The notes below the pieces were generated by a model. That model was given only the letters and a program-made list of their open reading frames with translations. It was not told the origin of the DNA and ran no database searches. Positions 1 to 59,836 of a stretch of DNA of 59,836 nucleotides are shown piece by piece. Position numbers and translations under genes: made by a program. Origin of the DNA: a virus (taxonomy: Duplodnaviria > Caudoviricetes); IMG/VR virus record IMGVR_UViG_3300046791_000436, positions 1 to 59,836 of that record; one strand, written 5' to 3'. Numbering within the stretch: position 1 is the first letter of the stretch; each line of letters starts with the position of its first letter.

Positions 1-127
1 TCTCCCGAAAGCAGTCCCTAAGAAGGCGCATGTATTGGAGCGTCGATGGGATCTCCCAATGCAGCCAACGACGGTGGTAAGCCCGTGCGTAATGCAGAAC
101 CGGAGAAAAGACATGCTACAGATTCTG
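1..127. repeat. Terminal direct repeat / circular assembly overlap (copy 1)
   Basis: 1-127 is identical to 59710-59836. The length matches a common assembler k-mer, implying a circular or terminally redundant unit of 59709 bp. Confidence 0.95.
52..106 (+). ncRNA. Twister ribozyme (duplicate of 59761-59815 inside the overlap)
   Basis: Same sequence as twister 4; it is the same locus, not an extra copy. Confidence 0.85.
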
Positions 128-748
128 GTCGATCTTGGCGCTTGTGAAGAGGCGCGGATCTGGGCCAAGGACTACGCCGATCTTCAATCGGCGTGGGACA
201 AGTGCGAACGTGGCGATTGGATGCTCTGGCTTCTGCAGAGATCCAAGGACCCGGACCGCAAGAAGATCGTTCGCACGACCTGTGACATTGCCAGGACCGT
301 GTTGCATCTGATTCCTGCCAATGAGGACAGGCCACGTCTGGCGATCGAAGCAGCCGAAGGCTGGTGCGAAGGAAAGGTCTCGATCGAGACTGCCTACGCT
401 GCTGCCCGCGCTGCTGCCGACGCTGCCTATGCTGCCCGCGCTGCTGCCTATGCTGCTGCCGACGCTGCCGACGCTGCCGACGCTGCTGCTGCTGCCGACG
501 CTGCTGCCGACGCTGCTGCCTACGCTGCTGCCGACGCTGCCGACGCTGCTGCCGACGCTGCCGACGCTGCTGCTGCTGCCGACGCTGCTGCCGCTGCTGC
601 CTATGCTGCTGCCGACGCTGCCGACGCTGCCGACGCTGCTGCCGCTGCTGCCTATGCTGCTGCTGCTGCTGCTGCTGCCGCTGCTGCTTCTGGTTTGAAA
701 CAAGCACACATTGTGCGCAAGCACTTCCCCCTAGCACCGAGGTTCTGA
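113..748 (+). CDS. Phage protein with Ala-rich (AAYAAADA) repeat tail, Imm5-like
   Basis: ATG 113 follows GGAGA. Contains ACEEARIWA, RGDWMLWLL and RPRLAIEAAEGW motifs, then a low-complexity Ala/Asp/Tyr tract. Confidence 0.75.
   Translation: MLQILVDLGACEEARIWAKDYADLQSAWDKCERGDWMLWLLQRSKDPDRKKIVRTTCDIARTVLHLIPANEDRPRLAIEAAEGWCEGKVSIETAYAAARAAADAAYAARAAAYAAADAADAADAAAAADAAADAAAYAAADAADAAADAADAAAAADAAAAAAYAAADAADAADAAAAAAYAAAAAAAAAAASGLKQAHIVRKHFPLAPRF
391..688 (+). repeat. Coding low-complexity GCT/GCC/GAC tandem repeat
   Basis: Irregular repeats of GCTGCCGAC and GCTGCCTAT that encode the Ala-rich tract. Confidence 0.9.
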
Positions 749-996
749 TGCCCAAGTTCAACTGTCGTTGGACCGAAGAGACCATCGAAACTCGTGTGGC
801 CATGATCGAGGCCGAAAGCCTGGAGCATGCCAGACAGATCCTTCTACCTTCGATGTCTACTACGCGACCGATGGCACACTGGTTGTGCACGTCGAGACGC
901 ACGACGTTCCCGAGAACGAGAAGGGTCCTTTGATCCGTCTCTATCTCAACGACAGCGAACCTCTGTTCGAAAACCCCCCCTTCGAGGCTTCGGAAG

Positions 997-1443
997 ATGA
1001 CCCACGAAATCGCAGGGCGTGAGAAAGGCTCGCCCAAGCAACGCTGGCATGCGCAGAAGCGGGCCTTCCTCGGCAAGGTAGCCAAGCTGCTCGGTCTCAC
1101 GACTGGCCAGCGGACGATCTCGAGCAACCTCGGCGGCCCGGCTGTCGGGGGTGAGGTGAGCCTGCACACCGACACGATCTACTTGTGGCTGAAGTGCCCC
1201 ATCACGGGTTATGGCAGCGCAGATCCGACTGCTCACCTCTACGAAGGCGTGGGCATCGCTCGCCGCTGCAAGGGGCGCAAGGACTACACTGGCGAATGCA
1301 ATGTCAGCATCTTCGCGACCAACGCTGCGACACCCGAAAGGCTCGCCGCGTGGTTGCGTGCGGCCTTCCCGACGGAGGTCTACCAGGCTCGCCAACCGGC
1401 GACTGAACAACATCTGCCAAGGGCTGCGGGGCCATCCCGCTAA
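997..1443 (+). CDS. Hypothetical early phage protein
   Basis: 148-aa ORF with phage-like codon usage; SNLGGPAVGGEVSLH and RRCKGRKDYTG segments. Confidence 0.7.
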   Translation: MTHEIAGREKGSPKQRWHAQKRAFLGKVAKLLGLTTGQRTISSNLGGPAVGGEVSLHTDTIYLWLKCPITGYGSADPTAHLYEGVGIARRCKGRKDYTGECNVSIFATNAATPERLAAWLRAAFPTEVYQARQPATEQHLPRAAGPSR

Positions 1444-1897
1444 GGCCCGAGGTTCGACCGAATGCCCTCGTTGAAAAACGAGGGGTTAGATATCGGGCAG
1501 TGAGCAAATCGGTTGTTGCCCGTAGTCCTTGGCAGACCTTCTTCGGCTAGGCAGAGAAAAAGAGCACCCTACGAGAACTCAGGTTGCCTCTGAGGAAGAT
1601 CGGGTGCTAGTGGCTGCTCTGCCTAGCCGGTTTCTTTGACACACCGCCGAGAGTTGTCCCGCGACGGACATAAAAGCTCGACTCTCCTTCTTCCCCTTTT
1701 CCCGAAGAGCTTTTCTCTCGGCACTTTCTTCTCAAGCCGTCCTTTTTGGTGCTAGTGGGTGTTAGCTGTTGGAACCTCACAAAAGAGCAGCTGGCCAACA
1801 CAGCACGGCACCTTCTCCTGGCCCGCATCGCAGAACAGAGCGCCCGCGTTCGGTCGCTCGGACGGTCAGCTCTCCTGCGGTGCGGGCCTTTTCTTTC
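1413..1897 (+). ncRNA. Candidate structured RNA array (five stem-loop domains)
   Basis: Closing helices 1413-1430/1519-1536, 1544-1556/1617-1629, 1646-1653/1715-1722, 1736-1740/1805-1809 and 1820-1833/1875-1888. G-U pairs favour the + strand; linkers are pyrimidine-rich. Confidence 0.6.
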
Positions 1898-1910
1898 CCA
1901 AGAGGACTCC

Positions 1911-2075
1911 ATGACCATCAGAGCATTCATCAGCGCCAACCGCGCAGCGTTGGACGCTTGCATTCGCGGAGCCTGCCCCAACCTCGGGAAGCTCAACGAC
2001 GAGGATCGCCACGAGTGGATCCTCAACGACGAAGGACTCTACAACTGGGCACGCTCCTGTGGCGTGCAGATCTGA
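1911..2075 (+). CDS. Small hypothetical protein
   Basis: GAGGA SD then ATG; MTIRAFISANR...WILNDEGLYNWAR. Confidence 0.7.
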   Translation: MTIRAFISANRAALDACIRGACPNLGKLNDEDRHEWILNDEGLYNWARSCGVQI

Positions 2076-2079
2076 TACC

Positions 2080-2304
2080 ATGAATCACTACCGTCTGAAG
2101 TTCACCGGCCGCCAAAGGGGCGCGATTGGGATCTTCCATCCGTGCCAGGTCGATGTTTGGGCAGAAGACGAAGAAGCTGCCTGGATCAAGGCCTACGACA
2201 CGCACGAACACATCGCCGGCCGCAAGGCAGAGATCCTGCCCCAAGGCCCGCAAGACGACTACGACCCGACCAACCCCAACTATCGGAGGTATCAGGGTGA
2301 CTGA
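2080..2304 (+). CDS. Small hypothetical protein
   Basis: ORF packed into the early operon (MNHYRLKFTGRQRGAIG). Confidence 0.65.
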   Translation: MNHYRLKFTGRQRGAIGIFHPCQVDVWAEDEEAAWIKAYDTHEHIAGRKAEILPQGPQDDYDPTNPNYRRYQGD

Positions 2305-2439
2305 GAAAGAAAAGAAGCTCATCGAGTTTGCCCGATGGCGATGCGGCCCTGTTCTGATCTGCGGTTGGGGCAGCTCGCGATGGGTCTGGAAGTGGGGTTG
2401 GTGGAGCAAAGAAGGCGTCTACCAAGGGAGAAAGAAGCC

Positions 2440-2724
2440 ATGATCCACTGTCGAAAACGCTCGTGCCAGAACGGCGCGCATTGCGTGCCGACGAACTGTG
2501 AGAAGTTCGAACCTGCCCTCAAGCTGATCGAGAAGGAGCGCACGCTCTCCGTGGCTCGGTGGGCAGACTACGTCACTGACTGGAAGGTCAGAGTCGACAG
2601 CTCAAACAGGTGGTATCGAGTGCGTTGCATCGACAACATCTGCTACTTCCACTATAATGGAGAGATCTACGAAAGCAGACTCTTCTTCGTGGGTAGTCCA
2701 GCAACCTTCCAAAGGAGAACATGA
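2440..2724 (+). CDS. Hypothetical protein
   Basis: ATGA overlap with neighbouring ORFs. Confidence 0.55.
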   Translation: MIHCRKRSCQNGAHCVPTNCEKFEPALKLIEKERTLSVARWADYVTDWKVRVDSSNRWYRVRCIDNICYFHYNGEIYESRLFFVGSPATFQRRT

Positions 2725-2966
2725 AGCACATCCGACAGGGTTCGAGAAGCGATCTCGTCAAAGACTTCGCCCTGGGCAAAGCATACATGCAATGTGCCCT
2801 CACAGAAGGGCAACTAGAGTCGACCGAAAGCAAAGCCGAAGAGACTCTGAGTGCTTTCGGCAGGTTGATTCAAGTCCTTGCCGACAACGGAACGCTGGAT
2901 CTCAAAGACATCAACTACGTGGTGTTGGGTTACAAAAACGCCGACACCACAATGGAGGAAAGGTGA
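2721..2966 (+). CDS. Hypothetical protein
   Basis: GGAG SD; ATGA/GTGA coupling with neighbours. Confidence 0.65.
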   Translation: MKHIRQGSRSDLVKDFALGKAYMQCALTEGQLESTESKAEETLSAFGRLIQVLADNGTLDLKDINYVVLGYKNADTTMEER

Positions 2967-3628
2967 CCGTCTTCTACAAAGGTCCGTCCATGTTGGACGG
3001 CAAGCCGATCGTCGCCATCGCGACCGACCGGACGAAGAACCGCAAGACCGGCGACATGATCCAGACCTGGATCCTGCGCGCCGATCAGGACCCGCTCGCA
3101 GCGGTGTTCAGCGGAGCCGACTCCTCGATCTGCGGGGACTGCAGGCATCGCGGGAAGAACACCAAGGCAGAGCCCAGGACGTGCTACGTGACCGTTGCCC
3201 AGGCCCCTCTCGGGATCTGGCGCAAGTGGAAGAGTGGCGGGTATCCCAAGGGACCGCTGCCGACGCACAAGCCCGTCAGGATGGGCGCCTACGGCGACCC
3301 GGTGGCGGTGCCTTGGCAGGCCTGGACGGGCCTGCACTCGGCGAACCTGTGGACCGGCTACACACACCAGTGGCGGCAGCTGATCGCCTCGCCGTTCCGC
3401 AACGTGCTGATGGCCTCGTGCGACAGCGAGCAGGAAGAGAAGCTCGCCCAGCTGATGGGCTGGCGGACCTTCCGCGTCATGAAACCAGGCACAACAGGCA
3501 CCGCCCTCGAGTGCCCATCGAACAAAGGAGCTCAGTGCGCGCACTGCGGACTCTGCTCCGGGTTGAACCGACCAGACGCACCGTCCGTCTGGATCGAAGC
3601 ACACGGGACGGCAAAGGCATTCGTGTGA
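2963..3628 (+). CDS. Cys-rich conserved phage protein (possible Fe-S / radical-SAM-like)
   Basis: GTG start after GGAGG. Motifs GPSMLDGKPIV, NRKTGDMIQTWIL, ICGDCRHR..CYV, RMGAYGDP, TGYTHQW and CAHCGLC. Confidence 0.7.
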   Translation: MTVFYKGPSMLDGKPIVAIATDRTKNRKTGDMIQTWILRADQDPLAAVFSGADSSICGDCRHRGKNTKAEPRTCYVTVAQAPLGIWRKWKSGGYPKGPLPTHKPVRMGAYGDPVAVPWQAWTGLHSANLWTGYTHQWRQLIASPFRNVLMASCDSEQEEKLAQLMGWRTFRVMKPGTTGTALECPSNKGAQCAHCGLCSGLNRPDAPSVWIEAHGTAKAFV

Positions 3629-3936
3629 AGAAGACCAAGAAGACCAAGAAGACCGAGGGTCCGACCTGGACCACAGCCACGGGCGAAGTCCTGTTGCTGA
3701 AGAACATGCGCGACGATCACCTGCGCAACGCGCACAGGATGTTGCGTCGGCAGCCGTGGATCGTCCCGCACTTCAAGAGCCTGCAGACGCTCGAGACCGA
3801 GATCGCGCGCCGCAACATGCAGCCTTTGCCTGTCTTCATCGATTCGATCGACGAGGCAGCCCACATCGTCCGTCGGGCAGCGAAGGCCGCCAGGGCCGCG
3901 GAAGAGATCGATCCTCCCGGACCGGGGGACTTCTGA
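3625..3936 (+). CDS. Hypothetical protein
   Basis: WTTATGEVLLLKNMRDDHLRNA segment; coupled start and stop. Confidence 0.65.
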   Translation: MKKTKKTKKTEGPTWTTATGEVLLLKNMRDDHLRNAHRMLRRQPWIVPHFKSLQTLETEIARRNMQPLPVFIDSIDEAAHIVRRAAKAARAAEEIDPPGPGDF

Positions 3937-4166
3937 TGAGCTGCATCGTCAAAGGCAAAGATCGTTTCGCTGTCTACTTCCGCCATGGTGCCGACAACTG
4001 GCGATTGGTCGTCAGAGAGACCCACAAGGAAGCTGTCTTCGAATATGAAGACGAGGACGGCATGGGACAGGTGGCCTGGAACGACGAAACAGGCGAAATG
4101 GAACCGTCCGAACAAGCCGAAGTTCTCGTCTTGGCTCTGAAAGCCATCGTAGCAGAACTGCCATGA
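3936..4166 (+). CDS. Hypothetical protein
   Basis: TGATG coupling. Confidence 0.6.
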   Translation: MSCIVKGKDRFAVYFRHGADNWRLVVRETHKEAVFEYEDEDGMGQVAWNDETGEMEPSEQAEVLVLALKAIVAELP

Positions 4167-4432
4167 ACCAAGCCAAAGCACTCGTCCGCACACTCAAGAG
4201 CCTGCAGAGCGATTTGCGCGAAGCCCAACCCGGCAGCTTGCGCGCCGACTACTGCAAGCAGCGCATCTCGAAATGCCTGATCTCGCTGGTGGTCGAAGTC
4301 GAAAAGGACCAGGACTACTGGATTGTGCTGACGATCGAATCGTTCTTCGTCGGACCGTTCGAGACAGAGGAGGAAGCAAACTCCTGCCAAAACAAGCGAG
4401 GAGGGACTGTCTACAAACTGGAGAAACCGTAA
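4163..4432 (+). CDS. Hypothetical protein
   Basis: ATGA coupling; GPFETEEEA segment. Confidence 0.6.
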   Translation: MNQAKALVRTLKSLQSDLREAQPGSLRADYCKQRISKCLISLVVEVEKDQDYWIVLTIESFFVGPFETEEEANSCQNKRGGTVYKLEKP

Positions 4433-4800
4433 TGGAAACACGAGACGAAAAGCTGCTTCGTATGCTCTCGCCAGAGCAAAAGGCCTTGGCCGACGAGCTG
4501 ATGGAAAAGGGATACCGACGAGTATCTCGCAAGTTCGGGCACGTCGCTCGAGTCGATCGACGCGACTGGCTGTTCGTAGATCAGATGCTCAGTTTGCGTA
4601 GCCACCTCAGCGGCATGGCAGAGCATTATTGTCGTGTGTTTTCCAAGGACAAAGTCGTCCTAGGAGAAAACAGCTTGACTGCTCTAGCTGTCCCCACACA
4701 CGGCTTCGGAGAAATCAGCGGAGACCCTATCGTAGAGGAGACCTGGAAGGTGATCGAGGCCGCCCTGCACGCTTGGATTCAGCAAGGAAAAGAAACATGA
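4432..4800 (+). CDS. Hypothetical protein
   Basis: TAATG coupling; GGAG SD. Confidence 0.6.
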   Translation: METRDEKLLRMLSPEQKALADELMEKGYRRVSRKFGHVARVDRRDWLFVDQMLSLRSHLSGMAEHYCRVFSKDKVVLGENSLTALAVPTHGFGEISGDPIVEETWKVIEAALHAWIQQGKET

Positions 4801-5180
4801 CCACACTCACCCTACCCAAGATCGCCACCGCGAAGTCGGTGGACGAGAAGACCTACAAGGAGCTGTCGGGCTCGCTCGAGCCTGGCCAGCACTTGATCGA
4901 CTGCAGCGTGCGCCTGCGTGGCGTGCTGAAGAAGGGAACGCCCTTCAAGACGCCCGTGCCGGCCGCTGCCAATCCCTGGCGCCTGTTGGCGCTGGCGTTG
5001 AGCAAGCTGAACGTCGTCTCGATCGAGAGTCTCGTGCGCGAGGCCCTCGAGGCCAGCGACGAAACCGCAGATGCGGTGAAGAAAGAGGCGCAAGAGGCCA
5101 TCGAACGCATCGTCGCCGCGACCGAGCGCGAATCCTCGGGCAGGATCACGGGGAACGTGATCTGGGAGTTGCTTGCATGA
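4797..5180 (+). CDS. Hypothetical protein
   Basis: AAGGA SD; ATGA coupling; strong codon bias. Confidence 0.7.
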   Translation: MTTLTLPKIATAKSVDEKTYKELSGSLEPGQHLIDCSVRLRGVLKKGTPFKTPVPAAANPWRLLALALSKLNVVSIESLVREALEASDETADAVKKEAQEAIERIVAATERESSGRITGNVIWELLA

Positions 5181-6463
5181 ATGCAGTCGACCTGTTCGCG
5201 GGTGCTGGTGGCTGGTCACACGGCTGGCGTATGGCAACCGAGACGGAGCCGATCGTCGCAGTGAACCACTGCGCACACGCCATCCAGCTGCACAAGCTGA
5301 ATCACCCCAGCACCGAGCACTTCCCGACGGACATCTGGTCCCTCGAGCCGAAGTCGGTGATCCGTGGCAGAAAGATCGAATGGTTGCACGGCTCGCCAGA
5401 CTGCACCCACTTTTCCAGGGCCAAGGGCGGCAAGCCGAAGAGCCAGAAGATCAGAGCGCTCGCGTGGGTGGTCTATCGCTGGGTGAAGGAAGCCCGCCCG
5501 AGCATCTTGTCCCTCGAGAACGTCGCAGAGTTCCTCGACTGGGGCCCGCTCGACAGCGAGGGGCAGCCGAACAAGGAGAAGAAGGGCGCGTCGTTCCGCG
5601 CCTTCGTCGCGAGCCTGCAGAACCTCGGCTACAAGGTCGACTGGCGCGTTCTGTGCGCTGCAGACTACGGCACCCCGACGGTGCGAAAGCGTCTCTTCTT
5701 GCTCGCGCGCTGCGACGGGCAACCGATCGAGTGGCCCGAGCCGACACACGGCGAGGGGCGGGAGCATCCGTGGCGCACAGCCGCGGAGTGCATCGACTGG
5801 AGCATCCCATGCAAGTCGATCTTCGGTAGGAAGAAGGAGCTGGCGCCGGCAACACAGCGGCGCATCGCGGCAGGCATCGTGCGCTACGTGCTGAATGGCA
5901 CGCCCTACATCACGCAGATGCCCAGCTCGGGTAACCAGCAGCCAGAGAAGGTGGCTGCCTTCCTGCAGCAGAACTTCACCGGCATGATCGGAAAGCCGAT
6001 GACGGTGCCAGTGCCGACGATCACTTCCATCGACCACCATAGTCTGGTGGCCGCTTCGCTGGTGCAGTCGGGCTACGGCGAGCGTCTCGGACAGGCGCCA
6101 CGAGCTCTCGACATCGAGAGGCCCTTGGGCACTGTAGTGTCCGGAGGCAGCAAGCATGCACTCGTAGCGGCCTTCCTGACCACCTACTATGGAGAAGGCG
6201 GCGGCACAGCGAATCCGGTCGACAGGCCGATGCCAGCTGTGGTGACAAAGGGCAGGCACGGGCTCGTGACCTACTCGATCGGCGACATCGGTCTTCGCAT
6301 GCTCGAGCCGCGTGAACTGGCAAGAGCGCAAGGATTTCCTGACAGCTACAAACTGGAGGGAACGAAGACGCAGCAGATCGCACGCATCGGAAACAGCGTG
6401 TGTCCCCAAGTAGTCGAAGCCCTCGTGAGGGCTAACACCCAACAGGAGATGGCGGTAGCATGA
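5177..6463 (+). CDS. DNA cytosine-5 methyltransferase (Dcm-like)
   Basis: Motif I DLFAGAGG, IV SPDC, VI ENV, VIII RKRLF, IX RML.PRE and X IGNSV. Confidence 0.95.
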   Translation: MNAVDLFAGAGGWSHGWRMATETEPIVAVNHCAHAIQLHKLNHPSTEHFPTDIWSLEPKSVIRGRKIEWLHGSPDCTHFSRAKGGKPKSQKIRALAWVVYRWVKEARPSILSLENVAEFLDWGPLDSEGQPNKEKKGASFRAFVASLQNLGYKVDWRVLCAADYGTPTVRKRLFLLARCDGQPIEWPEPTHGEGREHPWRTAAECIDWSIPCKSIFGRKKELAPATQRRIAAGIVRYVLNGTPYITQMPSSGNQQPEKVAAFLQQNFTGMIGKPMTVPVPTITSIDHHSLVAASLVQSGYGERLGQAPRALDIERPLGTVVSGGSKHALVAAFLTTYYGEGGGTANPVDRPMPAVVTKGRHGLVTYSIGDIGLRMLEPRELARAQGFPDSYKLEGTKTQQIARIGNSVCPQVVEALVRANTQQEMAVA

Positions 6464-6726
6464 AGTCTTCAGTGGAGCATGCATTGCGCATAGAAGAGAT
6501 TCTAGGCGTCACTCTCAGTGTGTCGAGGTTGAACAAGATCGCCAAGGCAATCTACAGGGCGCAATCGGAAGCCCATCGGAAGGGAGCTGTCGAAGCCTTA
6601 TCGGACAAGCCCGAAGGCTTCGTTCTCTCGGAGAAACAATTGGATCTTCTTTGGTTCCGATCCGCACGCAGCTGCGGAAACTTCGGAGCCACAGGCAAAC
6701 GAATCAGGGAGTTAACAAACAAATGA
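6460..6726 (+). CDS. Hypothetical protein
   Basis: ATGA coupling to the methyltransferase. Confidence 0.55.
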   Translation: MKSSVEHALRIEEILGVTLSVSRLNKIAKAIYRAQSEAHRKGAVEALSDKPEGFVLSEKQLDLLWFRSARSCGNFGATGKRIRELTNK

Positions 6727-6944
6727 AGCAAGCAACGAAGGACGCTGCGTTGGCCGCTCGGCCGGGCAGCAAGCTGATCTACATCAAGCCCCAGTGGGGC
6801 GTGGTCTGGCAGGACGGTAAGGTCTGGAAGGGCCAGTTGATCAGCAAGGTCGACTACGACAACCCGACTGGCATCTGGTGGGGTCCAGAAGACCAAGCCA
6901 AGACCAGGAAGGGCCTGATCGCGGGCCTGAAGGAGACGCAATGA
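6723..6944 (+). CDS. Hypothetical protein
   Basis: ATGA coupling. Confidence 0.6.
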   Translation: MKQATKDAALAARPGSKLIYIKPQWGVVWQDGKVWKGQLISKVDYDNPTGIWWGPEDQAKTRKGLIAGLKETQ

Positions 6945-7141
6945 CCCTGACCAAGAAGGAAGAAAAAGTCCTGCGCGCAGCTGCGAAGGCTTCGAAAGTC
7001 CAGAGGTTGATGCCTTCGACTCGAGAGGCGATGATCGATCTCGCTTGGGGCAAGCCCAGCGAGTTCGAACGCAAGCTAGTTCGTCGAGCGACTCTCTACA
7101 TCAAGGAGCTGCAGAAATGCCTAGCACTCTTGGACAACTGA
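6941..7141 (+). CDS. Hypothetical protein
   Basis: AGGAG SD; ATGA coupling. Confidence 0.6.
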   Translation: MTLTKKEEKVLRAAAKASKVQRLMPSTREAMIDLAWGKPSEFERKLVRRATLYIKELQKCLALLDN

Positions 7142-7473
7142 TCTTCGACGCCTTCGGCGGCAAGCCCGAGTCGACGACGATGCACCTGATCGAGCGGGTC
7201 TACCACGTCCTGCTGCCCGACCATGGAGTGAGCTTCGACGTGGTGGTGCCCAAGGGGCTGATCAAGAACGGCAAGCTGCACAAGGTGCCAGGCGACTTCG
7301 CGGTCGGCTTCGCGCTGGTGAACTTCGAGCAGCAGAACTCCGACCGCAAGATCTGGCTTGGCCAGAGGTTTCGGAAGCACCTCGAGGAAGCGCGCGAGCT
7401 GGCGAAGGGTTGGTGGCGTGCCCAAGTCGTGCTCGGGGAGGAGTGGGAGAAGCACCATGCGAAAAAGAGGTAG
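7117..7473 (+). CDS. Hypothetical protein
   Basis: AAGGAG upstream; strong codon bias. Confidence 0.6.
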   Translation: MPSTLGQLIFDAFGGKPESTTMHLIERVYHVLLPDHGVSFDVVVPKGLIKNGKLHKVPGDFAVGFALVNFEQQNSDRKIWLGQRFRKHLEEARELAKGWWRAQVVLGEEWEKHHAKKR

Positions 7474-7545
7474 CTTTTCTTGGAGGTATTGGCTAGTGTT
7501 CTGGCTTCTCTTCATCGGCGTGTGCGGTTTGTGAGGTCCCCAAAA

Positions 7546-9447
7546 ATGACAGATTTCGCAGAGCGTTTGAAAGAGTTTCGTTCGATGCTCCCTGACGGAG
7601 AGACGAGAACGATCTCAGATCCTCTAGGGCAGAACGTCCCTCTTCCTTGGAAGGTTGACGATCTTCGCCAGGCTTTCGACCTCGCGCTGGAAGCCCTTCA
7701 CCGCCCCTCGGCGAAGCTGCGTCGGGCGGCGCAGATGCTCTGCGTCGAGTGGAACGATGCGCCCACCGGGACGAACGCCGTCCACTTCCTCGACAAGCAC
7801 ACGGCGATCCTCGCCTCCGCGCTCGCCGAGCCCGACGCGCCGCGTGACGAGGCGGGGCTGCTGCGGAAGCTGCGGGAGTGGCTAGTGAAGCGCGGAGATC
7901 GCTCCAATCCTGACAACTGGGCGCTCCTCGGAGAGACGGCTCGCGGCATGGAGACAGGGCGACTGCTCCTGTGGAGTCACACCGTTGAGGAAGTCGACCG
8001 CCTCCTCGCCTCGGCGCCCGAGCCCGTCGCGTCGCCCGAGAAGCCGCCCGCCACCGAACCGCCGATCGCGGGTGAGCCTCGCCGCTACAAACTGCGCATC
8101 GACCGACTCGACTTTACCGTTGCTCACGGCGTCAAGGTCACGGTCGACGACGCGATCAAGATGGCTGGCAAGAACCCGGAGACGCACACGCTCTACGAAC
8201 GCGGGCGTCGCGGCGAGCCGGACGACATCCTCGATCTTGGATGGGGTGAGTTGAACATCTACGACGAGCAGGCGACCTACTACACCGCGCCGAAGATCAT
8301 CAGCGGGAGCAGCACCGAACCGCCGATCGCGGGTGCGTCCGACGCGCTACGGGATGCTGCGCAACGCCTCGTTGACGGTTGCAATAGCGATGGGTGGTTC
8401 ACTCGTGCGACGCGCGAATGGACGAGGATCATCGCAGACCTCCGCGCCGCCCTCGCGCTCAAGGCGCCGCCGGCTGGCGAGGTCACGCCGGTTCCGCAAG
8501 GTGGGTTCGACGACATTGCCGCGGCGGTCAAGGCGGCGCGCGAGTGCTGGTCGATGGACCTGACCGACGACGCGCGGCGACGCGCTCGCGGGCACTGGAT
8601 GCCGGAACTGCTCGCTGCCATCGCCGCCGCCGAGTCGGAGCGCGACGCGGCGCGGAAGGAAGTCGTCCGCCTCGGCAAAGCGTGGGACGAGGATCGCGGC
8701 GACCTTTGCGACATCGGCATCGCGCTCGGCGTTGTGGTTCCTGAGCGCATGCGCGAGGTGAAGCCGGCCGTCGACAAGCTTCGCGCCGAACTCGCCGCCT
8801 CGCGGAAGCCGGCGCCGGTCGATGCGAAGCGAGTCGCCAAGATCGCGGCAATGGAGAAGGCGATGTTGTCCACGGTCTACAGCGGCGACTCCGAGCTTCG
8901 TCTCGTCACCAGGAACGAGATCCGCAAGGCCGTCGAGATGATGATGTCGGCTCCAGGCACCGCCCCCGAGCAGGCGAGGCGCGAGTTGCGGGAGCGAGTC
9001 GAAGCCGAGCCGGTGGCGACCGGATGGAATGACAAGCAGCACGTCGATGAACGCAAGCGAGTGCTCGCCCTCATCGACGCCATGCCGGTCGAGCCGCGCG
9101 CCGAGGCGGTGGCGGTTGACCCCGAGGTGATGGCGTGGGCGGAAGCTGACGCCTACGACTTCGATCTGAGCACCGAGATCGAGTCCCACGAACGATGCCA
9201 GCGAGCGAAGGCGGCGAAGTTCATCCTCTCGCTCCCCGCAGGCGCCCCGCCCTCCCCACCGCCCGAGAAGGCCGATGGGCGGCTGGAGGCGGCGATGGAG
9301 AAGCTGCGCAGCGTGGGCTTCGCGAAAAGCACTGGGGTAGTTGGCAACCTCGGGCTCGCCTTCACCCACGTCGATGAGGACCAATGCCTGCTCCGCGACG
9401 CCGTGCTGGCGCTGCACGACCGCATCGCGGCGAAGGAGGGAAAGTAG
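7546..9447 (+). CDS. Large mosaic protein with an internal putative ubiquitin-like (multi-ubiquitin type) domain
   Basis: Long ORF of helical segments with Pro/Ala linkers. The segment YKLRID...MAGKNPETHTLY...YYTAPKIISG resembles bacterial multi-ubiquitin beta-grasp domains. Confidence 0.6.
   Translation: MTDFAERLKEFRSMLPDGETRTISDPLGQNVPLPWKVDDLRQAFDLALEALHRPSAKLRRAAQMLCVEWNDAPTGTNAVHFLDKHTAILASALAEPDAPRDEAGLLRKLREWLVKRGDRSNPDNWALLGETARGMETGRLLLWSHTVEEVDRLLASAPEPVASPEKPPATEPPIAGEPRRYKLRIDRLDFTVAHGVKVTVDDAIKMAGKNPETHTLYERGRRGEPDDILDLGWGELNIYDEQATYYTAPKIISGSSTEPPIAGASDALRDAAQRLVDGCNSDGWFTRATREWTRIIADLRAALALKAPPAGEVTPVPQGGFDDIAAAVKAARECWSMDLTDDARRRARGHWMPELLAAIAAAESERDAARKEVVRLGKAWDEDRGDLCDIGIALGVVVPERMREVKPAVDKLRAELAASRKPAPVDAKRVAKIAAMEKAMLSTVYSGDSELRLVTRNEIRKAVEMMMSAPGTAPEQARRELRERVEAEPVATGWNDKQHVDERKRVLALIDAMPVEPRAEAVAVDPEVMAWAEADAYDFDLSTEIESHERCQRAKAAKFILSLPAGAPPSPPPEKADGRLEAAMEKLRSVGFAKSTGVVGNLGLAFTHVDEDQCLLRDAVLALHDRIAAKEGK
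8052..8335 (+). repeat. 23-bp direct repeat pair flanking an in-frame domain
   Basis: CACCGAACCGCCGATCGCGGGTG at 8052-8074 and 8313-8335. Confidence 0.9.
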
Positions 9448-9449
9448 CC

Positions 9450-9842
9450 ATGGGCAAGGCAACGATCACGCACCTCGGATGCGTCGGTCACTTCATCTGT
9501 GCGAGCGACTGCCAATTCCGTCGGCACACGCAGGTCGATGGTCCTGGCGGTCACTTCCGCGTCTCGACGGTGGGCGACTTCTACTACAAGCACGAGAAGA
9601 ACGGCAAGAGGCAGACGCTCGGAGCCGGCGCCGACTCATTCTTTGAAACGATGGTGTTCGAGACTACCTCGAAGCCTGCGGACGGAGACAGGAACGAAGG
9701 CTGCGGATGCCATGAGGTCGTGGAGTTCTGCGAGATCGACAGCGAGCGATACGCGACGGCTGGCGCCGCGCAGGCAGGCCACGAGAAGTTTGTCGCGATG
9801 TTTGCGAAGCGCGTCGCGGCGAAGCCGGCGGGAGGGGCGTAG
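9450..9842 (+). CDS. Hypothetical phage protein
   Basis: GGAGGG SD; GHFICASDCQFRRHT, VSTVG and FETMVF segments. Confidence 0.7.
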   Translation: MGKATITHLGCVGHFICASDCQFRRHTQVDGPGGHFRVSTVGDFYYKHEKNGKRQTLGAGADSFFETMVFETTSKPADGDRNEGCGCHEVVEFCEIDSERYATAGAAQAGHEKFVAMFAKRVAAKPAGGA

Positions 9843-9844
9843 CC

Positions 9845-10042
9845 ATGGCGAAGTATCCGAAGGGCGCTGCTAAGGTGCGATGCGGCGACTGGTGGGAGCG
9901 AAGATCGCAGGGCAAGCGTTACGTCAACTCGCGCGGGCAGTGTTCGCGGTGGACGTGGCACCCGTCAGGCTGCTGCTCGGCGCACCGCTATCCGTGGCGC
10001 GAGAACCGCAACAGCAACGCGAAGAAGGAGCCAACGCCATGA
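9845..10042 (+). CDS. Small Cys/His-containing protein
   Basis: GGAGG SD; C..C..CCSAH pattern. Confidence 0.55.
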   Translation: MAKYPKGAAKVRCGDWWERRSQGKRYVNSRGQCSRWTWHPSGCCSAHRYPWRENRNSNAKKEPTP

Positions 10043-10269
10043 CCAAGACCAAGAAGCCGAAGCGCGTGCGGATGCGGGCGGTAATACGATTCGCGCTCGT
10101 ACATCTGGACTGGGGGTTCGACGGGCAGATCCCTTTCGATCGAACGATCAACGACGCGCTGCGCAGCCGTGAGCATCTTCTTGCGAACCCGCGATGGAGA
10201 CTCGTCAAGGCGACGTTCCGCGAGGTCCAAGCCAAGCCGGCGCGCGGCAATCGGAGGAAGGCGAAGTGA
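10039..10269 (+). CDS. Small basic hypothetical protein
   Basis: AAGGAG SD; ATGA coupling. Confidence 0.55.
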   Translation: MTKTKKPKRVRMRAVIRFALVHLDWGFDGQIPFDRTINDALRSREHLLANPRWRLVKATFREVQAKPARGNRRKAK

Positions 10270-10460
10270 GCGACGTTCCCGCCACCGTCATCGACAAGTC
10301 AGCGTGGGTCGACCTCAAGGAACTGGACGACCACGGCGAGAACCTGAGCCAGTGGGAGATCGACTTCGTGGAGAGCCTGCACGGATGGTTGCGCGCGGGC
10401 AGGATGCTCTCCGACAAGCAACGCGCGACCTTGGATCGCATTCGAGACGACAAGCTATGA
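10266..10460 (+). CDS. Small helical phage protein
   Basis: LSQWEIDFVESL...LSDKQRATLDRI; GTGA coupling. Confidence 0.65.
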   Translation: MSDVPATVIDKSAWVDLKELDDHGENLSQWEIDFVESLHGWLRAGRMLSDKQRATLDRIRDDKL

Positions 10461-10669
10461 CCGAAGTAACATCCGACGCGCCGAGCGCAAATCCCATCAT
10501 GCGTTTCTTCGCCTTCGCCCACCTTCCTGACCATCTCAAGCTGGTCAGTGGAGAGGTATTCCGCTTGGCGTGCTCGATGGACGCCTTGCTTCCCAACGGC
10601 GCTGAGAAGTCGGCCGGGCTCCGCAAGCTGCTGGAGGCGAAGGACTGCTTCGTGCGAGCCGCGTTGTGA
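10457..10669 (+). CDS. Small helical-hairpin protein, possibly Acb2/Tad1-like
   Basis: IMRFFAFAHLP.HL and AEKSAGLRKLLEAKDCFVRA. The fold assignment is inference. Confidence 0.55.
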   Translation: MTEVTSDAPSANPIMRFFAFAHLPDHLKLVSGEVFRLACSMDALLPNGAEKSAGLRKLLEAKDCFVRAAL

Positions 10670-11070
10670 ACCGCCTCGACGAACTCGACGCGCTCCACGC
10701 GGCTGCGACGCCGGGAGAGTGGTCGTGCGATGGCCATGGCGGGATCCAGATGGACGGCACGCGCGACGGCTACGACATCTTCCACGGACCGATTTGCGTG
10801 GCGCGCACACCGATCGGTGCGGGCAACGGTCGCAAGCAGAAGCGCGACGACTTCGCGGCCATCGTCGCACTCCGCAACTCGTGGCCCGAGATCGCGCGGG
10901 CGCTGCGTGCCGCTGCGGCGCTTCGCACGAAGTGCAGAATGGACTGCAACAGCGGGTTCGGCATTCGCGAGGGGTGGGTTCAGGTTCGTCAAGCCCACTA
11001 CGACGCGATGATCGACGCAATGATCGAGTGCGGAAAGGCGCTGGCGCCACTGACCAAGGAGAACGGATGA
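10666..11070 (+). CDS. Ead/Ea22-like protein
   Basis: N-terminal AAATPGEW and IVALRN motifs. Confidence 0.6.
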   Translation: MNRLDELDALHAAATPGEWSCDGHGGIQMDGTRDGYDIFHGPICVARTPIGAGNGRKQKRDDFAAIVALRNSWPEIARALRAAAALRTKCRMDCNSGFGIREGWVQVRQAHYDAMIDAMIECGKALAPLTKENG

Positions 11071-11231
11071 AAAAAGAGCCTGTATATTTCCTTGCTAGCG
11101 ACGGGCTTCCAGCAAGAAGAGACGCTGATCCTAAATGCAAGAAGTGCAATGGATACGGGATCCTTGACGATGGAGACTCTTTCGGCCCTGCGCTTGTTCC
11201 ATGCGAATGTTGCTCGAAGGAAAAGCCATGA
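11067..11231 (+). CDS. Small zinc-finger protein
   Basis: CKKCNGYG...PCECC. Confidence 0.55.
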   Translation: MKKEPVYFLASDGLPARRDADPKCKKCNGYGILDDGDSFGPALVPCECCSKEKP

Positions 11232-11515
11232 CCGTCTATGTTGACCAAGCTAGGCTACGTTTCGGTCGCATGCGAATGTCGCACATGCTGGCCGACACAG
11301 AAGAAGAACTGCATGCGATGGCCGAGAAGATCGGGCTGAAACGTGGTTGGTTCCAAGACAAGGCCTCAACACCTCACTACGACGTATGTCAAGCAACTCG
11401 AGAAAAAGCGATAGCCATGGGGGCTGTTGTAGCGGACAGGCGAAAAACAGTCGATCTGATCAGGAAGAAACGATCATCGGTATCGACTTCGCAAAAGGAA
11501 AAGACGAGACTGTAG
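11228..11515 (+). CDS. DUF4031-family protein
   Basis: MTVYVD, SHMLADTEEELHAMA, IGLKR.WFQ and HYDV signature. Confidence 0.8.
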   Translation: MTVYVDQARLRFGRMRMSHMLADTEEELHAMAEKIGLKRGWFQDKASTPHYDVCQATREKAIAMGAVVADRRKTVDLIRKKRSSVSTSQKEKTRL

Positions 11516-11727
11516 TTCTCCGAAAAACCTCAGAAGGTTTCGTTGTTCTCGATGAATACTGCAATATGACTCGCAAGCAGTTCCAGGCGCTCAGAGCCCG
11601 CATGGGCCTGCTTCCGTTGCACCTGGACCGCCACAGGAAGCACAAGGGCAAGCGCACGAGACCTCGGCTACGGCACTGCAGGTAGTGGCTTCCATTCCTC
11701 TCACCCCTCGCTACGGTTGCCCCTCCC

Positions 11728-14163
11728 ATGCTGCTAGCCTACGGGTCACGCTTCGCGTTGAAGTCCGTCACGCCTCTGCAGACCATCGAATGGAAACAGG
11801 CCTTCACTGACCAGTTCGACACCGACGCGCACGCTTGGCCCTACCTGCTACATGCTCCTGACGGGTCGATCGCGGTCCCGCAGATCCGGGTGCCGGTCAA
11901 GGAACCGGAGCGGGTGTTCTGCTACTTCGTCTTCCTCGACTACGACGGTCTGGACGCCTTCGACCACCTGCACAAGATCCCGCAGGACCACTTCCTCTGG
12001 CGCCCGTGCGCGATCTACAAGACGAAGGCCGGGATGCGCCTCGTCTACCGGCTCGAGGAGCCCGTCACAGCTGCCGAATACGGGCCGCTCGTCCGAGGCA
12101 TGGCCCTCGAGCTGTGGCATCGAACCTCCCTGCGTGTCGACCCGAGCACCGACCAGTGGACCCGGTGCTTCCGGCTCCCCAAAGTCACCCGCAGCGACGG
12201 CAAGGCCGACGGGCCGACGTGGTTGCAAGACTATTTCGTAGAGCCTGGGATCGGTGACGACACCCTGGACCCAGACGAGCTCCCGCGTCGAAAAGACAAG
12301 CTGCCCTGGGCAGCGACATTCAGCGCCCCGGTCGACACGGGCGACAAACCAGACCTCGACGAAGAACTGCACCCCGGTCGGCAGAAGCTCTACAAATCGC
12401 TGCTAAGGATCAGTCGTTTCCGATCCTACATCTTCGAAGACGCGCAGATTCTACCTGGACGAAGGGATCCTACTCTTTTAGCGATGGCAGGGGAGATCGT
12501 CAGCAAAGCGTTCAAGGGGGTTCCTGAATCCAGCGCAGTAGAGATCTTCCTTCTTCTCCTGCCTATCGTGATGCAGATGGAGAAGGATGCAGGGGAAGAA
12601 TGGCACGACAAGCTGTGGCGGATGGTGACCTACAGCTGGTCGCAGGAAGCAGGGAAAGAGGCAGAGAGGAAGAAGCAGCACGAGGAAGACTGCACAGCCA
12701 GAGACTTCGTCGTCGAGAAGATGCTCACGTTGCTGCCGGCAGAAGAGGTGCCGAACGACACGATCCCCCGCAGCGCGTTCGCTTCACGCCACTTCTGCTT
12801 GCAGACCGGTCGCGGTGCTTTCGTCGTGCAGAAGGATGGCACCTATTCGACCCAGGCACTGCAGACCAGCCAACTGCCGGCGCACTTCAACGAAGGCCTG
12901 CAGTTCCTGGTCGAGGGAGGCTTCCGCAAGTCCGATGGCGAGCCGATGAAAGGCCAACGCATCCTCGACGCCTACTCAACTAACGTCGACACAGTCGAGT
13001 ATGTGGCGGCCACGAAGCAGGAGACACGGCTGATAGGGATCGGGGAGAAGAGGGTGCTGCAGGTGACTCCTTTCTGCCTGCGTCCCGACCTCGTCGAACA
13101 GGCCGAACTGGATGCCGACATCGATGGGTGGCTCGAGACCTTCGATCGACCGATCTTGCTGAAGCGTTGGCTCGCCGCCAGCCTGGCTCTGCATCTCGGC
13201 GGCGTCGCGAGCCTCTACCTGCACGGCCCAGCTCGAGTCGGCAAGAGCATGCTCGCGCAAGGGGTAGCCGAGTGCTTTCACGCGCAACCTGTTCCTGGCG
13301 CTCAGGCCTTCAGTGAATACAACGGCGGGCTGTTCGACTCGCCAGTAGTGATGATCGACGAAGGGCTGCCGAATAGAACGAACGGGGTAGATACAGCGGA
13401 TATGTTCCGTTCGATGGTGACGGGCGGACCTGTGTCGGTGATGAAGAAGTATGGAAACGCGCTGGTCAGCAAGATCCCCTATCGGTTGGTGTTCACCGCG
13501 AACAGCTTCGACATGGTGCGGCAGTTGATAGGTCGAAGAACGATGGGGCCACAAGACCGTGACGCTTTCCGCGAGCGCATCCTCGTGATGGACACGGGCA
13601 GCAAGCCCGCCGAATATCTGGACAGCCGCGGCGCCATGGAGTTCACGCGCCACCACAAGAAGGGCAGCTGGATCGGCGGAGAGTGTCGACTAGCGAGACA
13701 CCTGATCAGGCTCTACCAGATGGCGTTCGAAGAGAGCGCTTTCTGCCGAGCAGGACGACTGCTCGTCGAAGGCGAAGCACATCCATCCTTCACCCTATCC
13801 TTCGACCTCTCGGGCGCGGGCAGGGACGTAGTCGACGATCTGACGGGAGACATCAAGAAGAGGAATGATAATACAGCTGTTGGGCTCGATCTGATGAAAG
13901 CGTTGGAGATCACAGACGGGAGAGTGTGGGTGAAGAAACGCCCCTATTGCAAGTTCTCCTGCAGTAGGTCTGGCAACCGGAACACGGACGGATACACCGT
14001 TGCTTTGGAAAGGTTCCTTTCCCCTACCATCCGATCTTCGCCCAACGACATGACCACACAGACGCTGGTAGATATGCAGAAGCTGATTTTCTGCGCGCAG
14101 GCAGAAGGGTTGGACTACAAGTCTCTGGAGATCCTGCAGAAGAAAGCAGCGGGGGTCGCATGA
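11728..14163 (+). CDS. Primase-polymerase (AEP-like) fused to P-loop helicase
   Basis: FLDYD, YKTKAGMRL and RCFRLP primase motifs; Walker A GPARVGKS, Walker B VMIDE, sensor FTAN. Confidence 0.85.
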   Translation: MLLAYGSRFALKSVTPLQTIEWKQAFTDQFDTDAHAWPYLLHAPDGSIAVPQIRVPVKEPERVFCYFVFLDYDGLDAFDHLHKIPQDHFLWRPCAIYKTKAGMRLVYRLEEPVTAAEYGPLVRGMALELWHRTSLRVDPSTDQWTRCFRLPKVTRSDGKADGPTWLQDYFVEPGIGDDTLDPDELPRRKDKLPWAATFSAPVDTGDKPDLDEELHPGRQKLYKSLLRISRFRSYIFEDAQILPGRRDPTLLAMAGEIVSKAFKGVPESSAVEIFLLLLPIVMQMEKDAGEEWHDKLWRMVTYSWSQEAGKEAERKKQHEEDCTARDFVVEKMLTLLPAEEVPNDTIPRSAFASRHFCLQTGRGAFVVQKDGTYSTQALQTSQLPAHFNEGLQFLVEGGFRKSDGEPMKGQRILDAYSTNVDTVEYVAATKQETRLIGIGEKRVLQVTPFCLRPDLVEQAELDADIDGWLETFDRPILLKRWLAASLALHLGGVASLYLHGPARVGKSMLAQGVAECFHAQPVPGAQAFSEYNGGLFDSPVVMIDEGLPNRTNGVDTADMFRSMVTGGPVSVMKKYGNALVSKIPYRLVFTANSFDMVRQLIGRRTMGPQDRDAFRERILVMDTGSKPAEYLDSRGAMEFTRHHKKGSWIGGECRLARHLIRLYQMAFEESAFCRAGRLLVEGEAHPSFTLSFDLSGAGRDVVDDLTGDIKKRNDNTAVGLDLMKALEITDGRVWVKKRPYCKFSCSRSGNRNTDGYTVALERFLSPTIRSSPNDMTTQTLVDMQKLIFCAQAEGLDYKSLEILQKKAAGVA

Positions 14164-16031
14164 AGGTCTCGATCTCGGAACTCGAGCACATCATCGACGA
14201 GGATACGAAGTGCTATCGCCGTTGGTATTTCCTGAAGAAGCTGAAGCTCCCGGTCTTCAAGAAGGCCTACTTCGGGATCGGCAGCGTGCTGCACGGATGC
14301 TGCGAACGCTATCTACTCGGTGCTGACGACCCGTTCGCCGTAGGCTGGGACATCGATCCCGACAGCAAGAAGAGGATCGCTCCGGGGGATGCTTCTCTCG
14401 TGCGCTTGCTCGTCGAGAAGGGCATCGAAGCCGGCTACCTCGAGCGTCGGCCAGGGCAGCGAGTAGAGCAGTGGTTCACGATCGAAGTCGACGGACACCA
14501 GTTCGTCGGCAAGAAGGATGTGGAGTCCCCGGCGCGCATCGAAGACCACAAGACCAGCAAGAACACGCGCTACCTGAAGAGCAAGGAGAAGCTCAAGAAG
14601 AACGCGCAGCTGCTGTCCTACGCCTACGAACAGCTGGTCCAGACCAGGAAGCGCGGTGAGATGGATCCGCGCATCTTCACGCTGGTCCACAACCAGTTCG
14701 TCACCGATCGAGAGGCCCCCGAAGTGCGCCGTCGCGAGGTCGAAGTCACTCCGGAAGAGATTGATCACTTCTGGAACACGGTCATTCGTCCTGGGATCAA
14801 GAAGATCGAAGAACTTTCGCAAGTCGAAGATCCGTGGACGATTCCAGACCCCGACAAGAAGGCTTGCGAATCCTACGGGGGATGCCCGTTCCTTACTTTG
14901 TGTTCTGGATCCGAGGAGATCTTGACCTACTCGGCCAGAATCACTAACATGCTGAAGCAACAACCCATGGCAAACGTTCAAGACTTTTTGAAGGCCCGCG
15001 CTGGCGGGGTCCCCCCAGCTTCGGCCGCTCCGGCGGTCAACCCCCCCTCGAACGGCACGCCAGCTCCCGCAGCTGCTCCCGCCCCGAACAAGCCAGCCGC
15101 ACCGCCTTGGGCAGTGTCGAACTGCGGGCTCTGCTCGACCACGGCGACGCCTGGCTTCAAGCCCGGCAAGGGCACACCGTGCCGGATCTGCGTGTCGATC
15201 AGCAAGGTCTCGCTGCTCGACTACGAGTGGAAGATCGAAGCCGACGGCAAGGTGACGTGGTGGAAGAAGGGAGAGCAGGTCGCCGAGACGCCTCCCCCGC
15301 CCCCGGTCGAGGACAAGGGCTCGAAGGCCGCCTACACGGTCGACGCGCTCTACGCCAAGCTGAAGGAAGCGAAGACGATCGAAAGGGTCGTCGAGATCAT
15401 CAAGGAAGCCGAAGGCGTGCTCGGCGTCGGCAGCACGGACTTCGCGACGTTCTCCGCGACCGCAGACGCGAGGATGGAGACGATCGAGGTGGAGCCGGAA
15501 CCTTCGCCGAAGCCGACCACCGCTGCCGAGGTCACCCAAATGATCGACGCGCAGATGCCGAAGATCCTGGCCAATCAACCACCGCTGACGGCAGCGTCGA
15601 CTGTAGCGCCCGTAGCGCCCGTAGCGCCCGCACCCGAGGTGCCGCCCAAGAGGAAGCGTGGTCGTCCGAGGGCTGCGGCGCTTCCTGTGGCTGCCCGCGA
15701 CGGACAGCAGGACGAGAACGGCGACGACGTGCTCTCGGTCGTCGGCTTCGTGCTGCTCCTGGGCTGCCAGCCGATTGGCGGCACGAGCTTCCCCGAGATG
15801 AAGGTGCTGTTCGCCGAAGCCCTGCTGACCAACATCCCAGGCTACTGGGCGAACGACAACGTCTTCGAACGCCGGCAGCAGCTTCGCAAGGCCTTCACCG
15901 AAGACAGCAAGATGGTCGAAGGTCTGGACGGGCACGTCATCGTCCAGCAAGGCCGCGACCCGGACGTGGACAACCTCATGAGCACGCTGCTGTGCTGCAA
16001 GCCGGCTCTCGTGCTGCGGGGGACGGTGTGA
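14160..16031 (+). CDS. PD-(D/E)XK (RecB/Cas4-like) nuclease with long C-terminal extension
   Basis: CYRRWYF, GSVLH, GKKD...IEDHKT, QLLSY and C...GCPF..LC. The extension holds Pro/Ala linkers, CxxC pairs and an AT-hook KRGRPR. Confidence 0.85.
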   Translation: MKVSISELEHIIDEDTKCYRRWYFLKKLKLPVFKKAYFGIGSVLHGCCERYLLGADDPFAVGWDIDPDSKKRIAPGDASLVRLLVEKGIEAGYLERRPGQRVEQWFTIEVDGHQFVGKKDVESPARIEDHKTSKNTRYLKSKEKLKKNAQLLSYAYEQLVQTRKRGEMDPRIFTLVHNQFVTDREAPEVRRREVEVTPEEIDHFWNTVIRPGIKKIEELSQVEDPWTIPDPDKKACESYGGCPFLTLCSGSEEILTYSARITNMLKQQPMANVQDFLKARAGGVPPASAAPAVNPPSNGTPAPAAAPAPNKPAAPPWAVSNCGLCSTTATPGFKPGKGTPCRICVSISKVSLLDYEWKIEADGKVTWWKKGEQVAETPPPPPVEDKGSKAAYTVDALYAKLKEAKTIERVVEIIKEAEGVLGVGSTDFATFSATADARMETIEVEPEPSPKPTTAAEVTQMIDAQMPKILANQPPLTAASTVAPVAPVAPAPEVPPKRKRGRPRAAALPVAARDGQQDENGDDVLSVVGFVLLLGCQPIGGTSFPEMKVLFAEALLTNIPGYWANDNVFERRQQLRKAFTEDSKMVEGLDGHVIVQQGRDPDVDNLMSTLLCCKPALVLRGTV

Positions 16032-16218
16032 TCACCGACCGTATGCGGGTCCGTGCTTACATGAAGCTGCACGGGTTCGAAACCCTAGATGACTTCTCTC
16101 CTGAAGTGACTCTGCTTTCCTGCCCTCTTTCGGACGAGATCTCGGGTATGGAGTGCCAAGAGATGTGGGAGAACATCTGTGCCTTCGATCCTGAAGCAGA
16201 GAACATGACGGTGGAAGA

Positions 16219-16764
16219 ATGAACAACCACCTGATGCTGGATCTCGAGACGTTCGGAACGTCTCGGGATGCTGCGATCGTCTCGATCGGAGCTGTCTGGT
16301 TTGATCCCTTCGGAGAAGGTGTTGGACAGCAGCTCGACGCAAAGATCGACTTCGCGAGCAGAAACATTGGCAGGCCAGACGTAGCCACCGTCGTGTGGTG
16401 GTTGCAGCAAAACCAGGAAGTTCAAACAGCCTTGCTCAGTGGATTCCGTGTCCACCTAGACAAAGCCTTACACAGCTTCTGCGAGCGCGTCGAGCTTGAA
16501 GGCCAAGTCGAAGGTTTTTGGTCGAACGGTCCGATGTTCGACGAGGCCCTCCTCCGCAGCGCGTTCGAGCGGTGTGAGATCGCCTGGCCAAAGCTGATTA
16601 GCTTCCGTGCTTCGCGCGACTTCCGCACGATCGTCCAAGTCGGCCAGATGTTCGGCATCCAGAGAACGCCAAGCGATCAGATCAAGCACGATGCTCTTGC
16701 TGACGCGATCGATCAGGCCAGCTATGTGCAGAAGGTGTTCAGGAGGCTTCATGCCCTCCGCTGA
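16219..16764 (+). CDS. DEDDh 3'-5' exonuclease
   Basis: MLDLETFG, IVSIGAV, WSNG.MFD, RDFRT and HDALADA. Confidence 0.9.
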   Translation: MNNHLMLDLETFGTSRDAAIVSIGAVWFDPFGEGVGQQLDAKIDFASRNIGRPDVATVVWWLQQNQEVQTALLSGFRVHLDKALHSFCERVELEGQVEGFWSNGPMFDEALLRSAFERCEIAWPKLISFRASRDFRTIVQVGQMFGIQRTPSDQIKHDALADAIDQASYVQKVFRRLHALR

Positions 16765-17791
16765 ACTCATCTACGACGGCGACGAACTCGCTCGTCCCGC
16801 AGCGGCCCGCGACGACCAGATGCAAGGCACCGTTGCCGAGCGTCTGGCCGAGCTGGCTGGTCGCGAGTGCTACGACTCACTCGGCAAGGGTCGCGGCAGC
16901 GCCGACTACCACAAGCACATCCTCGAGGTCGGACATCTGTCCGTTCTCGAGCACTTCAATTTCACGGTCGAGCTTCCTCTGTCAGGAGAGAACGTCTCTT
17001 CTTTCCTGAACCGCCCAGGCACCTTTGTCAGCATCGAGAATGGGATCTTTCATGTGACGTTGAACTTGCGTTGCGTGCTGGACTGGGGCAAGTGGAACAA
17101 CCAAGGCTTCAACGCCGTGTTCCTGGCCTTGGCCTACTACGCCCGCGAGCTGGCGCCGCAGATCTTCCCTGTGCTTCAAGCCACGGATGGGACGATCCTG
17201 ACCAGGAAGCCGTTGAACACCGCTCTGGTCAAGCCAGACCATACGGAAGCTGAGTGGGTCAGTCTTCGATTGGTCGGCTCACGAGGCTTCTCGCATGAGA
17301 TGGTGAGGCACCGTTTCCGCACCGCGGTGTCGCAACGCAGCACACGCTACGTGGACGAGTCGACCAGCCCGTGGTGCTTGCATCCTTTAGTGCTGGAGTT
17401 CATTAAGCAGGAGAACCCTTCGATGGGTATCTCTGACACGGCTTATCTGTGTATGAAAGGAGCCAAAGAGGCCTACGACCAGAGTGTCGTTCTTCTCGAA
17501 CCATGGTTGATCGAGAAGGGCGTCGACAAGGCCACAGCACGCAAGCAGGCCCGTGGAGCTGCTCGAGGATTCCTCGGCAACGCTCTGCAGACCTCGATGA
17601 TCTATTCGGCCAGCATTGCGCAGTGGCGACGGATCCTCGCGCTTCGTTGCCATCCAGCAGCCGACGCGGAGATCCGCATGATCATGGCCGACGCTCTCCG
17701 CTGCCTGAAGGCCTCGCGCTACTCCGGCCGCTTCGAAGACCTGAACTTGGTGCCCAGTCCCGATGGGATCGGAGAGGTGCTTGCACCCTGA
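16751..17791 (+). CDS. thyX: FAD-dependent thymidylate synthase
   Basis: AGRECYDS, GHLSVLEH, SHEMVRHR, SQRSTRYV and HPAADAEIR. Confidence 0.95.
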   Translation: MPSAELIYDGDELARPAAARDDQMQGTVAERLAELAGRECYDSLGKGRGSADYHKHILEVGHLSVLEHFNFTVELPLSGENVSSFLNRPGTFVSIENGIFHVTLNLRCVLDWGKWNNQGFNAVFLALAYYARELAPQIFPVLQATDGTILTRKPLNTALVKPDHTEAEWVSLRLVGSRGFSHEMVRHRFRTAVSQRSTRYVDESTSPWCLHPLVLEFIKQENPSMGISDTAYLCMKGAKEAYDQSVVLLEPWLIEKGVDKATARKQARGAARGFLGNALQTSMIYSASIAQWRRILALRCHPAADAEIRMIMADALRCLKASRYSGRFEDLNLVPSPDGIGEVLAP

Positions 17792-19835
17792 TCTGGCAAA
17801 GCTGCTGGCTCGCGGCAAGGAGCCTGAACCCGTCCCGGTTGGCAAGACCGCGATGGATTTCATCGTCAATAGGAAGCTCGAAGCAGCTCCAGAGCAGGAG
17901 TCAGAGATCACGCGCATCTGCAGTATCCCAATTGCAGTGCCTCTCGATGCCGAAGAGATCGAAGCCATCAATCGGATACACATCAAGCCGAAGGCCTACG
18001 AGGCAGGCTTCCGATTCAAGAAGGTCCAGGCCGAAGCGATTCATGCCTTCCAAGAACATGGTGCGCTGTTCGGATCGATCGAAGTCGGTGGCGGCAAAGA
18101 GCTGATCTGCCTGCGCAGCGTCGGCATCGCGGCCGAGAACGGCGCGCAACGCATCATGCTCTGCACACCGTCCAACGTCGTGATCCAGCTCGTCGAGCAC
18201 GACATCGCCTGGGCTCGGCAGCGCGTGCCTCTCGGCTGCACGTTCTACAACATGAACGGTCTCTCGCCGCAGAAGCGACGCGAGATGTCCGGAGGCCGGC
18301 GAGGCTGTTGGGTCGTGCCCTACTCGCTGCTCTCAACAGAAGACTCGAGCGAGATGCTCGAGAGGATCCGTCCCGAGGTCATCATCCTCAACGAAGCGCA
18401 CAACCTGAAGCATCGCGACGCTGCGCGCACGAAGAGAATCCTGACCTACTGCCGGCACTATCGCCCCCGGCTCGTTGTGGTGTCAGGCACCGCGAGCAGC
18501 AAGTCGATCAAGGAGATCGCACATCTGCTGATGTTCTGCCTCGGCAAGAACTCGCCCACGCCGCACGATGCGCAGATCGTTGCCGACTGGGCATCCGTGA
18601 TCGACAGCGAGCAGTTGGCCGAAGGGTATCACTCCGAACGCACCGCCTCGGGCCCGCTGCGGCCCCTGATCAACTGGGCCAACCAGAACTTCCCCGGAGT
18701 GAAGCGTCCCTACGACGTGCAAGGCTTCCGCTGGGCGTTCCGCGATCGACTCGTCACGACCCCAGGCGTGATCACTTCGCCGGCAGACTCTCTCGGCACG
18801 AGCCTCGTGATCGAGAACGAGAAGGTCGTGTCGAAGACGCCGAAGCTCGCAGAACTGCAGAAGCAGCTCGACGACCTCTGGTTGACGCCAGGAGGCGACG
18901 AGATCGAGTTCGCCATGCTGAAGTGGAAGTGGGCGAACGAGCTGTCTGCCGGCTTCTACAACGACCTGCGCTGGCCCGAGGCTTCGAAAGTCGACGCGGC
19001 CGTGCTGCAACGCAGCAAGGACCACCACGCGCTGCAGCAGATCTACCACAAAGAGCTGCGCAGCTGGTTCAACAGCCGGCCGCACAAGCCAGGTCTCGAC
19101 ACGCCGATGCTGATCGGCGCTGACATGGCCCGGCATGGCGCCGAAAACGTCGGCCATTCCCTGTTCACGACGTGGCGCGCGATGAAGGATGCGGACTTCC
19201 CAGACCGCATCGAACGCGACTCCGTGCCGGTGCGGGTCTGCGACTACAAGCTGCGCGCCGCGATCGGCTGGATGAAGCGCCACGTCACGAACGGGGGCAT
19301 CGTCTGGGTCCATCACCAGGAAATCGGCCAATGGCTCTACGAGCTCGCCAGCGCCGAAGGGCTGCCCGTGGTCCACTGCCCGGCAGGCGACACCGCGAAC
19401 CGCTTCCTGACCGCAGAAGGCGCTGCTGGGCGTTGCCAGGGCAAGTTCCTGATCTGCTCGACGATGGCGCATGGTGAGGGCAAGAACCTGCAGTTCATGG
19501 TCGATCAGTTGTTCGTGCAGTTGCCGATGAACGAAGCTAAGGCGCAGCAGGCGATCGGCAGAACGCACCGAACAGGACAGTTGGCGGACACGGTGACGGT
19601 CACGCTGCTGATCTCCAATCTCACGGACCAGATGCATCTCGCTGCGTGCCTGAACGATAGCATCTTCGTCTACGAAACTTTCCAGTCGGCCAGGAAGATG
19701 CTAATCGCTACCTGGAATCCGATGCCTACGGTTTACGGAACCCACGTCTTGCATCGTGCCGGTCTCCAGAGTAAGGTCCTCACAGCGAAACAGCAGCTGA
19801 TGCTGGCCGAACGTTTCGGCCGGTCCAGCGACTGA
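17763..19835 (+). CDS. Superfamily-2 (SNF2-like) helicase with variant motifs; start may be TTG 17781
   Basis: VGGGKE, ILNEAH, SGT, GEGKNLQ and QAIGRTHRTGQ. Confidence 0.85.
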   Translation: MGSERCLHPDLAKLLARGKEPEPVPVGKTAMDFIVNRKLEAAPEQESEITRICSIPIAVPLDAEEIEAINRIHIKPKAYEAGFRFKKVQAEAIHAFQEHGALFGSIEVGGGKELICLRSVGIAAENGAQRIMLCTPSNVVIQLVEHDIAWARQRVPLGCTFYNMNGLSPQKRREMSGGRRGCWVVPYSLLSTEDSSEMLERIRPEVIILNEAHNLKHRDAARTKRILTYCRHYRPRLVVVSGTASSKSIKEIAHLLMFCLGKNSPTPHDAQIVADWASVIDSEQLAEGYHSERTASGPLRPLINWANQNFPGVKRPYDVQGFRWAFRDRLVTTPGVITSPADSLGTSLVIENEKVVSKTPKLAELQKQLDDLWLTPGGDEIEFAMLKWKWANELSAGFYNDLRWPEASKVDAAVLQRSKDHHALQQIYHKELRSWFNSRPHKPGLDTPMLIGADMARHGAENVGHSLFTTWRAMKDADFPDRIERDSVPVRVCDYKLRAAIGWMKRHVTNGGIVWVHHQEIGQWLYELASAEGLPVVHCPAGDTANRFLTAEGAAGRCQGKFLICSTMAHGEGKNLQFMVDQLFVQLPMNEAKAQQAIGRTHRTGQLADTVTVTLLISNLTDQMHLAACLNDSIFVYETFQSARKMLIATWNPMPTVYGTHVLHRAGLQSKVLTAKQQLMLAERFGRSSD

Positions 19836-19862
19836 TCGCTTTTACCGAAAGGTTGTTTCAAA

Positions 19863-20375
19863 ATGGCAGGCGCCTTTTCCGGGTTGGACAAAACCAACCC
19901 TTCTCGCGACACGGAGTTCGTCAAGCCCGGTCGCTACGTCATGCGGGTGGAGGGATACACCCACAACAAGACGAATCGAAACGGACGAATCTCGTCCTTC
20001 TTCACGTTCCTCACGGTTGCCGTGCTCGACAACAGTGCCGGCGCTGCTCACCCAGGCGGTTCGCACCGCGTCGGGGACAAGGCGACGTGGATGCTGATGG
20101 CCGACGTGGACGCCAGTGGTCCGGCGCTGGTCGCGGCGATGCTGGCGGTCACGGGCTTGCCGCAGACCGAGTTGGACGACGCCGCCTACCAAGCGTTCGG
20201 TGCCGCCGCGCAGCCGTTGCGCGGGATCTTCGTCGAGGTCGACTCGAAGCAGATCACCACGAAGAAGGGAGCTCCCTTCACGCTCGTGAAGATCAAGCGG
20301 GCCATCACCGATGACGAGGTGAAGACCTTGGTGCCGGTCGAAGTGCAGAAGTCGCTGAAGCTCGAACTGAAGTAG
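19863..20375 (+). CDS. Putative single-stranded DNA-binding protein
   Basis: Beta-rich 170-aa protein (KPGRYV...ITTKKGAPFT) in the replication block, followed by a terminator-like hairpin. Confidence 0.55.
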   Translation: MAGAFSGLDKTNPSRDTEFVKPGRYVMRVEGYTHNKTNRNGRISSFFTFLTVAVLDNSAGAAHPGGSHRVGDKATWMLMADVDASGPALVAAMLAVTGLPQTELDDAAYQAFGAAAQPLRGIFVEVDSKQITTKKGAPFTLVKIKRAITDDEVKTLVPVEVQKSLKLELK

Positions 20376-20382
20376 TGGTCCC

Positions 20383-20425
20383 AGGGTCCGGAGTCTAGCA
20401 TGGGCTCCGGGCCCTCTTTCTTTTC
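20383..20425 (+). terminator. Intrinsic terminator-like hairpin
   Basis: AGGGTCCGGAGTCT/GGGCTCCGGGCCCT stem followed by CTTTCTTTT. Confidence 0.65.
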
Positions 20426-20441
20426 CCCAACCAAACGAAAC

Positions 20442-22466
20442 ATGACCCTTCCCACCGTCTCCGTTGCCAACCCTTCCAGCAAGCGCCAAGTTCGATGGGC
20501 TGTAGTTCCCATGCCTCTTGCGCAGGCAAACCTTCTCCCCGACACCTGTCTCGTGGATGGTCGCTACCTCGCGGTGAAGGCGCAGCGCATCGGAATCGTC
20601 TCGCAACTCTGGCATGTCCGCTGCGACATCCAAGGCGTGGGTATCTTGCAGTTCAGCGACTGGCAGCCAGCTCCAGCGAACTCGGTTCCACCTTTCTCGA
20701 TCTCGTCGTGGGTCTCCGACAGGCCGCAGAGGGATGTGGTGTGGTTCGCGATCAGCGAAAACGGTGCGTGGAAGCTGAACCTGCGAATGGCAGGCGGAAC
20801 GATGGTGTCGTCTTCGCCGGTCTCGCAGACCTACGAGATCCGCACCTCTCAAGGCGGCTACCATGCCGTGGTCTGGGCAACCTTCTGGACAGGCCAGGAT
20901 GCGATCGATCTACGCGGTTCTGTGCTCTGGAGCGATCCGACCGTGCCGCAATGGAGCAAGTCCGATGTCACCGTCGCGATCGAAGTCGGAGACTGGCCGA
21001 TCGTTGGTGAGGGCCTGGCGATCTACAATGCCGCCAAGACCGGCTTCGTGCGATGGGGCGCTTCTCGTGGTCAGCTCTACCGAGGCCCTCTGCCGCACGG
21101 CGTCAAGGTGACGTTCCGTGGCGCGATCCTGCCACAAGACGACGGCCGCGTGCCCGTGACGCTCGAGGAACAGCAAGCTGCCCTGCTGGGCGATTCTCGA
21201 CGGGCCCTGCTCGACGCTGCCTCCGAGGGTCAACTGGTCGGCGCCGCGAAGTGGGATCAGAACTGGATGGCCTTCGGCCTCGTCCCGAGCATCCCACAAC
21301 GCTCCGATCCCGCCGCCGTGCGCGCGATGCTCGCGCAGACCGGCAAGCTGTTCGATGCCCGCCCTCTGGCGACCGGAGACATTCATGGCGGCACCGCCAT
21401 GCAGCCTCCCTTCGGCGCACTGAAGGACGCGCAGGCCTTGCAGGGAGATCCCTGGCGCGTGCTGGAGATGGACTACAGCGCCGACGACTACTGTCGCCGA
21501 GGCTTCCACCACAAGGAGCTGGATGGCCGTCGCGTGACCAAGGAGATCCGTCCTGGCGTGCAGACTTTGGCCGGCACGATCGAGCCCAAGGAAGGCCCCG
21601 ACACCTTCGGCAAGCCTCGCGGTGCGCAGCCTGATGGTTGGGACCGGATCGGTTCGCGGTCGATCCTCGCCGACGACCAGCATCGTTCGGACGCCTACTG
21701 CTTCGCAGCCTATGCCCTCTCAGGGGACCCTCTGCTTCGCGAGTGCATCCTCAACGTGATGGAAGTCGATCGGATGCGCGCGATGCCGGCGAGGGGTTGG
21801 TATGACGCGCCGCGGGCCACGGGGAGGCTCTGCCAATCGTGGGCAAAGGGCATGGTGCTGTTCGAGGGCGAGATCCGCGAGAAGTTCGTCGCGCTGGCGT
21901 TGGCAGAGCTGACCGATCGGGAACGCGATCAGCAGACCTGGAACTACTCGCCGCTGACGGTCATGCAGACCATCGTCGATGACAGGGTGATCAGCGGGCA
22001 AGAAGCCCAGGTCCCCTGGAACAACGCGCTCGGTGTCATGGGCTTCCTCGAGTGCGGCTACGCCTTGCTCAAGATCGGCCGCTCTGCCGAAGCCCAGAGG
22101 TTCTTCGCCTTCGCTCGCAAGCTCGGTCGTTCGATCACGCAATACAGCACCGTCACGGAAACCGGCAGCGGTCACGTCTTGCCGATCGAAGGCCAGAAGT
22201 GGTTCCCAGGCGGGGCTGTTCCTCCTCCGAGCTACTACACCTTCCCGCGCGCAGGAGCAGCGGCCTCGGCTGGTCCGGGCATCGACATGCTGGTCGATCC
22301 GAACACGAACTGGTGGCCCTGGTTCGCTGCTGCGCTCGCCTCTGCGCAGCTCGGACCGACCGACGATGTGTCGGCGAAGGGAGAGCAGATCATGACGGCG
22401 CAGTCCGCCGGCTCCACGACCGCAGCTCCTGGCTACGAGCTGGAATGGTGGGCGGTGCCTCGGTGA
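20442..22466 (+). CDS. Large Trp-rich hypothetical protein
   Basis: ~674-aa ORF with a beta-rich N-terminus and helical C-terminus. No family recognised with confidence. Confidence 0.75.
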   Translation: MTLPTVSVANPSSKRQVRWAVVPMPLAQANLLPDTCLVDGRYLAVKAQRIGIVSQLWHVRCDIQGVGILQFSDWQPAPANSVPPFSISSWVSDRPQRDVVWFAISENGAWKLNLRMAGGTMVSSSPVSQTYEIRTSQGGYHAVVWATFWTGQDAIDLRGSVLWSDPTVPQWSKSDVTVAIEVGDWPIVGEGLAIYNAAKTGFVRWGASRGQLYRGPLPHGVKVTFRGAILPQDDGRVPVTLEEQQAALLGDSRRALLDAASEGQLVGAAKWDQNWMAFGLVPSIPQRSDPAAVRAMLAQTGKLFDARPLATGDIHGGTAMQPPFGALKDAQALQGDPWRVLEMDYSADDYCRRGFHHKELDGRRVTKEIRPGVQTLAGTIEPKEGPDTFGKPRGAQPDGWDRIGSRSILADDQHRSDAYCFAAYALSGDPLLRECILNVMEVDRMRAMPARGWYDAPRATGRLCQSWAKGMVLFEGEIREKFVALALAELTDRERDQQTWNYSPLTVMQTIVDDRVISGQEAQVPWNNALGVMGFLECGYALLKIGRSAEAQRFFAFARKLGRSITQYSTVTETGSGHVLPIEGQKWFPGGAVPPPSYYTFPRAGAAASAGPGIDMLVDPNTNWWPWFAAALASAQLGPTDDVSAKGEQIMTAQSAGSTTAAPGYELEWWAVPR

Positions 22467-22535
22467 ACGACGACATCTGCACTGCCTGCGGTTGTTCTTA
22501 CTGCGTCATGGATCTCCATCTCTATCTGATCGGCA

Positions 22536-24587
22536 ATGACAGGATTCGACTTCGAGACCTTCCCGTTCGGTCCCTGCAACCTTGCTCCTGATCCCATCTG
22601 CCTTTCGATAGGCGATCCAGATGGAACGGGAGCCGTGATCGCATCGTGCGAATCAGGCTTCGACGATGCGATCGAGTTCGCGTGGAAGCAGGACGAGATC
22701 GTCATGGCGAACGGAGCGTTCGACTCGTGCGTGATCATCGCGCATCGGCCGAAGCTGGCGCCTCTGGTGTGGAAGGCCTACCGGGAGCGCCGCGTGGTCG
22801 ACATCCTGATCCGCGAACAGCTCAAGGTGCTCGGCGACACCGGTGACCTGACCTACGAGACCCTGCCCAACGGAGCGAAGAGCCGCCTGCTGTTCAACCA
22901 AGCGGCGCTCGAGGAGAAGTATCTTGGGATCAGCCGAGGCGAAGAGAAAGAAGAAGAAGACGGCTGGCGCAAGAACTACTCGTCGCTGGTCGGCATGAAG
23001 GCCAGCGACTACCCGAAGGATGCCTACGACTACAGCCTCAACGACTCCGTGAACGCGGCGAAGATCGCCAAGATGCAGCCGGTCAGCAAGGCCGAGTTCG
23101 TGCATGTGCGAGCTAGCCTTGCCCTCTACCTGAACAGCTGCTGGGGTTTCCCGATCGACAAAGCTACGGTCGACAAGTTGCTCGTCGAGATGACCGAACG
23201 GTTCGACGAGAAGAACTTCCCGCTGCTGCTGCAGACGGGGATCCTTCGTCCCGCCGAGCCGCCTCGAGCCTTCAAGAAGAACCCCGAGAAGACGACCAAA
23301 GGGAAGGCTGCAACCCTCAACTCCGAGATGCTGCGAGCGCACGTCGAACTGGTCAGCAACGAGTTCGACATCCCCACCAAGCTCACGGACGGCGGCGAGT
23401 CAGGAAAGCAGAAGGTCTCTTATAGCGATGAAGTTCAAGCCGATCTGAAGGGCCTGGATCCGACGTTCGACGAGTTCATCGCACGAAGCGAGATCCAGAA
23501 ACTGGTGACGACAGAGTTGCCTAGGCTGGTCGGCCATACTCGAGTGCATCCGAAATATCGGGCACTGAAAGAAACTGGTCGAAGTGCGAGTGCCGGAAAC
23601 AAAAAGACGGACAAGAACCCTCCCTACCCAGCGGTCCACATCCAAGGCGTCGACAAGCGCATCCGCCACGTCTACACCGCCGACCCAGGCCATGTGCTCT
23701 GCTCGATCGACTACAACTTCATCGAGCTGGTCTCAGCCGCGCAGAAGTGTCTCGATCTGTTCGACAAGTCCGTGCTGGCCGACACCATCAACGCCGGCAA
23801 GGACCCACACGCACACCTCGCGTCCGGCATCGCACGGAAGTTCGATCCGCAGTTCAAGTGGAGCAAGGACGACGAGGAGAACTATCAGCAGTTCATGCTG
23901 CTGAAGACCGCGGACAACGCCAAATACAAGCACTGGCGAAACCTGTCCAAGCCAACAGGACTCGGTTACTGGGGCGGTCTTGGCGACAAGAGATTCGTTG
24001 GCTACGCCAAGAAGGAGCCGTTCTTCGTCGATCTCGTCAAGATGACTGGCAGCATGGAAGGGGCGATCGAGATGGCGAAGTCCCTCAAGATCGGCTGGAA
24101 GGAAACCTACCCAGAGTCGACGGATTACTTCAACTGGATCAACAGCAGTTGCAAAGACCTAGACTGGTCCATGGCCGAAGAGGAACGCTACGCCTACGTC
24201 AGCCCGGCCGGGATGGTGCGCAGGAACTGCCATTTCACCGACGCTGCGAATGGTGCGGCTCTCCAGACCCCAACAGCAGAAGGCGCCAAAATCGCTCTGT
24301 TTTCTCTTGCAGAAGCACTTCACGATCCTACGATCGGCAGTTGTCTACTCGGCTGTCACATGCTTGCTTTCATCCACGATGAAGTGATCCTGCAGTTGCC
24401 GCTCGACGAGTTCGTTCACGAACGCGCGTTCGAAGCTGCGAGGATCATGAAAGAAGGGATGGCGGAAGTGATGACGAGGGTCAAGGTCGGAGCAGACCCA
24501 GCCCTGATGATGTCGTGGGACAAGCTGGCGGAAACAGTGTTCGACAACAACAACAGACTGACAGTATGGCTACCCAAGGTCGCATGA
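22536..24587 (+). CDS. polA: Family A DNA polymerase with 3'-5' exonuclease
   Basis: Exo DFET, NGAFD and YSLND; ETGR; motif A IDYNFIEL; motif B RNLSKPTGLG; motif C IHDE. Confidence 0.93.
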   Translation: MTGFDFETFPFGPCNLAPDPICLSIGDPDGTGAVIASCESGFDDAIEFAWKQDEIVMANGAFDSCVIIAHRPKLAPLVWKAYRERRVVDILIREQLKVLGDTGDLTYETLPNGAKSRLLFNQAALEEKYLGISRGEEKEEEDGWRKNYSSLVGMKASDYPKDAYDYSLNDSVNAAKIAKMQPVSKAEFVHVRASLALYLNSCWGFPIDKATVDKLLVEMTERFDEKNFPLLLQTGILRPAEPPRAFKKNPEKTTKGKAATLNSEMLRAHVELVSNEFDIPTKLTDGGESGKQKVSYSDEVQADLKGLDPTFDEFIARSEIQKLVTTELPRLVGHTRVHPKYRALKETGRSASAGNKKTDKNPPYPAVHIQGVDKRIRHVYTADPGHVLCSIDYNFIELVSAAQKCLDLFDKSVLADTINAGKDPHAHLASGIARKFDPQFKWSKDDEENYQQFMLLKTADNAKYKHWRNLSKPTGLGYWGGLGDKRFVGYAKKEPFFVDLVKMTGSMEGAIEMAKSLKIGWKETYPESTDYFNWINSSCKDLDWSMAEEERYAYVSPAGMVRRNCHFTDAANGAALQTPTAEGAKIALFSLAEALHDPTIGSCLLGCHMLAFIHDEVILQLPLDEFVHERAFEAARIMKEGMAEVMTRVKVGADPALMMSWDKLAETVFDNNNRLTVWLPKVA

Positions 24588-24871
24588 TTTCTCTCAAGTC
24601 GTTCGAGAGGGCCCCCTACAAGGCCCGCACGAGCAAGTACGACGAGCTGATCAAGAAGGTGCTCGAGCTCGAGACGGGCCAAGCGTGGGGCGTCGATGTC
24701 CCAGGCAAGGAAGACGCTCGGCAGTTCCGCGGTCGCCTGCGGATCGGCATCAACAACGTCGTGAAGCTGCGCATGGGCGAGAAGGCGCCGAAGATCCGCG
24801 TCGACCTGTCCAAGGACATGAAGTCCGTGGCGGTCTCCGTGAAGGTCCCGAAGGCGAAGGCGAAGAAGTGA
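24584..24871 (+). CDS. Small basic protein
   Basis: ATGA coupling; Lys/Arg-rich. Confidence 0.65.
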   Translation: MISLKSFERAPYKARTSKYDELIKKVLELETGQAWGVDVPGKEDARQFRGRLRIGINNVVKLRMGEKAPKIRVDLSKDMKSVAVSVKVPKAKAKK

Positions 24872-25410
24872 AAGCCCTGCTGCTCAACGGCCCGCCGAAG
24901 AGCGGCAAGGACTACATCGGGCAGCGCCTCGAGTGGTTGATCCACCGAAGCGCTCGCCAGAAGTTCGCTGACCCGATCGTCGACTTCATGATCCGGCAGT
25001 TCGGAGTCGACATGGCCACGGTCAACAAGGACGTGCCAGACGCTCGCCTGAACGGCCGCACTCCTCGCGAGGTAGCGATCGGCTACAGCGAGAAGTTCTG
25101 CAAGCCTCTGTTCGGCATCGACCACTTCGGCCGATTAGCTCTGCAGAAGATCCAGTGGTTCGTCCACGCCAAGCAGGATCTGGTGATCTTCACCGACAGC
25201 GGTTTCGTCTCCGAAGCCGGACCGATCGCTGATGTCTACCCGACCCTGCAGGTCGTGATCTCGCGCCCAGGCACGACGTTCCAGGGCGACAGCCGGTCGC
25301 ACTGGGAGAGCCCCAAGATCGGCAGGATCTTGTTCGACAACGACGTGACCGGACCGGAGAAGATCCAGAACGAACTCCTCCCCGAGATCAAGGCGTGGCT
25401 GGCGAAGTAG
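24868..25410 (+). CDS. Deoxynucleoside monophosphate kinase
   Basis: LNGPPKSGKD, KFADP, TPRE and FTDSGF. Confidence 0.85.
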   Translation: MKALLLNGPPKSGKDYIGQRLEWLIHRSARQKFADPIVDFMIRQFGVDMATVNKDVPDARLNGRTPREVAIGYSEKFCKPLFGIDHFGRLALQKIQWFVHAKQDLVIFTDSGFVSEAGPIADVYPTLQVVISRPGTTFQGDSRSHWESPKIGRILFDNDVTGPEKIQNELLPEIKAWLAK

Positions 25411-25940
25411 TCCTAGGCATCGATCCCGACACCCGGACCACCGGATGGTCTGTGGTGTCGGAATCGGCCGTGCTAGCTGTCGGAGTTCTCCGATCGACCG
25501 GGACCGAGCAGAGCATCCTCCGCGTGACCGGCGTCGCGCTCGAGATGGTGCTGCAGAAGTGGAAGCCCTCCCTCGTCGTGGTCGAGGGGCAGCGCATCTA
25601 CCACGGCGTGAAGACCGCTCCGAACGACATCCTCACGCTGGGACAGGTCGCTGGCGGGATCCTCGGTCAGGTGCTGGTGCTGGCGCCGACGACGAACACT
25701 TGCTTCCCGCACCCGCAAGACTGGAAAGGCCAGCTGCCCAAGACCGTCGAGCAAGGCCGCACGTTCGTCCATTACGGCATCCTGTTCGAGAAGAACGACA
25801 GCTACTGCTGGCCGTCCGGATGCGCAAAGTCGGCGAAGATCGAGGGAGCTGCCGGTCTGAATCGCGGCGACTGGAAGCATGTCGCAGACGCGGTTGGCCT
25901 GGCTCGGCACGGCATCAAGGTGCTCAGAGCTGGATCCTGA
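25395..25940 (+). CDS. RuvC-like Holliday junction resolvase
   Basis: LGIDPD..TTGW, VVVEGQ, P.DWK and DAVGLA. Confidence 0.85.
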   Translation: MAGEVVLGIDPDTRTTGWSVVSESAVLAVGVLRSTGTEQSILRVTGVALEMVLQKWKPSLVVVEGQRIYHGVKTAPNDILTLGQVAGGILGQVLVLAPTTNTCFPHPQDWKGQLPKTVEQGRTFVHYGILFEKNDSYCWPSGCAKSAKIEGAAGLNRGDWKHVADAVGLARHGIKVLRAGS

Positions 25941-26436
25941 TCTTCCGCGAGCGCGCTCCCTTCGCCAGCATCTTGCGCACCTCGCCGGCCATCAGACCGC
26001 GCAGTTCTCCTCGAGCCTTCGGTCGAGCTACTTCGAGAGCTTGCTCGATGAAGTGCGTGGCAGGGATACCCTTGACGCTGAACTTCGTGATCAGCTGATT
26101 GTTGTCGGCAGCATCTTGCCATTCCTGTGTGCTCAGGTGCCGCTCGTCGTCCTTCTTCCTCGCATAATCGCTCTGAACTCGAGGATCGTCTTTTGGATCC
26201 TTGAACCAGACCATCCTCTTTCCGCGAACAGACTTCCTTCCGTAGTTCACAAAGAACACCCAGAAGTAGAGGCTGAAGATCAGCACGCCGCTGATGCCAG
26301 TATTGATCACGCGGAAAGACTTGCTAAGGCGATTGTAACTCCCTTTCGGCGCCTTCTTCTGCAGCTCGAGAATGATGATCTTCCCGAGCTTGACCTTCGC
26401 CTTGTTCAGGAACTCGAGGCTATTGTTTGAGGCCAT
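25924..26436 (-). CDS. Basic virion morphogenesis protein (HK97 gp10-like)
   Basis: Downstream of the portal; FVNYGR and VKGIPATHFIEQA. Confidence 0.55.
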   Translation of the reverse strand: MASNNSLEFLNKAKVKLGKIIILELQKKAPKGSYNRLSKSFRVINTGISGVLIFSLYFWVFFVNYGRKSVRGKRMVWFKDPKDDPRVQSDYARKKDDERHLSTQEWQDAADNNQLITKFSVKGIPATHFIEQALEVARPKARGELRGLMAGEVRKMLAKGARSRKIRIQL

Positions 26437-27790
26437 CGGAGAGCTTCCTTCCCTGCTGCGAAGCCTCGGTCGCCGTCTGACGCATCTGGCTCATGGTGTC
26501 CATCTGCCCCATGTCGAAGCGATCGGTGATGCGGCGCAGCAAGAAGTCGGTCGGCGCCAGGCCAAGCCCTGCCTCTTGGCTGCCAAGCGTGCTGCCGAGA
26601 ACCTTGCTGAAGATGCGCTGGTGCTGCTCGATGTAGAGCGTCTGGAAGGCCACCAGAGCGTTCGGCAGTTCGTTGGCCGCCGCCATCTTGCCGGGCGTGA
26701 CGATGCCAGCAAGCAGCGGCGGAACACGGTGAGCCGAGACGATGCCGAGTTCGATGCTCGGCCAGCTCTCGGAGATCTTTTCCCTGTCCTCGTTGGTGAG
26801 CCGCTCCAGCTTCACGTTGAGTTCTGGCTGCTCGAAGTTGAACACCAAGGTGCGATGCCGTTGGCCAGGACCGATCGTCTTCTTCAGGGCCTCCTTGATC
26901 TTGTCGATGTCTTCCTGATTCACCTTGCGGCCGGTCAGCAACAGCATCAGATCGGGCACCGCACGGTTCTGGTAGTAGTCGTTCTCGAACGACAGGGCAT
27001 GCTGCGCCAGCTCGAGCCAGACGATGCCTGCCAACCACTGCGGCAACCCGTAGTGCGGGCTCGCGGCGGTCGGCATCTTGAAGTGGACCAGCTCGGTGAC
27101 CCTCTCTTGGCCGAGAGTCGGGAACCGGCTCCTGAACTCCTCGAGATCCCCGAAGCGAGCGAACTTCAAGGTCTTGCCGGATGTGTCGTCGACCTCGAAA
27201 TGGAAGTCGGCTGCCTTGGCTTCCTGGTTCACGAAGACGGCAGGAGCCGGCACATGCCACAATTCGGTGACTGGACCTCCAGGGGTCTCCCTGATTGCCT
27301 CGAAATAGCCGTTGCCAGTGTTCTCGTAGTCTTCGCCGGTCTGGTTGATCAGAGATTGGAAACCAAACTCCCCGCACAGCGGATCGAGGATCTGCTCCAC
27401 CTTGCTCTGCGCGTCGTTCTGACTCGGGGGATCTACTTTGGCTACAGGTTTCGGCGGCGGCGCAGAAGGCTTGTCCTGTCCGAGGGCTCTCGACTGCATC
27501 ACCTGATCGAGCGCCTTCTTGTCCTCTCTCTTCTTCCGATCTTCTTCGGTCTCGAAACCAAGACCAACCGTCGCGTCTCGCTTCGTTTGGATGCACGTCA
27601 TCTGTGTGCTGACGGCATACATCGTATTGATAGCGTTGGTCATGTTGATCGGATGCGCGGCTCTCCCGACCGCGCGTCCGACAGACCTACCTTGCGGCAC
27701 CAGAGACTGCTTGATCAGTTCGATCCGCTGCGTCTCGGGGAAGAGGGGAGTCGATTCTTGGAAGATCGCAACGGTCTGGGCTTCTGACAT
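26420..27790 (-). CDS. Portal protein (PBSX/P2-type)
   Basis: TGNGYFE, HYGLPQW, YYQNRAVP and AHRVPPLLAGI. Likely start MSEAQ at 27790. Confidence 0.9.
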   Translation of the reverse strand: MSEAQTVAIFQESTPLFPETQRIELIKQSLVPQGRSVGRAVGRAAHPINMTNAINTMYAVSTQMTCIQTKRDATVGLGFETEEDRKKREDKKALDQVMQSRALGQDKPSAPPPKPVAKVDPPSQNDAQSKVEQILDPLCGEFGFQSLINQTGEDYENTGNGYFEAIRETPGGPVTELWHVPAPAVFVNQEAKAADFHFEVDDTSGKTLKFARFGDLEEFRSRFPTLGQERVTELVHFKMPTAASPHYGLPQWLAGIVWLELAQHALSFENDYYQNRAVPDLMLLLTGRKVNQEDIDKIKEALKKTIGPGQRHRTLVFNFEQPELNVKLERLTNEDREKISESWPSIELGIVSAHRVPPLLAGIVTPGKMAAANELPNALVAFQTLYIEQHQRIFSKVLGSTLGSQEAGLGLAPTDFLLRRITDRFDMGQMDTMSQMRQTATEASQQGRKLSDGLKQ

Positions 27791-27804
27791 GGCAAGAAGG
27801 GTAG

Positions 27805-28023
27805 TTAGTGCTGAGGCCTTTGCATAGTCGCAGCTCGAAAAGACTGGTTCATGTCGAGCTGCTTGCCACAGAAGGGGCAGAACTTGATGGCCAAAATCAG
27901 GTTGACAGGATCGACATAGAAATCGACTGCATCCAGAGGAGTCGGTTCGTCTCGGTGCCCGAGAATGCCGATCAAGAAATGTCGACGCATCGGGCAGCAA
28001 TAGTTCTCGATCGGCGGCGTCAT
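27805..28023 (-). CDS. Small zinc-binding protein
   Basis: YCC...IKFCPFCG. Confidence 0.6.
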   Translation of the reverse strand: MTPPIENYCCPMRRHFLIGILGHRDEPTPLDAVDFYVDPVNLILAIKFCPFCGKQLDMNQSFRAATMQRPQH

Positions 28024-28040
28024 GGCAGGAAATCCTCAAC

Positions 28041-28065
28041 CGAGAGGATAGCAGCTATCCTCTCG
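28041..28065. promoter_or_regulatory. Perfect palindrome in the divergent portal/head intergenic region
   Basis: CGAGAGGATAGC-A-GCTATCCTCTCG. Confidence 0.55.
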
Positions 28066-28115
28066 ACGCCCTACATCCGGTTGACGAGAACGAAGAAAGA
28101 AGCGACTCTTCTGGC

Positions 28116-29156
28116 ATGCGCCGCATCCGCAAGGCGAACATCTCCTTCATCTCCCTCGTGCCGGCAGGAGCCAACAAGCTCGCGCCGGTCTACAAGGCGG
28201 ACGGTTCCATCGAACTCGGCACCCTGATCAAGGTCGCTGACGGGTTCGACGAGCAAGGAGAACTGACGGCGGTCGTCTACGCCCCCGAGCACCGAGACAG
28301 TCAGGGCGACATCGCCGATGCCTCGGTGATCAAGGACGCTGCCTACGACTTCATCAGCAACGGCGCCAAGGTCGACATCAAGCACGACGGCAAGGCTGTC
28401 GGTCGCGACCGAGCGCGAGTCGGCGAAACGTTCCTCGTCCAGAAGACCGACGAGCGTTTCCACGGCTGGAAAGACCGCGAAGACAAGCCAGTGGATCTCA
28501 CCGGAGCTTGGGCGACGGTGATCAAGATCGACGATCCCGAACTGCGCAAGAAGTATCGCTCAGGCGAGTGGGCCGGTGTGTCAATGGGCGGCACCGCCAT
28601 CGTCGAGCAGGAGAAGGCCGGGCGTTTCGACGAGATGCTCGAGAAGCTGGCCAAGTTCCTCAACCCGCCCACCAATCCGCAACCCGAACCCGAACCTGAC
28701 ATGGACGAAACGAAGATGCTGAAGGCCATCAGCGATGGCTTCTCCACCATGACCGCCGAGCTGGTCAAGGCCCTCAAGCCGGAGCTGCCGAAGGCGCCCG
28801 AACCGAAGCCCGAAGAGAAGGCTCCGATCTTCAAGGGTCGCTACGACGATCCGCGGGCCCTCGAGCTGCACCAGCGCGAGACGGTGATGTTCCAGCTCCG
28901 CAAGGGCACGGACTTCTCCGACCCGGCGAGCCTGCAGGCCTACCGCGAACAGGTCGTCGCTCTGAAGGCGGCCTGGGTCGAGGAAGACAAGGCCGCCGGC
29001 ATCGAGACGAAGGTCTCGAAGGTCGGCCCGACCGTCGGCACGCCGCAGCTGCCGCTCGCCGAAGGCACCATCGAGGAGCAGACGGACTACGGCCTGGCTC
29101 TCGCCAAGGCCGCCAACGCGCGTGCGGGTTTCAAGCCCGTCGCGAAGGCGGTGTGA
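28116..29156 (+). CDS. Prohead protease (XkdF-like) with scaffold tail
   Basis: ISLVPAGAN, VYAP...DSQGD, DIKH and GEWAGVSMGG, then a helical Pro/Glu-rich C-terminus. Confidence 0.85.
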   Translation: MRRIRKANISFISLVPAGANKLAPVYKADGSIELGTLIKVADGFDEQGELTAVVYAPEHRDSQGDIADASVIKDAAYDFISNGAKVDIKHDGKAVGRDRARVGETFLVQKTDERFHGWKDREDKPVDLTGAWATVIKIDDPELRKKYRSGEWAGVSMGGTAIVEQEKAGRFDEMLEKLAKFLNPPTNPQPEPEPDMDETKMLKAISDGFSTMTAELVKALKPELPKAPEPKPEEKAPIFKGRYDDPRALELHQRETVMFQLRKGTDFSDPASLQAYREQVVALKAAWVEEDKAAGIETKVSKVGPTVGTPQLPLAEGTIEEQTDYGLALAKAANARAGFKPVAKAV

Positions 29157-29159
29157 TCC

Positions 29160-29624
29160 ATGGCCCTCGCCAACAACGACCTCTACTCGGAGACCACGCG
29201 CGCTGCGCTCGGTCGCATCCAGCCAGCGTCCGGTCCGGGTGCCGTGACTGCCAAGCCCTTCGCGGCTTCGTCCGGCGCGGCGGCCACCCTCGCGATCGGC
29301 ACGCCACTCGCGGTCAACACGTCGGGCTTCATGATCAAGCTCGTTCCCGCCGGCACGGCCACGGTCACGGTCAACGCGACCCCGGCCACTTACTTCGCCG
29401 AACAGGTCTACGCCATCGTCTGGCCCGCTGCGGTCACGATCGCGGCCTCTGGCGGCAGTGAGGTGGTCGGCTCGGTCATGCTCCGCGGCAGCGTCGGCCT
29501 CAAGGAGGTCTGCGATGGTCTCGGTGTCGCTGTCACGGACGCCAACACACTGCTTGCGCTCCGCAACCCCATCGTCCGCGAACGCGGCATCTTCATCGAC
29601 GACCTCACCCTGAGCCTCGGCTGA
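29160..29624 (+). CDS. Head decoration protein (gpD-like by position)
   Basis: Between protease and capsid; Ala/Gly/Thr-rich; LAIGTPL and RERGIF. Confidence 0.65.
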   Translation: MALANNDLYSETTRAALGRIQPASGPGAVTAKPFAASSGAAATLAIGTPLAVNTSGFMIKLVPAGTATVTVNATPATYFAEQVYAIVWPAAVTIAASGGSEVVGSVMLRGSVGLKEVCDGLGVAVTDANTLLALRNPIVRERGIFIDDLTLSLG

Positions 29625-29637
29625 GAGGAACTGACCA

Positions 29638-30720
29638 ATGCCCACACCAGTCATCACCAACACCCAGCTCGGCTGGGCGACTCTCAGCACGACGCTGTCG
29701 AACATCAAGCCGACTTCGTCGTTCCTCAAGCAGCTGTTCTTCGGCGACCGCACCGAGAACATGACGACCGAGTCGGTCGAGCTGTCCTATCTCGAGGGCC
29801 ACAACAAGATGGCTCCGTTCGTCGAACTGAGCGCCGAAGCCGTGCCCGTCGAAGGCAACAGCAACGTGTTCGCGAACGTCAGCTGCCCGAACATCAAGAT
29901 CAAGCGTCCCATGGACGCCTACAATGCCTTCCTGCGCCGGCAGCCGGGGACCGGGATCTTCGTCTCTGGCAACGAGGTCGCGGTTGCTCGCCAGGCGGCG
30001 ATCGTCGAAGACCAGCTCACGATGGCTCGCATGGTCGAGCGGCGCGAGGAGTGGATGGTCAGCAAGATGCTGACCGGAGTCGATTCCACCTACCTCATCC
30101 TGTCCTACCAGGACAGCACGAACCTGCGCGCGAACTTCCGCGTCCGCTACCCGCGGCCTTCGGGGCACGTCGTCACCGTGTCCACCAGCTGGGCCACGTC
30201 CACGGTCATCAAGCTCGACTTCCACAAGGCGAAGCGCAAGATGGCCCAGACGACCCGTCTCGTGCCGAACGTCGTGGTCCTCGGCAGCAACGCAGCGGAA
30301 CTGTTCATCACGAACACGGCTGTCTTGTCCTCGCTCGACAACCGCAACGTTTCGATCGGCAATCAGACCATGATGACCCAGTTCTCCGAGGCAGGAGCGA
30401 TCTTCCTCGGCAACTACTGCGGCATCGACGTGTGGGAATACTCGGCCGAATACATCGACGAAGACGGCACGACTTCCGTGCCCTACATCGGTGCCGATCA
30501 GGCCATCTTCCTCCACACCAGCCCGTCGAACGAGGCGAAGTTCCTCTATGGCGCGATCCCCGATCACGACGCCTTCGAGCAAGGCCTGTTCGTCGGGCAG
30601 CGCTTCAGCAAGGCCTGGAAGGTGCCGGATCCGTCCGTCATGACCCAGATGCTGCAGACGCGACCGATGCCCCTCGTGCGTCGTCCCGGCGCCGTCTACG
30701 CCCTCGACGTGACCCCATAA
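29638..30720 (+). CDS. Major capsid protein (lambda gpE family)
   Basis: FLKQLFF, MAPFV, RREEWM and W..PDPS...MLQTRPMP. Confidence 0.9.
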   Translation: MPTPVITNTQLGWATLSTTLSNIKPTSSFLKQLFFGDRTENMTTESVELSYLEGHNKMAPFVELSAEAVPVEGNSNVFANVSCPNIKIKRPMDAYNAFLRRQPGTGIFVSGNEVAVARQAAIVEDQLTMARMVERREEWMVSKMLTGVDSTYLILSYQDSTNLRANFRVRYPRPSGHVVTVSTSWATSTVIKLDFHKAKRKMAQTTRLVPNVVVLGSNAAELFITNTAVLSSLDNRNVSIGNQTMMTQFSEAGAIFLGNYCGIDVWEYSAEYIDEDGTTSVPYIGADQAIFLHTSPSNEAKFLYGAIPDHDAFEQGLFVGQRFSKAWKVPDPSVMTQMLQTRPMPLVRRPGAVYALDVTP

Positions 30721-30736
30721 CGAGGAGCAAGGTCCC

Positions 30737-31099
30737 ATGAAAATGCTCTTCGCTGCCGTCACGCTGGGGGTCCCTGGGACCATCAGCAGCCAGATCCAAC
30801 CGAACCACCGAATCCCGGACGGGACGTTCACGCCCGAGCAGATCGAACGGTTCATCAAGAAGGGCTACGTGCGCGAGATCGACTCCGATCCGGAACCGCA
30901 AGCTGTCCCGGTCGATCCCACTCCGATCGTCAGACCGACGAAAGGCAAGTGGGACTTCGAACTCGAGACGATCAAGGGCGACACGCTCGACGTGCTGAAC
31001 ATGAAGGCGCGCGAGCACGCGGCTGCGAGCAATCTGCAGCCCATCGAGCCCTTCGAAGACCTGAGCGAAGCTCTGGCCTTCATGACGATGGACGCATGA
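30737..31099 (+). CDS. Hypothetical head-associated protein
   Basis: GAGGAG SD; directly after the capsid gene. Confidence 0.65.
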   Translation: MKMLFAAVTLGVPGTISSQIQPNHRIPDGTFTPEQIERFIKKGYVREIDSDPEPQAVPVDPTPIVRPTKGKWDFELETIKGDTLDVLNMKAREHAAASNLQPIEPFEDLSEALAFMTMDA

Positions 31100-31102
31100 C
31101 CC

Positions 31103-33238
31103 GTGGCCGTCCGCTCGACTCTCCTCTCGATCGGCGACGAGAACGCCGCTGGAACGAGACCGATCAGCGAGCTGACGGCCATCAACGCGACCTTCGACGA
31201 TGTCCAGACCGACTGCTTCGTCTGGAACATCCAGGCCCAGGCATGGCAGAACATGCAGCCTGGCGTCAACACGAACACCAACTCGCCGGGATCCGATCGG
31301 TGGTCGTTCGAGTCGCGGTGGCGTGAAGGTCTGCGGACCAAGATCCCGACGGGCAACGTCTACGTCATCAAGTTCGTCGCGACGGACAGCACGCTGACGT
31401 TCCATAGCGCGAAGCCCTGCTGGTTCCCTCTCGCCTCGTCTTCCTACGCTGCGATGATCACCCAGGTCACCGCAGCTGCAGCAGCTGCTGCCCCGGATAC
31501 CCTGCGCATCGACGCAGCCTCGATCTGCGTGTTCGTTGCCGAGGTCTTGCTGCAGAAGGGCTGGCGCTCCTACGGCGAGAAGATGCGCGAGCTGATCGAT
31601 CTTCTGCGCGCCGACCTAGCTGCGATCCCCGGCGTAGCCGTGGGCTCCCTGCGAGGCGATGCCGGGCTGATGCCGGTGACGATCGTGCAACCGCACGGCG
31701 AGTTCTCGACCGGCTACACCGACGACCAGAAGGCCATCATCCTCTCGATCCGCACCCAGTGCGACGAACTGGCCAACGAGACCGACCGGGTCTCGGTGCT
31801 CCCGACGTTGCTGGCTGCCTGCACGGACGGCCTGAAGTTCGATGCGGCCTCTCTCGCCACGCTCGGATTCGACATGGCGAAGTCGTGGTATGCGCCAGTC
31901 CCTTTCGACGACAGCGCCCTACCCGAAGCGGCCCTGGTCATCTCCCTTGGCGACAGCATCCTCGACGGATCTGGACCAGCCCCGCACCCTGCGCATCTGA
32001 CCGGCGCCATGGTCGGAGCGAACATCTGGGTGCCCTACAAGGGCGTGTTCGAAGCTGCGCAGATCGGCGTCAACAACCTGATCTCTCTCTCGAACGCATT
32101 CAATCTCCTCGGCCCGGAAATGGTGTGGGGAGAGATGTTCAGAGCCGAGTATGGTGAAGTCTGGATGGTGAAAGGCACCCTCTGGGGAGGGTATGCCACT
32201 TCTCGCCGAGAAAGGGCTCTACTCGCCTTCAATCCTCTTCGCGACATCTGGCGCAACGATTTCGATCCGGGCACCCGTCATGGGATGTTCGATGCGGCAA
32301 TTCGCGGCTGGCTGCCGGAAGCCGTTCGCCAGTTGAGAGCCCAGAGCAAGAAGCCTCGCGTGCGCGCGATCTTCCTCGAGCTCGGCACCAACGACATCCT
32401 CTCGCCGGCCAGCATCGAAGCGGCCCAAGTGGTGTCTTCCTTGAAGCGCATCATCGACTACCTGCGCTTCGTCATCCTGCAGCTCGGTATCGGCACCGAA
32501 GACTTCCCCAAGGTCGTTGTCTGTGTTCCCGCACAGGGCCTGGATGCCGTTCCAGGCGTAGCACCTCGTCTGGAGCGCGTTCGTTCTGACCTGCGCAAGT
32601 GGGCTCTCGAAGACACGACGATCAAGCTGCAGGACATGACGGGCTACCCGACGAACGACGGCCTGCATCTGAACACAGCAGGAACTCTGTCGTTCGCGAA
32701 GGACGCCTTCGCCACCTGGCGAAGCACAGCAGATGCGACTGTGCAACCCTTGTTCGTGCCCTCGAAGCTGATGCTGACGAAGGCTCTTCGTCTCTCGAAG
32801 ATCAGCAAGAACAACGACGCTCTCAGCCAGATCGACGAAGCCATCTCCGTGAGCCGAGTCGAGCTCTACAAATCTCTTGGTGTAGGCCGAGTCACCGCGA
32901 TTCTCGGAATGGCCTATACGACCAACCCGATCACGGCCAACGACCACACTCGCATGCTGGCCAGCACCGTCGAAACAAAGATGGTGAAGAGGGAGCTGAT
33001 ACGAACCATGCCCATGATGTTCATGGACGGTTCGAACGCAGCACAGGCCTGGAGCGAAGAAGCGGCCTTCCGAGAAGGCAGCTACCTCCAAACACGAGAC
33101 GAGTTGCGTCGTTTGGAAGACGACATTCGAAGCGGCCTGACTTTGCTTCTCTCGGACGCCACCTACGCTCAAGCCGATGTGGTTTTCCCTGACACTTTCC
33201 ACAGCCCCGGTTCAACCGTCTATGGAGAGGTGATCTAA
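31103..33238 (+). CDS. Tandem SGNH esterase domains fused to a putative head-tail adaptor
   Basis: SLGDS, GPE, ELGTND and DGLH. The N-terminal copy is degenerate (SIGDE, DGLK). Helical ~160-aa C-terminus; gene sits at the neck position. Confidence 0.7.
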   Translation: MAVRSTLLSIGDENAAGTRPISELTAINATFDDVQTDCFVWNIQAQAWQNMQPGVNTNTNSPGSDRWSFESRWREGLRTKIPTGNVYVIKFVATDSTLTFHSAKPCWFPLASSSYAAMITQVTAAAAAAAPDTLRIDAASICVFVAEVLLQKGWRSYGEKMRELIDLLRADLAAIPGVAVGSLRGDAGLMPVTIVQPHGEFSTGYTDDQKAIILSIRTQCDELANETDRVSVLPTLLAACTDGLKFDAASLATLGFDMAKSWYAPVPFDDSALPEAALVISLGDSILDGSGPAPHPAHLTGAMVGANIWVPYKGVFEAAQIGVNNLISLSNAFNLLGPEMVWGEMFRAEYGEVWMVKGTLWGGYATSRRERALLAFNPLRDIWRNDFDPGTRHGMFDAAIRGWLPEAVRQLRAQSKKPRVRAIFLELGTNDILSPASIEAAQVVSSLKRIIDYLRFVILQLGIGTEDFPKVVVCVPAQGLDAVPGVAPRLERVRSDLRKWALEDTTIKLQDMTGYPTNDGLHLNTAGTLSFAKDAFATWRSTADATVQPLFVPSKLMLTKALRLSKISKNNDALSQIDEAISVSRVELYKSLGVGRVTAILGMAYTTNPITANDHTRMLASTVETKMVKRELIRTMPMMFMDGSNAAQAWSEEAAFREGSYLQTRDELRRLEDDIRSGLTLLLSDATYAQADVVFPDTFHSPGSTVYGEVI

Positions 33239-33291
33239 GTGGCACCCTTGGTTCGAGGTAAGGGCGGGGACCCCCGAATCATGGGCCAGGG

Positions 33292-33732
33292 GTGCCGCCT
33301 TTCGTGAACAAGGAAAAGATCTACAACGCTCTTCTTGCTCTGGCAAAGGAAGGCTCATTCTACGAATGTGTCATCGATGTCGAAACAGGAGAGATGTCGA
33401 TCGACACGGAGACTCCGATCTCCACAGAATCGATGTCGTTCGCCGCTAGCGAAATCAACAGCACTTTCAGAACCTCTCGCAACTACCGAAGAAATCTAGC
33501 GGACGAAAGAGAGTCTTGGATCTGGATCGTCCGCCTCGGCTTCGTCGGCGTCACGGTCAGCTTCGAGACCTGGGAAGAACAGCTCATCGAACGCGAGATC
33601 AGGATTCCTGGGACATCCTTGTTTGCACGTCTCTCTGCTTCCGATTACAACCCACCTCCGCAGGCCAGCCCGAACAACGGCGGCGCGGCAGAGTTTGCTT
33701 TTCAGATCACCTCCGAATCCTTGAGGAAGTAA
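33292..33732 (+). CDS. Putative tail terminator / neck protein
   Basis: Acidic 146-aa protein just upstream of the tail tube genes. Confidence 0.55.
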   Translation: MPPFVNKEKIYNALLALAKEGSFYECVIDVETGEMSIDTETPISTESMSFAASEINSTFRTSRNYRRNLADERESWIWIVRLGFVGVTVSFETWEEQLIEREIRIPGTSLFARLSASDYNPPPQASPNNGGAAEFAFQITSESLRK

Positions 33733-33735
33733 CCA

Positions 33736-34581
33736 ATGCCCGGCGTCAACCTGACCGGTAAGCCGCAGACGAGTGACCTTGTCCTCGGTCGCGGATCTCT
33801 CAACTTCGCGCTGCTCGATGCGACCACCAAGAAGCCCCTCGGCTTCCGGCATCTGGGCAACTGCACGAACTTCGCCCTGACGATGGAGACCGAGGTGCTC
33901 GAGCACTTCAGCTCGCGCACGGGCATCCGCTCGATCGACCGCGAGATCATCTTGACCCAGAAGTGCGGGGTCTCGATCACGCTCGACGAGAACAGCTACC
34001 AGAACCTCGCTCTGTGGTTGTCGGGAGCTGCGACGGCAGCGGTGACCAACCCAGCCCGCACGACGGTCACCAACCAGCTGATCTCCTCGTCGGCTTTCAA
34101 GGGCTTCACCTACCAGCTGGTGAACTCCTCTGGCGATCGTCTGATGGACACCGCAACCGGCACGCTGGTCGTGAAGGCCGGACCGACCACAGGCCAGGAA
34201 AACACCCTGACGCTCGGCACCGACTACGAACACGACAGCAAGTGGGGCCTGATCTTCCTGATCCCAGGCGGCGGTGTGACCGATACGTGGAAGGTGACCT
34301 ACACCTACACGACGGCCAGCAACGAGAAGGCGATCGACACCGTCGACATCCTCACGCAGACCAAGATCAGCGGCTTCCTCCGCTTCATCATGATCAACGC
34401 TGCCAATAGCGACAAGCAAGAGATCCTCGATCTCCACAGCGTGACGTTGAAGGCGGACGGAGAGATGCAGCGAATCGGCGACGAGTTCGCGTCGATGACA
34501 TTCACCGGCTCTGCCGAACGCAACGAAGTCGGATACCCAACTTCGCCGGTCGGAAAACTCTACTTCCACGCGGACGCCTGA
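33736..34581 (+). CDS. Major tail tube protein (paralog 1)
   Basis: LGRGSL, RHLGNC.NF, TLDE, GTDY and IGDEFASMTFTG. Confidence 0.8.
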   Translation: MPGVNLTGKPQTSDLVLGRGSLNFALLDATTKKPLGFRHLGNCTNFALTMETEVLEHFSSRTGIRSIDREIILTQKCGVSITLDENSYQNLALWLSGAATAAVTNPARTTVTNQLISSSAFKGFTYQLVNSSGDRLMDTATGTLVVKAGPTTGQENTLTLGTDYEHDSKWGLIFLIPGGGVTDTWKVTYTYTTASNEKAIDTVDILTQTKISGFLRFIMINAANSDKQEILDLHSVTLKADGEMQRIGDEFASMTFTGSAERNEVGYPTSPVGKLYFHADA

Positions 34582-34599
34582 TAGGCACAAGGAACAACC

Positions 34600-35580
34600 A
34601 TGGCACTCGATCTCATCGGTGGCACTCCAGGCAACTATGTCCTCGGACGTGGCAAGCTCTACATCCAGGGCGAGTTCTCTGCGCAGCCTCTCGGTTGGCG
34701 CGATGTGGGCAACTGCACTGCCTTCACCGTCAACCAGGAGAGCGAGAAGAAGGAGCACCAGAGCTTCCTCACAGGCATCAAGACGATCGACCTCGAGGTC
34801 GCGATCTCGACCAAGGTCAACGTCTCGTTCACCCTGGACGAGGTTGCCAACTTCCTGAACCTCGCTCAGTTCTTCAGCGGCGAAGCCTTCAGCTACCCCT
34901 ACCTGGGCAGCAACATCATCAACGCGGCCAACGTCGACTCGGAATCGGTGGCCGATGCGATGTGGGGTGGCACCGGCCCGGTGCATGCCACGACCCAGAA
35001 CTTCCAAATGGCCGCCGTGCGGCGCAGTCTCTGGTATGACCTGTCGCTCAAGTTCTCGGCGACGGTGGCCGCGATTGCCGGCGGCGACATCTTCCGCGCC
35101 TACAACTTCCAGAGCGATCAAGTCTTCGAGGTCAGGAAGAACCCGACGACGCGCACCTCCAACGATGGCACTCTGCTGGTCGAGGGCACCGACTACACTC
35201 TCGACAAGAAGGAAGGCCGCATCAAGCTGCTGCCGGCTCTGACGTGGAACGAGGTCTCCGACGTGCTGCGTGTCGGCTGGTCTCGCCCGACCGATCCGGC
35301 GCCGGGCAGCCCTGCCGGCTTGGATCTCTACCTCGACTACGTCAAGATCCTGACGAAGAGCGCCCAATCGGTGGGCCTCAAGTTCGTCTTGGAGAATCCG
35401 AACGACTCCGACAAGCACACCGAGTTCGAGTTCTTCAAGGTGAAGCTGAATCCCGAAGGAGACTTCGCCGGCATCGGCGATGACTGGGCTTCGATCTCCT
35501 TCACGGGCGTCGCTTCCTCCATCGCCAGTCCGCCTGTGATGGCCAGCCCGTATGGCCGCATCACCGGCTCTCGTGCCTGA
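34600..35580 (+). CDS. Tail tube protein (paralog 2)
   Basis: LGRGKL, RDVGNC.AF, TLDE, GTDY and IGDDWASISFTG. Confidence 0.8.
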   Translation: MALDLIGGTPGNYVLGRGKLYIQGEFSAQPLGWRDVGNCTAFTVNQESEKKEHQSFLTGIKTIDLEVAISTKVNVSFTLDEVANFLNLAQFFSGEAFSYPYLGSNIINAANVDSESVADAMWGGTGPVHATTQNFQMAAVRRSLWYDLSLKFSATVAAIAGGDIFRAYNFQSDQVFEVRKNPTTRTSNDGTLLVEGTDYTLDKKEGRIKLLPALTWNEVSDVLRVGWSRPTDPAPGSPAGLDLYLDYVKILTKSAQSVGLKFVLENPNDSDKHTEFEFFKVKLNPEGDFAGIGDDWASISFTGVASSIASPPVMASPYGRITGSRA

Positions 35581-35605
35581 TCCCCAAGAAACCTAGGTCC
35601 CCACC

Positions 35606-36190
35606 ATGGCTCTCGTGCTTCCTTTCCTCGCACCGCGGTTCGAAGAACACCCGGTGCAAGGCACTCTCCAGAAGTTCTACCCCATCAGCACGCGCATGCT
35701 GTTCCAGATGCGCTCGGCGGCCAAGCCGGTGGCTCGCGCCATCGCCACGCTCTTCGGCGACACGAAGAACGACATCGGCACCGAGCACGTCCAGAGCGAC
35801 CAGCACCAGCGCACGACGATCACGGCTGCCACAGCCGAAGTCAGCAAGATGCGCTACGAGCAGCGTCAGGCCGCGATCGAGCAGTTGATCGAAGGCCTGA
35901 TGGGAGAAAGCAGCTCACATCTGCTGGTCTCCCTGATCGCCGACTCGATGCGCGAGCTGTTCCCCAAGGAGCTCGGGCAGCAAGACCGCGAAGAGTTCTT
36001 GAAGACGGTCCCGGCCGACAACCTGATCGAGATGCTGCAGGGAGTCGGCAAGGTCAACAGGAAGCTCTTCGACCCTTTGAAGGAGCGGGTGGCGAACGTG
36101 TCGACCACCCTGAAAGCCGTTCTCGCCGACCGATTCGGAAGCACGCCCAGCGCGCCGTCCGAGGCGACAGCGACGACCGGCTCTGGCTAG
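35606..36190 (+). CDS. Tail assembly chaperone (gpG-like)
   Basis: Between tail tube and tape measure genes; carries a slippery heptamer. Confidence 0.75.
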   Translation: MALVLPFLAPRFEEHPVQGTLQKFYPISTRMLFQMRSAAKPVARAIATLFGDTKNDIGTEHVQSDQHQRTTITAATAEVSKMRYEQRQAAIEQLIEGLMGESSSHLLVSLIADSMRELFPKELGQQDREEFLKTVPADNLIEMLQGVGKVNRKLFDPLKERVANVSTTLKAVLADRFGSTPSAPSEATATTGSG

Positions 36191-36474
36191 ACCTCGAAAC
36201 GGCGATCGTCGTCGCCGTCTCGATCTACCGCTTCGATCCTGACTTTCTTCTCGACCTCGACATCTTCTCGTTCGACCGCCTGATGGAGATCGCTCGTCAG
36301 GCCAGGAACGACCAGATCGTCGAGGAGGCCATCGCAATGCGGAACGCCATGAACGCGGACAAGAAAGAGTTCGAGACGTTCCTGAAGCACTACGACACTC
36401 GGCCCAAGAAGGAGCCGAACCAGGCCGAGATCGAGAGAAGCAAGGCCACCTTGAGGAGAGCACTCGGTGGGTGA
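36073..36474 (+). CDS. -1 frameshift extension of the tail chaperone (gpGT-like)
   Basis: C CCT TTG at 36073-36079. The -1 frame is open to 36474 (..RLWLDLETAIVVAVSIYRFDP..). Confidence 0.7.
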   Translation, partial: PFEGAGGERVDHPESRSRRPIRKHAQRAVRGDSDDRLWLDLETAIVVAVSIYRFDPDFLLDLDIFSFDRLMEIARQARNDQIVEEAIAMRNAMNADKKEFETFLKHYDTRPKKEPNQAEIERSKATLRRALGG

Positions 36475-39400
36475 TCTCCGCGACGTTTACCAACTCGACA
36501 TCCGAGGCAACTTTGCCGACGAGATGGATCGTCTGCAGATCGAGATCAACGAATCTCGTAGAGCCTGGGAACGTCTGGCCGACTCCTTCAGAGGAAGAGG
36601 AGCTGATCTCCGGACAGCGGACGAAGAACTAGAAGCAGCCGCACTGACTCTTGCCGGAGTAACGGATGGCGCAGTGCAGGCCAAGACAGAACTGCGGCAG
36701 CTGACCAGCGCAGAAAAGGCTCTGGCAAACGCCAGCAACCGATTGGTTGCCGAACAGAACGCACTGAATGAGACCCGCATCGTCGAGCTGCAAGTGCTCG
36801 ACCAGCTGCAGAAGCAAGCAGATCCCAGGATCATCGCAGCTCGGGCAGAAACCGCAGCACTGAAACGTCTCACCGCCGCTCTTACCGAAGAAGCCGCGCA
36901 GAGGATCTTCCAAGAGAAGGCCGCCGCCGCAGGCCTGCAGGTCAGTGCAGACGGGAAGCGCCTCTTCAACGCCGAAGCCATCGCAGCCGAACGCGCCGCC
37001 AAGGCCGTGCAGAAGTTGGCCATCGCGGAACAGCTTCGCCAACAGAACCGAGACGAGGCAGGAAACCTCTTCGCTGCTGTTCCCCAAGGCCCCGGCCTCT
37101 CTGGCAAGACCATCGATGCGGAAGCCAAGAAGCGCACGCCTGCGCAGGCAGCCCTTGCCGCGCAGCAAAAGAAGTTCTTCGACGAAGAACTGAAGCAACA
37201 GAAGACGCTTCTAGGGTTGCCTGATCCGTTCGTCGGAAAGCAGAAGACTCTCGCAGAAGTCACCAAGGAAGGAGCAAAGTCAGACGGAGTATTCAACCGA
37301 GTCTCGTTCACCTTCCGAAGACTGATCGGGATCATGGCCGCGTTTACCGTGGCTAGGATCGTGGTAGGCGGATTCAAAGACATGATCGTAGGAGCGATCA
37401 AGTTCAATGCAGCCATCGAGTCGACTCGAGTTGGTTTGACAGGCCTGATCACGGCTTCTGCAGAAGTTCGCGATCTGCAAGGCCAACGACTCTCTCTCGA
37501 TGAGCAGCTGAATCGAGCGCAGAACATCTCGATCCAGCAGATGGACAAGTTGAGAGCCAACGCATTGACCACGGCCGCTAGCTATGAGCAGCTCGCCGAA
37601 GCGTTCACGCAAGCCGTAGCTCCGGGGCTGACCGCCGGCCTGACGCTCGATCAGATCAGGAAGGTCACTACCGAAATCAGCCAGGCCGCCACAGGCCTTG
37701 GCGTGGCCCAGAACCAACTGTCCGAAGAGATCCGTTCCCTGTTCCAAGGCACCATCACACCGAGAAACACTCGCATCGCGACGGCCCTGGGAATCAACAA
37801 CGAAGACATCAGAAGAGCCAAGGAACTAGGAACCCTCTTCGATTTCCTGCAAGGTAGGTTTGCAGCTATCTCCGCTACTGGGCAGCGCCTGATGAACACG
37901 TTCACAGGCCAACTGTCGAATGCTGCTGACGCCTTTCAGCAGCTTCTGGCCACCACAAGTAGACCCCTTTTCGAGCAACTCAAAGGAGGTCTAGCTGATC
38001 TGCAGAAAGGCATTTTCAATGTTGTAAACGAACAAGCAATCTTCAAACCCGAAGCTGTCAACGTATTCAAAGGCCTATTCGAAGGTCTTGCCAGAGGAGC
38101 AGAAGGGGTTCGTAGGGCTTTTCAAGCCATCAATATCCGAGGCTTGTCAGACAGTCTCGGTCTGGTAGGGGAAGTTCTTGGAACAGCAGCTACTGCCATA
38201 GCAAAAGCCTTCTCAACCTTCTTCACTATCGCCGCTCCCTCTGTCACACTGCTAAAAACAGTCTTCGCTCTTCTTACAGCGATCGTGAACATAGGAGGAG
38301 TGCTAGATAAGGTCTTCCTAGGATTCCCATCGACTTTCGTTTCTCTCGCAGGAAAGCTGACCTTCTTCTTGTTCACCATGAACAAGGTGAAAGCCGTTGT
38401 CCTCTTGATCGGCAAGGCCTTTCAGACCGTCGCAAGAATTATGGCTCTGGGACAGAAGGCCACTCTTCTCCTGGTCACGGCGACCACGAGCTGGGGAAAG
38501 GCTGTCGCCTTCGTTCGCGTGAATCTCCTGAAACTGCTGCTCCCCTTGTTAGCTGTGGCAGCGGCCTTCACTCTGATCACCAAACTGCTGCCGGAGCAAA
38601 CCACAGAAAAACTCTTCGATGGCATTGGAAACGCCATCAACTTCCTTCTCGAGGGAGTCGACAAAGTCTTCGATCGAATCGTCAAGCTGCCTGAAGAGGC
38701 CAAGAACGCTACCAAGGAAGGCCTCGGCATTCTGGTCAACCAGCTCAAGGAGCTAACAGCCGACCTAGCCGATGTCTCCAAGACCCTGAAAGACGAACTC
38801 CGCTCCTTCGCAAATCAAGGGATAGCTTCCGATGCAACCTTCGGTCTCTCTTCGGAACAAGAAGCCAGGACGAGACAATTCTTCGCTACCTATCACAAGG
38901 GAATCGAAGACGCAGAAAAAGCACTAGAGCAGCAGTTGGCTATAGAAAAACAGGTAAAGGAGTTGGAAGAAAAGAGAACCAAACTCCAGAAAGAGTCTGC
39001 GACCCTCAACGCTTCTAACGCCCCCATCATAGCTGCAGAAAGAGCAGCACAACAACAGCTGCTCTCCATCCAGACCAAGCTGAACAAAGCGAGGAAAGAA
39101 CTAGAGGCCTCCCAAACCACAGGCATCCCGATAGCTCTGCCTCTCCTCTCCGAAAACAAAGCCCTATCCGAAAAGATCAAGAAACTGGAGCAAGAAGAAG
39201 CGACAGCCAAAACCATTCTGAACATCCGAAGAGAGTCCCTGAAACTCACCAACGACGAAACGGCGGTGAACAAGGATCTTAAGACCACTTCAGAACAGAT
39301 CTTGTCGCTGCAAGAGCAGGTCAACGAATCCAACAGAATCAGAGTAGAGTTGGCAGACAAGGCCCTTGCTAATGCCATCGCAGAAGAAGGCATAGCCGCT

Positions 39401-40714
39401 CGTAGAAACGAAAAGGAGTTGAGAAGGCAAATCCCGAAAGCAGACCTAGGAGCAGAAGCAGAGAAAGCAAGGTTGGCTGCTCTGATTTCCTTTAGCGATA
39501 GGGAGCTGGAAGCAGCCAATGCTAATATCGCTGCTCAAGAAGCAGAACTCGCTTTAAGCGAGTTGCAGGCCACACACCATAAGGACATCGCCGATCAGCT
39601 AGACAAGATCATCATCGCTCGCGGCGTCGCCACAGAAGAAGGGAAGGCAGCTGTGGTGTCCCTCGAGTTGGAACTCGACAGGATGCGAAAGCTCTTCAAC
39701 CTGGATGAGGGTCGTCTGTCTAGTCTGAAGAAGATCGCTCAACTAGAAGCAGAACGAAGAAGGCAAGAAGCCGAAGGTTCCATCGGACAAGGAATCACAC
39801 AAGGCCTCCAAAAGTTCGCTGCAGAGAACAGAGGCGTCTTCAAGATCGGAGAAAATCTCGCTACCGGGTTCGCCGAAGGCCTCAGTTCCGCTGTCGGCCA
39901 ATCTGTGCGCGCTGCGTTGACCAGCGACGATGTTGGCGGCGCCATCCGCGAAATCGCCAAGAACTTCGCTCTGGACATCGTCACCGGCTTCGTGACCGAT
40001 GCTACGAAGTCGGCCCTCTCGAGCCTGCTGATCGAAGCCCCAATCAAGACAGCCACTGAAACAGCTTCAGGAGCAGCCTCTGGAACAGCCGCAGGAGAGG
40101 CCATGGCCATCGCAGCTACTCCTGGTCTGGCTGCTGCCGGAATTGGATCAGGAGAATCCATGAGCTTGACTGCTGCTCCTGGTTTGATCGCGGCCGGAGC
40201 TGCCGCAGGAGAGGCTTTTGCTCTTGCTGCCGCTACCGCCAAAGCAGCCACTCTCGGCATTGCCAAGGGAGGAAAGATCGTGGACGGTCGAGTCCGCCAG
40301 GGCTTCTCCTTCGGCGGCGGTGTCACCCGGCGCCCGCAACGGCAGCTGGGCATGGATGCCAGAGACACGATCCCGGCCATGCTCCGCAAAGGCGAATGGG
40401 TCATCCGCCCCGAAGCCGTGCGTCTCTATGGCGACCAGTTCCTCTCGATGCTGAACCGCGGCAGGATCAACCCTGCAGCCCTTCGAGGCGTGGCTGGCCC
40501 TAGCGGCCCTCCACCGACACCGAAGGTCAGCTTCGCCACGGGCGGCCCTGTGCAGCAGATCAGGCAATCCAGGCAACAGCAGAAGCCCCAGGTGGTGGTG
40601 CAGTTCTTCGACGAGCAGGTGATGTCCCGAGCGCTGGCTTCAGGTCCCGAGTCCACTCTTCGCTTTGCCCGCCAGAAGAGGTCCGGTTACCGTGCTGCTC
40701 TCGGAATCACCTGA
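36467..40714 (+). CDS. Tape measure protein
   Basis: 1415 aa, Ala/Leu-rich coiled-coil with central hydrophobic segments; C-terminal DTIPAMLRKGEWV. Confidence 0.92.
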   Translation: MGDLRDVYQLDIRGNFADEMDRLQIEINESRRAWERLADSFRGRGADLRTADEELEAAALTLAGVTDGAVQAKTELRQLTSAEKALANASNRLVAEQNALNETRIVELQVLDQLQKQADPRIIAARAETAALKRLTAALTEEAAQRIFQEKAAAAGLQVSADGKRLFNAEAIAAERAAKAVQKLAIAEQLRQQNRDEAGNLFAAVPQGPGLSGKTIDAEAKKRTPAQAALAAQQKKFFDEELKQQKTLLGLPDPFVGKQKTLAEVTKEGAKSDGVFNRVSFTFRRLIGIMAAFTVARIVVGGFKDMIVGAIKFNAAIESTRVGLTGLITASAEVRDLQGQRLSLDEQLNRAQNISIQQMDKLRANALTTAASYEQLAEAFTQAVAPGLTAGLTLDQIRKVTTEISQAATGLGVAQNQLSEEIRSLFQGTITPRNTRIATALGINNEDIRRAKELGTLFDFLQGRFAAISATGQRLMNTFTGQLSNAADAFQQLLATTSRPLFEQLKGGLADLQKGIFNVVNEQAIFKPEAVNVFKGLFEGLARGAEGVRRAFQAINIRGLSDSLGLVGEVLGTAATAIAKAFSTFFTIAAPSVTLLKTVFALLTAIVNIGGVLDKVFLGFPSTFVSLAGKLTFFLFTMNKVKAVVLLIGKAFQTVARIMALGQKATLLLVTATTSWGKAVAFVRVNLLKLLLPLLAVAAAFTLITKLLPEQTTEKLFDGIGNAINFLLEGVDKVFDRIVKLPEEAKNATKEGLGILVNQLKELTADLADVSKTLKDELRSFANQGIASDATFGLSSEQEARTRQFFATYHKGIEDAEKALEQQLAIEKQVKELEEKRTKLQKESATLNASNAPIIAAERAAQQQLLSIQTKLNKARKELEASQTTGIPIALPLLSENKALSEKIKKLEQEEATAKTILNIRRESLKLTNDETAVNKDLKTTSEQILSLQEQVNESNRIRVELADKALANAIAEEGIAARRNEKELRRQIPKADLGAEAEKARLAALISFSDRELEAANANIAAQEAELALSELQATHHKDIADQLDKIIIARGVATEEGKAAVVSLELELDRMRKLFNLDEGRLSSLKKIAQLEAERRRQEAEGSIGQGITQGLQKFAAENRGVFKIGENLATGFAEGLSSAVGQSVRAALTSDDVGGAIREIAKNFALDIVTGFVTDATKSALSSLLIEAPIKTATETASGAASGTAAGEAMAIAATPGLAAAGIGSGESMSLTAAPGLIAAGAAAGEAFALAAATAKAATLGIAKGGKIVDGRVRQGFSFGGGVTRRPQRQLGMDARDTIPAMLRKGEWVIRPEAVRLYGDQFLSMLNRGRINPAALRGVAGPSGPPPTPKVSFATGGPVQQIRQSRQQQKPQVVVQFFDEQVMSRALASGPESTLRFARQKRSGYRAALGIT

Positions 40715-42519
40715 TGCTCCTCTGGCACGACAGCTTCGGCTACGCGCACACTGACCACTTCGCGTTCCAGTATCCGTCCTACGTCGGAACGCCATCGACC
40801 GTCGCGCACCGAGTGCAGGGTAGCCGAGCCCTGACCGGCGCTTTCTTGCGCTTCTCCTTGCCGACCCTCACAGCTCCGCTGACCGACACCTGCATCATCG
40901 GCCTGCTGCTGAATGTCTCTTCCATCGATCCTAGCTGGAACAACCTGATCGAGATTCGAACGTCAGGCGGAAGCTCAATCCAAGTGCGCTTTCTTTTGGA
41001 AAGCATCGACGCCAACTACTTTCAGATCCGCGTCGAAAGGGGCCAGAACGACGATCTACTTCTAGTCTCTCCTCATCTAGAGAAGAACAAATGGATGTTC
41101 TTGGAGATCAAAGCAACAATCCTGACTTCAGAAGCCAAGATCATCCTACGTTTGGATGGAACAGAAATAGCCAGAGCAGAAGGATTGAGAACAGAAGCAG
41201 GTGTCGTGGACAGGCATTGGGATTCGATCAGGATTTCCACCACCAATCCAATCGCTGATCTCTATCTTCTCGACGACAAGAGCGATCACGGTCTGACCTA
41301 CACCACCTTCCTTGGTCCGGTGAAGCACAGCAAGTTCATCTGCGGCAAGGAACAGTCCTGGGAATGGGCCAACACCCTGGCGCCCGTGATCGGATCTGCG
41401 AAGACGCGACTCGTTGTTCTTGCCGGGCAGAGCAACATGCTTGGCCGAGGCTTCTCTGCCTCCTCCGTCCGCTGGAGGAGCCTCAACACCAAGATAAGGA
41501 TCTGGGACCGCATCCAACACGCCGCTGCCTGGGACAGCCTCAAGGCTCTGGCCAACACATCGGGCATGTTCCTCGTCCCTCCTGTCTCCACATTCTGGGG
41601 CCCGGAAATGCGCTTCGCGGAACGGGTAGCCTTGCTCTACGAGAACGCCGCTCTCTCAGGAACTCCTAGCGTGCGGATCGTCAAAGGAGCTCAGGACGCC
41701 AGCTACCTGTTCCCAACAGTCGCCGACTTCTGCTGGAATCCTGGCGTCGCCAACAACCTCTACAACGGCAATCCGGTGTCTGGCCGCAGCAGCCTGCTTC
41801 TGGATGTGCAAGCTGCGGTAGCTGATCTAGGAGGTTGGTCGAACATCGAGAGAGTGGATTTCTTCTGGTATCAAGGAGAGAGCGATTCTTTAAACGCTAT
41901 AGCTCCCTTCTACTATGGATACCTGAAGCAGCTGATGGCTCAAGTGAGGCTGGATTTTCTAGCCCCTCTCACGATCCATGTCCTTCGGATACCAACCAGA
42001 AGCTCGTTTGTCACAGCGCAGGGATTCAATGGTAATCTGATCAGAGAGTTCCAGAGAGACTATGCTAGGGAGTTTTCGGATGCTCGCATGCTCGATCTAG
42101 ACGGCTGCGATATGCCTCTCAACGACATCCACCATACTGAGCTTGGATTCGATAAAGTCGGAGATGTGGTGTTCGAGAGCTGGGTAAGGGAACAGAACTT
42201 CAGAACCTACATTGACGATTATTCGGCAGCAGCTGCTCTTGACGATCTCTATATCGCCTCTAGTGTCTTGAAGCCAGCTAGCTTGGCTTCCTTCTCTCCT
42301 GAAGGGAGAGAGAGTGCGTTGAACAGCCCTTGTTTAGGTCTAGCGAGCAAGATGCAAGCCTCCTCTCCTGCCCCTGGAGTGACCTTCATCAACGAAGCTG
42401 GAGGAATACTTTTCCCTGGAGTGCTTGTTTCAACTGCTTCTTGGCAGAACTTTCGACAAACGGTTGCTAGGATCCAGAAACCAGAAGAGCTGGAAGTCCC
42501 CATCAAGCTGCACCTCTAA
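40714..42519 (+). CDS. Tail protein with beta-sandwich N-terminus and sialate O-acetylesterase-like (SGNH) domain
   Basis: LAGQSNM, WGPE, WYQGESD and DIHH. Confidence 0.8.
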   Translation: MLLWHDSFGYAHTDHFAFQYPSYVGTPSTVAHRVQGSRALTGAFLRFSLPTLTAPLTDTCIIGLLLNVSSIDPSWNNLIEIRTSGGSSIQVRFLLESIDANYFQIRVERGQNDDLLLVSPHLEKNKWMFLEIKATILTSEAKIILRLDGTEIARAEGLRTEAGVVDRHWDSIRISTTNPIADLYLLDDKSDHGLTYTTFLGPVKHSKFICGKEQSWEWANTLAPVIGSAKTRLVVLAGQSNMLGRGFSASSVRWRSLNTKIRIWDRIQHAAAWDSLKALANTSGMFLVPPVSTFWGPEMRFAERVALLYENAALSGTPSVRIVKGAQDASYLFPTVADFCWNPGVANNLYNGNPVSGRSSLLLDVQAAVADLGGWSNIERVDFFWYQGESDSLNAIAPFYYGYLKQLMAQVRLDFLAPLTIHVLRIPTRSSFVTAQGFNGNLIREFQRDYAREFSDARMLDLDGCDMPLNDIHHTELGFDKVGDVVFESWVREQNFRTYIDDYSAAAALDDLYIASSVLKPASLASFSPEGRESALNSPCLGLASKMQASSPAPGVTFINEAGGILFPGVLVSTASWQNFRQTVARIQKPEELEVPIKLHL

Positions 42520-44780
42520 TGTCTGCCGTCCCAGGAAGTATCTTCGCTCTCGAGTTCGAAGCTCTGACCCTGTCGACGGAGTTTCCCGAACCGATCCCTT
42601 TGCCTATGTCCGGAGGGTTGCCTACCAACCCTCTGAACTTCCCAGCCAACTGGGAAGCCGAGATCTCTATCCAGACCCGGTGGCAGACCGATGTCACCCG
42701 TCCGAGCGATAGCTCCAGAACAGAGCGCTGGTCGCTCTCCTCGAGACCGTCCAAGCGCATGAAGGCGAAGATCTCCGGCCTGAGCAAGGACGAGAGCCAT
42801 GCCGTCCTGCAGGCCGCCTTCAGGCACACAGAGGCCTTCGGAAGCCCTGTGCCGCTCTACCCGGATGCCGTAGCTGTGACCTCGGCTACGGGCTTGGTGA
42901 TCCAGGGAGACTTCCGGCGCCGGAGGTTCTTCACCAACGGGCGTGTGGTGGTCTTCCCTTCTCGACACACCGTCCTGAGAGGCGACAACGTCGTCTTCCA
43001 TGCCATCCTGAAGGAGATCACTCCGACAGCGATCACGATCGACGCTGCCCCTCGAGCGATCACCAACCTAGACATGGTGGTCCCCTGCTTCGATGCAGAA
43101 CTGATCGAGCAGAACTCCGGCACCTCCCAGACCAACGATCTGTGGGAGACGGAGATCGAATGGAACGAAGTCGAGGGCGCCTCGGCTCTGCCTGCTCTCT
43201 GGCCAGCCTGCACGCCAGGCAACGCAGAGATCCTCTCTCCAGTATGCGAAATCTTGGATGGGCTGCCCATCTTCCCTTTCGACCCGAACTGGGCCGACGG
43301 GATCGATGTGAGCCCGAGCAGGGACATGGAATCCAACCCCTCTGGGCGCTCGAGGATCCAGAGCCCAGGAGGGCCTCCCTTCCATACGATCAGGATGACC
43401 CTGACCGGCTACGACCGAGAACGCAGCTGGAACATCCTGCGCTTCTTCGACTCTATGCGCGGGAGAGCGGGCGATTTCTACCTGATTCATCCTCTGCGGC
43501 CTTGGACCTTCAATGCGGTGCCAGCAACAGACCGTGCCTACATCAAAGCCGTAGGAAGTGTCGAAGGAATCCTGTTCTTCAGAAAAGTAGTTCTGACCAG
43601 AGCTAACGGAACAAAGATAACACGACACATCAACGATGTTGTCGATCTTGGAGATCGTTTTTCCTTGGTCTTCTCTGTTGCTCTTCCTGACACAGCTTTC
43701 GTGGACGTGCAGCCGATCATGGTCTGCAACTTCGAGAGCGACACGATCGAAGAGTCGTGGGCCACGACCGAAGTGATCCCTTCCATGGAAGTGGTCATGA
43801 TCGAGAACACCGATCCTGGTCCCACCTCTGCCACCAACCAGACCGAACTCCTCTTCGGGCCGGTCTTCCCCGCCTTCCTCGAGATCGAGGGCCTGAACCT
43901 CCTCTTCCGCGCCGGAACAGGCTGCGCTCGAGACGATGGTCTGATCTCTTCTGCTGTCCCGAGCTCCGCTGCGGTTCCTCGCAGCTCCCTGGACAGCAGA
44001 GTGGCCCGCTGGACCGACAACAGCGCCGGTCCGGACAGGCAGCAGAGGCAGGACAGGGTCCCCAGAGTCCTGGTCGACACCACGGGCAGGCCCTCGTTGA
44101 TTCGCTTCCCTCAGAACTTCGAGAACAACAAGCAGCTATCGATCCTAGAGCCGACCTTCTCCTTGGATTTCCAGACGCTCACCACCACGCCAACGTCCCA
44201 ACGATCCTTGTGGTCCTCGGATGGCTGGACCGTGACGATCTGTTTCTCACCCACGAGCTTCAACTACGCCAGCAGCGACCGCTACCTGATCAGGATCGAG
44301 GATGCCTCGGGCGCCGTGTTCAGCCTAAGGATCGACTCCAACGGCTTCACGGGACCAGGACGAGTGCGTGTGGCGGCGAAGGATGCTGCCGGCGGCGGGC
44401 ATTCCACAGGCTTCTCGGTCGACCTCTACGATCCCCTGCAGTTCCCCGCAGCGGTCTACATCACCGTGAGAGTCAGTGCTTCCGACAACAAGCTCAGGGT
44501 CTGGGCCAACGGACAACAGGCTTTGACTGCTTCGCTGGCTTGCCCTGGAGGCCTCTGGCTCTCCTCGATCTACACCATTTCCCAGTGGTTCGGCGGCCTT
44601 TCTACTGGCCCGAACTTGCCAGAACCGTCTTTCTTGAAAGACCTCTTCGGCAAGTTCGGTTGCGCTAATCTGCTGGTCTCCTACGATAGGCCTCTAGACA
44701 TTGACGACGTAAACAAAGTCCATCTAATCGTGTCTGATATGTTCAGAACGACGAAAGCAACTTCGAGTCTCTACGCATGA
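42519..44780 (+). CDS. Distal tail / baseplate protein with C-terminal lectin-like domain
   Basis: TERWSL..RP.K, PNW and FFDSMRGRAGDFY; beta-rich C-terminus. Confidence 0.65.
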   Translation: MSAVPGSIFALEFEALTLSTEFPEPIPLPMSGGLPTNPLNFPANWEAEISIQTRWQTDVTRPSDSSRTERWSLSSRPSKRMKAKISGLSKDESHAVLQAAFRHTEAFGSPVPLYPDAVAVTSATGLVIQGDFRRRRFFTNGRVVVFPSRHTVLRGDNVVFHAILKEITPTAITIDAAPRAITNLDMVVPCFDAELIEQNSGTSQTNDLWETEIEWNEVEGASALPALWPACTPGNAEILSPVCEILDGLPIFPFDPNWADGIDVSPSRDMESNPSGRSRIQSPGGPPFHTIRMTLTGYDRERSWNILRFFDSMRGRAGDFYLIHPLRPWTFNAVPATDRAYIKAVGSVEGILFFRKVVLTRANGTKITRHINDVVDLGDRFSLVFSVALPDTAFVDVQPIMVCNFESDTIEESWATTEVIPSMEVVMIENTDPGPTSATNQTELLFGPVFPAFLEIEGLNLLFRAGTGCARDDGLISSAVPSSAAVPRSSLDSRVARWTDNSAGPDRQQRQDRVPRVLVDTTGRPSLIRFPQNFENNKQLSILEPTFSLDFQTLTTTPTSQRSLWSSDGWTVTICFSPTSFNYASSDRYLIRIEDASGAVFSLRIDSNGFTGPGRVRVAAKDAAGGGHSTGFSVDLYDPLQFPAAVYITVRVSASDNKLRVWANGQQALTASLACPGGLWLSSIYTISQWFGGLSTGPNLPEPSFLKDLFGKFGCANLLVSYDRPLDIDDVNKVHLIVSDMFRTTKATSSLYA

Positions 44781-45742
44781 TTCCCCTCATCAAGGAATAC
44801 AAGAAGTCGACACCGCTAATTTCGATCAAGTGCGGAACGGCCATCAATATCTACATCACCACATCAAAGACTCCCATCACCAGCGATGGCGTGACCTGGC
44901 TGTCTGATCCGACGCTCGACGTGGAGCTACCGAAGCAATCCGGCTTCCTCGAACAAGAACCCTGCATCGTCACCTTGTCCAGAAACAGCCTGATCCCTGC
45001 GGTCCGCGCTCTGGCAGAACTCCTCTCGCAACCAAGAGCCGCTCCTCCGATGTCCGTTGGCATCGCCAACCTCTTGGAGTCTGCGCCGGAAGACACGCAG
45101 AGAGTGAACCTCTACGAAGGGATAGGCTTCAAACTGTCGAGAAATCCAGAAGGCCAAAAAGGCAAGCTGAAGATCTACTTCCTGCCAGAGTTCCTTCTCT
45201 ATATGGCAGAATCTACCCTAGGAAGAAGGGTAGACGCCTCGTGCGACCATGTTTATGGCGGTTTGGGTTGCTATGTCGACATCACCCAGTATTTCGATCC
45301 AGCAAGCTACTACCCAAACCAGCTCAAGAAGATCAAGAGAGCAAAGGTCACCTGTTCCGTCTTCTCTGTCCACACAGCCCGTCAGCTGACCTTGACCTTG
45401 GACCCCTCCTTCCACACCGGCTATGTCGGACCTTTCGGACAGTTCCAGAAGACCTTGACGCTGCAACCGAAAGGATGGTGGGTGCGTGGCTTCCTCGAGA
45501 AAGACGGTCTTCGAATCAGCATCGTCGACTGGCGCTACAACGACACAGCTAACATAGGAACGGACATCTTCATCCTCTCACAGGTTCCTCCGCTGGATTG
45601 GAATGGAGCACAGCTGACCCTGATCCCTGGCTGCCAACGAACCAAAGAAGCTTGTGCAGACAGGAACAACTCAGAGCAGTTCGGAGCCTTGGGGTATGGA
45701 ATCCCTGCCTACAATCCGACTACCGAAACAGACGACAGGTAA
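44777..45742 (+). CDS. Tail hub protein (DUF2163/BR0599, gpL-like)
   Basis: Four-Cys pattern CDHVYGGLGC...PGCQRTKEAC, then NN..QFG. Confidence 0.8.
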   Translation: MIPLIKEYKKSTPLISIKCGTAINIYITTSKTPITSDGVTWLSDPTLDVELPKQSGFLEQEPCIVTLSRNSLIPAVRALAELLSQPRAAPPMSVGIANLLESAPEDTQRVNLYEGIGFKLSRNPEGQKGKLKIYFLPEFLLYMAESTLGRRVDASCDHVYGGLGCYVDITQYFDPASYYPNQLKKIKRAKVTCSVFSVHTARQLTLTLDPSFHTGYVGPFGQFQKTLTLQPKGWWVRGFLEKDGLRISIVDWRYNDTANIGTDIFILSQVPPLDWNGAQLTLIPGCQRTKEACADRNNSEQFGALGYGIPAYNPTTETDDR

Positions 45743-47640
45743 TGGATCCATTCACTTTGATCTTCGTAGTCAGCCTGCTCATAGCAGCCGCTACTCTTCT
45801 CTCTCAGAAGAAGCCTGGATCTCCAGACCTGACGGACAAGCTACAATCTACAGCCACTAGAGGATCCTACATCCCTCTGGTGATCGGAAGAGCTCGAGTG
45901 AGCCCGATCTTCGCCTGGGTAGACGATGTGACCTCTGGAGCGTTCTATGCTGAAGACTCGCTGCACGTTCTATGCATTGGTCCTGGCAGCTCGCTGCGGA
46001 CCATCTTCCAAGACGGAAAAACACTATGGGAAGGGCCGATCAACCCAAAGTCACACCCTTCTGGAACACAGATCACGCTACCTGACTCTGAAGGCACCTT
46101 CGAAGTCCATTGGGGCTTCCCCGACGATCCTGTCCTGTCGGTTCTAGCTGCCTCAACTCGCCACGGTCTCTCGGTCCGCTACGCCTTCTGTCTGAAGATC
46201 CTCTGGATCGCCAAGAAGCTCGGCGGATCCAGAGTCTGGCCGCGCCTGGAATATGAGGTCGAGTGCCCCTGCTACAGCCACATCACCTCGACCTCTTCCG
46301 AGCTGCCTCTCGAAGCCGATGACGATCATCCGACCTGGGAAGAATCGCATACCTACACCCCTCCTTATGCAACCCCGGACGACAAGGTAGGGTTGGATGT
46401 CTGGCAATGCATCACTCTCTCGGGCACGGGAGAAATAGCTGTCCGAGTTCTGGAAAGAAGTCTGACAGGTCTCACGACGACCCCGATCACGAAAGGCTCT
46501 CTGAATGCCTTTGGAGCCAGCGGCGGGATCTGCAAGATCTATGGATGGGCAGATACTTCACCCACCCCTCTCTATCCGTTCAATCCCAGCATCGGAACTC
46601 CGATCACCACTTCTCAAGCCAACATCCCGTTAGGTTCTTGGAAGTTCTTCTGGATCAAGAGAGCCTACATCCACACCGAAGTTCTCTACAACGCCCCTGG
46701 AGGTGGTGGAGGAATTGCATATCTGGACGAACTGATTATCGTGCTCGGTCCAGAGGTCACAGGAAACGTAATCAACAACAAGAACCTCGGAATACCGACA
46801 AACATTGGAGGCTTTTTCTCCTCGGCCATCGAACCTCTAGATTGTCTCGGAACCGACGGAGTCAATCCGATCCATGTGATCGACCAGCTCCTCTTCGCCA
46901 AGAAGCCCTTCGGCGCCGGCAAGGACCGTTCGAAGTTCGACCCACGCTCGATCGAACAGGCCTCCGTGGTGCTGGAAGGAGAGCGGATTCGAGGCGGTTG
47001 CGTCGTTCAGGACGGGGAAGGCCTCGAGAGCGTCCTCGCCGCCCTCCTGCAGGACATCAGCGTCTACATCTCCTGGGACCCCTCTGTCGGCCTGCATGTC
47101 TTCGTGCCAGTGCGCTACGACGATCCAGGCAACGTCACAGACCTCCCTCCCGAGATGATCCTGAGCAGCCCAGAGATGATCGCCGTGCTGGGCGCCAGGC
47201 CGGTCGACACCCTGGCCTTCACGTTCAAGGATCGCAGGCGCAACTACCGCGAAGAGCCATTGGTCCTGATGGACGATGGGCAGGTTTCCTTCAACGACGC
47301 CCAGCGAGCGAAACGGATTCCAATCGAGATCACTACCGATGCTGGATCGGCTGCCCGCCTGATCCCGAGGCGCCAACAAGAGGCTCTAGCAAACCTGGCT
47401 GCCCTGACCTTCGAAACAAACCACGCAACCCAGCTGGCTGTGGCAGGAAAGCGCTTCTCGGCCACCGCAACAGAAGGCGTCGGGCTGGTATTCAGGATCA
47501 CAGCCGTAACTCGTAGCCTGGATTCCAGTAAGGTGATTCTGGATGTCCTTCTAGACAACTTCGACGCCGTGCCCTCTTCAGGCGAAGAAGATTCCGTCTA
47601 CTACGAACCACCAAGCTCTTCCCCTCTGCCTCCTCCCTAG
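45742..47640 (+). CDS. Tail tip / central fibre protein (gpJ / GTA-like)
   Basis: TRGSYIPLVIGR, HVLCIGP, VNPIHVI and FKDRRRNY. Confidence 0.75.
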   Translation: MDPFTLIFVVSLLIAAATLLSQKKPGSPDLTDKLQSTATRGSYIPLVIGRARVSPIFAWVDDVTSGAFYAEDSLHVLCIGPGSSLRTIFQDGKTLWEGPINPKSHPSGTQITLPDSEGTFEVHWGFPDDPVLSVLAASTRHGLSVRYAFCLKILWIAKKLGGSRVWPRLEYEVECPCYSHITSTSSELPLEADDDHPTWEESHTYTPPYATPDDKVGLDVWQCITLSGTGEIAVRVLERSLTGLTTTPITKGSLNAFGASGGICKIYGWADTSPTPLYPFNPSIGTPITTSQANIPLGSWKFFWIKRAYIHTEVLYNAPGGGGGIAYLDELIIVLGPEVTGNVINNKNLGIPTNIGGFFSSAIEPLDCLGTDGVNPIHVIDQLLFAKKPFGAGKDRSKFDPRSIEQASVVLEGERIRGGCVVQDGEGLESVLAALLQDISVYISWDPSVGLHVFVPVRYDDPGNVTDLPPEMILSSPEMIAVLGARPVDTLAFTFKDRRRNYREEPLVLMDDGQVSFNDAQRAKRIPIEITTDAGSAARLIPRRQQEALANLAALTFETNHATQLAVAGKRFSATATEGVGLVFRITAVTRSLDSSKVILDVLLDNFDAVPSSGEEDSVYYEPPSSSPLPPP

Positions 47641-47677
47641 GTAGAATCCACGTCCCGCCTTGCGAGAGGCAACGCTC

Positions 47678-47722
47678 CATGGAGCCGTGACGATCCGAAC
47701 ACCGTCACGGCTCCATGTTTTT
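47678..47722 (+). terminator. Intrinsic terminator at convergent genes
   Basis: 15-bp perfect stem CATGGAGCCGTGACG/CGTCACGGCTCCATG followed by TTTTT. Confidence 0.7.
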
Positions 47723-47938
47723 CAGGATCAAGATCCCGTTCTCTACCTGCCTGGCTATCCCCTTGGCTCCGTGGCCCCGCTTGTTGCGCTTGCGCGGCCG
47801 TTCCAGCAAGAAGGTGACGGTCGTGGTCTTCTCGCCGCACTTGCTGCACTTGTGCCCTCGAGCCACTGCACGAGGCCCGGCCGGATAGGAGTGCGTGACC
47901 AGCAGCACGCCATCACAGTCTTTGGCTAGGCATTTCAC
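47705..47938 (-). CDS. Zinc-ribbon protein (NrdR-N / Ogr-like)
   Basis: MKC...C....VTHS...R.HKC.KCG.K.TT. Confidence 0.65.
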   Translation of the reverse strand: MKCLAKDCDGVLLVTHSYPAGPRAVARGHKCSKCGEKTTTVTFLLERPRKRNKRGHGAKGIARQVENGILILKNMEP

Positions 47939-49332
47939 GTCGTCACTCTACCAGAAGCAAAGGGGTAGAAGGCCATGGCAATTGCGTCTGCGCGGTCTGG
48001 CGAAGTGTATTCCTCCTCGCCGATGCGCTTGAGATACTCGTCCTTGGATTCCAGACGGAACTTATTCTCTGTGAATCTATATTGCCTGCTGACCAACTGA
48101 CTGAAGGCAATAGGATCATTATGGAGGTGAAGAATGCGCCGCTTCGTTAGTCTCCTCAAAACGAAGTAGGCTTCCGTGATAGAGTCGTGGAACGATCGAG
48201 TATCTACTGGGACGCCCTGCGCATGGAACTCGAACACGTTCTTGTGGTTCTCATAGAACGTGTGCATGACTCCCTGCCCCATGCCTCCCGCGTCGCAGCA
48301 GTAGAGCGTGTCGCTGTCCCTCCATCCGAGAGACCTCTGCCACTCGAAAGCGTTCTGCACCACGTTCTCTGGCTCTTCCTTGGCGAAGTGCCTAATGCCG
48401 ATGATGGCCGCGTTGTAGCGCACCACGACAACCGACTCGTCGCTGCCGAAACGCGCCAGGTCGATGCCGATCTGCCTCGTGCCCTTGGGCGATTCGTCCT
48501 CGAGAATGTGCTTGTAGGCCTCCGCGAACGGCACCCGATCGCTGCACCACAGCAAGTCTTCGTAGCGGATGACGGAGTTCGGGTTCTGTCTCGGGAACTC
48601 ACCCAAGACACGGACGCGGAACACGTCGCTCTCGCGACCGTATTCCTTCTCCATGTCTTGGATGTGCTTCTTGCTGACGTTGGGCGAATCCTCGGCGTTC
48701 CAGGTCAGGGTGTGGTAGAGACCGGCATCCTTGGTGAACGCATCGAAGAACTCGGTATCGCGATCATTAGGGTTGCCGATCGCCAAGATCAGGTTCTCGG
48801 CGCCGGTCGTCGTGCCCTTGACCGTGTGCCAGATCGGACGCAGGATGCCCGAAGCCTCGTCCAATAGCACCGTGAGACCACGGCTATGGTAGCCCTGCAG
48901 GTTCTCTGGTCTGGTCGAAGTAGCAGTGAAGATACCCCATTTCTTCTGGCCACAGATGGTCACCTTCGTGGAGTCCACCTTCATCAAACGCTGAAACTCA
49001 GGATCGGCTCTAGTAACCGTTCTCGACATCTCGGTCATCCACACATCTCTGACCTGACGCATGGTCGGAGCTGTCACGAGCGTCTGCTCGTTCACGTCTT
49101 GAATGGTGCGGAACGTAGCTCCTACAGTAGAAGCTGCTGTTTTTCCTGGTCCTTGACCTGACTTACAAAAGATTCCCTTCTTTCTCTGCTCAATCGGAGC
49201 AAAGGTGACTTCTTGTATCAGCTTGAACAGCTCTGCTTGCTGATTCGTTGGCTTGAAGTTCAGGATACGACATAGTTTGAATATGTCTTTTTGGGCCGCT
49301 TTCATGGCCATCCCGAACCTAGAAACGCCCAC
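47935..49332 (-). CDS. terL: Terminase large subunit
   Basis: SGQGPGKT, LLDEASG, IGNP, GIDLARFGSD and SPDRADA. Confidence 0.95.
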   Translation of the reverse strand: MGVSRFGMAMKAAQKDIFKLCRILNFKPTNQQAELFKLIQEVTFAPIEQRKKGIFCKSGQGPGKTAASTVGATFRTIQDVNEQTLVTAPTMRQVRDVWMTEMSRTVTRADPEFQRLMKVDSTKVTICGQKKWGIFTATSTRPENLQGYHSRGLTVLLDEASGILRPIWHTVKGTTTGAENLILAIGNPNDRDTEFFDAFTKDAGLYHTLTWNAEDSPNVSKKHIQDMEKEYGRESDVFRVRVLGEFPRQNPNSVIRYEDLLWCSDRVPFAEAYKHILEDESPKGTRQIGIDLARFGSDESVVVVRYNAAIIGIRHFAKEEPENVVQNAFEWQRSLGWRDSDTLYCCDAGGMGQGVMHTFYENHKNVFEFHAQGVPVDTRSFHDSITEAYFVLRRLTKRRILHLHNDPIAFSQLVSRQYRFTENKFRLESKDEYLKRIGEEEYTSPDRADAIAMAFYPFASGRVTT

Positions 49333-49558
49333 GATTCCTCCTGGTCCTCTCCACAGCGCCGATCACCCTAGCCAAGGCCGTATCCACACCAATCACCAAA
49401 GCCACGTCAGAGGTCTCGAGTTGCGCTCGGCAGAGACTAAGGTCTTCAATCACCCGGTCTAGAACGTGACCAACGATCTGTTCTGCGTCGCCGGCTGAGA
49501 GCCCCCATCGGGTGACCACATCGGTCACCAGGGCCCTGCCGAGAACAGCTGGCCTCAC
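49319..49558 (-). CDS. Hypothetical protein
   Basis: GTGA-coupled 79-aa helical ORF. Confidence 0.5.
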   Translation of the reverse strand: MRPAVLGRALVTDVVTRWGLSAGDAEQIVGHVLDRVIEDLSLCRAQLETSDVALVIGVDTALARVIGAVERTRRNRGRF

Positions 49559-49866
49559 GCCGGGGGTTGCTGCTTTTCTCCTTGCAGCTCGATAACCCTT
49601 CGTTGTCTCTCGCTCTGCGGGGCCACAGGCCCTCTCTCTGCCCGGATCTTGCCCACAGCGCCATAGTAGGCGCCGGCCAACGCAGTAGCTCCGATGCCGG
49701 CCTGGGTCAGCAGCGTGACCCAAGAGCCGCCTGTGAGCTGATCGTATTCCTCCTTCGTGATCTTGCCGTCTTGATAGAGACGCTGTGCGGTGGCCGCTGA
49801 TGTGGGGGTGAGCAGACCACACGAGGAGAACAGAAGGAGGAACAAGAGGGGGACCAGAGTCTTCAT
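49555..49866 (-). CDS. Predicted lipoprotein with a second hydrophobic segment
   Basis: MKTLVPLLFLLLFSS-C lipobox; later WVTLLTQAGIGATALAGAYY. Confidence 0.65.
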   Translation of the reverse strand: MKTLVPLLFLLLFSSCGLLTPTSAATAQRLYQDGKITKEEYDQLTGGSWVTLLTQAGIGATALAGAYYGAVGKIRAERGPVAPQSERQRRVIELQGEKQQPPA

Positions 49867-50306
49867 GGCTTCGACTTTTTTCGAGGTAGCAGACGACCAA
49901 TCAAAGTAGGAATCGATTTCGAAAACAAGAGGGCGAGAGCTGTGCCGACGAAAATGCAGCCGATGAGCCACTTGGTTCCTGCGCCCATCTCATCAACAGC
50001 TTTCGCTGCATCAACTCCGCGATCTAGCATGTCCTTCGCTTCCCCGGCCATTGGGATGTTGACCACGGTGGACGGGACATCGTGCGGCGGATGCCATGGT
50101 TGCTCTCCTTGCACAAGCTCGATCTTCTGCGGACGCAGCTTCCACACGCCCCAAGCCGAGAGACCAAAGCCCTCTCCCTTCGTCGTCTCGAAGTAGGGCG
50201 CGGTGCCGTCCCCGCCGAGGAAGTCGTATTGGCTCGTGTTCGCCCCCACGCCAACCTCGTCGGGAAGCGTGCAGGCGGTGAGCAGCAGGAGCACCGCGCG
50301 CCTCAA
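49863..50306 (-). CDS. Lipoprotein with C-terminal TM helix (candidate unimolecular spanin)
   Basis: TTG start; (M)RRAVLLLLTA-C lipobox; beta-rich middle; WLIGCIFVGTALALLF TM; basic tail. Confidence 0.55.
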   Translation of the reverse strand: MRRAVLLLLTACTLPDEVGVGANTSQYDFLGGDGTAPYFETTKGEGFGLSAWGVWKLRPQKIELVQGEQPWHPPHDVPSTVVNIPMAGEAKDMLDRGVDAAKAVDEMGAGTKWLIGCIFVGTALALLFSKSIPTLIGRLLPRKKSKP

Positions 50307-50560
50307 GGTGCCACCGAGATAGCGAACGTCTCGCTCCAGCCGCCGGCGTCCTCGATGTCGCCACCTTCTGCGTCGGCGGGCACGGTCTCCTCCCAGCAGT
50401 TGTCCGAAGCACTCGTCACGGTGTGCGAGAACTTCTGACCGCCAGGGTCCCAGGTGCCGTTCAGCGTCGTCGGCAGTTGCACACCGTCGAGGCTGAAGCA
50501 GAACTTCACCTTGTCGCCAGGGACGCACGGATCGGGGTCTTGTGTGATGTGCTGGGTCAT
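50303..50560 (-). CDS. Small acidic beta-rich protein
   Basis: 85 aa, three Cys, ATGA coupling. Confidence 0.6.
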   Translation of the reverse strand: MTQHITQDPDPCVPGDKVKFCFSLDGVQLPTTLNGTWDPGGQKFSHTVTSASDNCWEETVPADAEGGDIEDAGGWSETFAISVAP

Positions 50561-50928
50561 CGGAGAGCCTCTCGCGCGATTTTCTCGCGCGCGTTGCGCT
50601 CCATGATAGCACCTCTAGCACTGGCCCGCTCGTTATAGGCTCGCATGGCGCCGATGGCTTCTAGCATCTGACGCTGCAGATGCACGACACACGCCTCTGG
50701 ATTGGCATCGATTCGAAGGTTCTCGATGTTCTGCTCGAAAGTCTGCTCACGCGCCATGGTGCCGTTCCAGTTGTGGATGACGTAAACAGACACACAGCAA
50801 GTCAAGACAGAGCAACCAAACCAGACAGCCACGCCTCGCAACCATCGCATGGCTGTAGCTCTCCATGGGCTATTCTTCTCGATGCTTTCTGTCCCCTGCC
50901 ATCTCCGCTCGAAGGAGTTTGAACTCAT
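50557..50928 (-). CDS. Membrane-anchored hypothetical protein
   Basis: One TM segment (VAVWFGCSVLTCCVSVYVI). Confidence 0.55.
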   Translation of the reverse strand: MSSNSFERRWQGTESIEKNSPWRATAMRWLRGVAVWFGCSVLTCCVSVYVIHNWNGTMAREQTFEQNIENLRIDANPEACVVHLQRQMLEAIGAMRAYNERASARGAIMERNAREKIAREALR

Positions 50929-51154
50929 TGTGCAAGCTCTCCTTCAATGACCGCATTTCGGTCGCGAGATCGCTGGTGGCCTTGGTGTTCTCTCGAATGG
51001 AGATCACGATGTCGCGCCCCACCCACACGAGGAACGCACCGATGCCGACCAGGACGATCGTGAGCAGCCCCAGCACGCCGTAGCGCTCCACGAGAGTCAG
51101 ATCCGGCCCCTGTGAGAGGAAATTGCATGTCCCTACTATGCTCGCAAGGTCCAT
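50870..51154 (-). CDS. Putative holin-like protein
   Basis: AGGAGG SD; YGVLGLLTIVLVGIGAFLVWV TM followed by ENTKA coiled-coil. Confidence 0.55.
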   Translation of the reverse strand: MDLASIVGTCNFLSQGPDLTLVERYGVLGLLTIVLVGIGAFLVWVGRDIVISIRENTKATSDLATEMRSLKESLHNEFKLLRAEMAGDRKHREE

Positions 51155-51257
51155 TCCTTACCTCCTGGTGCAGAAGCCAAACACTACGATGCCCAGGGCC
51201 AGCAAGGCCCAGCAAACCGCCCTCCAAGGGAACTGATCCTGACGATTGGACACAAGG

Positions 51258-51572
51258 CTAGCCGTTGAAGTAGCGGATCGCCTTGATCCCGCTGGTGGTC
51301 TTGATGCGGATCGGAGAAGCCTGGGCATCTGAAAGGGCGACGAGGTAGAGGTAGTAGACCCTTCCATTCCACCACATCGAGAGCAGGTTCCCTGCGTTCC
51401 CGTCCGAGCTGACGGTGCAGAGAGCTCGAACCGTCCCCCCGATGCGGATGTGGAGGTGCTCTTCTTGCGAGTTGATGACCGGGTCGCTGCCTACCGTCGG
51501 GTCGTAGAGACGAACATCCTTCGAGTCCTGGTTCGCGTTGATGCCAGCAGGAACTCGTCGAAGGTAGCCCAT
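51258..51572 (-). CDS. Putative minor virion protein
   Basis: Beta-rich ORF in a tightly packed - strand operon. Confidence 0.55.
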   Translation of the reverse strand: MGYLRRVPAGINANQDSKDVRLYDPTVGSDPVINSQEEHLHIRIGGTVRALCTVSSDGNAGNLLSMWWNGRVYYLYLVALSDAQASPIRIKTTSGIKAIRYFNG

Positions 51573-51573
51573 C

Positions 51574-52125
51574 TCACCCAGGGACCGGGAGCAGCGTGTT
51601 GACCGACGTGCCGGCGATGTCGGGCGAACCCGCCTTGTATTCGACGACGAAGAACGGTCCGCCCTTGTTGAGCAGGATCGACCACGACCCATTCGAGACG
51701 CTCGAGAGGGTCTCGCCGACGAACGAGTTGTCCTCGGTGCGGAAGATCAGCACGCGCACGCTGCCCAGGGCAGCTCCTGTGGCGTCCCTGCTGACGCCGC
51801 TCAGGATGGTGTTCCCGTTGCCCAGCACTCTCTCGAAGGTCTGGTTGTCGGTCTTCTTGGTGCCTGCAGGGTTGACGATCGCCGTGCTCGTGGGCGTTCG
51901 GTAGCCCCTCCCGACTTCGCAGTAGTTGGACACGTAGGGCGGCGCCATGCCGACGCCGGCGTCGATGAGAGCGCGCGGGCCCGCGAAGGGCACCCCCGGC
52001 CGCGCCAGGTTGGGAGCGATCTGTTGCACCGGAGCTGCCTTGCACTTGCCGAGCAGCTGATACCGGTGGAACGACAACCACCCTGTCGCGGGCGGGAACT
52101 GACAGCCTAGGTCTACCCCGGCCAT
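51574..52125 (-). CDS. Putative minor virion protein with Ig/prealbumin-like C-terminus
   Basis: LSGVSRDATGAALGSVRVLIFRT...NGSWS. Confidence 0.6.
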   Translation of the reverse strand: MAGVDLGCQFPPATGWLSFHRYQLLGKCKAAPVQQIAPNLARPGVPFAGPRALIDAGVGMAPPYVSNYCEVGRGYRTPTSTAIVNPAGTKKTDNQTFERVLGNGNTILSGVSRDATGAALGSVRVLIFRTEDNSFVGETLSSVSNGSWSILLNKGGPFFVVEYKAGSPDIAGTSVNTLLPVPG

Positions 52126-52126
52126 G

Positions 52127-52678
52127 CTAGTTCACGATGTCCACTTGGTAGTTGTGGACCGTGAACGACCCGGTCGCGACGGTTTGCGTGAAGAACACGT
52201 CGAGCGCGCTGGCCGCCGTGTTGTCCATGCCGGCGCCGACCGCGGGCGTGCCCACGGGGACGTTCAGGAAGCCGTTGCCGCCCACCGTAGGCAGCGGCGA
52301 AGCGATGACCGCTTCCGACGCGAACCACGCCGTGGGGAAGAACGTCGTGGCCGTGGTGATGCCGACAGCGCGGCAGACCAGCAAGCAGTCGAAGATCCAC
52401 GGCACGGTCGTCTTGGCGACGATGTTCAGGTTGAGGGCCAGCGTGTCGAACACGATGGTCGTGCCTGACGAACCCATGCAGATGTCGAAGCGTGCCGTGC
52501 CTGGCGTGGTGACCGCGCACGAGATGCGCCCCGACATCTTGATGTGCAGACCTCGCCCAACGTAGAAGAAGCTGTTGGGCAGGATGATGCGGTTCGCTGT
52601 CGGGATGCAAGAAGCTCGCGCCGCCCCGGTGAGGGTTGGCCCGTCGGTCGAGCTGAGAACGATGGTTTCGCGTGCCAT
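52127..52678 (-). CDS. Putative minor virion protein (beta-sandwich)
   Basis: Thr/Gly/Val-rich 183-aa ORF. Confidence 0.6.
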   Translation of the reverse strand: MARETIVLSSTDGPTLTGAARASCIPTANRIILPNSFFYVGRGLHIKMSGRISCAVTTPGTARFDICMGSSGTTIVFDTLALNLNIVAKTTVPWIFDCLLVCRAVGITTATTFFPTAWFASEAVIASPLPTVGGNGFLNVPVGTPAVGAGMDNTAASALDVFFTQTVATGSFTVHNYQVDIVN

Positions 52679-52681
52679 AGA

Positions 52682-52948
52682 TTAGAGGTCGGTGCGGAGC
52701 CAGATCTGACCATCCACTGGCGAAGAAGGATCGCTAGTGAGGTTTTGGATCACGAACTGAAGAGCTTGATGTTGGTTGAACTCGAGATCGATGCTGAGAC
52801 CTGAGCCATCGAAAAGAGCCTTCAACTGCGTGAGGGTTACTCTGCGCGTCTTGGGAAGGCCGGCAACGAGCTGTGAGATCAGCGCGAGGTCCGAGCCGCT
52901 GAGGGCTTGCCCGGCCGCAGGAACCGCTGAGAATGCCGTGTCTGCCAT
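52682..52948 (-). CDS. Putative minor virion / fibre protein
   Basis: MADTAFSAVPAA...GSD N-terminus; DPSSPVDGQIW C-terminus. Confidence 0.6.
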   Translation of the reverse strand: MADTAFSAVPAAGQALSGSDLALISQLVAGLPKTRRVTLTQLKALFDGSGLSIDLEFNQHQALQFVIQNLTSDPSSPVDGQIWLRTDL

Positions 52949-52951
52949 GGC

Positions 52952-53140
52952 TCAGGTCTCGATCAGGATGTTGTCCGGGCCGGGGATGTCGAACTCGGCG
53001 AGGATGTATTCGCCGTCGTCGGTGAGCAGCTTGTCGACGCCAGGAGGCAAGGGGACGGCGTCGGTGCTGTCGTAGGCGAAGGCCACAGCGCCGATCGAGA
53101 GACCGAGGCTCAGACCGAAGGCTGCAGCGGGGAGGCTCAC
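52952..53140 (-). CDS. Small putative virion protein
   Basis: FGLSLGLSI...LLTDDGEYIL. Confidence 0.5.
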   Translation of the reverse strand: MSLPAAAFGLSLGLSIGAVAFAYDSTDAVPLPPGVDKLLTDDGEYILAEFDIPGPDNILIET

Positions 53141-53481
53141 ACGTCCTCGATGACGGCGACGATCTCGTTGGCGACGGAAGCTCCGTAGTATTCCGTCTGG
53201 CCTGGCGAGAGAGGTCGTCCGTTGGCCTTGGCGTTTGCGAGGGTCTGGCCGGTGGTGACCGTCGCGTTGATCGTCACCCAGACACGCTTGGTGGACGCTG
53301 GGTCGACCGAGATGCGCCACACGTCGCCGGGGCTGGCCGTCAGCGTCGTGACCTGCGTGGTGCTGGGGTTGGTCTTCTCCTCACCCGTCGCCGAGATCGC
53401 CGACTGCGGGATCGGCATCAGGTAACCGCCCGCTATCGCCGAGCCGGCGTTGACCTTCGTGATGTGTGTTTTGCTGGACAT
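53137..53481 (-). CDS. Putative minor virion protein
   Basis: Thr-rich, beta-type 114-aa ORF. Confidence 0.6.
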   Translation of the reverse strand: MSSKTHITKVNAGSAIAGGYLMPIPQSAISATGEEKTNPSTTQVTTLTASPGDVWRISVDPASTKRVWVTINATVTTGQTLANAKANGRPLSPGQTEYYGASVANEIVAVIEDV

Positions 53482-54238
53482 GGTTGGGGGCTTTCGCTAG
53501 CAGGAGGACCATCTCCCGGTGTCCCTTGTCGGGGTCCTGGAAGTTCAGCCCCTGGAGCGTAGAGATTTGCCGCAAAGCCGCAAGCTCGACACGAGGATCG
53601 AGTGCTCTTTTCGCTCGATGGGCGACTTTTTCGAGGCGTGCGACCGCCAGAGAGCGTTCCTCGTCGGAGGTGACCTCCGAGAGCTCGCGCAGGTAGGCGT
53701 AGGGCAGCGACAGGAAGTCCCGGCGCTCGAGTTGGTGGAGAGGGCCCAGGATCGCCTGCATGCGCCGAAGGGCTTGGTGGCGGCCTCCGTTGACCAAAGC
53801 GCGACCGACGATCGGGAGCCAGCTGGCTTCGAAGTCCAGCAGAGCTGCTTGGGAAGGGAAGAACTCTTCGAAGTGCGGTGGCTCGAACCAGTGCAGGACC
53901 GGATCTTCTGGGCTGATGCCGATCTGCAATGCCGTGTAGCCGTGGAGAAGGCTCTGGTCGTCGGAGTCTTTGAGGGGGTGGTCGTGAGGGAGAGGCAGCC
54001 GAGATTCGAGCAGAGGGGGCTGGTTCTCGAAGCGACTGGAGTCGGCTTCGTTGAGGCTCTGTCCGCTGACGATCAGCTGCCGCTGCGCGAGGATCGCTCG
54101 CGTCGTTCTGTAGCAGAGGGCCAGGAACCGCCTGCCGAGATAGTCCGGGTCTTCCGGATCTAGGCGGAAAAGGCTACGTGGAGTGCGAGCCCACCTGCTC
54201 GCAGGGTCTGGTCCAACAGCCGAAGCACTGAGATCCAC
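53381..54238 (-). CDS. Hypothetical protein, candidate terminase small subunit
   Basis: Helical C-terminus ARLEKVAHRA...ALRQISTLQGL; upstream of terL in the same operon. Confidence 0.4.
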   Translation of the reverse strand: MDLSASAVGPDPASRWARTPRSLFRLDPEDPDYLGRRFLALCYRTTRAILAQRQLIVSGQSLNEADSSRFENQPPLLESRLPLPHDHPLKDSDDQSLLHGYTALQIGISPEDPVLHWFEPPHFEEFFPSQAALLDFEASWLPIVGRALVNGGRHQALRRMQAILGPLHQLERRDFLSLPYAYLRELSEVTSDEERSLAVARLEKVAHRAKRALDPRVELAALRQISTLQGLNFQDPDKGHREMVLLLAKAPNHVQQNTHHEGQRRLGDSGRLPDADPAVGDLGDG

Positions 54239-54383
54239 TTTTCTTCTGGGGACGTTGACTGGTCGAGGATCAGGATCCTGATGTCCTCGATCGACTTGTT
54301 GAAGGTCGAACGAGGGATCGGTCCGATGGTCCCGTAAAGGCTCTCCCCTGTCAAGACCGTGATGGGGATCGGCCGAATGAGGC

Positions 54384-54833
54384 TCATTCGAAGTAGGCCA
54401 CGGCTTGTCTGACCGCTTCCGAAGAGGTGTCGAACTCTGCGGCTACCAAAAGCATGTCTTTGGTGAGCAACCAGCATTGGTAGATCTGTGCCATGCGTCG
54501 AAGAGCGCCTCCGGCCGGTCTGCCTCTGCCGTTTACGACCAGATCCAGGTTCTCGAGAGCGCAGTTGGAGTTGTTGCCGTCTTTTGCTCTCAGAGTGGTG
54601 CATCCGTTCTCGTTCCAGCTCGGCATCCACGCATCTGCTACCAAAGTTCTAGTCATCACTGACGAGTTGCGGTATTTCACCGAAGGATGTGAGCTGACGA
54701 GGGTCTGTTTGATCTTGTGGACCCTCAAAACAGTGCCATTTTCGTCAGCAAAGAGGTCTGGAATGGGTCCGCAACGACGAAAACGAGTCGTTTTTCCGTC
54801 GGCGTCCACGAGCAAAAGGTCTGTTTCGAGCAT
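54384..54833 (-). CDS. Degenerate HNH-fold protein with C-terminal HTH-like segment
   Basis: TLVADAW...RAKDGNNSNCALENL; VAAEFDTSSEAVRQAV. Confidence 0.6.
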   Translation of the reverse strand: MLETDLLLVDADGKTTRFRRCGPIPDLFADENGTVLRVHKIKQTLVSSHPSVKYRNSSVMTRTLVADAWMPSWNENGCTTLRAKDGNNSNCALENLDLVVNGRGRPAGGALRRMAQIYQCWLLTKDMLLVAAEFDTSSEAVRQAVAYFE

Positions 54834-55102
54834 GTTTTGGGACCTGAATCTGAGCGTTTTTACTACCTAGAGCCTGCTTTTCAAGCCTTTTTCGACTGTT
54901 TTTGCTGCCTCGAGTGAGGTGAAAATGGCCTGTTTTATTGCTGCTGGGCTACTTTTTGGCCCGAAATGCTGCTGCCGAAGCCTCTGTCGCTGGAAAGAAA
55001 CGCCTGAATATTACTACCGAGGCCTGTTTGGCGAATATTATTGCTAGAGAGAAACGCAGGGAAAAGTTGTGAGGAGGCACAGCTAGTAGAGCGCGCAGGC
55101 CG

Positions 55103-56149
55103 CTACGTAGCGGCCTGTGCGAGCACCTTCGTCGCGATGAAAGCACCGCGGCGGTCGAGTCCCTTGGAGAGAAGGGCGAGGATGCGCGGCCTTGCTTCCG
55201 AAAGGGCGCGTCGTTCGTTGTCCGTCAACGTCAGTTCGCCGCTGCCGCCGAGGAGCTTGCCCATGGCCACGGCAGAACGCTCGCCGGTCGTTCCGCCGAT
55301 GCATTCCCGGAGGTAGCGAATGACGTTGTCTGGTGAGTAGGCGTCAGAGCTGCCGAACGTCGCCAGCGAATCGACGATGCCAGCGGTCCGCTTGCGCGCT
55401 GCCCTTGCTTCGCGATCGGCGAGATTGCGCGCGGTGCGCCGCAGGAAGGCGAACGGCCAGACGCACGGTCCCCCCTTCTTTCGTGCGGCGCCCTTGCGCA
55501 CGCGGCCGGTGCGAAGTTCTTCCACCGCGGCCGGCGGGAGATTGCATCCCGTCTCTCGTTCCCACAGAAGGGCGAGCGCATCCTGGTATTCCTCATGCCC
55601 GGGCGCCGCATGCGTGGTGCCGGACGTGCGCCGCTGGCCGTTCGTCCACTTTCTCTCGGCACGGTGGCCCAGCACGAAGAAACGCGCGACGGTGTCGAAG
55701 GAAACCGACAGTCCGCTTGCGGGATCGAAGACGGCGAGCATCGCCGCGCGCAGTTCGTTCTGCCCCTCTGGCGAGGTAAGGTAGGAACGTTCCTCGGGCG
55801 AGCGCTTGCCCCGCTTCGCATGCTGCTGAAGAATCGGGGGGAGAAGGGCGAGCGCTGCCGCGAGCGTTCCGCTGACGGCCGTTCCCCGCTTGTCGATCGG
55901 TGCCCCCTCTCCCATGCCATCGCGGTCGCCCTTGGTTCGCTTCGGCGCCGGGATCGTCAAGGAAGGGCGGAAGGCGCTGTTGCCGTCGATGCCGTTGCCG
56001 TGCACGTTCGGGGCCGGGCGATCCAGGGGAACATCCTGCGGGCCGCTAGGAGCCCTTCCAGCATCGATCGGGGGAAGGGGAAGGGCGAGATTGGCGCGGA
56101 ACGTCGCCATACGGGAAAGACGTAGGGCGAGGATGGGAAGGTCGGTCAT
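55103..56149 (-). CDS. Hypothetical protein with a sigma region-2-like segment
   Basis: EEYQDALALLWE...FAFLRRTARN. Confidence 0.45.
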   Translation of the reverse strand: MTDLPILALRLSRMATFRANLALPLPPIDAGRAPSGPQDVPLDRPAPNVHGNGIDGNSAFRPSLTIPAPKRTKGDRDGMGEGAPIDKRGTAVSGTLAAALALLPPILQQHAKRGKRSPEERSYLTSPEGQNELRAAMLAVFDPASGLSVSFDTVARFFVLGHRAERKWTNGQRRTSGTTHAAPGHEEYQDALALLWERETGCNLPPAAVEELRTGRVRKGAARKKGGPCVWPFAFLRRTARNLADREARAARKRTAGIVDSLATFGSSDAYSPDNVIRYLRECIGGTTGERSAVAMGKLLGGSGELTLTDNERRALSEARPRILALLSKGLDRRGAFIATKVLAQAAT

Positions 56150-56199
56150 TCGGTCGGTCGCTTGGGTAAGGCGCGGGCGGGATGCTCGCGCGCACGACG

Positions 56200-57010
56200 G
56201 TAACGTTCCGGAACGTTCGGTCCCCACCGCATTATTAGAGGTTATACAATTCCGTTACCTTGCCAGGCTAGCAAGATTCAAGCCAGGAATTGTTCCTTGC
56301 CGATTCCTGGCCGACGGGCGAACGTTGACCGGCGTTCGGGCCCTACTAGGTGGAGGTAGCGCGCTGCGGCGCGCGGCAGACGAGTGTGCGGTGCGGCGCA
56401 CGGTTGGTTACGGCCAACCGTGCGCTGCGGCGCCTTTTCGGGAAAAAATCCCGAAAACAGGCTCGTTTACCTTCAGGCGCAAGACACAATTAGCTCCCTG
56501 GACTGGGTTTGGGACTGAAATCGCGACTCATTACGGTTCTCAGTCTATCCCGCGAGGTCGAGTTAATATTGTATTGCTAGGACTTAGCCCCTTACCAGGA
56601 CTGGACTTAGGTCTGCTGAGAGGGGGGGTCTGTCCGTTAGAAGTTCTACCTCTGTTTTACCGGGAGGTGGGACCGACCCCGAGTAAGGGTCAACTCTAAA
56701 AATAGGGGGTTGACTAACCGGCAGGATCTAGGTCCGGTTTTAACGTAGTCCCTCTGGGTCACAAGTAGCAATAAAACTGAGTTGAAACTTTTTACTGCAA
56801 CTTGCTCTCATCCTCTCCCCAACTACACGGCCGCCAAACGACTTACCGCAGGTAAAATGGACGGCTGTCAGTAGTAAAGAGACCACCTCAAGATTTGATG
56901 AAGACCGTGCGTTTCGGCATTTATTCGGATAATGCCAGACTTCGACCCTTCGTCTAAAACAATTCTCGTTCGTCTACTCCTACCGTGCCAGTGGCACAGG
57001 ACTTGCTACA
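56200..57010. other. Long, AT-richer divergent non-coding control region
   Basis: No credible ORF. Palindrome AACGTTCCGGAACGTT at 56202-56217, inverted repeat 56282-56311, several GGACT repeats. Confidence 0.55.
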
Positions 57011-57013
57011 GAA

Positions 57014-57154
57014 ATGCCCTCCGCCGCAATCTGTGACCACGACTTCGTGGTCGTTTTCACGCCGGCCGGCGCCGTCGTGCATCAGGAGGGGGACTCGGTC
57101 CCGCTCACCTCGGCTGGCGTTGTCCGGCTGCAGGCCCTCGGCTACGGTCTCTGA
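57014..57154 (+). CDS. 46-aa early protein (not in the ORF track)
   Basis: MPSAAICDHDFVVVFTPAGAVVHQEGDSVPLTSAGVVRLQALGYGL. Confidence 0.45.
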   Translation: MPSAAICDHDFVVVFTPAGAVVHQEGDSVPLTSAGVVRLQALGYGL

Positions 57155-57163
57155 TCGGTCTCG

Positions 57164-57245
57164 GAGCAGGCCCCCGACGACTCTCCCGCCCGCTTCCATC
57201 GCGGGCCTGGCGAAAGCCCTGGGAGCTGTCATCGCCGGCCTGCTC
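57164..57245 (+). ncRNA. Candidate branched RNA structure
   Basis: GAGCAGGCC/GGCCTGCTC, CTCCC/GGGAG and GCCCGC/GCGGGC helices. Confidence 0.45.
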
Positions 57246-57255
57246 GGAGGTCGCC

Positions 57256-57453
57256 ATGACCAAGAACCCAGAACTCGAGGCCAAACTGGCCGCCTTGCTC
57301 GAGGAACTCGACAAGATCCCAGCCTCACCAGACGATGCTGATCTCTGGGAGGAAGAAGGAAAACGACAGGACACGGCAGCTGGACTTTGCCACACCATCC
57401 TTCGGCACGTCAATCGTGACGGTCTTGGTGGATGTCGTCTCTGCCGCAGTTAG
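57256..57453 (+). CDS. Small early protein
   Basis: GGAGGT SD. Confidence 0.6.
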   Translation: MTKNPELEAKLAALLEELDKIPASPDDADLWEEEGKRQDTAAGLCHTILRHVNRDGLGGCRLCRS

Positions 57454-57578
57454 AAACGGCTCTGGAAAGAGCGCACGAATACCCAACCTCTCGGCAGGCG
57501 CATCGCCCGGCAGAGGACCTTCGTGTGCTCTTTCGAGTGCCGTCAATTTCGACGCACCCGGAAACCAAGGAAACTTCC

Positions 57579-57971
57579 ATGGCCCATCTGACACTGACCC
57601 CGGCCTACGGTCGGGACTACAAGTCAGCCAAGGCGGTCGAAGTGGACTTGCTCAAGGACAAGGACTTCACGGTGCAGCCGCAAGGTTGCTACGTGAACCT
57701 CGCCCAGCTCGAGCCTGGCCAGACCCTCAACGTGCGTTACCAACGCATGACGAAGGTCGCCGTGTTCAGCACCACCAAGCTCAAGAGCAAGCCACCCCCA
57801 GCGCCGAACGAGGGGGACTTCGACGTATGGCTGAAGAACGTTGGCCGCCAGGTCACCGCTATCTCCGGCCTCACCATCAGCGACTTCGCCGACGCCCCCA
57901 CCAGGGACTGGTTCAACGACGGCTGCACGGCCACCAAGGCCGCCCGGTCGATCGTGAGGAACGACTGGTGA
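57579..57971 (+). CDS. Early protein
   Basis: AAGGA SD; LTPAYGRDYKS and GKD-type segments. Confidence 0.7.
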   Translation: MAHLTLTPAYGRDYKSAKAVEVDLLKDKDFTVQPQGCYVNLAQLEPGQTLNVRYQRMTKVAVFSTTKLKSKPPPAPNEGDFDVWLKNVGRQVTAISGLTISDFADAPTRDWFNDGCTATKAARSIVRNDW

Positions 57972-58280
57972 ACGAATGAAGCACGACGTTCTCTGCGGCT
58001 GCGGCTGGGGACAGCTAGCGGTGCCTGAAGATCAGGTGCCCAACAACTGCCCGGTCTGCGGTTTCGACTTCTGGGCCTACGCCGAGCAAGGGGGGAGCTG
58101 AGCATGACGAGCACCGCACCAATTCTCTCGCTCTGCAACGTCTGCGGGCACCGCTGGATCGTGTTCCCGATGTGGCAGTGCGACTGTTGCGCCTTGGATG
58201 ACGACGGCGACCTTAGCGATGCCGATCGGGACAAGGATCGCTAACCCACCGCTCCCGACGGGGACGAGCTGCCATGAGCG

Positions 58281-58349
58281 GCCTCAACACAGCAAGCCGG
58301 TCCCAAGCCCGGCAACGGACTCACCTCGAGTTCGGATGTGGAGGGAGGC
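58281..58349 (+). ncRNA. Twister ribozyme 1 (type P1)
   Basis: P1 GCCU/AGGC; CAA; P2 CAC/GUG; AGC; P4 GCCGG-UCCCAAGC-CCGGC; P5 hairpin; GA-GGG pseudoknot with loop CCC. Confidence 0.9.
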
Positions 58350-58355
58350 AAACCC

Positions 58356-58463
58356 ATGATCTACTTGAAGCGCCTGCCCAACGGCAGGTTTGCCAAGGCT
58401 CGCCGCCCCTACAAGGGCGAGCTGATCCTCGGCCTGCTGCTGATCCTGGCCCTGGTGCTCTGA
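58356..58463 (+). CDS. 35-aa membrane peptide (not in the ORF track)
   Basis: MIYLKRLPNGRFAKARRPYKGELILGLLLILALVL. Its GGAGG SD lies inside the ribozyme 3' strand. Confidence 0.55.
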   Translation: MIYLKRLPNGRFAKARRPYKGELILGLLLILALVL

Positions 58464-58521
58464 TGCACGAGGACCACGATCAAGACCACGACCACGACCG
58501 CTGGACAAACGAGGGCGGCCG

Positions 58522-58734
58522 GTGACCGTCTCCTACAAGCCTGAAGTCCAGGCCGACGACACAGGGACCTGGACTGGCAACGCTCTGCGCTTCGCCACCA
58601 AGGAAGAAGCAGAGACCTACGTCAGCGATCTCCAGGCCCGTTGGATGCTCGTGCGCGCGACCCGTGTCGTGCAATCGGAGGACCCGGTAAACTACCGCTG
58701 GACCGACCACGGCATCGAAGCGATCAAGCCATGA
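58522..58734 (+). CDS. Small phage protein
   Basis: SYKPEV..W.GNALRFATKEEA..DL..RW..DPVNY. Confidence 0.7.
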   Translation: MTVSYKPEVQADDTGTWTGNALRFATKEEAETYVSDLQARWMLVRATRVVQSEDPVNYRWTDHGIEAIKP

Positions 58735-58937
58735 CCGACGAACCAACCGAGACCTACGCCCGCGTCGTCGAGCAGGGACTGGCCTTGCAACAGCAGGCAG
58801 CCAAGATCCTCGAGATCTGTGGCATCCACTACGACAACCTGATCGCCGGCCACCACCGGCTCAGGACCGTCGCTGACCTTCTGGGCGAAGCGCGGGAAAG
58901 CCTGCGCAAAGCCCGTGCTTGGCTCCCAACCAACTGA
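58731..58937 (+). CDS. Small helical protein
   Basis: ATGA coupling. Confidence 0.55.
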   Translation: MTDEPTETYARVVEQGLALQQQAAKILEICGIHYDNLIAGHHRLRTVADLLGEARESLRKARAWLPTN

Positions 58938-58943
58938 GGACCC

Positions 58944-59123
58944 ATGGACTGCCCCCGCTGCGGCCTGCCCATCAGCACGCAACACGCCTGCTGGGAGTGC
59001 AGGCCGGTCTTCGTTCGCCCGCCGCGACTCAACTTCGCTCGCAAGCGCGAGGCTTGGAAGACCGAACTGGTCTTGACGTGCCTCGCCATGGCCTGTCTGA
59101 TCGCACTCGCAATCTGGGGCTGA
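58944..59123 (+). CDS. 59-aa zinc-finger + TM peptide (not in the ORF track)
   Basis: GAGGA SD; MDCPRCG...CWEC...LVLTCLAMACLIALAIWG. Confidence 0.55.
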   Translation: MDCPRCGLPISTQHACWECRPVFVRPPRLNFARKREAWKTELVLTCLAMACLIALAIWG

Positions 59124-59308
59124 TCCAGAAAAACCCGGAGGATGCCATGTAGCAGTCCTACTCAAAAGCGAAAGACTCAAATACTCGCTTTTGGCGGCCT
59201 AGCGAGCCGTCAGCCGTGAACCAGGACCTTCGAAAGATGCAGGAAAAGAAAGCGCCGGCTCGGCGCTAGAACACAAATGCGAGCACTCGCCGGGTAGCTG
59301 AGGCGCCC

Positions 59309-59417
59309 GGCACGTTTATCCCAGCCAGTGGAACCGCCGCAGATCCGAGTAGCCCTCGGAAACAGGACGGGAAAGCTGAAGGTCTCAAGCCCTTGTAAAT
59401 TGGAGAGAGGACGTGCC
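59309..59417 (+). ncRNA. Twister ribozyme 2 (variant, large P3)
   Basis: P1 GGCACGUU/GACGUGCC; P4 AAGG-UCUCAAGC-CCUU; GA-GAG pseudoknot with CUC. L1 reads UAU and P2 is imperfect. Confidence 0.65.
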
Positions 59418-59498
59418 TGCGGTAATCGATCTAACGTGGATCGGTAGCTCATTTCCAACCTAAGAAACTGGTTGCGACACAAGAGCGGTGTCAGCAGG

Positions 59499-59599
59499 TG
59501 TCCTAATGCGGCCCTCGAGGACTCGTGAGATACTCGGGGACGGTGACAAGCCCGTAAAACGTCCGGCCCGCGGGGTGACGAAAACGCAGAGTCAGGACA
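59499..59599 (+). ncRNA. Twister ribozyme 3 (type P1 with P3 and P5)
   Basis: P1 UGUCC/GGACA; UAA; P2 UGC/GCA; GGC; P3; P4 ACGG-UGACAAGC-CCGU; P5; GA-GUCA pseudoknot with UGAC. Confidence 0.92.
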
Positions 59600-59709
59600 A
59601 GCCCTCGGTGAACGGCAAAGTTTCCGTAAGCCGGATCGGGATCTTCGCAAGCAACTGGACCATGCCTACCGGCTACAGAAAGGTTGCCCAAGTCGACCGG
59701 TCTCGAATG

Positions 59710-59836
59710 TCTCCCGAAAGCAGTCCCTAAGAAGGCGCATGTATTGGAGCGTCGATGGGATCTCCCAATGCAGCCAACGACGGTGGTAAGCCCGTGCGTA
59801 ATGCAGAACCGGAGAAAAGACATGCTACAGATTCTG
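59710..59836. repeat. Terminal direct repeat / circular overlap (copy 2)
   Basis: Identical to 1-127. Confidence 0.95.
59761..59815 (+). ncRNA. Twister ribozyme 4 (minimal type P1)
   Basis: P1 UCUCC/GGAGA; CAA; P2 UGC/GCA; AGC; P4 ACGG-UGGUAAGC-CCGU; GA-ACC pseudoknot with GGU. Confidence 0.9.

Follow-up and report, generated by a model that had tools for sequence, protein, structure and literature searches.

A structured non-coding gap between two gene blocks of an uncultured soil phage and its possible role as a transcription boundary

Early transcription boundaries and the setting of the gap

In lambdoid phages, early terminators are read through by antitermination, as at lambda tR1 and tL1 (N, nut), at tR′ (Q) and through the put RNA of HK022. 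Textbook intrinsic terminators have loops of 3-10 nt. In the early region of T7, hairpins serve as RNase III processing sites, and phage operons punctuated by ribozymes or hairpins were reportedly described by Perreault and colleagues in 2011. Hairpin leaders can also give rise to immunity RNAs, such as the CI RNA of P4 and the c4 RNAs of P1 and P7, for which Rfam holds the C4 family. Bacterial regulatory RNAs usually end in a 3′ terminator hairpin and its U-tail, preceded by an unpaired stretch rich in C and U. Clusters of hairpins less than 15 nt apart have been reported to act jointly as termination units, and the part of that study drawn on here places 98% of terminator sites within 80 nt of the stop codon (Gupta and Pal 2021, PMC8355165). 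The criteria of RhoTermPredict, in the part of its description drawn on here, comprise a 78-nt window with C>G, a pause hairpin at most 150 nt downstream and loops of 4-8 nt (PMC6407284).

The locus considered here is a gene-free gap of 467 bases (1444-1910) in an uncultured soil phage, within a window of 59,836 nt, which is the whole stretch of DNA analysed. We tentatively read this gap as a zone of tandem terminators or attenuators that includes a Rho-loading-like tract and lies between two early gene blocks, and consider this reading to fall somewhat short of probable. The features of the locus are as follows.

997-1443, + strand: upstream ORF of 148 aa (open frame, GC3 0.76)
1413-1536, + strand: D1, 124-nt rod-like hairpin (MFE -67.6 kcal/mol; z -7.30, against -5.00 on the - strand)
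1543-1638, + strand: D2, extended hairpin, candidate intrinsic terminator T1 (MFE -46.8 kcal/mol; z -5.67, against -5.95 on the - strand)
1603-1616, + strand: 14-nt direct repeat GGTGCTAGTGGCTG, second copy at 1748-1761 in D4 (13/14 identity)
1645-1722, + strand: D3, weak domain (z -2.86, 2/200 shuffles as good; -2.45 on the - strand)
1657-1754, + strand: pyrimidine-rich, C>G, weakly structured rut-like tract (by composition)
1733-1811, + strand: D4, unsupported as a folded domain (z -1.07, 29/200 shuffles as good; -0.04 on the - strand)
1820-1896, + strand: D5, extended hairpin, candidate terminator or attenuator T2 (MFE -47.3 kcal/mol; z -5.61, against -3.84 on the - strand)
1900-1906, + strand: ribosome-binding site AAGAGGA, serving the 54-aa ORF
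1911-2075, + strand: 54-aa ORF, opening a long + strand gene block

The gap is non-coding, as the first-pass annotation of this DNA had proposed. Each of the six frames carries 2-5 stops across 1444-1910, and third-position GC is not raised, with GC3 at most 0.61 against 0.74-0.80 in the flanking genes. A 30-aa open frame on the - strand (1579-1671) is preceded by a purine tract at a spacing of ~12 nt; as it has no other support, it was rejected. ARAGORN finds no tRNA or tmRNA gene in the window. The Rfam scan suggested in the first-pass annotation matched no family there at gathering score (the models include ribozymes, riboswitches, sRNAs, Y RNA, C4, 6S and GOLLD/ROOL), and the best matches in 1300-2000 (15-18 bits, E 0.9-6.6) are to unrelated miRNA, snoRNA and PreQ1 models. 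Upstream, the 148-aa ORF is the last of three genes in a + strand cassette (113-1443); its protein has no Pfam or PHROG family and no relative among viral or metagenome contigs. Downstream, viral contigs hold 22 relatives of the 54-aa ORF and metagenome contigs 142, with alignments that begin at residue 1. Two independent DNA sequencing runs contained only low-depth contigs of 126-366 nt, none of them over 1278-1925.

The gap itself has no detectable homologue in the collections searched. No match to the stretch was returned by blastn against 50,697 phage records, and the same program and nhmmer, run on 22, then 102 and finally 183 related loci, yielded nothing beyond chance words of 11-13 nt. 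Structure models R1-R3, which recover their own source at 106-156 bits, matched 0/29 and 0/2 related records and gave only two marginal matches (E 0.03 and 0.21) in 100 loci. Exact-arm pattern scans of viral contigs and of 185,579 species genomes (the genomes for D2 and D5 only) gave 0 matches; in all, nothing alike was seen in these 31 related records or the 183 related loci. Rfam found nothing on the relatives either, at gathering score in 20 loci or at E up to 0.05 in nine. Because the nearest relatives are very distant, with at most 69% identity in the 54-aa protein and 61% in the capsid, this result is an absence of homologues and not a loss of structure; for the capsid, the best identity is 61% in IMG/VR (2 loci) and 28.5% in cultured phages. 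The interval upstream of the 54-aa gene was compared in 78 of 102 loci, after dropping 8 viral loci with partial matches and 16 metagenome loci with too little upstream DNA. It could be measured in 76 of the 78, where its median is 67 nt and it exceeds 400 nt in 3/76, and the eight largest of these intervals are AT-rich, with z from +2.7 to -2.5. Since no collection searched holds a relative, the gap cannot seed an RNA family at present.

Folding and stem-plus-U-tail anatomy

On the + strand, 1413-1910 folds at -224.1 kcal/mol (z -7.12, 0/100 shuffles as good), and on the - strand z is -3.03 (1/100 shuffles as good). A scan of the genome in 122 windows, each 240 nt long, gave a mean z of -0.91 (sd 1.47), and the one starting at 1441 ranked second, with z -4.55. 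The structure favours the + strand, on which the flanking genes also lie; G-U pairs account for part of this, and the gain in folding over the - strand is 12 kcal/mol for D1 and 6 kcal/mol for D5. The first-pass annotation had described 1413-1897 as an array of five domains, each closed by a helix. Its coordinates and helices agree with ours, as do the sequences of all five linkers: the closing helix of D1 has 18 bp with two G-U pairs, that of D2 has 13 perfect bp (1544-1556 / 1617-1629; 14 bp counting U1543-G1630), and that of D5 has 14 bp with one U-G pair (1820-1833 / 1875-1888). Folded separately, D1, D2 and D5 lie far beyond chance, whereas D3 is marginal and D4 is without support, so that the description of five folded domains stands for three of them.

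D1 is the most structured element of the gap. Its 18-bp closing helix leads through an internal loop of 8 x 13 nt to an apical 8-bp hairpin (1465-1484, CCCUCGUU-GAAA-AACGAGGG) with a GAAA loop. The final 30 nt of the 148-aa ORF form its 5′ arm, and the stop codon of that ORF (1441-1443) falls inside it. The RNA 3′ of D1 is U-poor, with a U-tail score of 0.93, and D2 begins after a distance of 6 nt. Such a hairpin bears on a reading in which the gap punctuates processing and stability without termination. In it, the hairpins would mark sites for RNase III or RNase E; the long early transcript would be cut into pieces of differing lifetime, and the hairpins would protect the new 3′ ends, as in T7, complementing the twister-like ribozymes upstream. 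The uninterrupted helix of D1, whose arms can be extended to 26 nt at 81% complementarity, is near the length that double-strand RNases need. In addition, four twister-P1-like motifs lie in the same + strand transcription unit, so that the cutting of RNA looks habitual in this phage; such motifs are at 59313-59413 and 59500-59597. The first-pass annotation had named these motifs a twister cluster; their core letters align, but the matches are sub-threshold only, at 27-36 bits against a gathering score of 67.2. The locus resembles T7 and the ribozyme-punctuated operons in having stable, unrelated hairpins between cistrons of a long early transcript and, for the latter, self-cleaving ribozyme motifs (twister-like and sub-threshold) in the same unit. 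The difference is that here five elements follow one another without an intervening gene, a layout unlike that of T7, and the relatives of this phage show neither ribozymes nor structured gaps at this position. Processing would leave unexplained the top-ranked U-tails that lie exactly at the 3′ feet of D2 and D5. We consider this reading distinctly unlikely.

The U-tails are central to the terminator reading that we favour. The base stem of D2 encloses a structured insert of 60 nt and is followed directly by UUUCUUUG; that of D5 encloses a structured insert of 41 nt and is followed directly by UUUUCUUU. Across the genome the U-tail score has a median of 0.30 and a 99.9th percentile of 3.24, and the tail of D2 scores 3.51 (top 0.05% of positions) and that of D5 4.06 (top 0.007%), while D3 (1.22) and D4 (0.49) have no U-rich tail. 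A strict criterion was also applied, in which a contiguous stem of at least 14 bp closes at most 135 nt and a tail scoring at least 3.5 starts within 0-2 nt. It returned four sites, all of them on the + strand, whereas 40 block-shuffled genomes gave none. These sites include D2, D5 and a hairpin that closes the + strand gene block at its convergent end (47678-47717), which is a textbook intrinsic terminator with 15 bp and UUUUU and whose tail score of 3.73 is exceeded by that of D5. The criterion does not prove termination, since another strict site (20383-20415) covers part of a predicted start codon region.

D2 and D5 share with intrinsic and tandem terminators a GC-rich stem followed by a U-rich tail on the sense strand, and the gap shares with the reported clusters close hairpins behind a stop codon, D1 and D2 lying within the spacing given in the portion of PMC8355165 considered here. 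The likeness is incomplete in three respects. The stems of D2 and D5 close folded inserts and not short loops, and a simple consensus terminator scan picks only small sub-hairpins at these places; across the genome its counts show no excess over shuffles (17 vs 15.3, 23 vs 17.4 and 15 vs 15.7). D2 ends 187 nt past the stop codon, well beyond the distance at which nearly all sites lie in the cited part of PMC8355165. Finally, D5 ends 14 nt before the next start codon and would therefore be an attenuator and not the end of an operon.

The same inverted repeats could instead act as DNA, either as protein-binding or cruciform sites (origin, partition, packaging) or as selfish palindromic inserts. 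D2 folds as well on the - strand as on the + strand, and its two arms form a perfect inverted repeat of 13 bp. The gap region also holds a cluster of three of the genome's few long-range inverted repeats, and the 14-nt direct repeat could be a binding site. However, the + strand RNA is clearly favoured by the G-U pairs in D1 and D5, and the U-tails stand on one side only. The cumulative GC-skew minimum is near 50-52 kb, away from the gap, and the GC content is 57%, not AT-rich. Further copies of the arm pairs are absent from the window, from viral contigs and, for D2 and D5, from the 185,579 species genomes. Taken together, these observations make a DNA-level element very improbable. A mobile element was rejected, as no further copies were found anywhere searched.

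The pyrimidine tract and candidate RNA products

Between the two stem-plus-tail hairpins lies RNA of unusual composition. The longest pyrimidine run of the genome, 22 nt, is at 1682-1703, and five of the window's 92 pyrimidine runs of at least 9 nt fall in 1682-1899. The 78-nt window at 1676 is 75.6% pyrimidine, which is in the top 0.003% and the genome maximum, and the one at 1668-1745 has a C/G ratio of 3.11, in the top 0.1% of windows. D3 and D4, which fail the fold test, coincide exactly with this tract. In D3, a closing helix of 7-8 bp surrounds a small hairpin and a pyrimidine loop of 27 nt; a tRNA remnant was considered for the 7-bp closing helix and D-arm-like hairpin of this domain and was rejected, as there is no T arm and ARAGORN and Rfam are silent. 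When the whole stretch is folded, the closing helix of D4 is lost, and 1738-1745 pairs instead with the ribosome-binding site at 1899-1906. The tract, as a putative Rho-loading site, is like a Rho-dependent terminator in having a C-over-G window within a non-translated, weakly structured stretch, followed by the GC-rich hairpin D5, whose start at 1820 is 75 nt past the C-rich window and so inside the RhoTermPredict limit for pause hairpins, as given in the cited part of PMC6407284. It differs in that D5 is far larger than the hairpins with short loops described there. Similar C/G ratios also occur inside genes of this phage (ratios of at least 2.5 are found at 15 places in the genome, mostly within genes).

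The first-pass annotation had also stated that the domains share no sequence, which is not quite so. D2 and D4 share the 14-mer, together with a 9-mer (at 1558 in D2 and 1781 in D4). The 11-mer core of the repeat has five matches with at most one mismatch in the window, against 0.53 expected. The terminator reading leaves this repeat unexplained. With the immunity RNAs of P4 and P1/P7, the locus has in common a long non-coding hairpin leader before an operon and a short direct repeat, whose copies at 1603 and 1748 might form a target-site pair. It differs from them in having no Rfam match, C4 included, and the exact complement of the repeat is absent from the gap, the nearest being a 10/11 match at 728-738.

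The first-pass annotation had proposed a polycistronic small-RNA cassette cut at the linkers, or else one large non-coding RNA; a set of five discrete RNA genes cut at the linkers finds no support. Two of the domains are weak, two of the linkers are U-tails, and no tRNA, tmRNA or Rfam match was found. Because these U-tails abut the strongest stems directly, the linkers at 1631-1637 and 1889-1896 are terminator anatomy and not cleavage spacers. Discrete RNAs ending at D2 or D5 could nevertheless arise, through termination and not through cutting. A related reading is that one or more stand-alone or processed small RNAs come from the gap, for example one of ~250 nt running from behind D2 to the D5 terminator, whose CU tracts (CUCUCCUUCUU, CCUUCUCCU) would be anti-Shine-Dalgarno seeds on host or phage mRNAs, with D1 perhaps a separate rod-like RNA. 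The layout of the gap fits the pattern common among bacterial regulatory RNAs, the CU tract has the highest pyrimidine content in the genome, and the phage's own genes have ribosome-binding sites of the GGAG type. A perfect TTGACA lies at 1636-1641, directly behind D2, and the stability of D1 is exceptional. On the other side, this TTGACA has no -10 element at 16-19 nt, and no promoter-like site was found in 700-2600. Neither an Rfam family, a tRNA or tmRNA match nor a homologue in any collection searched accompanies the gap, and the TROVE/Ro partner that a Y-RNA-like D1 would have is not encoded in the phage (TROVE domain PF05731 absent, controls positive). We regard a small RNA as unlikely. 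Reverse transcriptase (PF00078) is likewise absent from the phage, with positive controls, and a retron or DGR RNA would have no adjacent partner.

A bolder form of this reading, which we regard as improbable, has one or more stable phage RNAs of an undescribed type encoded in the gap. This would be either the 124-nt rod D1 or an RNA of ~250 nt ending at D5, whose CU tracts would mimic the anti-Shine-Dalgarno end of 16S rRNA, bind ribosome-binding sites and reprogram translation in infection. It would be made in a heavily processed early transcript with twister-like ribozymes.

The gap might also hold one or more new self-cleaving ribozymes, or another new class of structured RNA near the twister cluster. 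The twister-like motifs are on the same strand at a distance of 1.3 kb upstream, two large internal loops interrupt D2, and Weinberg and colleagues are said to have found, in 2015, new ribozyme classes beside known ones. However, no ribozyme family matches even at E up to 10, the three strong domains are all simple unbranched rods, and no homologues turned up in the collections searched to define a conserved core. This reading has scarcely any chance of being correct. Letters in D2 that resemble hammerhead or hairpin ribozymes (CUGAGGA, CAGAGAAA) were seen by eye and rejected, as no model supports them.

A possible transcription boundary

In the reading that we favour, of tandem terminators or attenuators around a Rho-loading-like tract, the gap would act in cis on + strand RNA, between the cassette at 113-1443 and the block from 1911. 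D1, whose very stable fold covers the stop codon with which the cassette ends, would shield the 3′ end of the mRNA and could also serve as a double-strand nuclease site. D2 and D5 would be extended intrinsic terminators, in which a GC-rich base stem of 14 bp closes a pre-folded insert and is followed by a U-tail, and RNA polymerase would stop at these places. The ~100 nt of C-rich, G-poor, weakly folded RNA between them may load Rho, for which D5 would be the pause or release point. As an attenuator, the zone would set the amount, and perhaps the timing, of transcription into the next block. D1, although the most structured element, is without a U-tail and is left with a generic role only.

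The position of D5 bears on how the downstream genes would be expressed. Because D5 ends so close to the start codon, there is no room for a promoter behind it, and since no promoter fits there, the downstream genes would be reached by read-through. This is similar to the lambdoid early terminators, which separate an immediate-early unit from the gene block that follows, have a C-rich Rho-loading tract broken by hairpins and precede genes that need read-through. The locus differs from them in that no N- or Q-like protein family was found in this phage, no boxA/boxB or put-like motif was identified, and there is no sequence relation. As no Q-type antiterminator family was found in the phage, read-through is without a known agent. 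No sigma-70-like promoter was found in 700-2600. The promoter and terminator rules used here are assumed and may differ in the host, and the gap itself may contain a promoter.

If the transcription-boundary reading holds, the locus is an example of an orphan uncultured soil phage fencing off an early gene cassette, through extended-hairpin terminators and a Rho-loading-like tract in a transcript that also bears several twister-like ribozymes. It would introduce no new principle. Such an example would help in annotating the transcription units of phages and in improving terminator predictors, by which stems around long inserts are missed, and its value would grow only with discrete, abundant RNA products. 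Relatives of two of the phage's proteins are found in MAGs of many phyla. At the downstream edge of the gap, the U-tail of D5 and the ribosome-binding site of the 54-aa ORF can fold together into a small local hairpin.

Fold and coding status of the gap

The gene-free stretch at 1444-1910 is non-coding, in agreement with the first-pass annotation, as each of the six frames contains 2-5 stop codons and no frame lies at the GC3 of 0.74-0.80 of the flanking genes. The flanking genes and the five RNA domains proposed for this gap are as follows.

997-1443, + strand: 148-aa ORF, left flank of the gap
1413-1536, + strand: proposed domain D1
1543-1638, + strand: proposed domain D2
1645-1722, + strand: proposed domain D3
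1733-1811, + strand: proposed domain D4
1820-1896, + strand: proposed domain D5
1911-2075, + strand: 54-aa ORF, right flank of the gap

The earlier description is correct for the helices and their G-U pairs, for the hairpin with the GAAA loop and for the U/C-rich linkers. The 498 nt at 1413-1910 fold on the + strand to -224.1 kcal/mol (z -7.12; 0 of 100 shuffles as good), and the - strand of the same stretch gives z -3.03. When the domains are folded singly on the + strand, D1 (z -7.30), D2 (-5.67) and D5 (-5.61) fold far better than chance would allow; D3 is a borderline case (-2.86), and D4 does not reach significance (-1.07; 29 of 200 shuffles as good). The proposed array of five domains thus stands as three strong hairpins with pyrimidine spacers, and not as five equivalent units. 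When the genome was scanned in 122 windows, each 240 nt long, z averaged -0.91 (sd 1.47); the one starting at 1441 came second (-4.55), and only the one at 47.5 kb, where genes converge, ranked higher. The gap is a real and unusually elaborate feature, for which ordinary transcription control is the simplest explanation.

On the - strand, D1 loses 12 kcal/mol and D5 loses 6, and D2 is the same on both strands. The symmetry of D2 would suit an element acting at the DNA level, but the G-U asymmetry between strands, tails on one side only, a cumulative GC-skew minimum elsewhere (near 50-52 kb) and the lack of further copies make such an element very improbable.

The domains had also been thought to share no sequence, which does not hold for D2 and D4, as these have a 14-mer (13/14) and a 9-mer in common. 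The copies of this 14-nt direct repeat lie at 1603-1616 and 1748-1761, and a 10/11 complement is found on the same RNA strand at 728-738, at the end of ORF 113-748; judged from sequence, it could be a chance match, a long-range pairing or a target site. Around the whole gap, a 15-nt inverted repeat (14/15 complementary) has its arms inside both flanking ORFs, at 1315-1329 and 1943-1957. If real, it would close the entire region with one long-range stem, though it is possibly due to chance, because the arm at 1943-1957 falls on codons for conserved residues in the 54-aa protein.

Terminator-like organization of the + strand

The linkers had been taken as spacers, yet the two best U-rich ones follow immediately on the 3′ arms of the 14-bp stems of D2 and D5. 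On a d'Aubenton-Carafa-type scale, these U-tails score 3.51 (D2) and 4.06 (D5) against a genome median of 0.30 and a 99.9th percentile of 3.24; the remaining domains score 0.93 (D1), 1.22 (D3) and 0.49 (D4). As an internal reference we used a perfect 15-bp hairpin followed by UUUUU (47678-47717; tail score 3.73) at the junction of + and - strand gene blocks, which by its sequence is the phage's clearest canonical, textbook-type predicted terminator. A site was counted as strict when an uninterrupted stem of 14 bp or more enclosed no more than 135 nt and was followed, after 0-2 nt, by a tail scoring 3.5 or higher. The genome has four such sites, all on the + strand (D2, D5, 20383-20415 and 47678-47717); the - strand has none, and 40 block-shuffled genomes gave none either. 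Loose thresholds drown the signal (12 sites vs 3-9 in shuffles) and a simple consensus terminator scan gives no genome-wide excess, so the argument for terminators can be drawn only from the strict class. One weak point is that the D2 and D5 stems close long inserts.

The strict site at 20383-20428 lies where two + strand genes are 24 nt apart, and consists of a 15-bp hairpin with CUUUCUUUUCCCC after it. The hairpin loop contains the predicted ATG (20400) of the next ORF, so this start codon and the terminator reading of the site cannot both be right.

Between D2 and D5, the RNA of the D3/D4 area combines a weak fold with extreme composition. C/G reaches 3.11 in a 78-nt window at 1668, a value within the top 0.1%; the genome's highest pyrimidine content (75.6%) is found in the window at 1676, and its longest pyrimidine run, of 22 nt, spans 1682-1703. 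RhoTermPredict defines a Rho-dependent terminator as an untranslated, C-rich and G-poor stretch of 70-80 nt with a GC-rich hairpin within 150 nt downstream (PMC6407284). The 1668 window and D5, which starts 75 nt downstream of it, appear to fit that definition; the match is suggestive only, since a C/G of 2.5 is reached at 15 places in the genome, mostly coding.

We tentatively read the gap as a + strand RNA boundary, with terminator or attenuator punctuation, and give this slightly less than an even chance. D1 would cap the last gene of the three-gene cassette at 113-1443; because its 5′ arm lies inside ORF 997-1443, it would be opened by translation that reaches the stop codon. D2 would be a candidate first intrinsic terminator, the pyrimidine-rich tract at about 1657-1754 a possible site of Rho loading, and D5 a candidate second terminator or release point. 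Groups of hairpins in close succession after stop codons have been put forward as termination units in bacteria (PMC8355165). The same paper reports that U-tails are frequently missing, which leaves room for D1 to contribute.

Only 14 nt separate the end of D5 from the start codon at 1911, with a ribosome-binding site, AAGAGGA (1900-1906), between them. There is thus no room for a promoter behind D5, and none of sigma-70 type was seen in 700-2600, so the downstream block would be entered by read-through and the zone would be an attenuator. The next promoter-like site, at 2630-2658 on the + strand (TCGACA, 17 nt, TATAAT; 11/12 positions), lies inside ORF 2440-2724 and is the best of the first 20 kb; in both searches, the sigma-70 consensus may not be the host's. 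In folds, the ribosome-binding site can pair with the U-tail and also with 1738-1745, which hints at translational damping as well. In function, the predicted boundary would come closest to three kinds of element: tandem or clustered intrinsic terminators, attenuators that depend on Rho, and the terminators of lambdoid early operons. In lambdoid phages, early terminators are overcome by antitermination; that no antiterminator was found in this phage, in a search for the Q-type family, is a weak point of the reading.

Known RNA families and homologues

The gap had been proposed to hold a cassette of small RNAs or one large non-coding RNA. Rfam gave no match at gathering score in the whole window, the best matches in 1300-2000 were at chance level (15-18 bits), and ARAGORN found no tRNA or tmRNA. 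The phage encodes neither a TROVE/Ro60 protein nor a reverse transcriptase, so a Y-RNA-like or retron-like RNA would have no partner encoded in the phage. No homologue was detected with blastn and nhmmer across 183 loci (1.0 Mb). Covariance models of D1, D2 and D5, each built on a single sequence, recovered their own source at 156, 119 and 106 bits; they matched none of 29 related records (28 viral and one MAG), neither of two capsid relatives, and only two marginal hairpins in 100 further loci (E 0.03 and 0.21). Exact arm-pair patterns of D1, D2 and D5 were absent from 2.9 million viral contigs, those of D2 and D5 from the genomes of 185,579 species, and the apical 20-mer of D1 had no exact match. 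The element is thus an orphan in every collection searched and lies outside every curated RNA family.

A regulatory small RNA ending at D5, whose CU tracts would serve as anti-Shine-Dalgarno seeds, could draw on a perfect TTGACA behind D2, but it has no usable -10 element, family or homologue, and we consider it unlikely. That the gap hides an undescribed stable phage RNA seems distinctly doubtful.

Upstream of the gap, across the circular join, a twister cluster had been reported. Four + strand matches to twister-P1 were recovered with their conserved core letters aligned, but their scores of 27-36 bits fall short of the gathering score, 67.2.

58281-58349, + strand: sub-threshold twister-P1-like match
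59313-59413, + strand: sub-threshold twister-P1-like match
59500-59597, + strand: sub-threshold twister-P1-like match
59762-59814, + strand: sub-threshold twister-P1-like match, also at 53-105 in the terminal repeat

They lie among small early genes and in a 0.8-kb gene-free stretch ahead of ORF 113-748. Two of the four have long inserts; all are plausible candidate ribozymes. This ribozyme-rich context and the long helix of D1 agree with hairpins that serve as RNA processing punctuation, a reading that leaves the U-tail placement unexplained and is quite improbable. A new ribozyme in the gap itself, for which the neighbourhood is the one positive point, is extremely unlikely. In related loci, Rfam detected no ribozyme at the equivalent position.

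Genomic setting

The 54-aa protein is widespread, with relatives at 22 viral loci, in 142 metagenome matches (80 kept) and in one MAG, at identities of at most 69%. Upstream of its gene in other loci, coding sequence lies at a median distance of 67 nt (76 measurable of 78 examined; 102 in the set), and only 3 of 76 have spacings above 400 nt; the eight widest gaps are AT-rich and unremarkable in fold (z +2.7 to -2.5). For the 148-aa protein, searches of viral and metagenome contigs gave no relative. The cassette at 113-1443 looks like an accessory insert carrying its own terminators. Within it, the C-terminal half of ORF 113-748 (211 aa) consists of Ala/Asp/Tyr-rich repeats (AAADAAD-like), and the ORF has a weak, sub-threshold Imm5_like match (E 0.003).

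The IMG/VR record is complete at 59,836 nt, and its first 127 nt recur at 59710-59836 as a terminal repeat. The phage is tailed and encodes a DNA polymerase of family A, ThyX, a primase-helicase-like protein, portal, protease and an HK97-type capsid. It has no close kin, with capsid identities of at most 28.5% to cultured phages and 61% to IMG/VR contigs, and public DNA runs containing it are labelled soil and rhizosphere. The + strand carries most genes, in a stretch that runs from about 57 kb, across the origin, as far as 47.6 kb. A further 786 nt without genes (56228-57013; z -8.27 on the + strand, 20 shuffles) separate divergent gene blocks and may serve as the principal control region, including a bidirectional terminator; this stretch contains a near-perfect palindrome (56388-56433) and a hairpin (56434-56462) flanked by U and A runs.

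Follow-up and report, generated by a model that had tools for sequence, protein, structure and literature searches.

Tandem type-P1 twister ribozymes and an orphan spacer fold upstream of a gene in an uncultured soil phage

The window, that is, the whole 59,836-nt stretch of DNA that was analysed, carries on its plus strand an array of type-P1 twister ribozymes which is best explained as a case of a layout known from phages, in which ribozymes cut a multi-gene message, with two cassettes here that hold either no gene or a tiny one; the chance that this explanation is the right one is put at about even. Phages carry a very large and partly uncatalogued set of twisters, to which those found here are additions, and the array likewise adds one more case to a layout in print since 2011, rather than representing a new kind of element. 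Its one unusual element is the first of the two spacers between the ribozymes, an orphan fold that belongs to no family. The four twisters (tw0 to tw3), the spacers and the surrounding features are listed below.

58281-58349, plus strand: tw0, type-P1 twister with a P5 hairpin; RF03160, 29.0 bits; twister-like fold, z -2.38
58944-59123, plus strand: 59-aa ORF, the last ORF upstream of the gene-free stretch
59124-59312, plus strand: gene-free leader with several hairpins; stability at shuffle level, z -0.37; no Rfam match
59313-59413, plus strand: tw1, type-P1 twister with a 45-nt insert in P3; RF03160, 36.3 bits; z -2.72
59414-59499, plus strand: spacer 1, 86 nt; closing helix and three hairpins
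59500-59598, plus strand: tw2, type-P1 twister with P3 and P5; RF03160, 31.3 bits; fold shows P1-P5
59599-59761, plus strand: spacer 2, 163 nt; structure at chance level
59608-59730, plus strand: GTG frame of 40 aa, inside an 80-codon open frame
59710-59836 (= 1-127), strand not applicable: terminal direct repeat, 127 bp, 100% identity
59762-59814 (= 53-105), plus strand: tw3, minimal type-P1 twister without P3 or P5; RF03160, 27.3 bits; z -1.81
113-748, plus strand: downstream gene of 211 aa, from the ORF list; coding statistics positive

The window is the complete genome of a tailed phage, an uncultured soil phage, assigned to this class on the basis of a head maturation protease, a tape measure and a tail assembly protein (PHROGs); a family-A DNA polymerase, an SNF2-type helicase and a C5 methylase (Pfam) are also encoded. 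The record is classed as having direct terminal repeats and its source contig continues beyond position 59836; an overlap of 127 bases is also a typical leftover of a common assembler on circular contigs. Since positions 59710-59836 are identical to positions 1-127, the record closes on itself, and the array and the gene that starts at position 113 are contiguous. An earlier note on this DNA, which had described tandem twisters with structured spacers, had missed the repeat and, as a consequence, the position of the third twister of the tandem, tw3, which ends 7 nt before the ATG at 113. A search for sequencing runs that contain the region listed one DNA run, possibly the source, and no RNA run; among the contigs of the DNA run, the array is covered by the identical source contig only, and neither variants nor joints were seen.

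The array sits in a gene-free stretch of 698 nt that extends from the stop of the 59-aa ORF (59123) to the ATG at 113 (= 59822). Very small genes form a block upstream of the array (57.9-59.1 kb), and the neighbouring genes are tiny (35-70 aa) with a clear coding signal. Minus-strand frames across the array display flat codon-position GC and no coding signal. A search of the leader (59124-59312) for a sigma-70-like promoter gave no candidate. A terminator-like hairpin, GC-rich, of 7 bp and followed by a T-run, was noted on the minus strand at 59267-59251 and faces the array; all genes neighbouring this hairpin (59251-59267) are plus-strand. The ORF at 997-1443 is followed by another region free of genes, about 470 nt long (1444-1910), which contains several hairpins and gave no Rfam match at E<=0.5.

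The identity of the twisters was assessed against the Rfam family twister-P1 (RF03160, gathering cut-off 67.2 bits) and against the published anatomy of the class. No match was obtained with Rfam at the gathering score, and a search of the whole window in E-value mode at E<=0.5 yielded four matches to RF03160 and none to any other family, with scores of 27.3-36.3 bits, below the 67.2 bits that the family asks of its members, and whole-window E-values of 0.036 (tw0), 3e-4 (tw1), 8e-3 (tw2) and 0.11 (tw3). The scores are low because the Rfam model cannot score pseudoknots and penalises long inserts, and tw3 is without P3. Twisters of type P1 are described as having nested stems P1, P2 and P4, the two ends lying in P1, optional stems P3 and P5, an AAGCC motif in loop L4 and a three-pair pseudoknot T1 that joins L4 to the internal loop (PMC5408937). 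The Rfam alignments span model positions 1-68 in all four copies and include the nested stems P1, P2 and P4, and the minimum-energy fold of each isolated element reproduces the nested P1-P2-(P3)-P4-(P5) layout. The GGU-NNN-AAGCCC loop, the GC after P2 and the A at position +1 are likewise present in 4/4 twisters. In every copy the NNN bases of the loop are exactly complementary to the three bases after the 'GA' behind P2, giving three T1 pairs in each (CCC/GGG in tw0, CUC/GAG in tw1, GAC/GUC in tw2 and GGU/ACC in tw3), and these depart from the consensus on both sides in three of the four copies, tw0 having the consensus CCC/GGG. That T1 is complementary in all four despite the differing sequences argues for selection on the active fold.

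In tw0, tw2 and tw3, neither P2 nor P4 is disrupted. The least regular copy is tw1, in which the base immediately 5' of P2 is a U in place of the consensus A and P2 itself contains one C-A mismatch, and which may cut poorly; its P1 can be extended to 59309-59316/59410-59417. Set against the published type-P1 twister (RF03160; PMC5408937), the array elements are alike in P1, P2 and P4, the AAGCCC loop, the GC after P2, the three-pair T1 and the A after the scissile bond, and unlike in their scores below the gathering value, in the non-consensus T1 and in the U for A of tw1. Judged by their sequence features, they are real type-P1 twisters, and from the same anatomy we infer that they cut, the expected sites being C58285|A58286 in tw0, U59317|A59318 in tw1, U59504|A59505 in tw2 and C59766|A59767 in tw3. 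The tandem twisters of the earlier note are borne out by the RF03160 matches, the core and T1 as three copies of type P1, and the cut sites that it had proposed, together with its fragments of 187 and 262 nt, agree with the cuts implied by the Rfam alignments. The element tw0 lies outside the feature that it had described, between two tiny ORFs.

The position of the twisters relative to start codons was examined next to their anatomy. A GGAG(G) motif stands exactly 7 nt before a start codon in tw0 (ATG 58356), tw1 (GTG 59413) and tw3 (ATG 113). The end of tw2 is AGGA, with GTG 59608 after a gap of 10 nt. The twister consensus is itself GGAGGG-like at the GGAG(G) place, so that part of this match to a Shine-Dalgarno sequence comes free. 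In tw0 the motif is a GGAGG in the 3' strand of the element, and the ATG at 58356 opens a 35-aa ORF with a hydrophobic tail. In tw3 the 3' strand of P1 is the GGAG itself, at 59811-59814 (= 102-105), and the next ATG (113 = 59822) follows 7 nt on, making this GGAG the likely ribosome-binding site of gene 113-748. It was also observed that the likely ribosome-binding site is part of T1/P1 in tw0, tw1 and tw3 (58344-58358, 59402-59415 and 59811-59824, respectively).

In the explanation that we favour, a single plus-strand transcript would run from the small-gene block at 57.9-59.1 kb into gene 113-748 and would be cut by the four type-P1 twisters after positions 58285, 59317, 59504 and 59766. 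The last cut would leave the message of gene 113-748 with a 5'-OH end about 55 nt before its start codon and with the GGAG in the 3' strand of the P1 of tw3. Pieces of 187 and 262 nt would be released as linear RNAs and, if all three twisters of the tandem cut, these would bear 5'-OH and 2',3'-cyclic-phosphate ends; in each, a complete twister would be followed by a spacer and then by the 5 nt that form the 5' strand of P1 in the next twister. In the cut 187-nt piece, the 3' tail would pair with the freed P1 strand of tw1 and so lengthen the closing helix of spacer 1. The fold of spacer 1 might then make for a longer-lived piece, act as an insulator against misfolding between similar adjacent twisters or be a small RNA of its own, and spacer 2 might be filler or a tiny or decayed gene. 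The existence of one covering transcript, like the function of the pieces, is what we infer from this arrangement.

The message-cutting explanation is supported by the presence of four twisters on the gene strand within 1.5 kb and by their order of ribozyme, ribosome site and gene. A textbook case of the gene-punctuating layout was met in an IMG/VR contig (L209), where four near-identical twister-like elements lie on the minus strand at about 500-2000, one before each of four genes of 86-123 aa, the fourth of which ends with the stretch that was read; their core is the same as that of tw2 and tw3, and the order of ribozyme, ribosome site and gene is the same as well. Twisters, too, are reportedly often close to one another, an observation attributed to Roth et al. 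in 2014. Self-cleaving ribozymes of bacteria are described as often lying close together (PMC6765202). In prophages, hammerhead ribozymes are reported to flank single genes or short gene blocks and have been proposed to process long phage transcripts, and three such arrangements cut in vitro; in the same account, circular or spliced products were sought and not detected (PMC3088659). The array resembles these prophage and phage clusters in having several gene-strand ribozymes within about 1.5 kb of a phage region of early or small genes, with a start codon shortly after each of them; transcript cutting has been proposed as their role (PMC3088659). It differs from them in that two of its three intervals, of 86 and 163 nt, are without a convincing gene, one of these being a stable fold, whereas the cases described in that account flank annotated genes (PMC3088659). 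Against message cutting, a set of three ribozymes within 500 nt, separated by no convincing gene, exceeds what is needed, and the twister scores lie far below the cut-off (27-36 vs 67.2 bits), with the core departures of tw1 to be added on the side of sequence. The function of ribozymes near phage genes is described as still unknown (PMC6765202).

Spacer 1 consists of a closing helix (59415-59420/59494-59499) and three arms, of 9 bp with a 3-nt loop, 5 bp with a 9-nt loop and 5 bp with a 7-nt loop. The four helices claimed in the earlier note are all present and form the minimum-energy fold, which, at -30.7 kcal/mol, is stable beyond chance (z -3.17, with 0/200 shuffles as good; z -2.88 in a rerun with 300 shuffles). 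The signal is strand-specific, the opposite strand giving z -1.90, and the limits of the spacer were fixed by the flanking twisters and not tuned to the fold. In the genome, 3/196 windows of the same size reach z -3.17, which places spacer 1 in the top 2% or so without making it unique. Its stability hints at a role of its own. For the possible GCUC/GAGC pseudoknot that the earlier note had added to the helices, the 4 bp exist in the sequence and compete with three pairs of the minimum-energy fold. When the 187-nt piece was folded as a whole, the spacer-1 fold persisted and the 3' tail GUCCU paired with AGGAC of tw1.

Spacer 1 is not a tRNA: ARAGORN found 0 genes, no Rfam tRNA match was obtained at E<=10, and arm 1, a 9-bp hairpin with a 3-nt loop, counts against a tRNA cloverleaf; the 7-nt loop of arm 3 is without the T-loop sequence. 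Neither spacer matched any Rfam family at E<=10, and no match to hammerhead, pistol, hatchet, twister-sister, HDV or hairpin ribozymes was obtained in 58900-59836 at E<=10 or in the whole window at E<=0.5. A GTG frame of 16 codons (59413-59463) occurs in spacer 1 with GGAG upstream at 7-nt spacing; its codon-position GC (0.47/0.53/0.47) carries no signal, and its start lies inside the stable helix. The hairpin-2 loop of spacer 1, GAAACU (59464-59469), is complementary over 6 bases to AGUUUC (59619-59624) in spacer 2, which forms the loop and the first stem base of that spacer's first hairpin; a kissing contact is possible, and on a rough count so is chance.

The two spacers are unrelated to each other, the repeats being the twister cores only, and spacer 2 shows no comparable fold. 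The earlier note had read it as a highly structured H-type pseudoknot; the helices do occur in the sequence, but the stability of spacer 2 is that of its shuffles (z -0.07, 90/200 shuffles as good; z -0.19 for a 142-nt core), and the pattern of a 6-bp closing helix around two interleaved helices, one of 6 bp or more and one of 5 bp or more, was found in 297/300 shuffles. Both spacers had also been described there as free of reading frames, which is wrong for spacer 2 in view of the GTG frame at 59608-59730 (40 aa). A 74-aa call of this frame (P0001) in a public protein library is this contig's own product, and a search of the 40-aa frame against 1.84 billion representatives returned that call together with a repetitive 988-aa protein matched in six short stretches. 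The 40-codon frame has codon-position GC of 0.46/0.54/0.66 and a GC3-GC2 difference of 0.12, in between the values of true frames (0.28 +/- 0.16) and of wrong frames (-0.11/-0.17). It is weaker than every neighbouring small gene, with GC3 of 0.66 vs 0.77-0.92, and its log-likelihood per codon is 0.09/0.18 vs 0.13-0.71 for those genes. Spacer 2 may even be a tiny gene.

Relatives of the array were sought by sequence, by flanking genes and by structure. A blastn search of 59124-59836 against 50,697 phage records gave no match, and an exact 34-mer of spacer 1 occurred 0 times in IMG/VR. Loci were collected around homologues of the flanking genes, 36 for the upstream 70-aa gene and, for the downstream gene, 2 viral, 6 metagenome and 1 genome; no twister was seen in the 38 and 7 loci of the two resulting sets, and blastn similarity to the spacers at E<=1 in the flanking-gene loci was restricted to chance matches of 12-22 nt. 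A loose core pattern in 3/38 loci, and in 2 distinct places of the second set (three rows, one contig appearing twice), was taken as chance, as by eye none of these places combined the AAGCCC core with a paired P4. Five whole related records were searched with RF03160 (0/5 at E<=1), and use of the DNA polymerase as bait in IMG/VR retrieved no close relative of the phage.

Pattern searches of IMG/VR were carried out as well. The core pattern of tw2 and tw3 is very common, occurring in at least 115 stretches, and in 80 of these neither a blastn match to spacer 1 or 2 at E<=0.5 nor a spacer-like fold was found; weak blastn matches of the leader in the same 80 loci (33 nt at 82%, E 0.008; 23 nt, E 0.33) were taken as chance. 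A pattern of two cores 135-165 nt apart gave no comparable array in the 80 of 101 stretches inspected. Ten of these stretches had two cores at a distance of 159-186 nt; most proved to be coding repeats, and a single true twister core (L096) was among them. When the two loops of spacer 1 were searched with free stems, the best among the 80 of at least 101 stretches taken had 7/10 stem pairs, and a structure model of spacer 1 (R1), run against the window and 99 loci (813,136 bases), recovered itself only. The array is absent from everything related that was examined and is thus not an old, conserved feature; as no relative carries it, conservation, the usual sign of function, is missing.

The stable fold of spacer 1 raises the alternative that the 187-nt piece, tw1 with spacer 1, is a phage small RNA serving as decoy, regulator or anti-defence agent and stabilised by its paired 3' end or by closure into a circle by RtcB of the host, a reading that we regard as distinctly unlikely. 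It draws on the strand-specificity of a fold beyond chance (z -3.17 vs -1.90) whose limits are set by the twisters, and on the pairing of the 3' tail in the cut piece, which would hold the 3' end. The 2',3'-cyclic-phosphate and 5'-OH ends left by self-cleaving ribozymes are described as fitting RtcB (PMC8782182), and RtcB is reported to circularise ribozyme-cut retrozyme RNAs in vitro, at up to >80% (PMC7229834). On the other side, spacer 1 has no relative by sequence, loops or structure model, hence no covariation, and the phage offers it no target-like complementarity, the best being 16 nt with one mismatch (E 0.22); for both spacers, complementarity to the rest of the phage stayed at chance level. 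RtcB was also sought in the phage and none was found. All three twisters being of type P1, the 5' part of either piece remains a complete twister. In the Tornado cassette for circular RNA, an insert with pairing ends is flanked by twisters and ligated by RtcB, the 5' twister being permuted, which leaves the product almost free of ribozyme sequence. The array is like it in flanking an end-pairing cargo with twisters, and unlike it in that all its twisters are of type P1 and are kept whole on the piece. The 5' end of the 3' fragment of a type-P1 twister is described as enclosed by the fold and less accessible to ligation (PMC8782182), and in the account of the prophage hammerhead clusters no circle was detected (PMC3088659). 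Retrozymes and the other circular RNAs with tandem ribozymes that occur in plants, animals and some RNA viruses share with the array two nearby ribozymes that excise 186-400 nt with ends that RtcB can join; theirs are repeats of one sequence with circles established by experiment, whereas the units in the phage DNA differ and are known here from sequence (PMC7229834; PMC13725137). The units of the array are unlike each other, and retrozyme or viroid-like monomers are repeats, which again weighs against a circle. Geometries for self-ligation were considered and set aside as too weak: the 3' tail of the 262-nt piece matches 3/4 bases of the tw2 P1 5' strand, and the tail of the 187-nt piece matches the tw1 P1 strand only in a register that breaks T1. 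Circularisation would be possible on the modelled pairing, and that the 187-nt piece is a true ribozyme-made phage small RNA, with a paired 3' end or as an RtcB-closed circle, is very unlikely. Theta (HDV-like) ribozymes beside phage tRNAs (PMC10879173) offer a further likeness, a phage ribozyme next to a structured non-coding RNA that it would trim; they are of another ribozyme class, and their cargo is a recognisable tRNA, which spacer 1 is not.

It is unlikely, too, that the spacers are tiny gene cassettes, spacer 2 coding for 40 aa and spacer 1 perhaps for 16 aa in an operon with one twister per small gene. Each would have a Shine-Dalgarno-like motif followed by a start codon (GGAG-7 nt-GTG in tw1, AGGA-10 nt-GTG in tw2), the genes upstream are themselves of 35-70 aa, the GC3-GC2 value of 0.12 in the 40-codon frame falls between coding and wrong-frame values with a slightly positive log-likelihood, and spacer 2 has no RNA fold signal while its frame has already been called by a gene caller (P0001). 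That self call is, however, the sole real protein match among 1.84 billion representatives, the coding signal is below that of every neighbouring small gene (GC3 0.66 vs 0.77-0.92), and the 16-codon frame has no codon-position GC signal and starts in a stable helix. The spacers would instead be functionless leftovers of lost genes if the array were decaying and cutting had been lost in some of the three twisters or in all, in keeping with the scores below the cut-off, the core departure of tw1, the absence of the array from every relative examined and the featureless spacer 2; the perfect complementarity of T1 in 4/4 copies of differing sequence and the intact P2 and P4 of tw0, tw2 and tw3 speak against this, and we consider it very unlikely indeed. 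A last suggestion of the earlier note, that one or both spacers represent a new ribozyme class, is scarcely credible. The genomic setting is of the kind used for such discoveries (PMC6765202; PMC8782182) and spacer 1 is a stable multi-helix fold, but no family, conserved core or relatives were found, most such candidates are described as failing in assays (PMC8782182), spacer 2 has no fold signal, and nothing else points there. Measured against these alternatives, the cutting of a multi-gene message is retained as the preferred explanation.

The role of self-cleaving ribozymes in bacteria and phages is described as still open (PMC6765202). At about 500 nt the array is small and suits a direct test of message trimming, of the release of the ribosome site from P1 and of a stable small RNA. 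Were the 187-nt piece a stable or circular phage RNA released by ribozymes, the finding would be considerably more notable than the known layout. As far as the literature was searched, no regulatory RNA that twisters naturally make in a DNA phage, whether circular or protected at its ends, is known to be in print.

Further observations concern the gene that follows the array. The N-terminal part of the product of gene 113-748 is weakly Imm5-like (Pfam PF21805, E 0.0029, below cut-off) and is followed by about 100 residues of Ala/Asp/Tyr-rich repeats (AAADAAY-like), which are tandem repeats at the DNA level (positions 400-700). In the N-terminal part, identity to the nearest relatives is 38-53%, and one of these lies in an Opitutaceae MAG contig. 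Upstream of the gene, a GGAG (59747-59750) is complementary to CUCC (59762-59765), the 5' strand of the P1 of tw3, and the minimum-energy fold of the 262-nt piece includes the hairpin that the two form. This hairpin (59747-59765) would be a competitor of that P1 and, once cutting has taken place, could draw the 5' strand away from the ribosome site.

Follow-up and report, generated by a model that had tools for sequence, protein, structure and literature searches.

Four putative twister ribozymes in a soil phage genome, two of them packed against start codons

The last 1.6 kb of a soil phage genome carries four elements with the anatomy of type-P1 twister ribozymes, and in two of them the 3' strand of the ribozyme itself appears to supply the ribosome-binding site (RBS) of the next cistron. 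We consider it probable, at roughly 0.6, that these ribozymes process mRNA constitutively and lie packed against the RBS, and that the order of cleavage before translation is a side effect. The P1 stem of twister 4 nevertheless covers the Shine-Dalgarno (SD) sequence exactly (5 of 5 nt), and as catalysis does not require P1, this leaves room for selection on masking. Such an exact cover counts against compaction alone, since compaction alone would not require exactness. We treat the four elements as real twisters because of their anatomy and covariation; their cleavage activity, the release of products and the effects on translation and stability we infer.

Location and anatomy of the four elements

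The window analyzed here is the whole stretch of DNA in record IMGVR_UViG_3300046791_000436, a soil phage, with a length of 59,836 nucleotides. Its last 127 bases (59710-59836) are identical to positions 1-127 and form a direct terminal repeat of the assembly (127 bp, no strand assigned), which indicates that the genome is circularly closed and has 59,709 unique bases. Since the record is circular, ATG 59822 is also position 113 and opens ORF 113-748, and the region 59761-59836 is the same DNA as 52-127.

All four twisters lie on the plus strand within 58281-59815, and none of them overlaps a coding-like ORF. The genes in the small-gene run at 57432-59123 mostly abut or overlap, and twister 1 occupies the only sizeable gap (111 nt) in this run, between ORF 58104-58244 and ATG 58356. 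Twisters 2, 3 and 4 are arranged in tandem within the ORF-free stretch 59124-59821, a leader of about 700 nt ahead of a long plus-strand gene block. A promoter scan of 54500-59836 returned no sites, and a tRNA scan returned no genes. The only match in a blastn search against 50,697 phage records was a 43-nt segment inside the 35-codon ORF that follows twister 1. No RNA run was found to contain 57400-59836, and among three DNA runs compared by their contigs, the ribozymes were covered only in the one that is probably the source.

When the whole window was searched with Rfam, no match reached the gathering score (67.2 bits), and at E<=1 there were five matches, all to twister-P1 (RF03160) and all on the plus strand. 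These five are the four elements and the terminal-repeat copy of one of them, and they scored 27.3-36.3 bits against the cut-off of 67.2 bits, which is a cut-off of the Rfam database and not a structural definition of the twister class. The matches extended over 58281-58349 (29.0 bits), 59313-59413 (36.3 bits), 59500-59597 (31.3 bits) and 59762-59814 (27.3 bits), with the repeat copy at 53-105. The low scores can be attributed to non-consensus T1 triplets combined with either long P3/P5 inserts (twisters 2 and 3) or the absence of these inserts (twister 4).

As delimited by pairing, twister 1 (58281-58349) is a type-P1 element with a P5 hairpin at 58316-58334, and twister 2 (59309-59417) has an 8-bp P1 and a long P3. 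Twister 3 (59499-59599) has a 5-bp P1 with a bulged A59594 and both P3 and P5 hairpins. Twister 4 (59761-59815, copy at 52-106) is a minimal type-P1 element that lacks P3 and P5; its Rfam score of 27.3 bits corresponded to an E value of 0.0054 in a 2.8-kb search. From the alignment with the family model, cuts are predicted at C58285^A58286, U59317^A59318, U59504^A59505 and C59766^A59767, so that in all four elements a conserved A adjoining P1 (A58286, A59318, A59505 and A59767) lies 3' of the putative scissile bond.

The helices were checked base by base. P1 comprises 4, 8, 5 and 5 bp in twisters 1 to 4, respectively, P4 has 4 bp in all four elements, and P2 has 4 bp in three of them and 3 bp plus a C-A mismatch in twister 2. 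P1, P2 and P4 follow each other in the type-P1 order, with the termini within P1, in every element. The pseudoknot T1, which connects L4 to the 3' side of L1, consists of three Watson-Crick pairs in each of them. The GC in L2, the U...AAGC in L4 and the GA in L1 are likewise present in 4/4 elements, so at the sequence level the T2 interaction and the conserved nucleotides are found as well; since the T2 pairing is invariant, it gives no covariation. The defining type-P1 features matched here are those given in the available text of PMC5408937. In twister 4, P1, P2, P4 and T1 are formed by Watson-Crick pairs throughout, and an unconstrained minimum free energy fold of 59700-59864 recovers its P1, P2 and P4.

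The strongest argument for twister identity is the T1 pseudoknot, which is complementary in all four elements while the triplets are different each time: CCC/GGG, CUC/GAG, GAC/GUC and GGU/ACC in twisters 1 to 4. By simple arithmetic, a complementary T1 triplet would occur by chance in 1/64 of cases for each non-consensus copy. In twisters 3 and 4, which are paralogous, P4 is the same, and two compensated changes distinguish their T1 pairs. Thus, the elements share with RF03160 the order P1-P2-(P3)-P4-(P5)-P2'-P1', the double pseudoknot T1/T2 and the conserved L1 and L4 nucleotides, as far as these are set out in the available part of PMC5408937, together with a predicted cut before the conserved A adjoining P1; twister 4 represents the P3-less minimal form. 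They differ from the family in the T1 triplets, which are non-consensus in three elements (CUC/GAG, GAC/GUC and GGU/ACC), in having C for U at the position 5' of the cut (twisters 1 and 4), and in a 3' strand of P1 that doubles as an RBS.

Shine-Dalgarno sequences in the 3' strands of twisters 1 and 4

In twister 4, the 3' strand of P1 is GGAGA (59811-59815, plus strand), the sole SD-like sequence before ATG 59822. It is followed by the 6-nt spacer AAAGAC and the start codon at 59822-59824. The first-pass annotation had placed the SD of ORF 113 at this position and had also noted that twister 1 ends in GGGAGGC (58343-58349); in both cases the coordinates and the distance of 6 nt to the start codon proved exact. 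At the twister 1 locus, the spacer is AAACCC and the start codon is ATG 58356-58358. No other SD core of at least 4 nt occurs within 20 nt upstream of either ATG 59822 or ATG 58356.

GGAGA lies wholly within the P1 of twister 4, where it forms five Watson-Crick pairs with U59761-C59765. The pairing strand UCUCC (59761-59765, plus strand) would have the role of an anti-SD, and it would depart with the 5' product once the RNA is cut between C59766 and A59767. Twister 4 therefore has an SD inside a ribozyme stem of which the other strand is removed by the predicted cut. The T1 pseudoknot of this element is formed between the L4 triplet GGU (59785-59787, plus strand) and ACC (59808-59810). Because its T1 strand is ACC, the SD-like GGAGA does not come from the twister consensus; it is part of P1, which is free to vary, and has the usual SD spacing.

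Twister 1 is built differently. Its P1 is formed by G58281-U58284 with A58346-C58349 (four pairs), and the purine run GGAGGGAGGC (58340-58349, plus strand) is composed of the last G of P2, the conserved GA (G58341-A58342), the T1 strand GGG (58343-58345) and the P1 3' strand AGGC (58346-58349). The best SD, GGAGG at 58344-58348, straddles T1 and P1, and only AGGC of the SD run belongs to P1. The earlier suggestion that the same design is present at two loci thus holds for the 6 nt that separate the end of P1 from ATG in both twisters, but the composition of the SD differs, the purine run of twister 1 being mostly GA and T1 strand.

With a generic anti-SD tail, the calculated pairing energy was -6.6 kcal/mol for the SD of ATG 59822 and -11.4 kcal/mol for that of ATG 58356. 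Among 1500 random ATG/GTG codons, 8.6% were equally good as the former and 0.3% equally good as the latter.

The gene that starts at 59822-59836 and continues over 113-748 on the plus strand encodes a protein of 211 aa with a weak Imm5-like N-domain and an Ala/Asp-rich repeat tail. Homologues were found in IMG/VR (26 loci) and in metagenomes (73 loci). For comparison of start codons we used the 33 homologue loci of which the alignment starts at query residue 5 or earlier. At 30 of the 33, the nearest in-frame start precedes the residue that aligns with Met-1 by 0-5 codons, in agreement with ATG 113. Strong SDs are common among the homologues at the same spacing, and at locus L009 the SD and spacer are nearly identical to those in the window. 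These ordinary SDs at matching spacing suggest that GGAGA is probably a working RBS.

Two alternative in-frame starts were considered and rejected. ATG 92 would add 7 residues and ATG 59 would add 18; both are located inside a P2 strand, both have a weak SD (-2.9 and -4.0 kcal/mol, respectively), and both are disfavored by the N-termini of the homologues. ATG 59 belongs to the AAUG at the 5' end that the cut would leave and could in principle be used on a near-leaderless mRNA. Leaderless initiation requires a 5' phosphate, and we judge this use unlikely for a codon that is paired in P2 on an RNA with a 5'-OH end.

The 35-codon ORF after twister 1 (58356-58463, plus strand) encodes a peptide with a hydrophobic C-terminus. 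Its GC content at codon positions 1, 2 and 3 is 0.61, 0.36 and 0.92, which resembles that of the neighboring genes, and it is probably a real small gene; the search for family matches and for homologue-based support returned nothing for this ORF. The start codons in the first-pass annotation are therefore reasonable, on the strength of homologue N-termini for ORF 113 and of codon-position GC for the 35-codon ORF.

The isolated P1 duplexes are weak (-5.6 kcal/mol in twister 4 and -4.2 kcal/mol in twister 1), and the 5' product should therefore leave. The annotation had proposed that the SD is paired in the precursor and freed upon cleavage. Its first half agrees with the thermodynamic model, in which the unpaired probability of GGAGA in the precursor, with the native fold enforced, is 0.00. 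Release in the 3' product is only partial, with values of 0.48 if the core including T1 persists and 0.28 if the RNA is free to refold, in folding models that leave out tertiary structure and kinetics. The lower value upon refolding arises because ACCGGAG (59808-59814) can pair with UUCUGGU (59830-59836). This alternative hairpin (59808-59836, plus strand), predicted in the cleaved RNA, re-pairs the SD unless ACC is held by the T1 pseudoknot. For twister 1, the modeled unpaired probability of AGGC rises from 0.00 to 0.40-0.93 after the cut, while GGG remains in T1 if the core persists. A partial unmasking of the SD by cleavage is thus plausible according to these models.

Twisters in relatives and in other phages

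To see whether the ribozyme accompanies ORF 113 elsewhere, the 99 loci with homologues (26 from IMG/VR and 73 from metagenomes, 339,982 nt in total) can be compared. A twister-core pattern scan of these loci identified no twister (0/99). There were 13 relaxed core matches, and two of these, of identical sequence, passed a loose context filter. One of the two, in locus L012, was checked: it is part of a coding sequence, matches no Rfam family at E<=1 and was rejected. The ribozyme is therefore not a property of the ORF 113 gene family. The neighboring 179-aa protein has no close relative in IMG/VR, and the pattern of the variant L4/T1 of twister 4 occurred in three IMG/VR stretches, none of which is a twister. 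The likeness between the two loci had also been read as a sign of selection. This reading is weakened by the likeness being partly a property of the twister consensus, and since no relative found carries the arrangement, conservation gives it no support.

We also surveyed the twisters in IMG/VR that share one consensus P4/L4 16-mer, which is present in at least 113 stretches. The matches listed include 106 distinct instances, 53 of type P1, 35 of type P5 and 18 that could not be parsed. Among these matches, 52 type-P1 instances had 330 nt of downstream flank and were grouped into 29 sequence families. Start codons were assigned by a heuristic of our own that considers ORFs of at least 45 codons, the best anti-SD pairing and the codon type. 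Among the matches listed, the start codon was found at most 13 nt past P1 in 8/29 families, at 14-40 nt in 12/29 and farther away in 9/29.

The best SD was located inside the 3' strand of the ribozyme (T1 strand or P1) in six of the 29 type-P1 families among the matches listed, about one fifth. A separate SD was the commoner layout, with 12/29 families against these 6/29, again among the matches listed. The common theme among the surveyed phage twisters is that the ribozyme is wedged between cistrons, and the SD overlap recurs in a minority of families, those at the compact end of the spacing range.

For the 33 type-P5 instances among the matches listed, the segment that follows P4 paired with the segment ahead of the ribozyme no better in cognate than in non-cognate combinations, with mean duplex energies of -4.32 and -4.35 kcal/mol, respectively. 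Since cognate and non-cognate pairs are equal in duplex energy, a general rule that the closing stem contains the SD was rejected. By eye and uncounted, most of these 33 instances, among the matches listed, are near an upstream stop codon and a downstream SD-ATG.

Proposed role and alternative explanations

In the reading that we prefer, each twister would cut the nascent transcript constitutively at its predicted site, detaching the RNA on its 5' side from the message on its 3' side. The latter would keep the compact ribozyme body as a structured cap with a 5'-OH end. Because twisters 1 and 4 are packed 6 nt from a start codon, the RBS is made of the ribozyme's own 3' strand, the material being the P1 strand GGAGA in twister 4 and T1 strand plus P1 (GGAGG) in twister 1. 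In the folded, uncut RNA the SD would be paired, and after the cut the weak P1 of 4-5 bp would open and make the SD at least partly available. Translation of both cistrons would then come after cleavage, as a fixed processing order with insulation that results from compaction, and not as a regulated switch. We know of no regulatory input to twisters, which suggests an obligatory order of events rather than a switch. Consistent with this, twister 4 has no P3 or P5 insert that could hold a ligand-sensing aptamer, and no riboswitch family was matched in the window at E<=1.

Twisters 2 and 3 are informative in this respect. No coding-like ORF was found 3' of either of them. Twister 2 is also followed by an SD-like run and a GTG (-6.4 kcal/mol), and the 16-codon ORF that starts there is not coding-like (third-position GC of 0.47). 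As twisters 2 and 3 precede no gene, gating of translation is probably not the shared purpose of the four ribozymes, and their position in ORF-free sequence fits with processing as what unites the four, more than with control of translation.

Processing of polycistronic RNA by hammerhead and twister ribozymes has been suggested, not established, and the biological role of twisters is still described as largely speculative in the available portions of PMC6765202 and PMC5408937. Natural precedents for ribozymes that process phage mRNA come from hammerheads. According to Perreault et al. (2011, PMC3088659), prophage genes are flanked by clusters of hammerheads that cut polycistronic RNA. In HF1/HF2, which are haloviruses, the first ORF of an early polycistronic transcript begins 13 nt after a hammerhead, and the 5' end of this transcript maps within 3 nt of the cut. 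As in those cases, several ribozymes are clustered here in a few kb of the coding strand, between small phage ORFs or before the first one. In contrast to the present elements, those ribozymes are hammerheads and not twisters, and no SD overlap is described in the portion of PMC3088659 available.

An alternative that we hold to be possible but unlikely is that the SD/anti-SD pairing in P1 was itself selected, such that ORF 113 and the 35-codon ORF would be translated only from processed mRNA with a 5'-OH end. The exact match between the P1 of twister 4 and GGAGA agrees with this explanation, and so does the phylogenetic conservation of a P1 that is dispensable for cleavage and hence free for another role (PMC5408937, available text). 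It is further in line with the recurrence of an SD inside the 3' strand in 6/29 phage type-P1 families among the matches listed, and with the ordinary SDs that homologues of ORF 113 carry at this spacing, from which GGAGA is probably a working RBS. An engineered counterpart exists as well: in E. coli, a twister with the SD and an anti-SD in P1 raised expression 5-fold in its active form relative to the inactive form (Felletti et al., 2016, PMC5052635). In that construct, as in the phage, the SD is sequestered in P1, the anti-SD strand is removed by the cut, and the ribozyme body is left directly upstream of the SD.

The same study also provides arguments against selected gating. The absolute expression from the engineered P1 design was low, which is attributed to the remaining ribozyme body abutting the SD, and in constructs with an always-accessible SD cleavage itself had no effect on expression or mRNA level (PMC5052635, as far as its text is available). 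In addition, the constructs are synthetic and built on a type-P3 env-9 scaffold; the P3 format was favored in that work, and aptamers were added, whereas the phage elements have no aptamer. Within the phage, the SD of twister 4 is only partly freed in the model, owing to the alternative hairpin, and the GGG of the twister 1 SD would remain in the T1 pseudoknot after the cut. The wider comparisons described above count in the same direction: a separate SD is commoner among the type-P1 families listed (12/29), the type-P5 phage twisters listed show no SD pairing, no twister was identified at the 99 loci that carry a homologue of ORF 113, and twisters 2 and 3 gate nothing.

We therefore give tentative credence, and not more, to a model in which the P1 of a phage twister is an anti-SD clamp that makes the downstream cistron translatable only after the cut and release of the 5' fragment. 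If this is correct, phages would have a natural version of the engineered ribozyme-gated RBS, and twisters would gain a concrete biological role. A literature search, mostly outside subscription journals, found no published description of a natural twister with the SD held in P1. The locus offers a compact natural test case, with a 55-nt ribozyme of which P1 is exactly the RBS of a gene that has many homologues, and with a second ribozyme adjoining a small ORF. A role for masking would account for the conservation of P1 despite its catalytic dispensability, and a design from synthetic biology would already be present in nature. Without such a role, the window still adds four unannotated twisters with T1 variants that the Rfam model misses, and more evidence for phage ribozymes that punctuate operons.

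RiboJ is a synthetic ribozyme insulator, and the glmS ribozyme is a ligand-dependent element whose 5'-OH product is destabilized and targeted by RNase J1. A 5'-OH protects against RNase E-type decay. Any stabilization by the 5'-OH end depends on the host. The phage twisters differ from glmS in having no ligand domain; the similarity is that glmS, which is mentioned in the available text of PMC6765202, is a bacterial self-cleaving ribozyme in a 5' leader, where the cut alters the fate of the downstream mRNA. With RiboJ and with pRAP, a system for twister-assisted polycistronic co-expression (PMC9872166, available text), the phage elements share that the cut would give each cistron its own defined and structured 5'-OH end. 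The engineered parts are designed to keep the RBS exposed, whereas the phage RBS is inside the ribozyme.

A further possibility, which we regard as improbable, is that the SD likeness is incidental: the ribozymes would serve differential RNA decay or the release of the predicted inter-ribozyme RNAs of 187 nt (59318-59504) and 262 nt (59505-59766), and the ORFs would be translated independently of cleavage. The 3' consensus of twisters is itself SD-like, and the survey strings among the matches listed all carry GAGGG. The SD-like run and GTG after twister 2, at -6.4 kcal/mol, are comparable and have no coding-like ORF. Moreover, SD use in this genome is only moderate, with a median energy of -5.2 kcal/mol when the best start of each of 50 coding-like ORFs is taken and of -3.2 kcal/mol with first starts, compared with -2.6 kcal/mol for the random ATG/GTG codons. 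The tandem arrangement of three ribozymes within an ORF-free leader also fits with a function in decay or RNA release. What argues against this explanation is that the T1 strand of twister 4 is ACC and not GGG, so that its SD is provided by the freely variable P1, at the usual spacing. Furthermore, the inter-ribozyme spacers and the leader have no significant folding signal (z of -1.6, 0.0 and -0.4), and no look-alikes of the spacers were found.

It is very improbable that the elements are decayed or inactive look-alikes and that nothing is cleaved: the scores of 27-36 bits in all four, against a gathering score of 67.2, are explained by the T1 triplets and by the insertion or absence of P3/P5, and the four elements have their helices intact with T1 fully compensated. 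The one element with deviations near the active site is twister 2, in which U replaces the second A after the cut, in addition to the C-A mismatch in P2. Being off-consensus beside its cut site, twister 2 may be weak or dead.

Tandem twisters in the leader of ORF 113

Twisters 2, 3 and 4 (59309-59417, 59499-59599 and 59761-59815, + strand) lie in tandem in a leader of about 700 nt that contains no ORFs. Cleavage at the predicted sites would release a 187-nt RNA (59318-59504) and a 262-nt RNA (59505-59766), both expected to carry a 5'-OH and a 2',3'-cyclic phosphate. No significant fold was found in the spacers between the tandem twisters (z -1.6 and 0.0).

Twisters 3 and 4 were compared at 59540-59555 and 59780-59795, respectively, where their P4 is identical. 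The loop triplet of pseudoknot T1 is GAC in twister 3 whereas it is GGU in twister 4, and the 3' partner has changed to match (GUC and ACC, respectively). By sequence, the two ribozymes look like paralogues that diverged through compensated substitutions.

Two hairpins were found upstream. The one on the - strand (59251-59267) is GC-based and resembles a terminator, with a T-run after it, and the one on the + strand (about 59164-59194) is AU-rich and has a U-run. Together they may mark the boundary between the small-gene block and the ribozyme leader, or the end of an antisense transcript crossing the ribozymes.

Start region and product of ORF 113

A homologue of ORF 113 (113-748) with 44% identity occurs without a ribozyme in another locus, L009. 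Its ribosome binding site and spacer (about 2975-3000) are nearly the same as those in the window (AGGAGAAAAGATT-ATG in L009 versus CGGAGAAAAGAC-ATG in the window), which suggests that the SD may be older than the twister and that P1 evolved onto it.

Directly 3' of the predicted cut of twister 4, an AUG (59768-59770, equivalent to 59-61) is in frame with ORF 113 with no stop codon in between, so the cleaved RNA would start with A-AUG and be near-leaderless-like. Chance probably explains this start, since UGC after AA also opens the P2 that is most frequent among the survey matches listed.

In the encoded protein, the N-terminal domain preceding the repeat is weakly Imm5-like (E 0.0029, under the Pfam cut-off), and the C-terminal half is a long Ala/Asp/Tyr-rich repeat, encoded by a GCT/GCC/GAC run with a 9-18-nt period (440-700).

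Twister 1 and the layout of other phage twisters

Layout was examined in parsed type-P5 twisters from IMG/VR loci L029-L141, among the matches listed. The upstream stop codon is often no more than a few bases from the ribozyme 5' end, and the SD-ATG lies 0-67 nt after P4 (median about 20 nt). Among the type-P1 twisters listed, a GC hairpin is often found directly 5' of P1.

Twister 1 (58281-58349) resembles the twisters of four listed IMG/VR contigs (L035, L052, L078 and L097) in that all have a CACA/UGUG P2, a P5 insert and C as the nucleotide preceding the cleavage site. About 12 nt downstream of each of these four twisters is the ATG of a 73-85-codon ORF. In a blastn search of 50,697 phage records, 43 nt (58427-58469) at the 3' end of the 35-codon ORF after twister 1 (58356-58463) proved 86-91% identical to hypothetical genes in 52 Pseudomonas phage records. 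This similarity may reflect a small membrane peptide in common or a compositional match.
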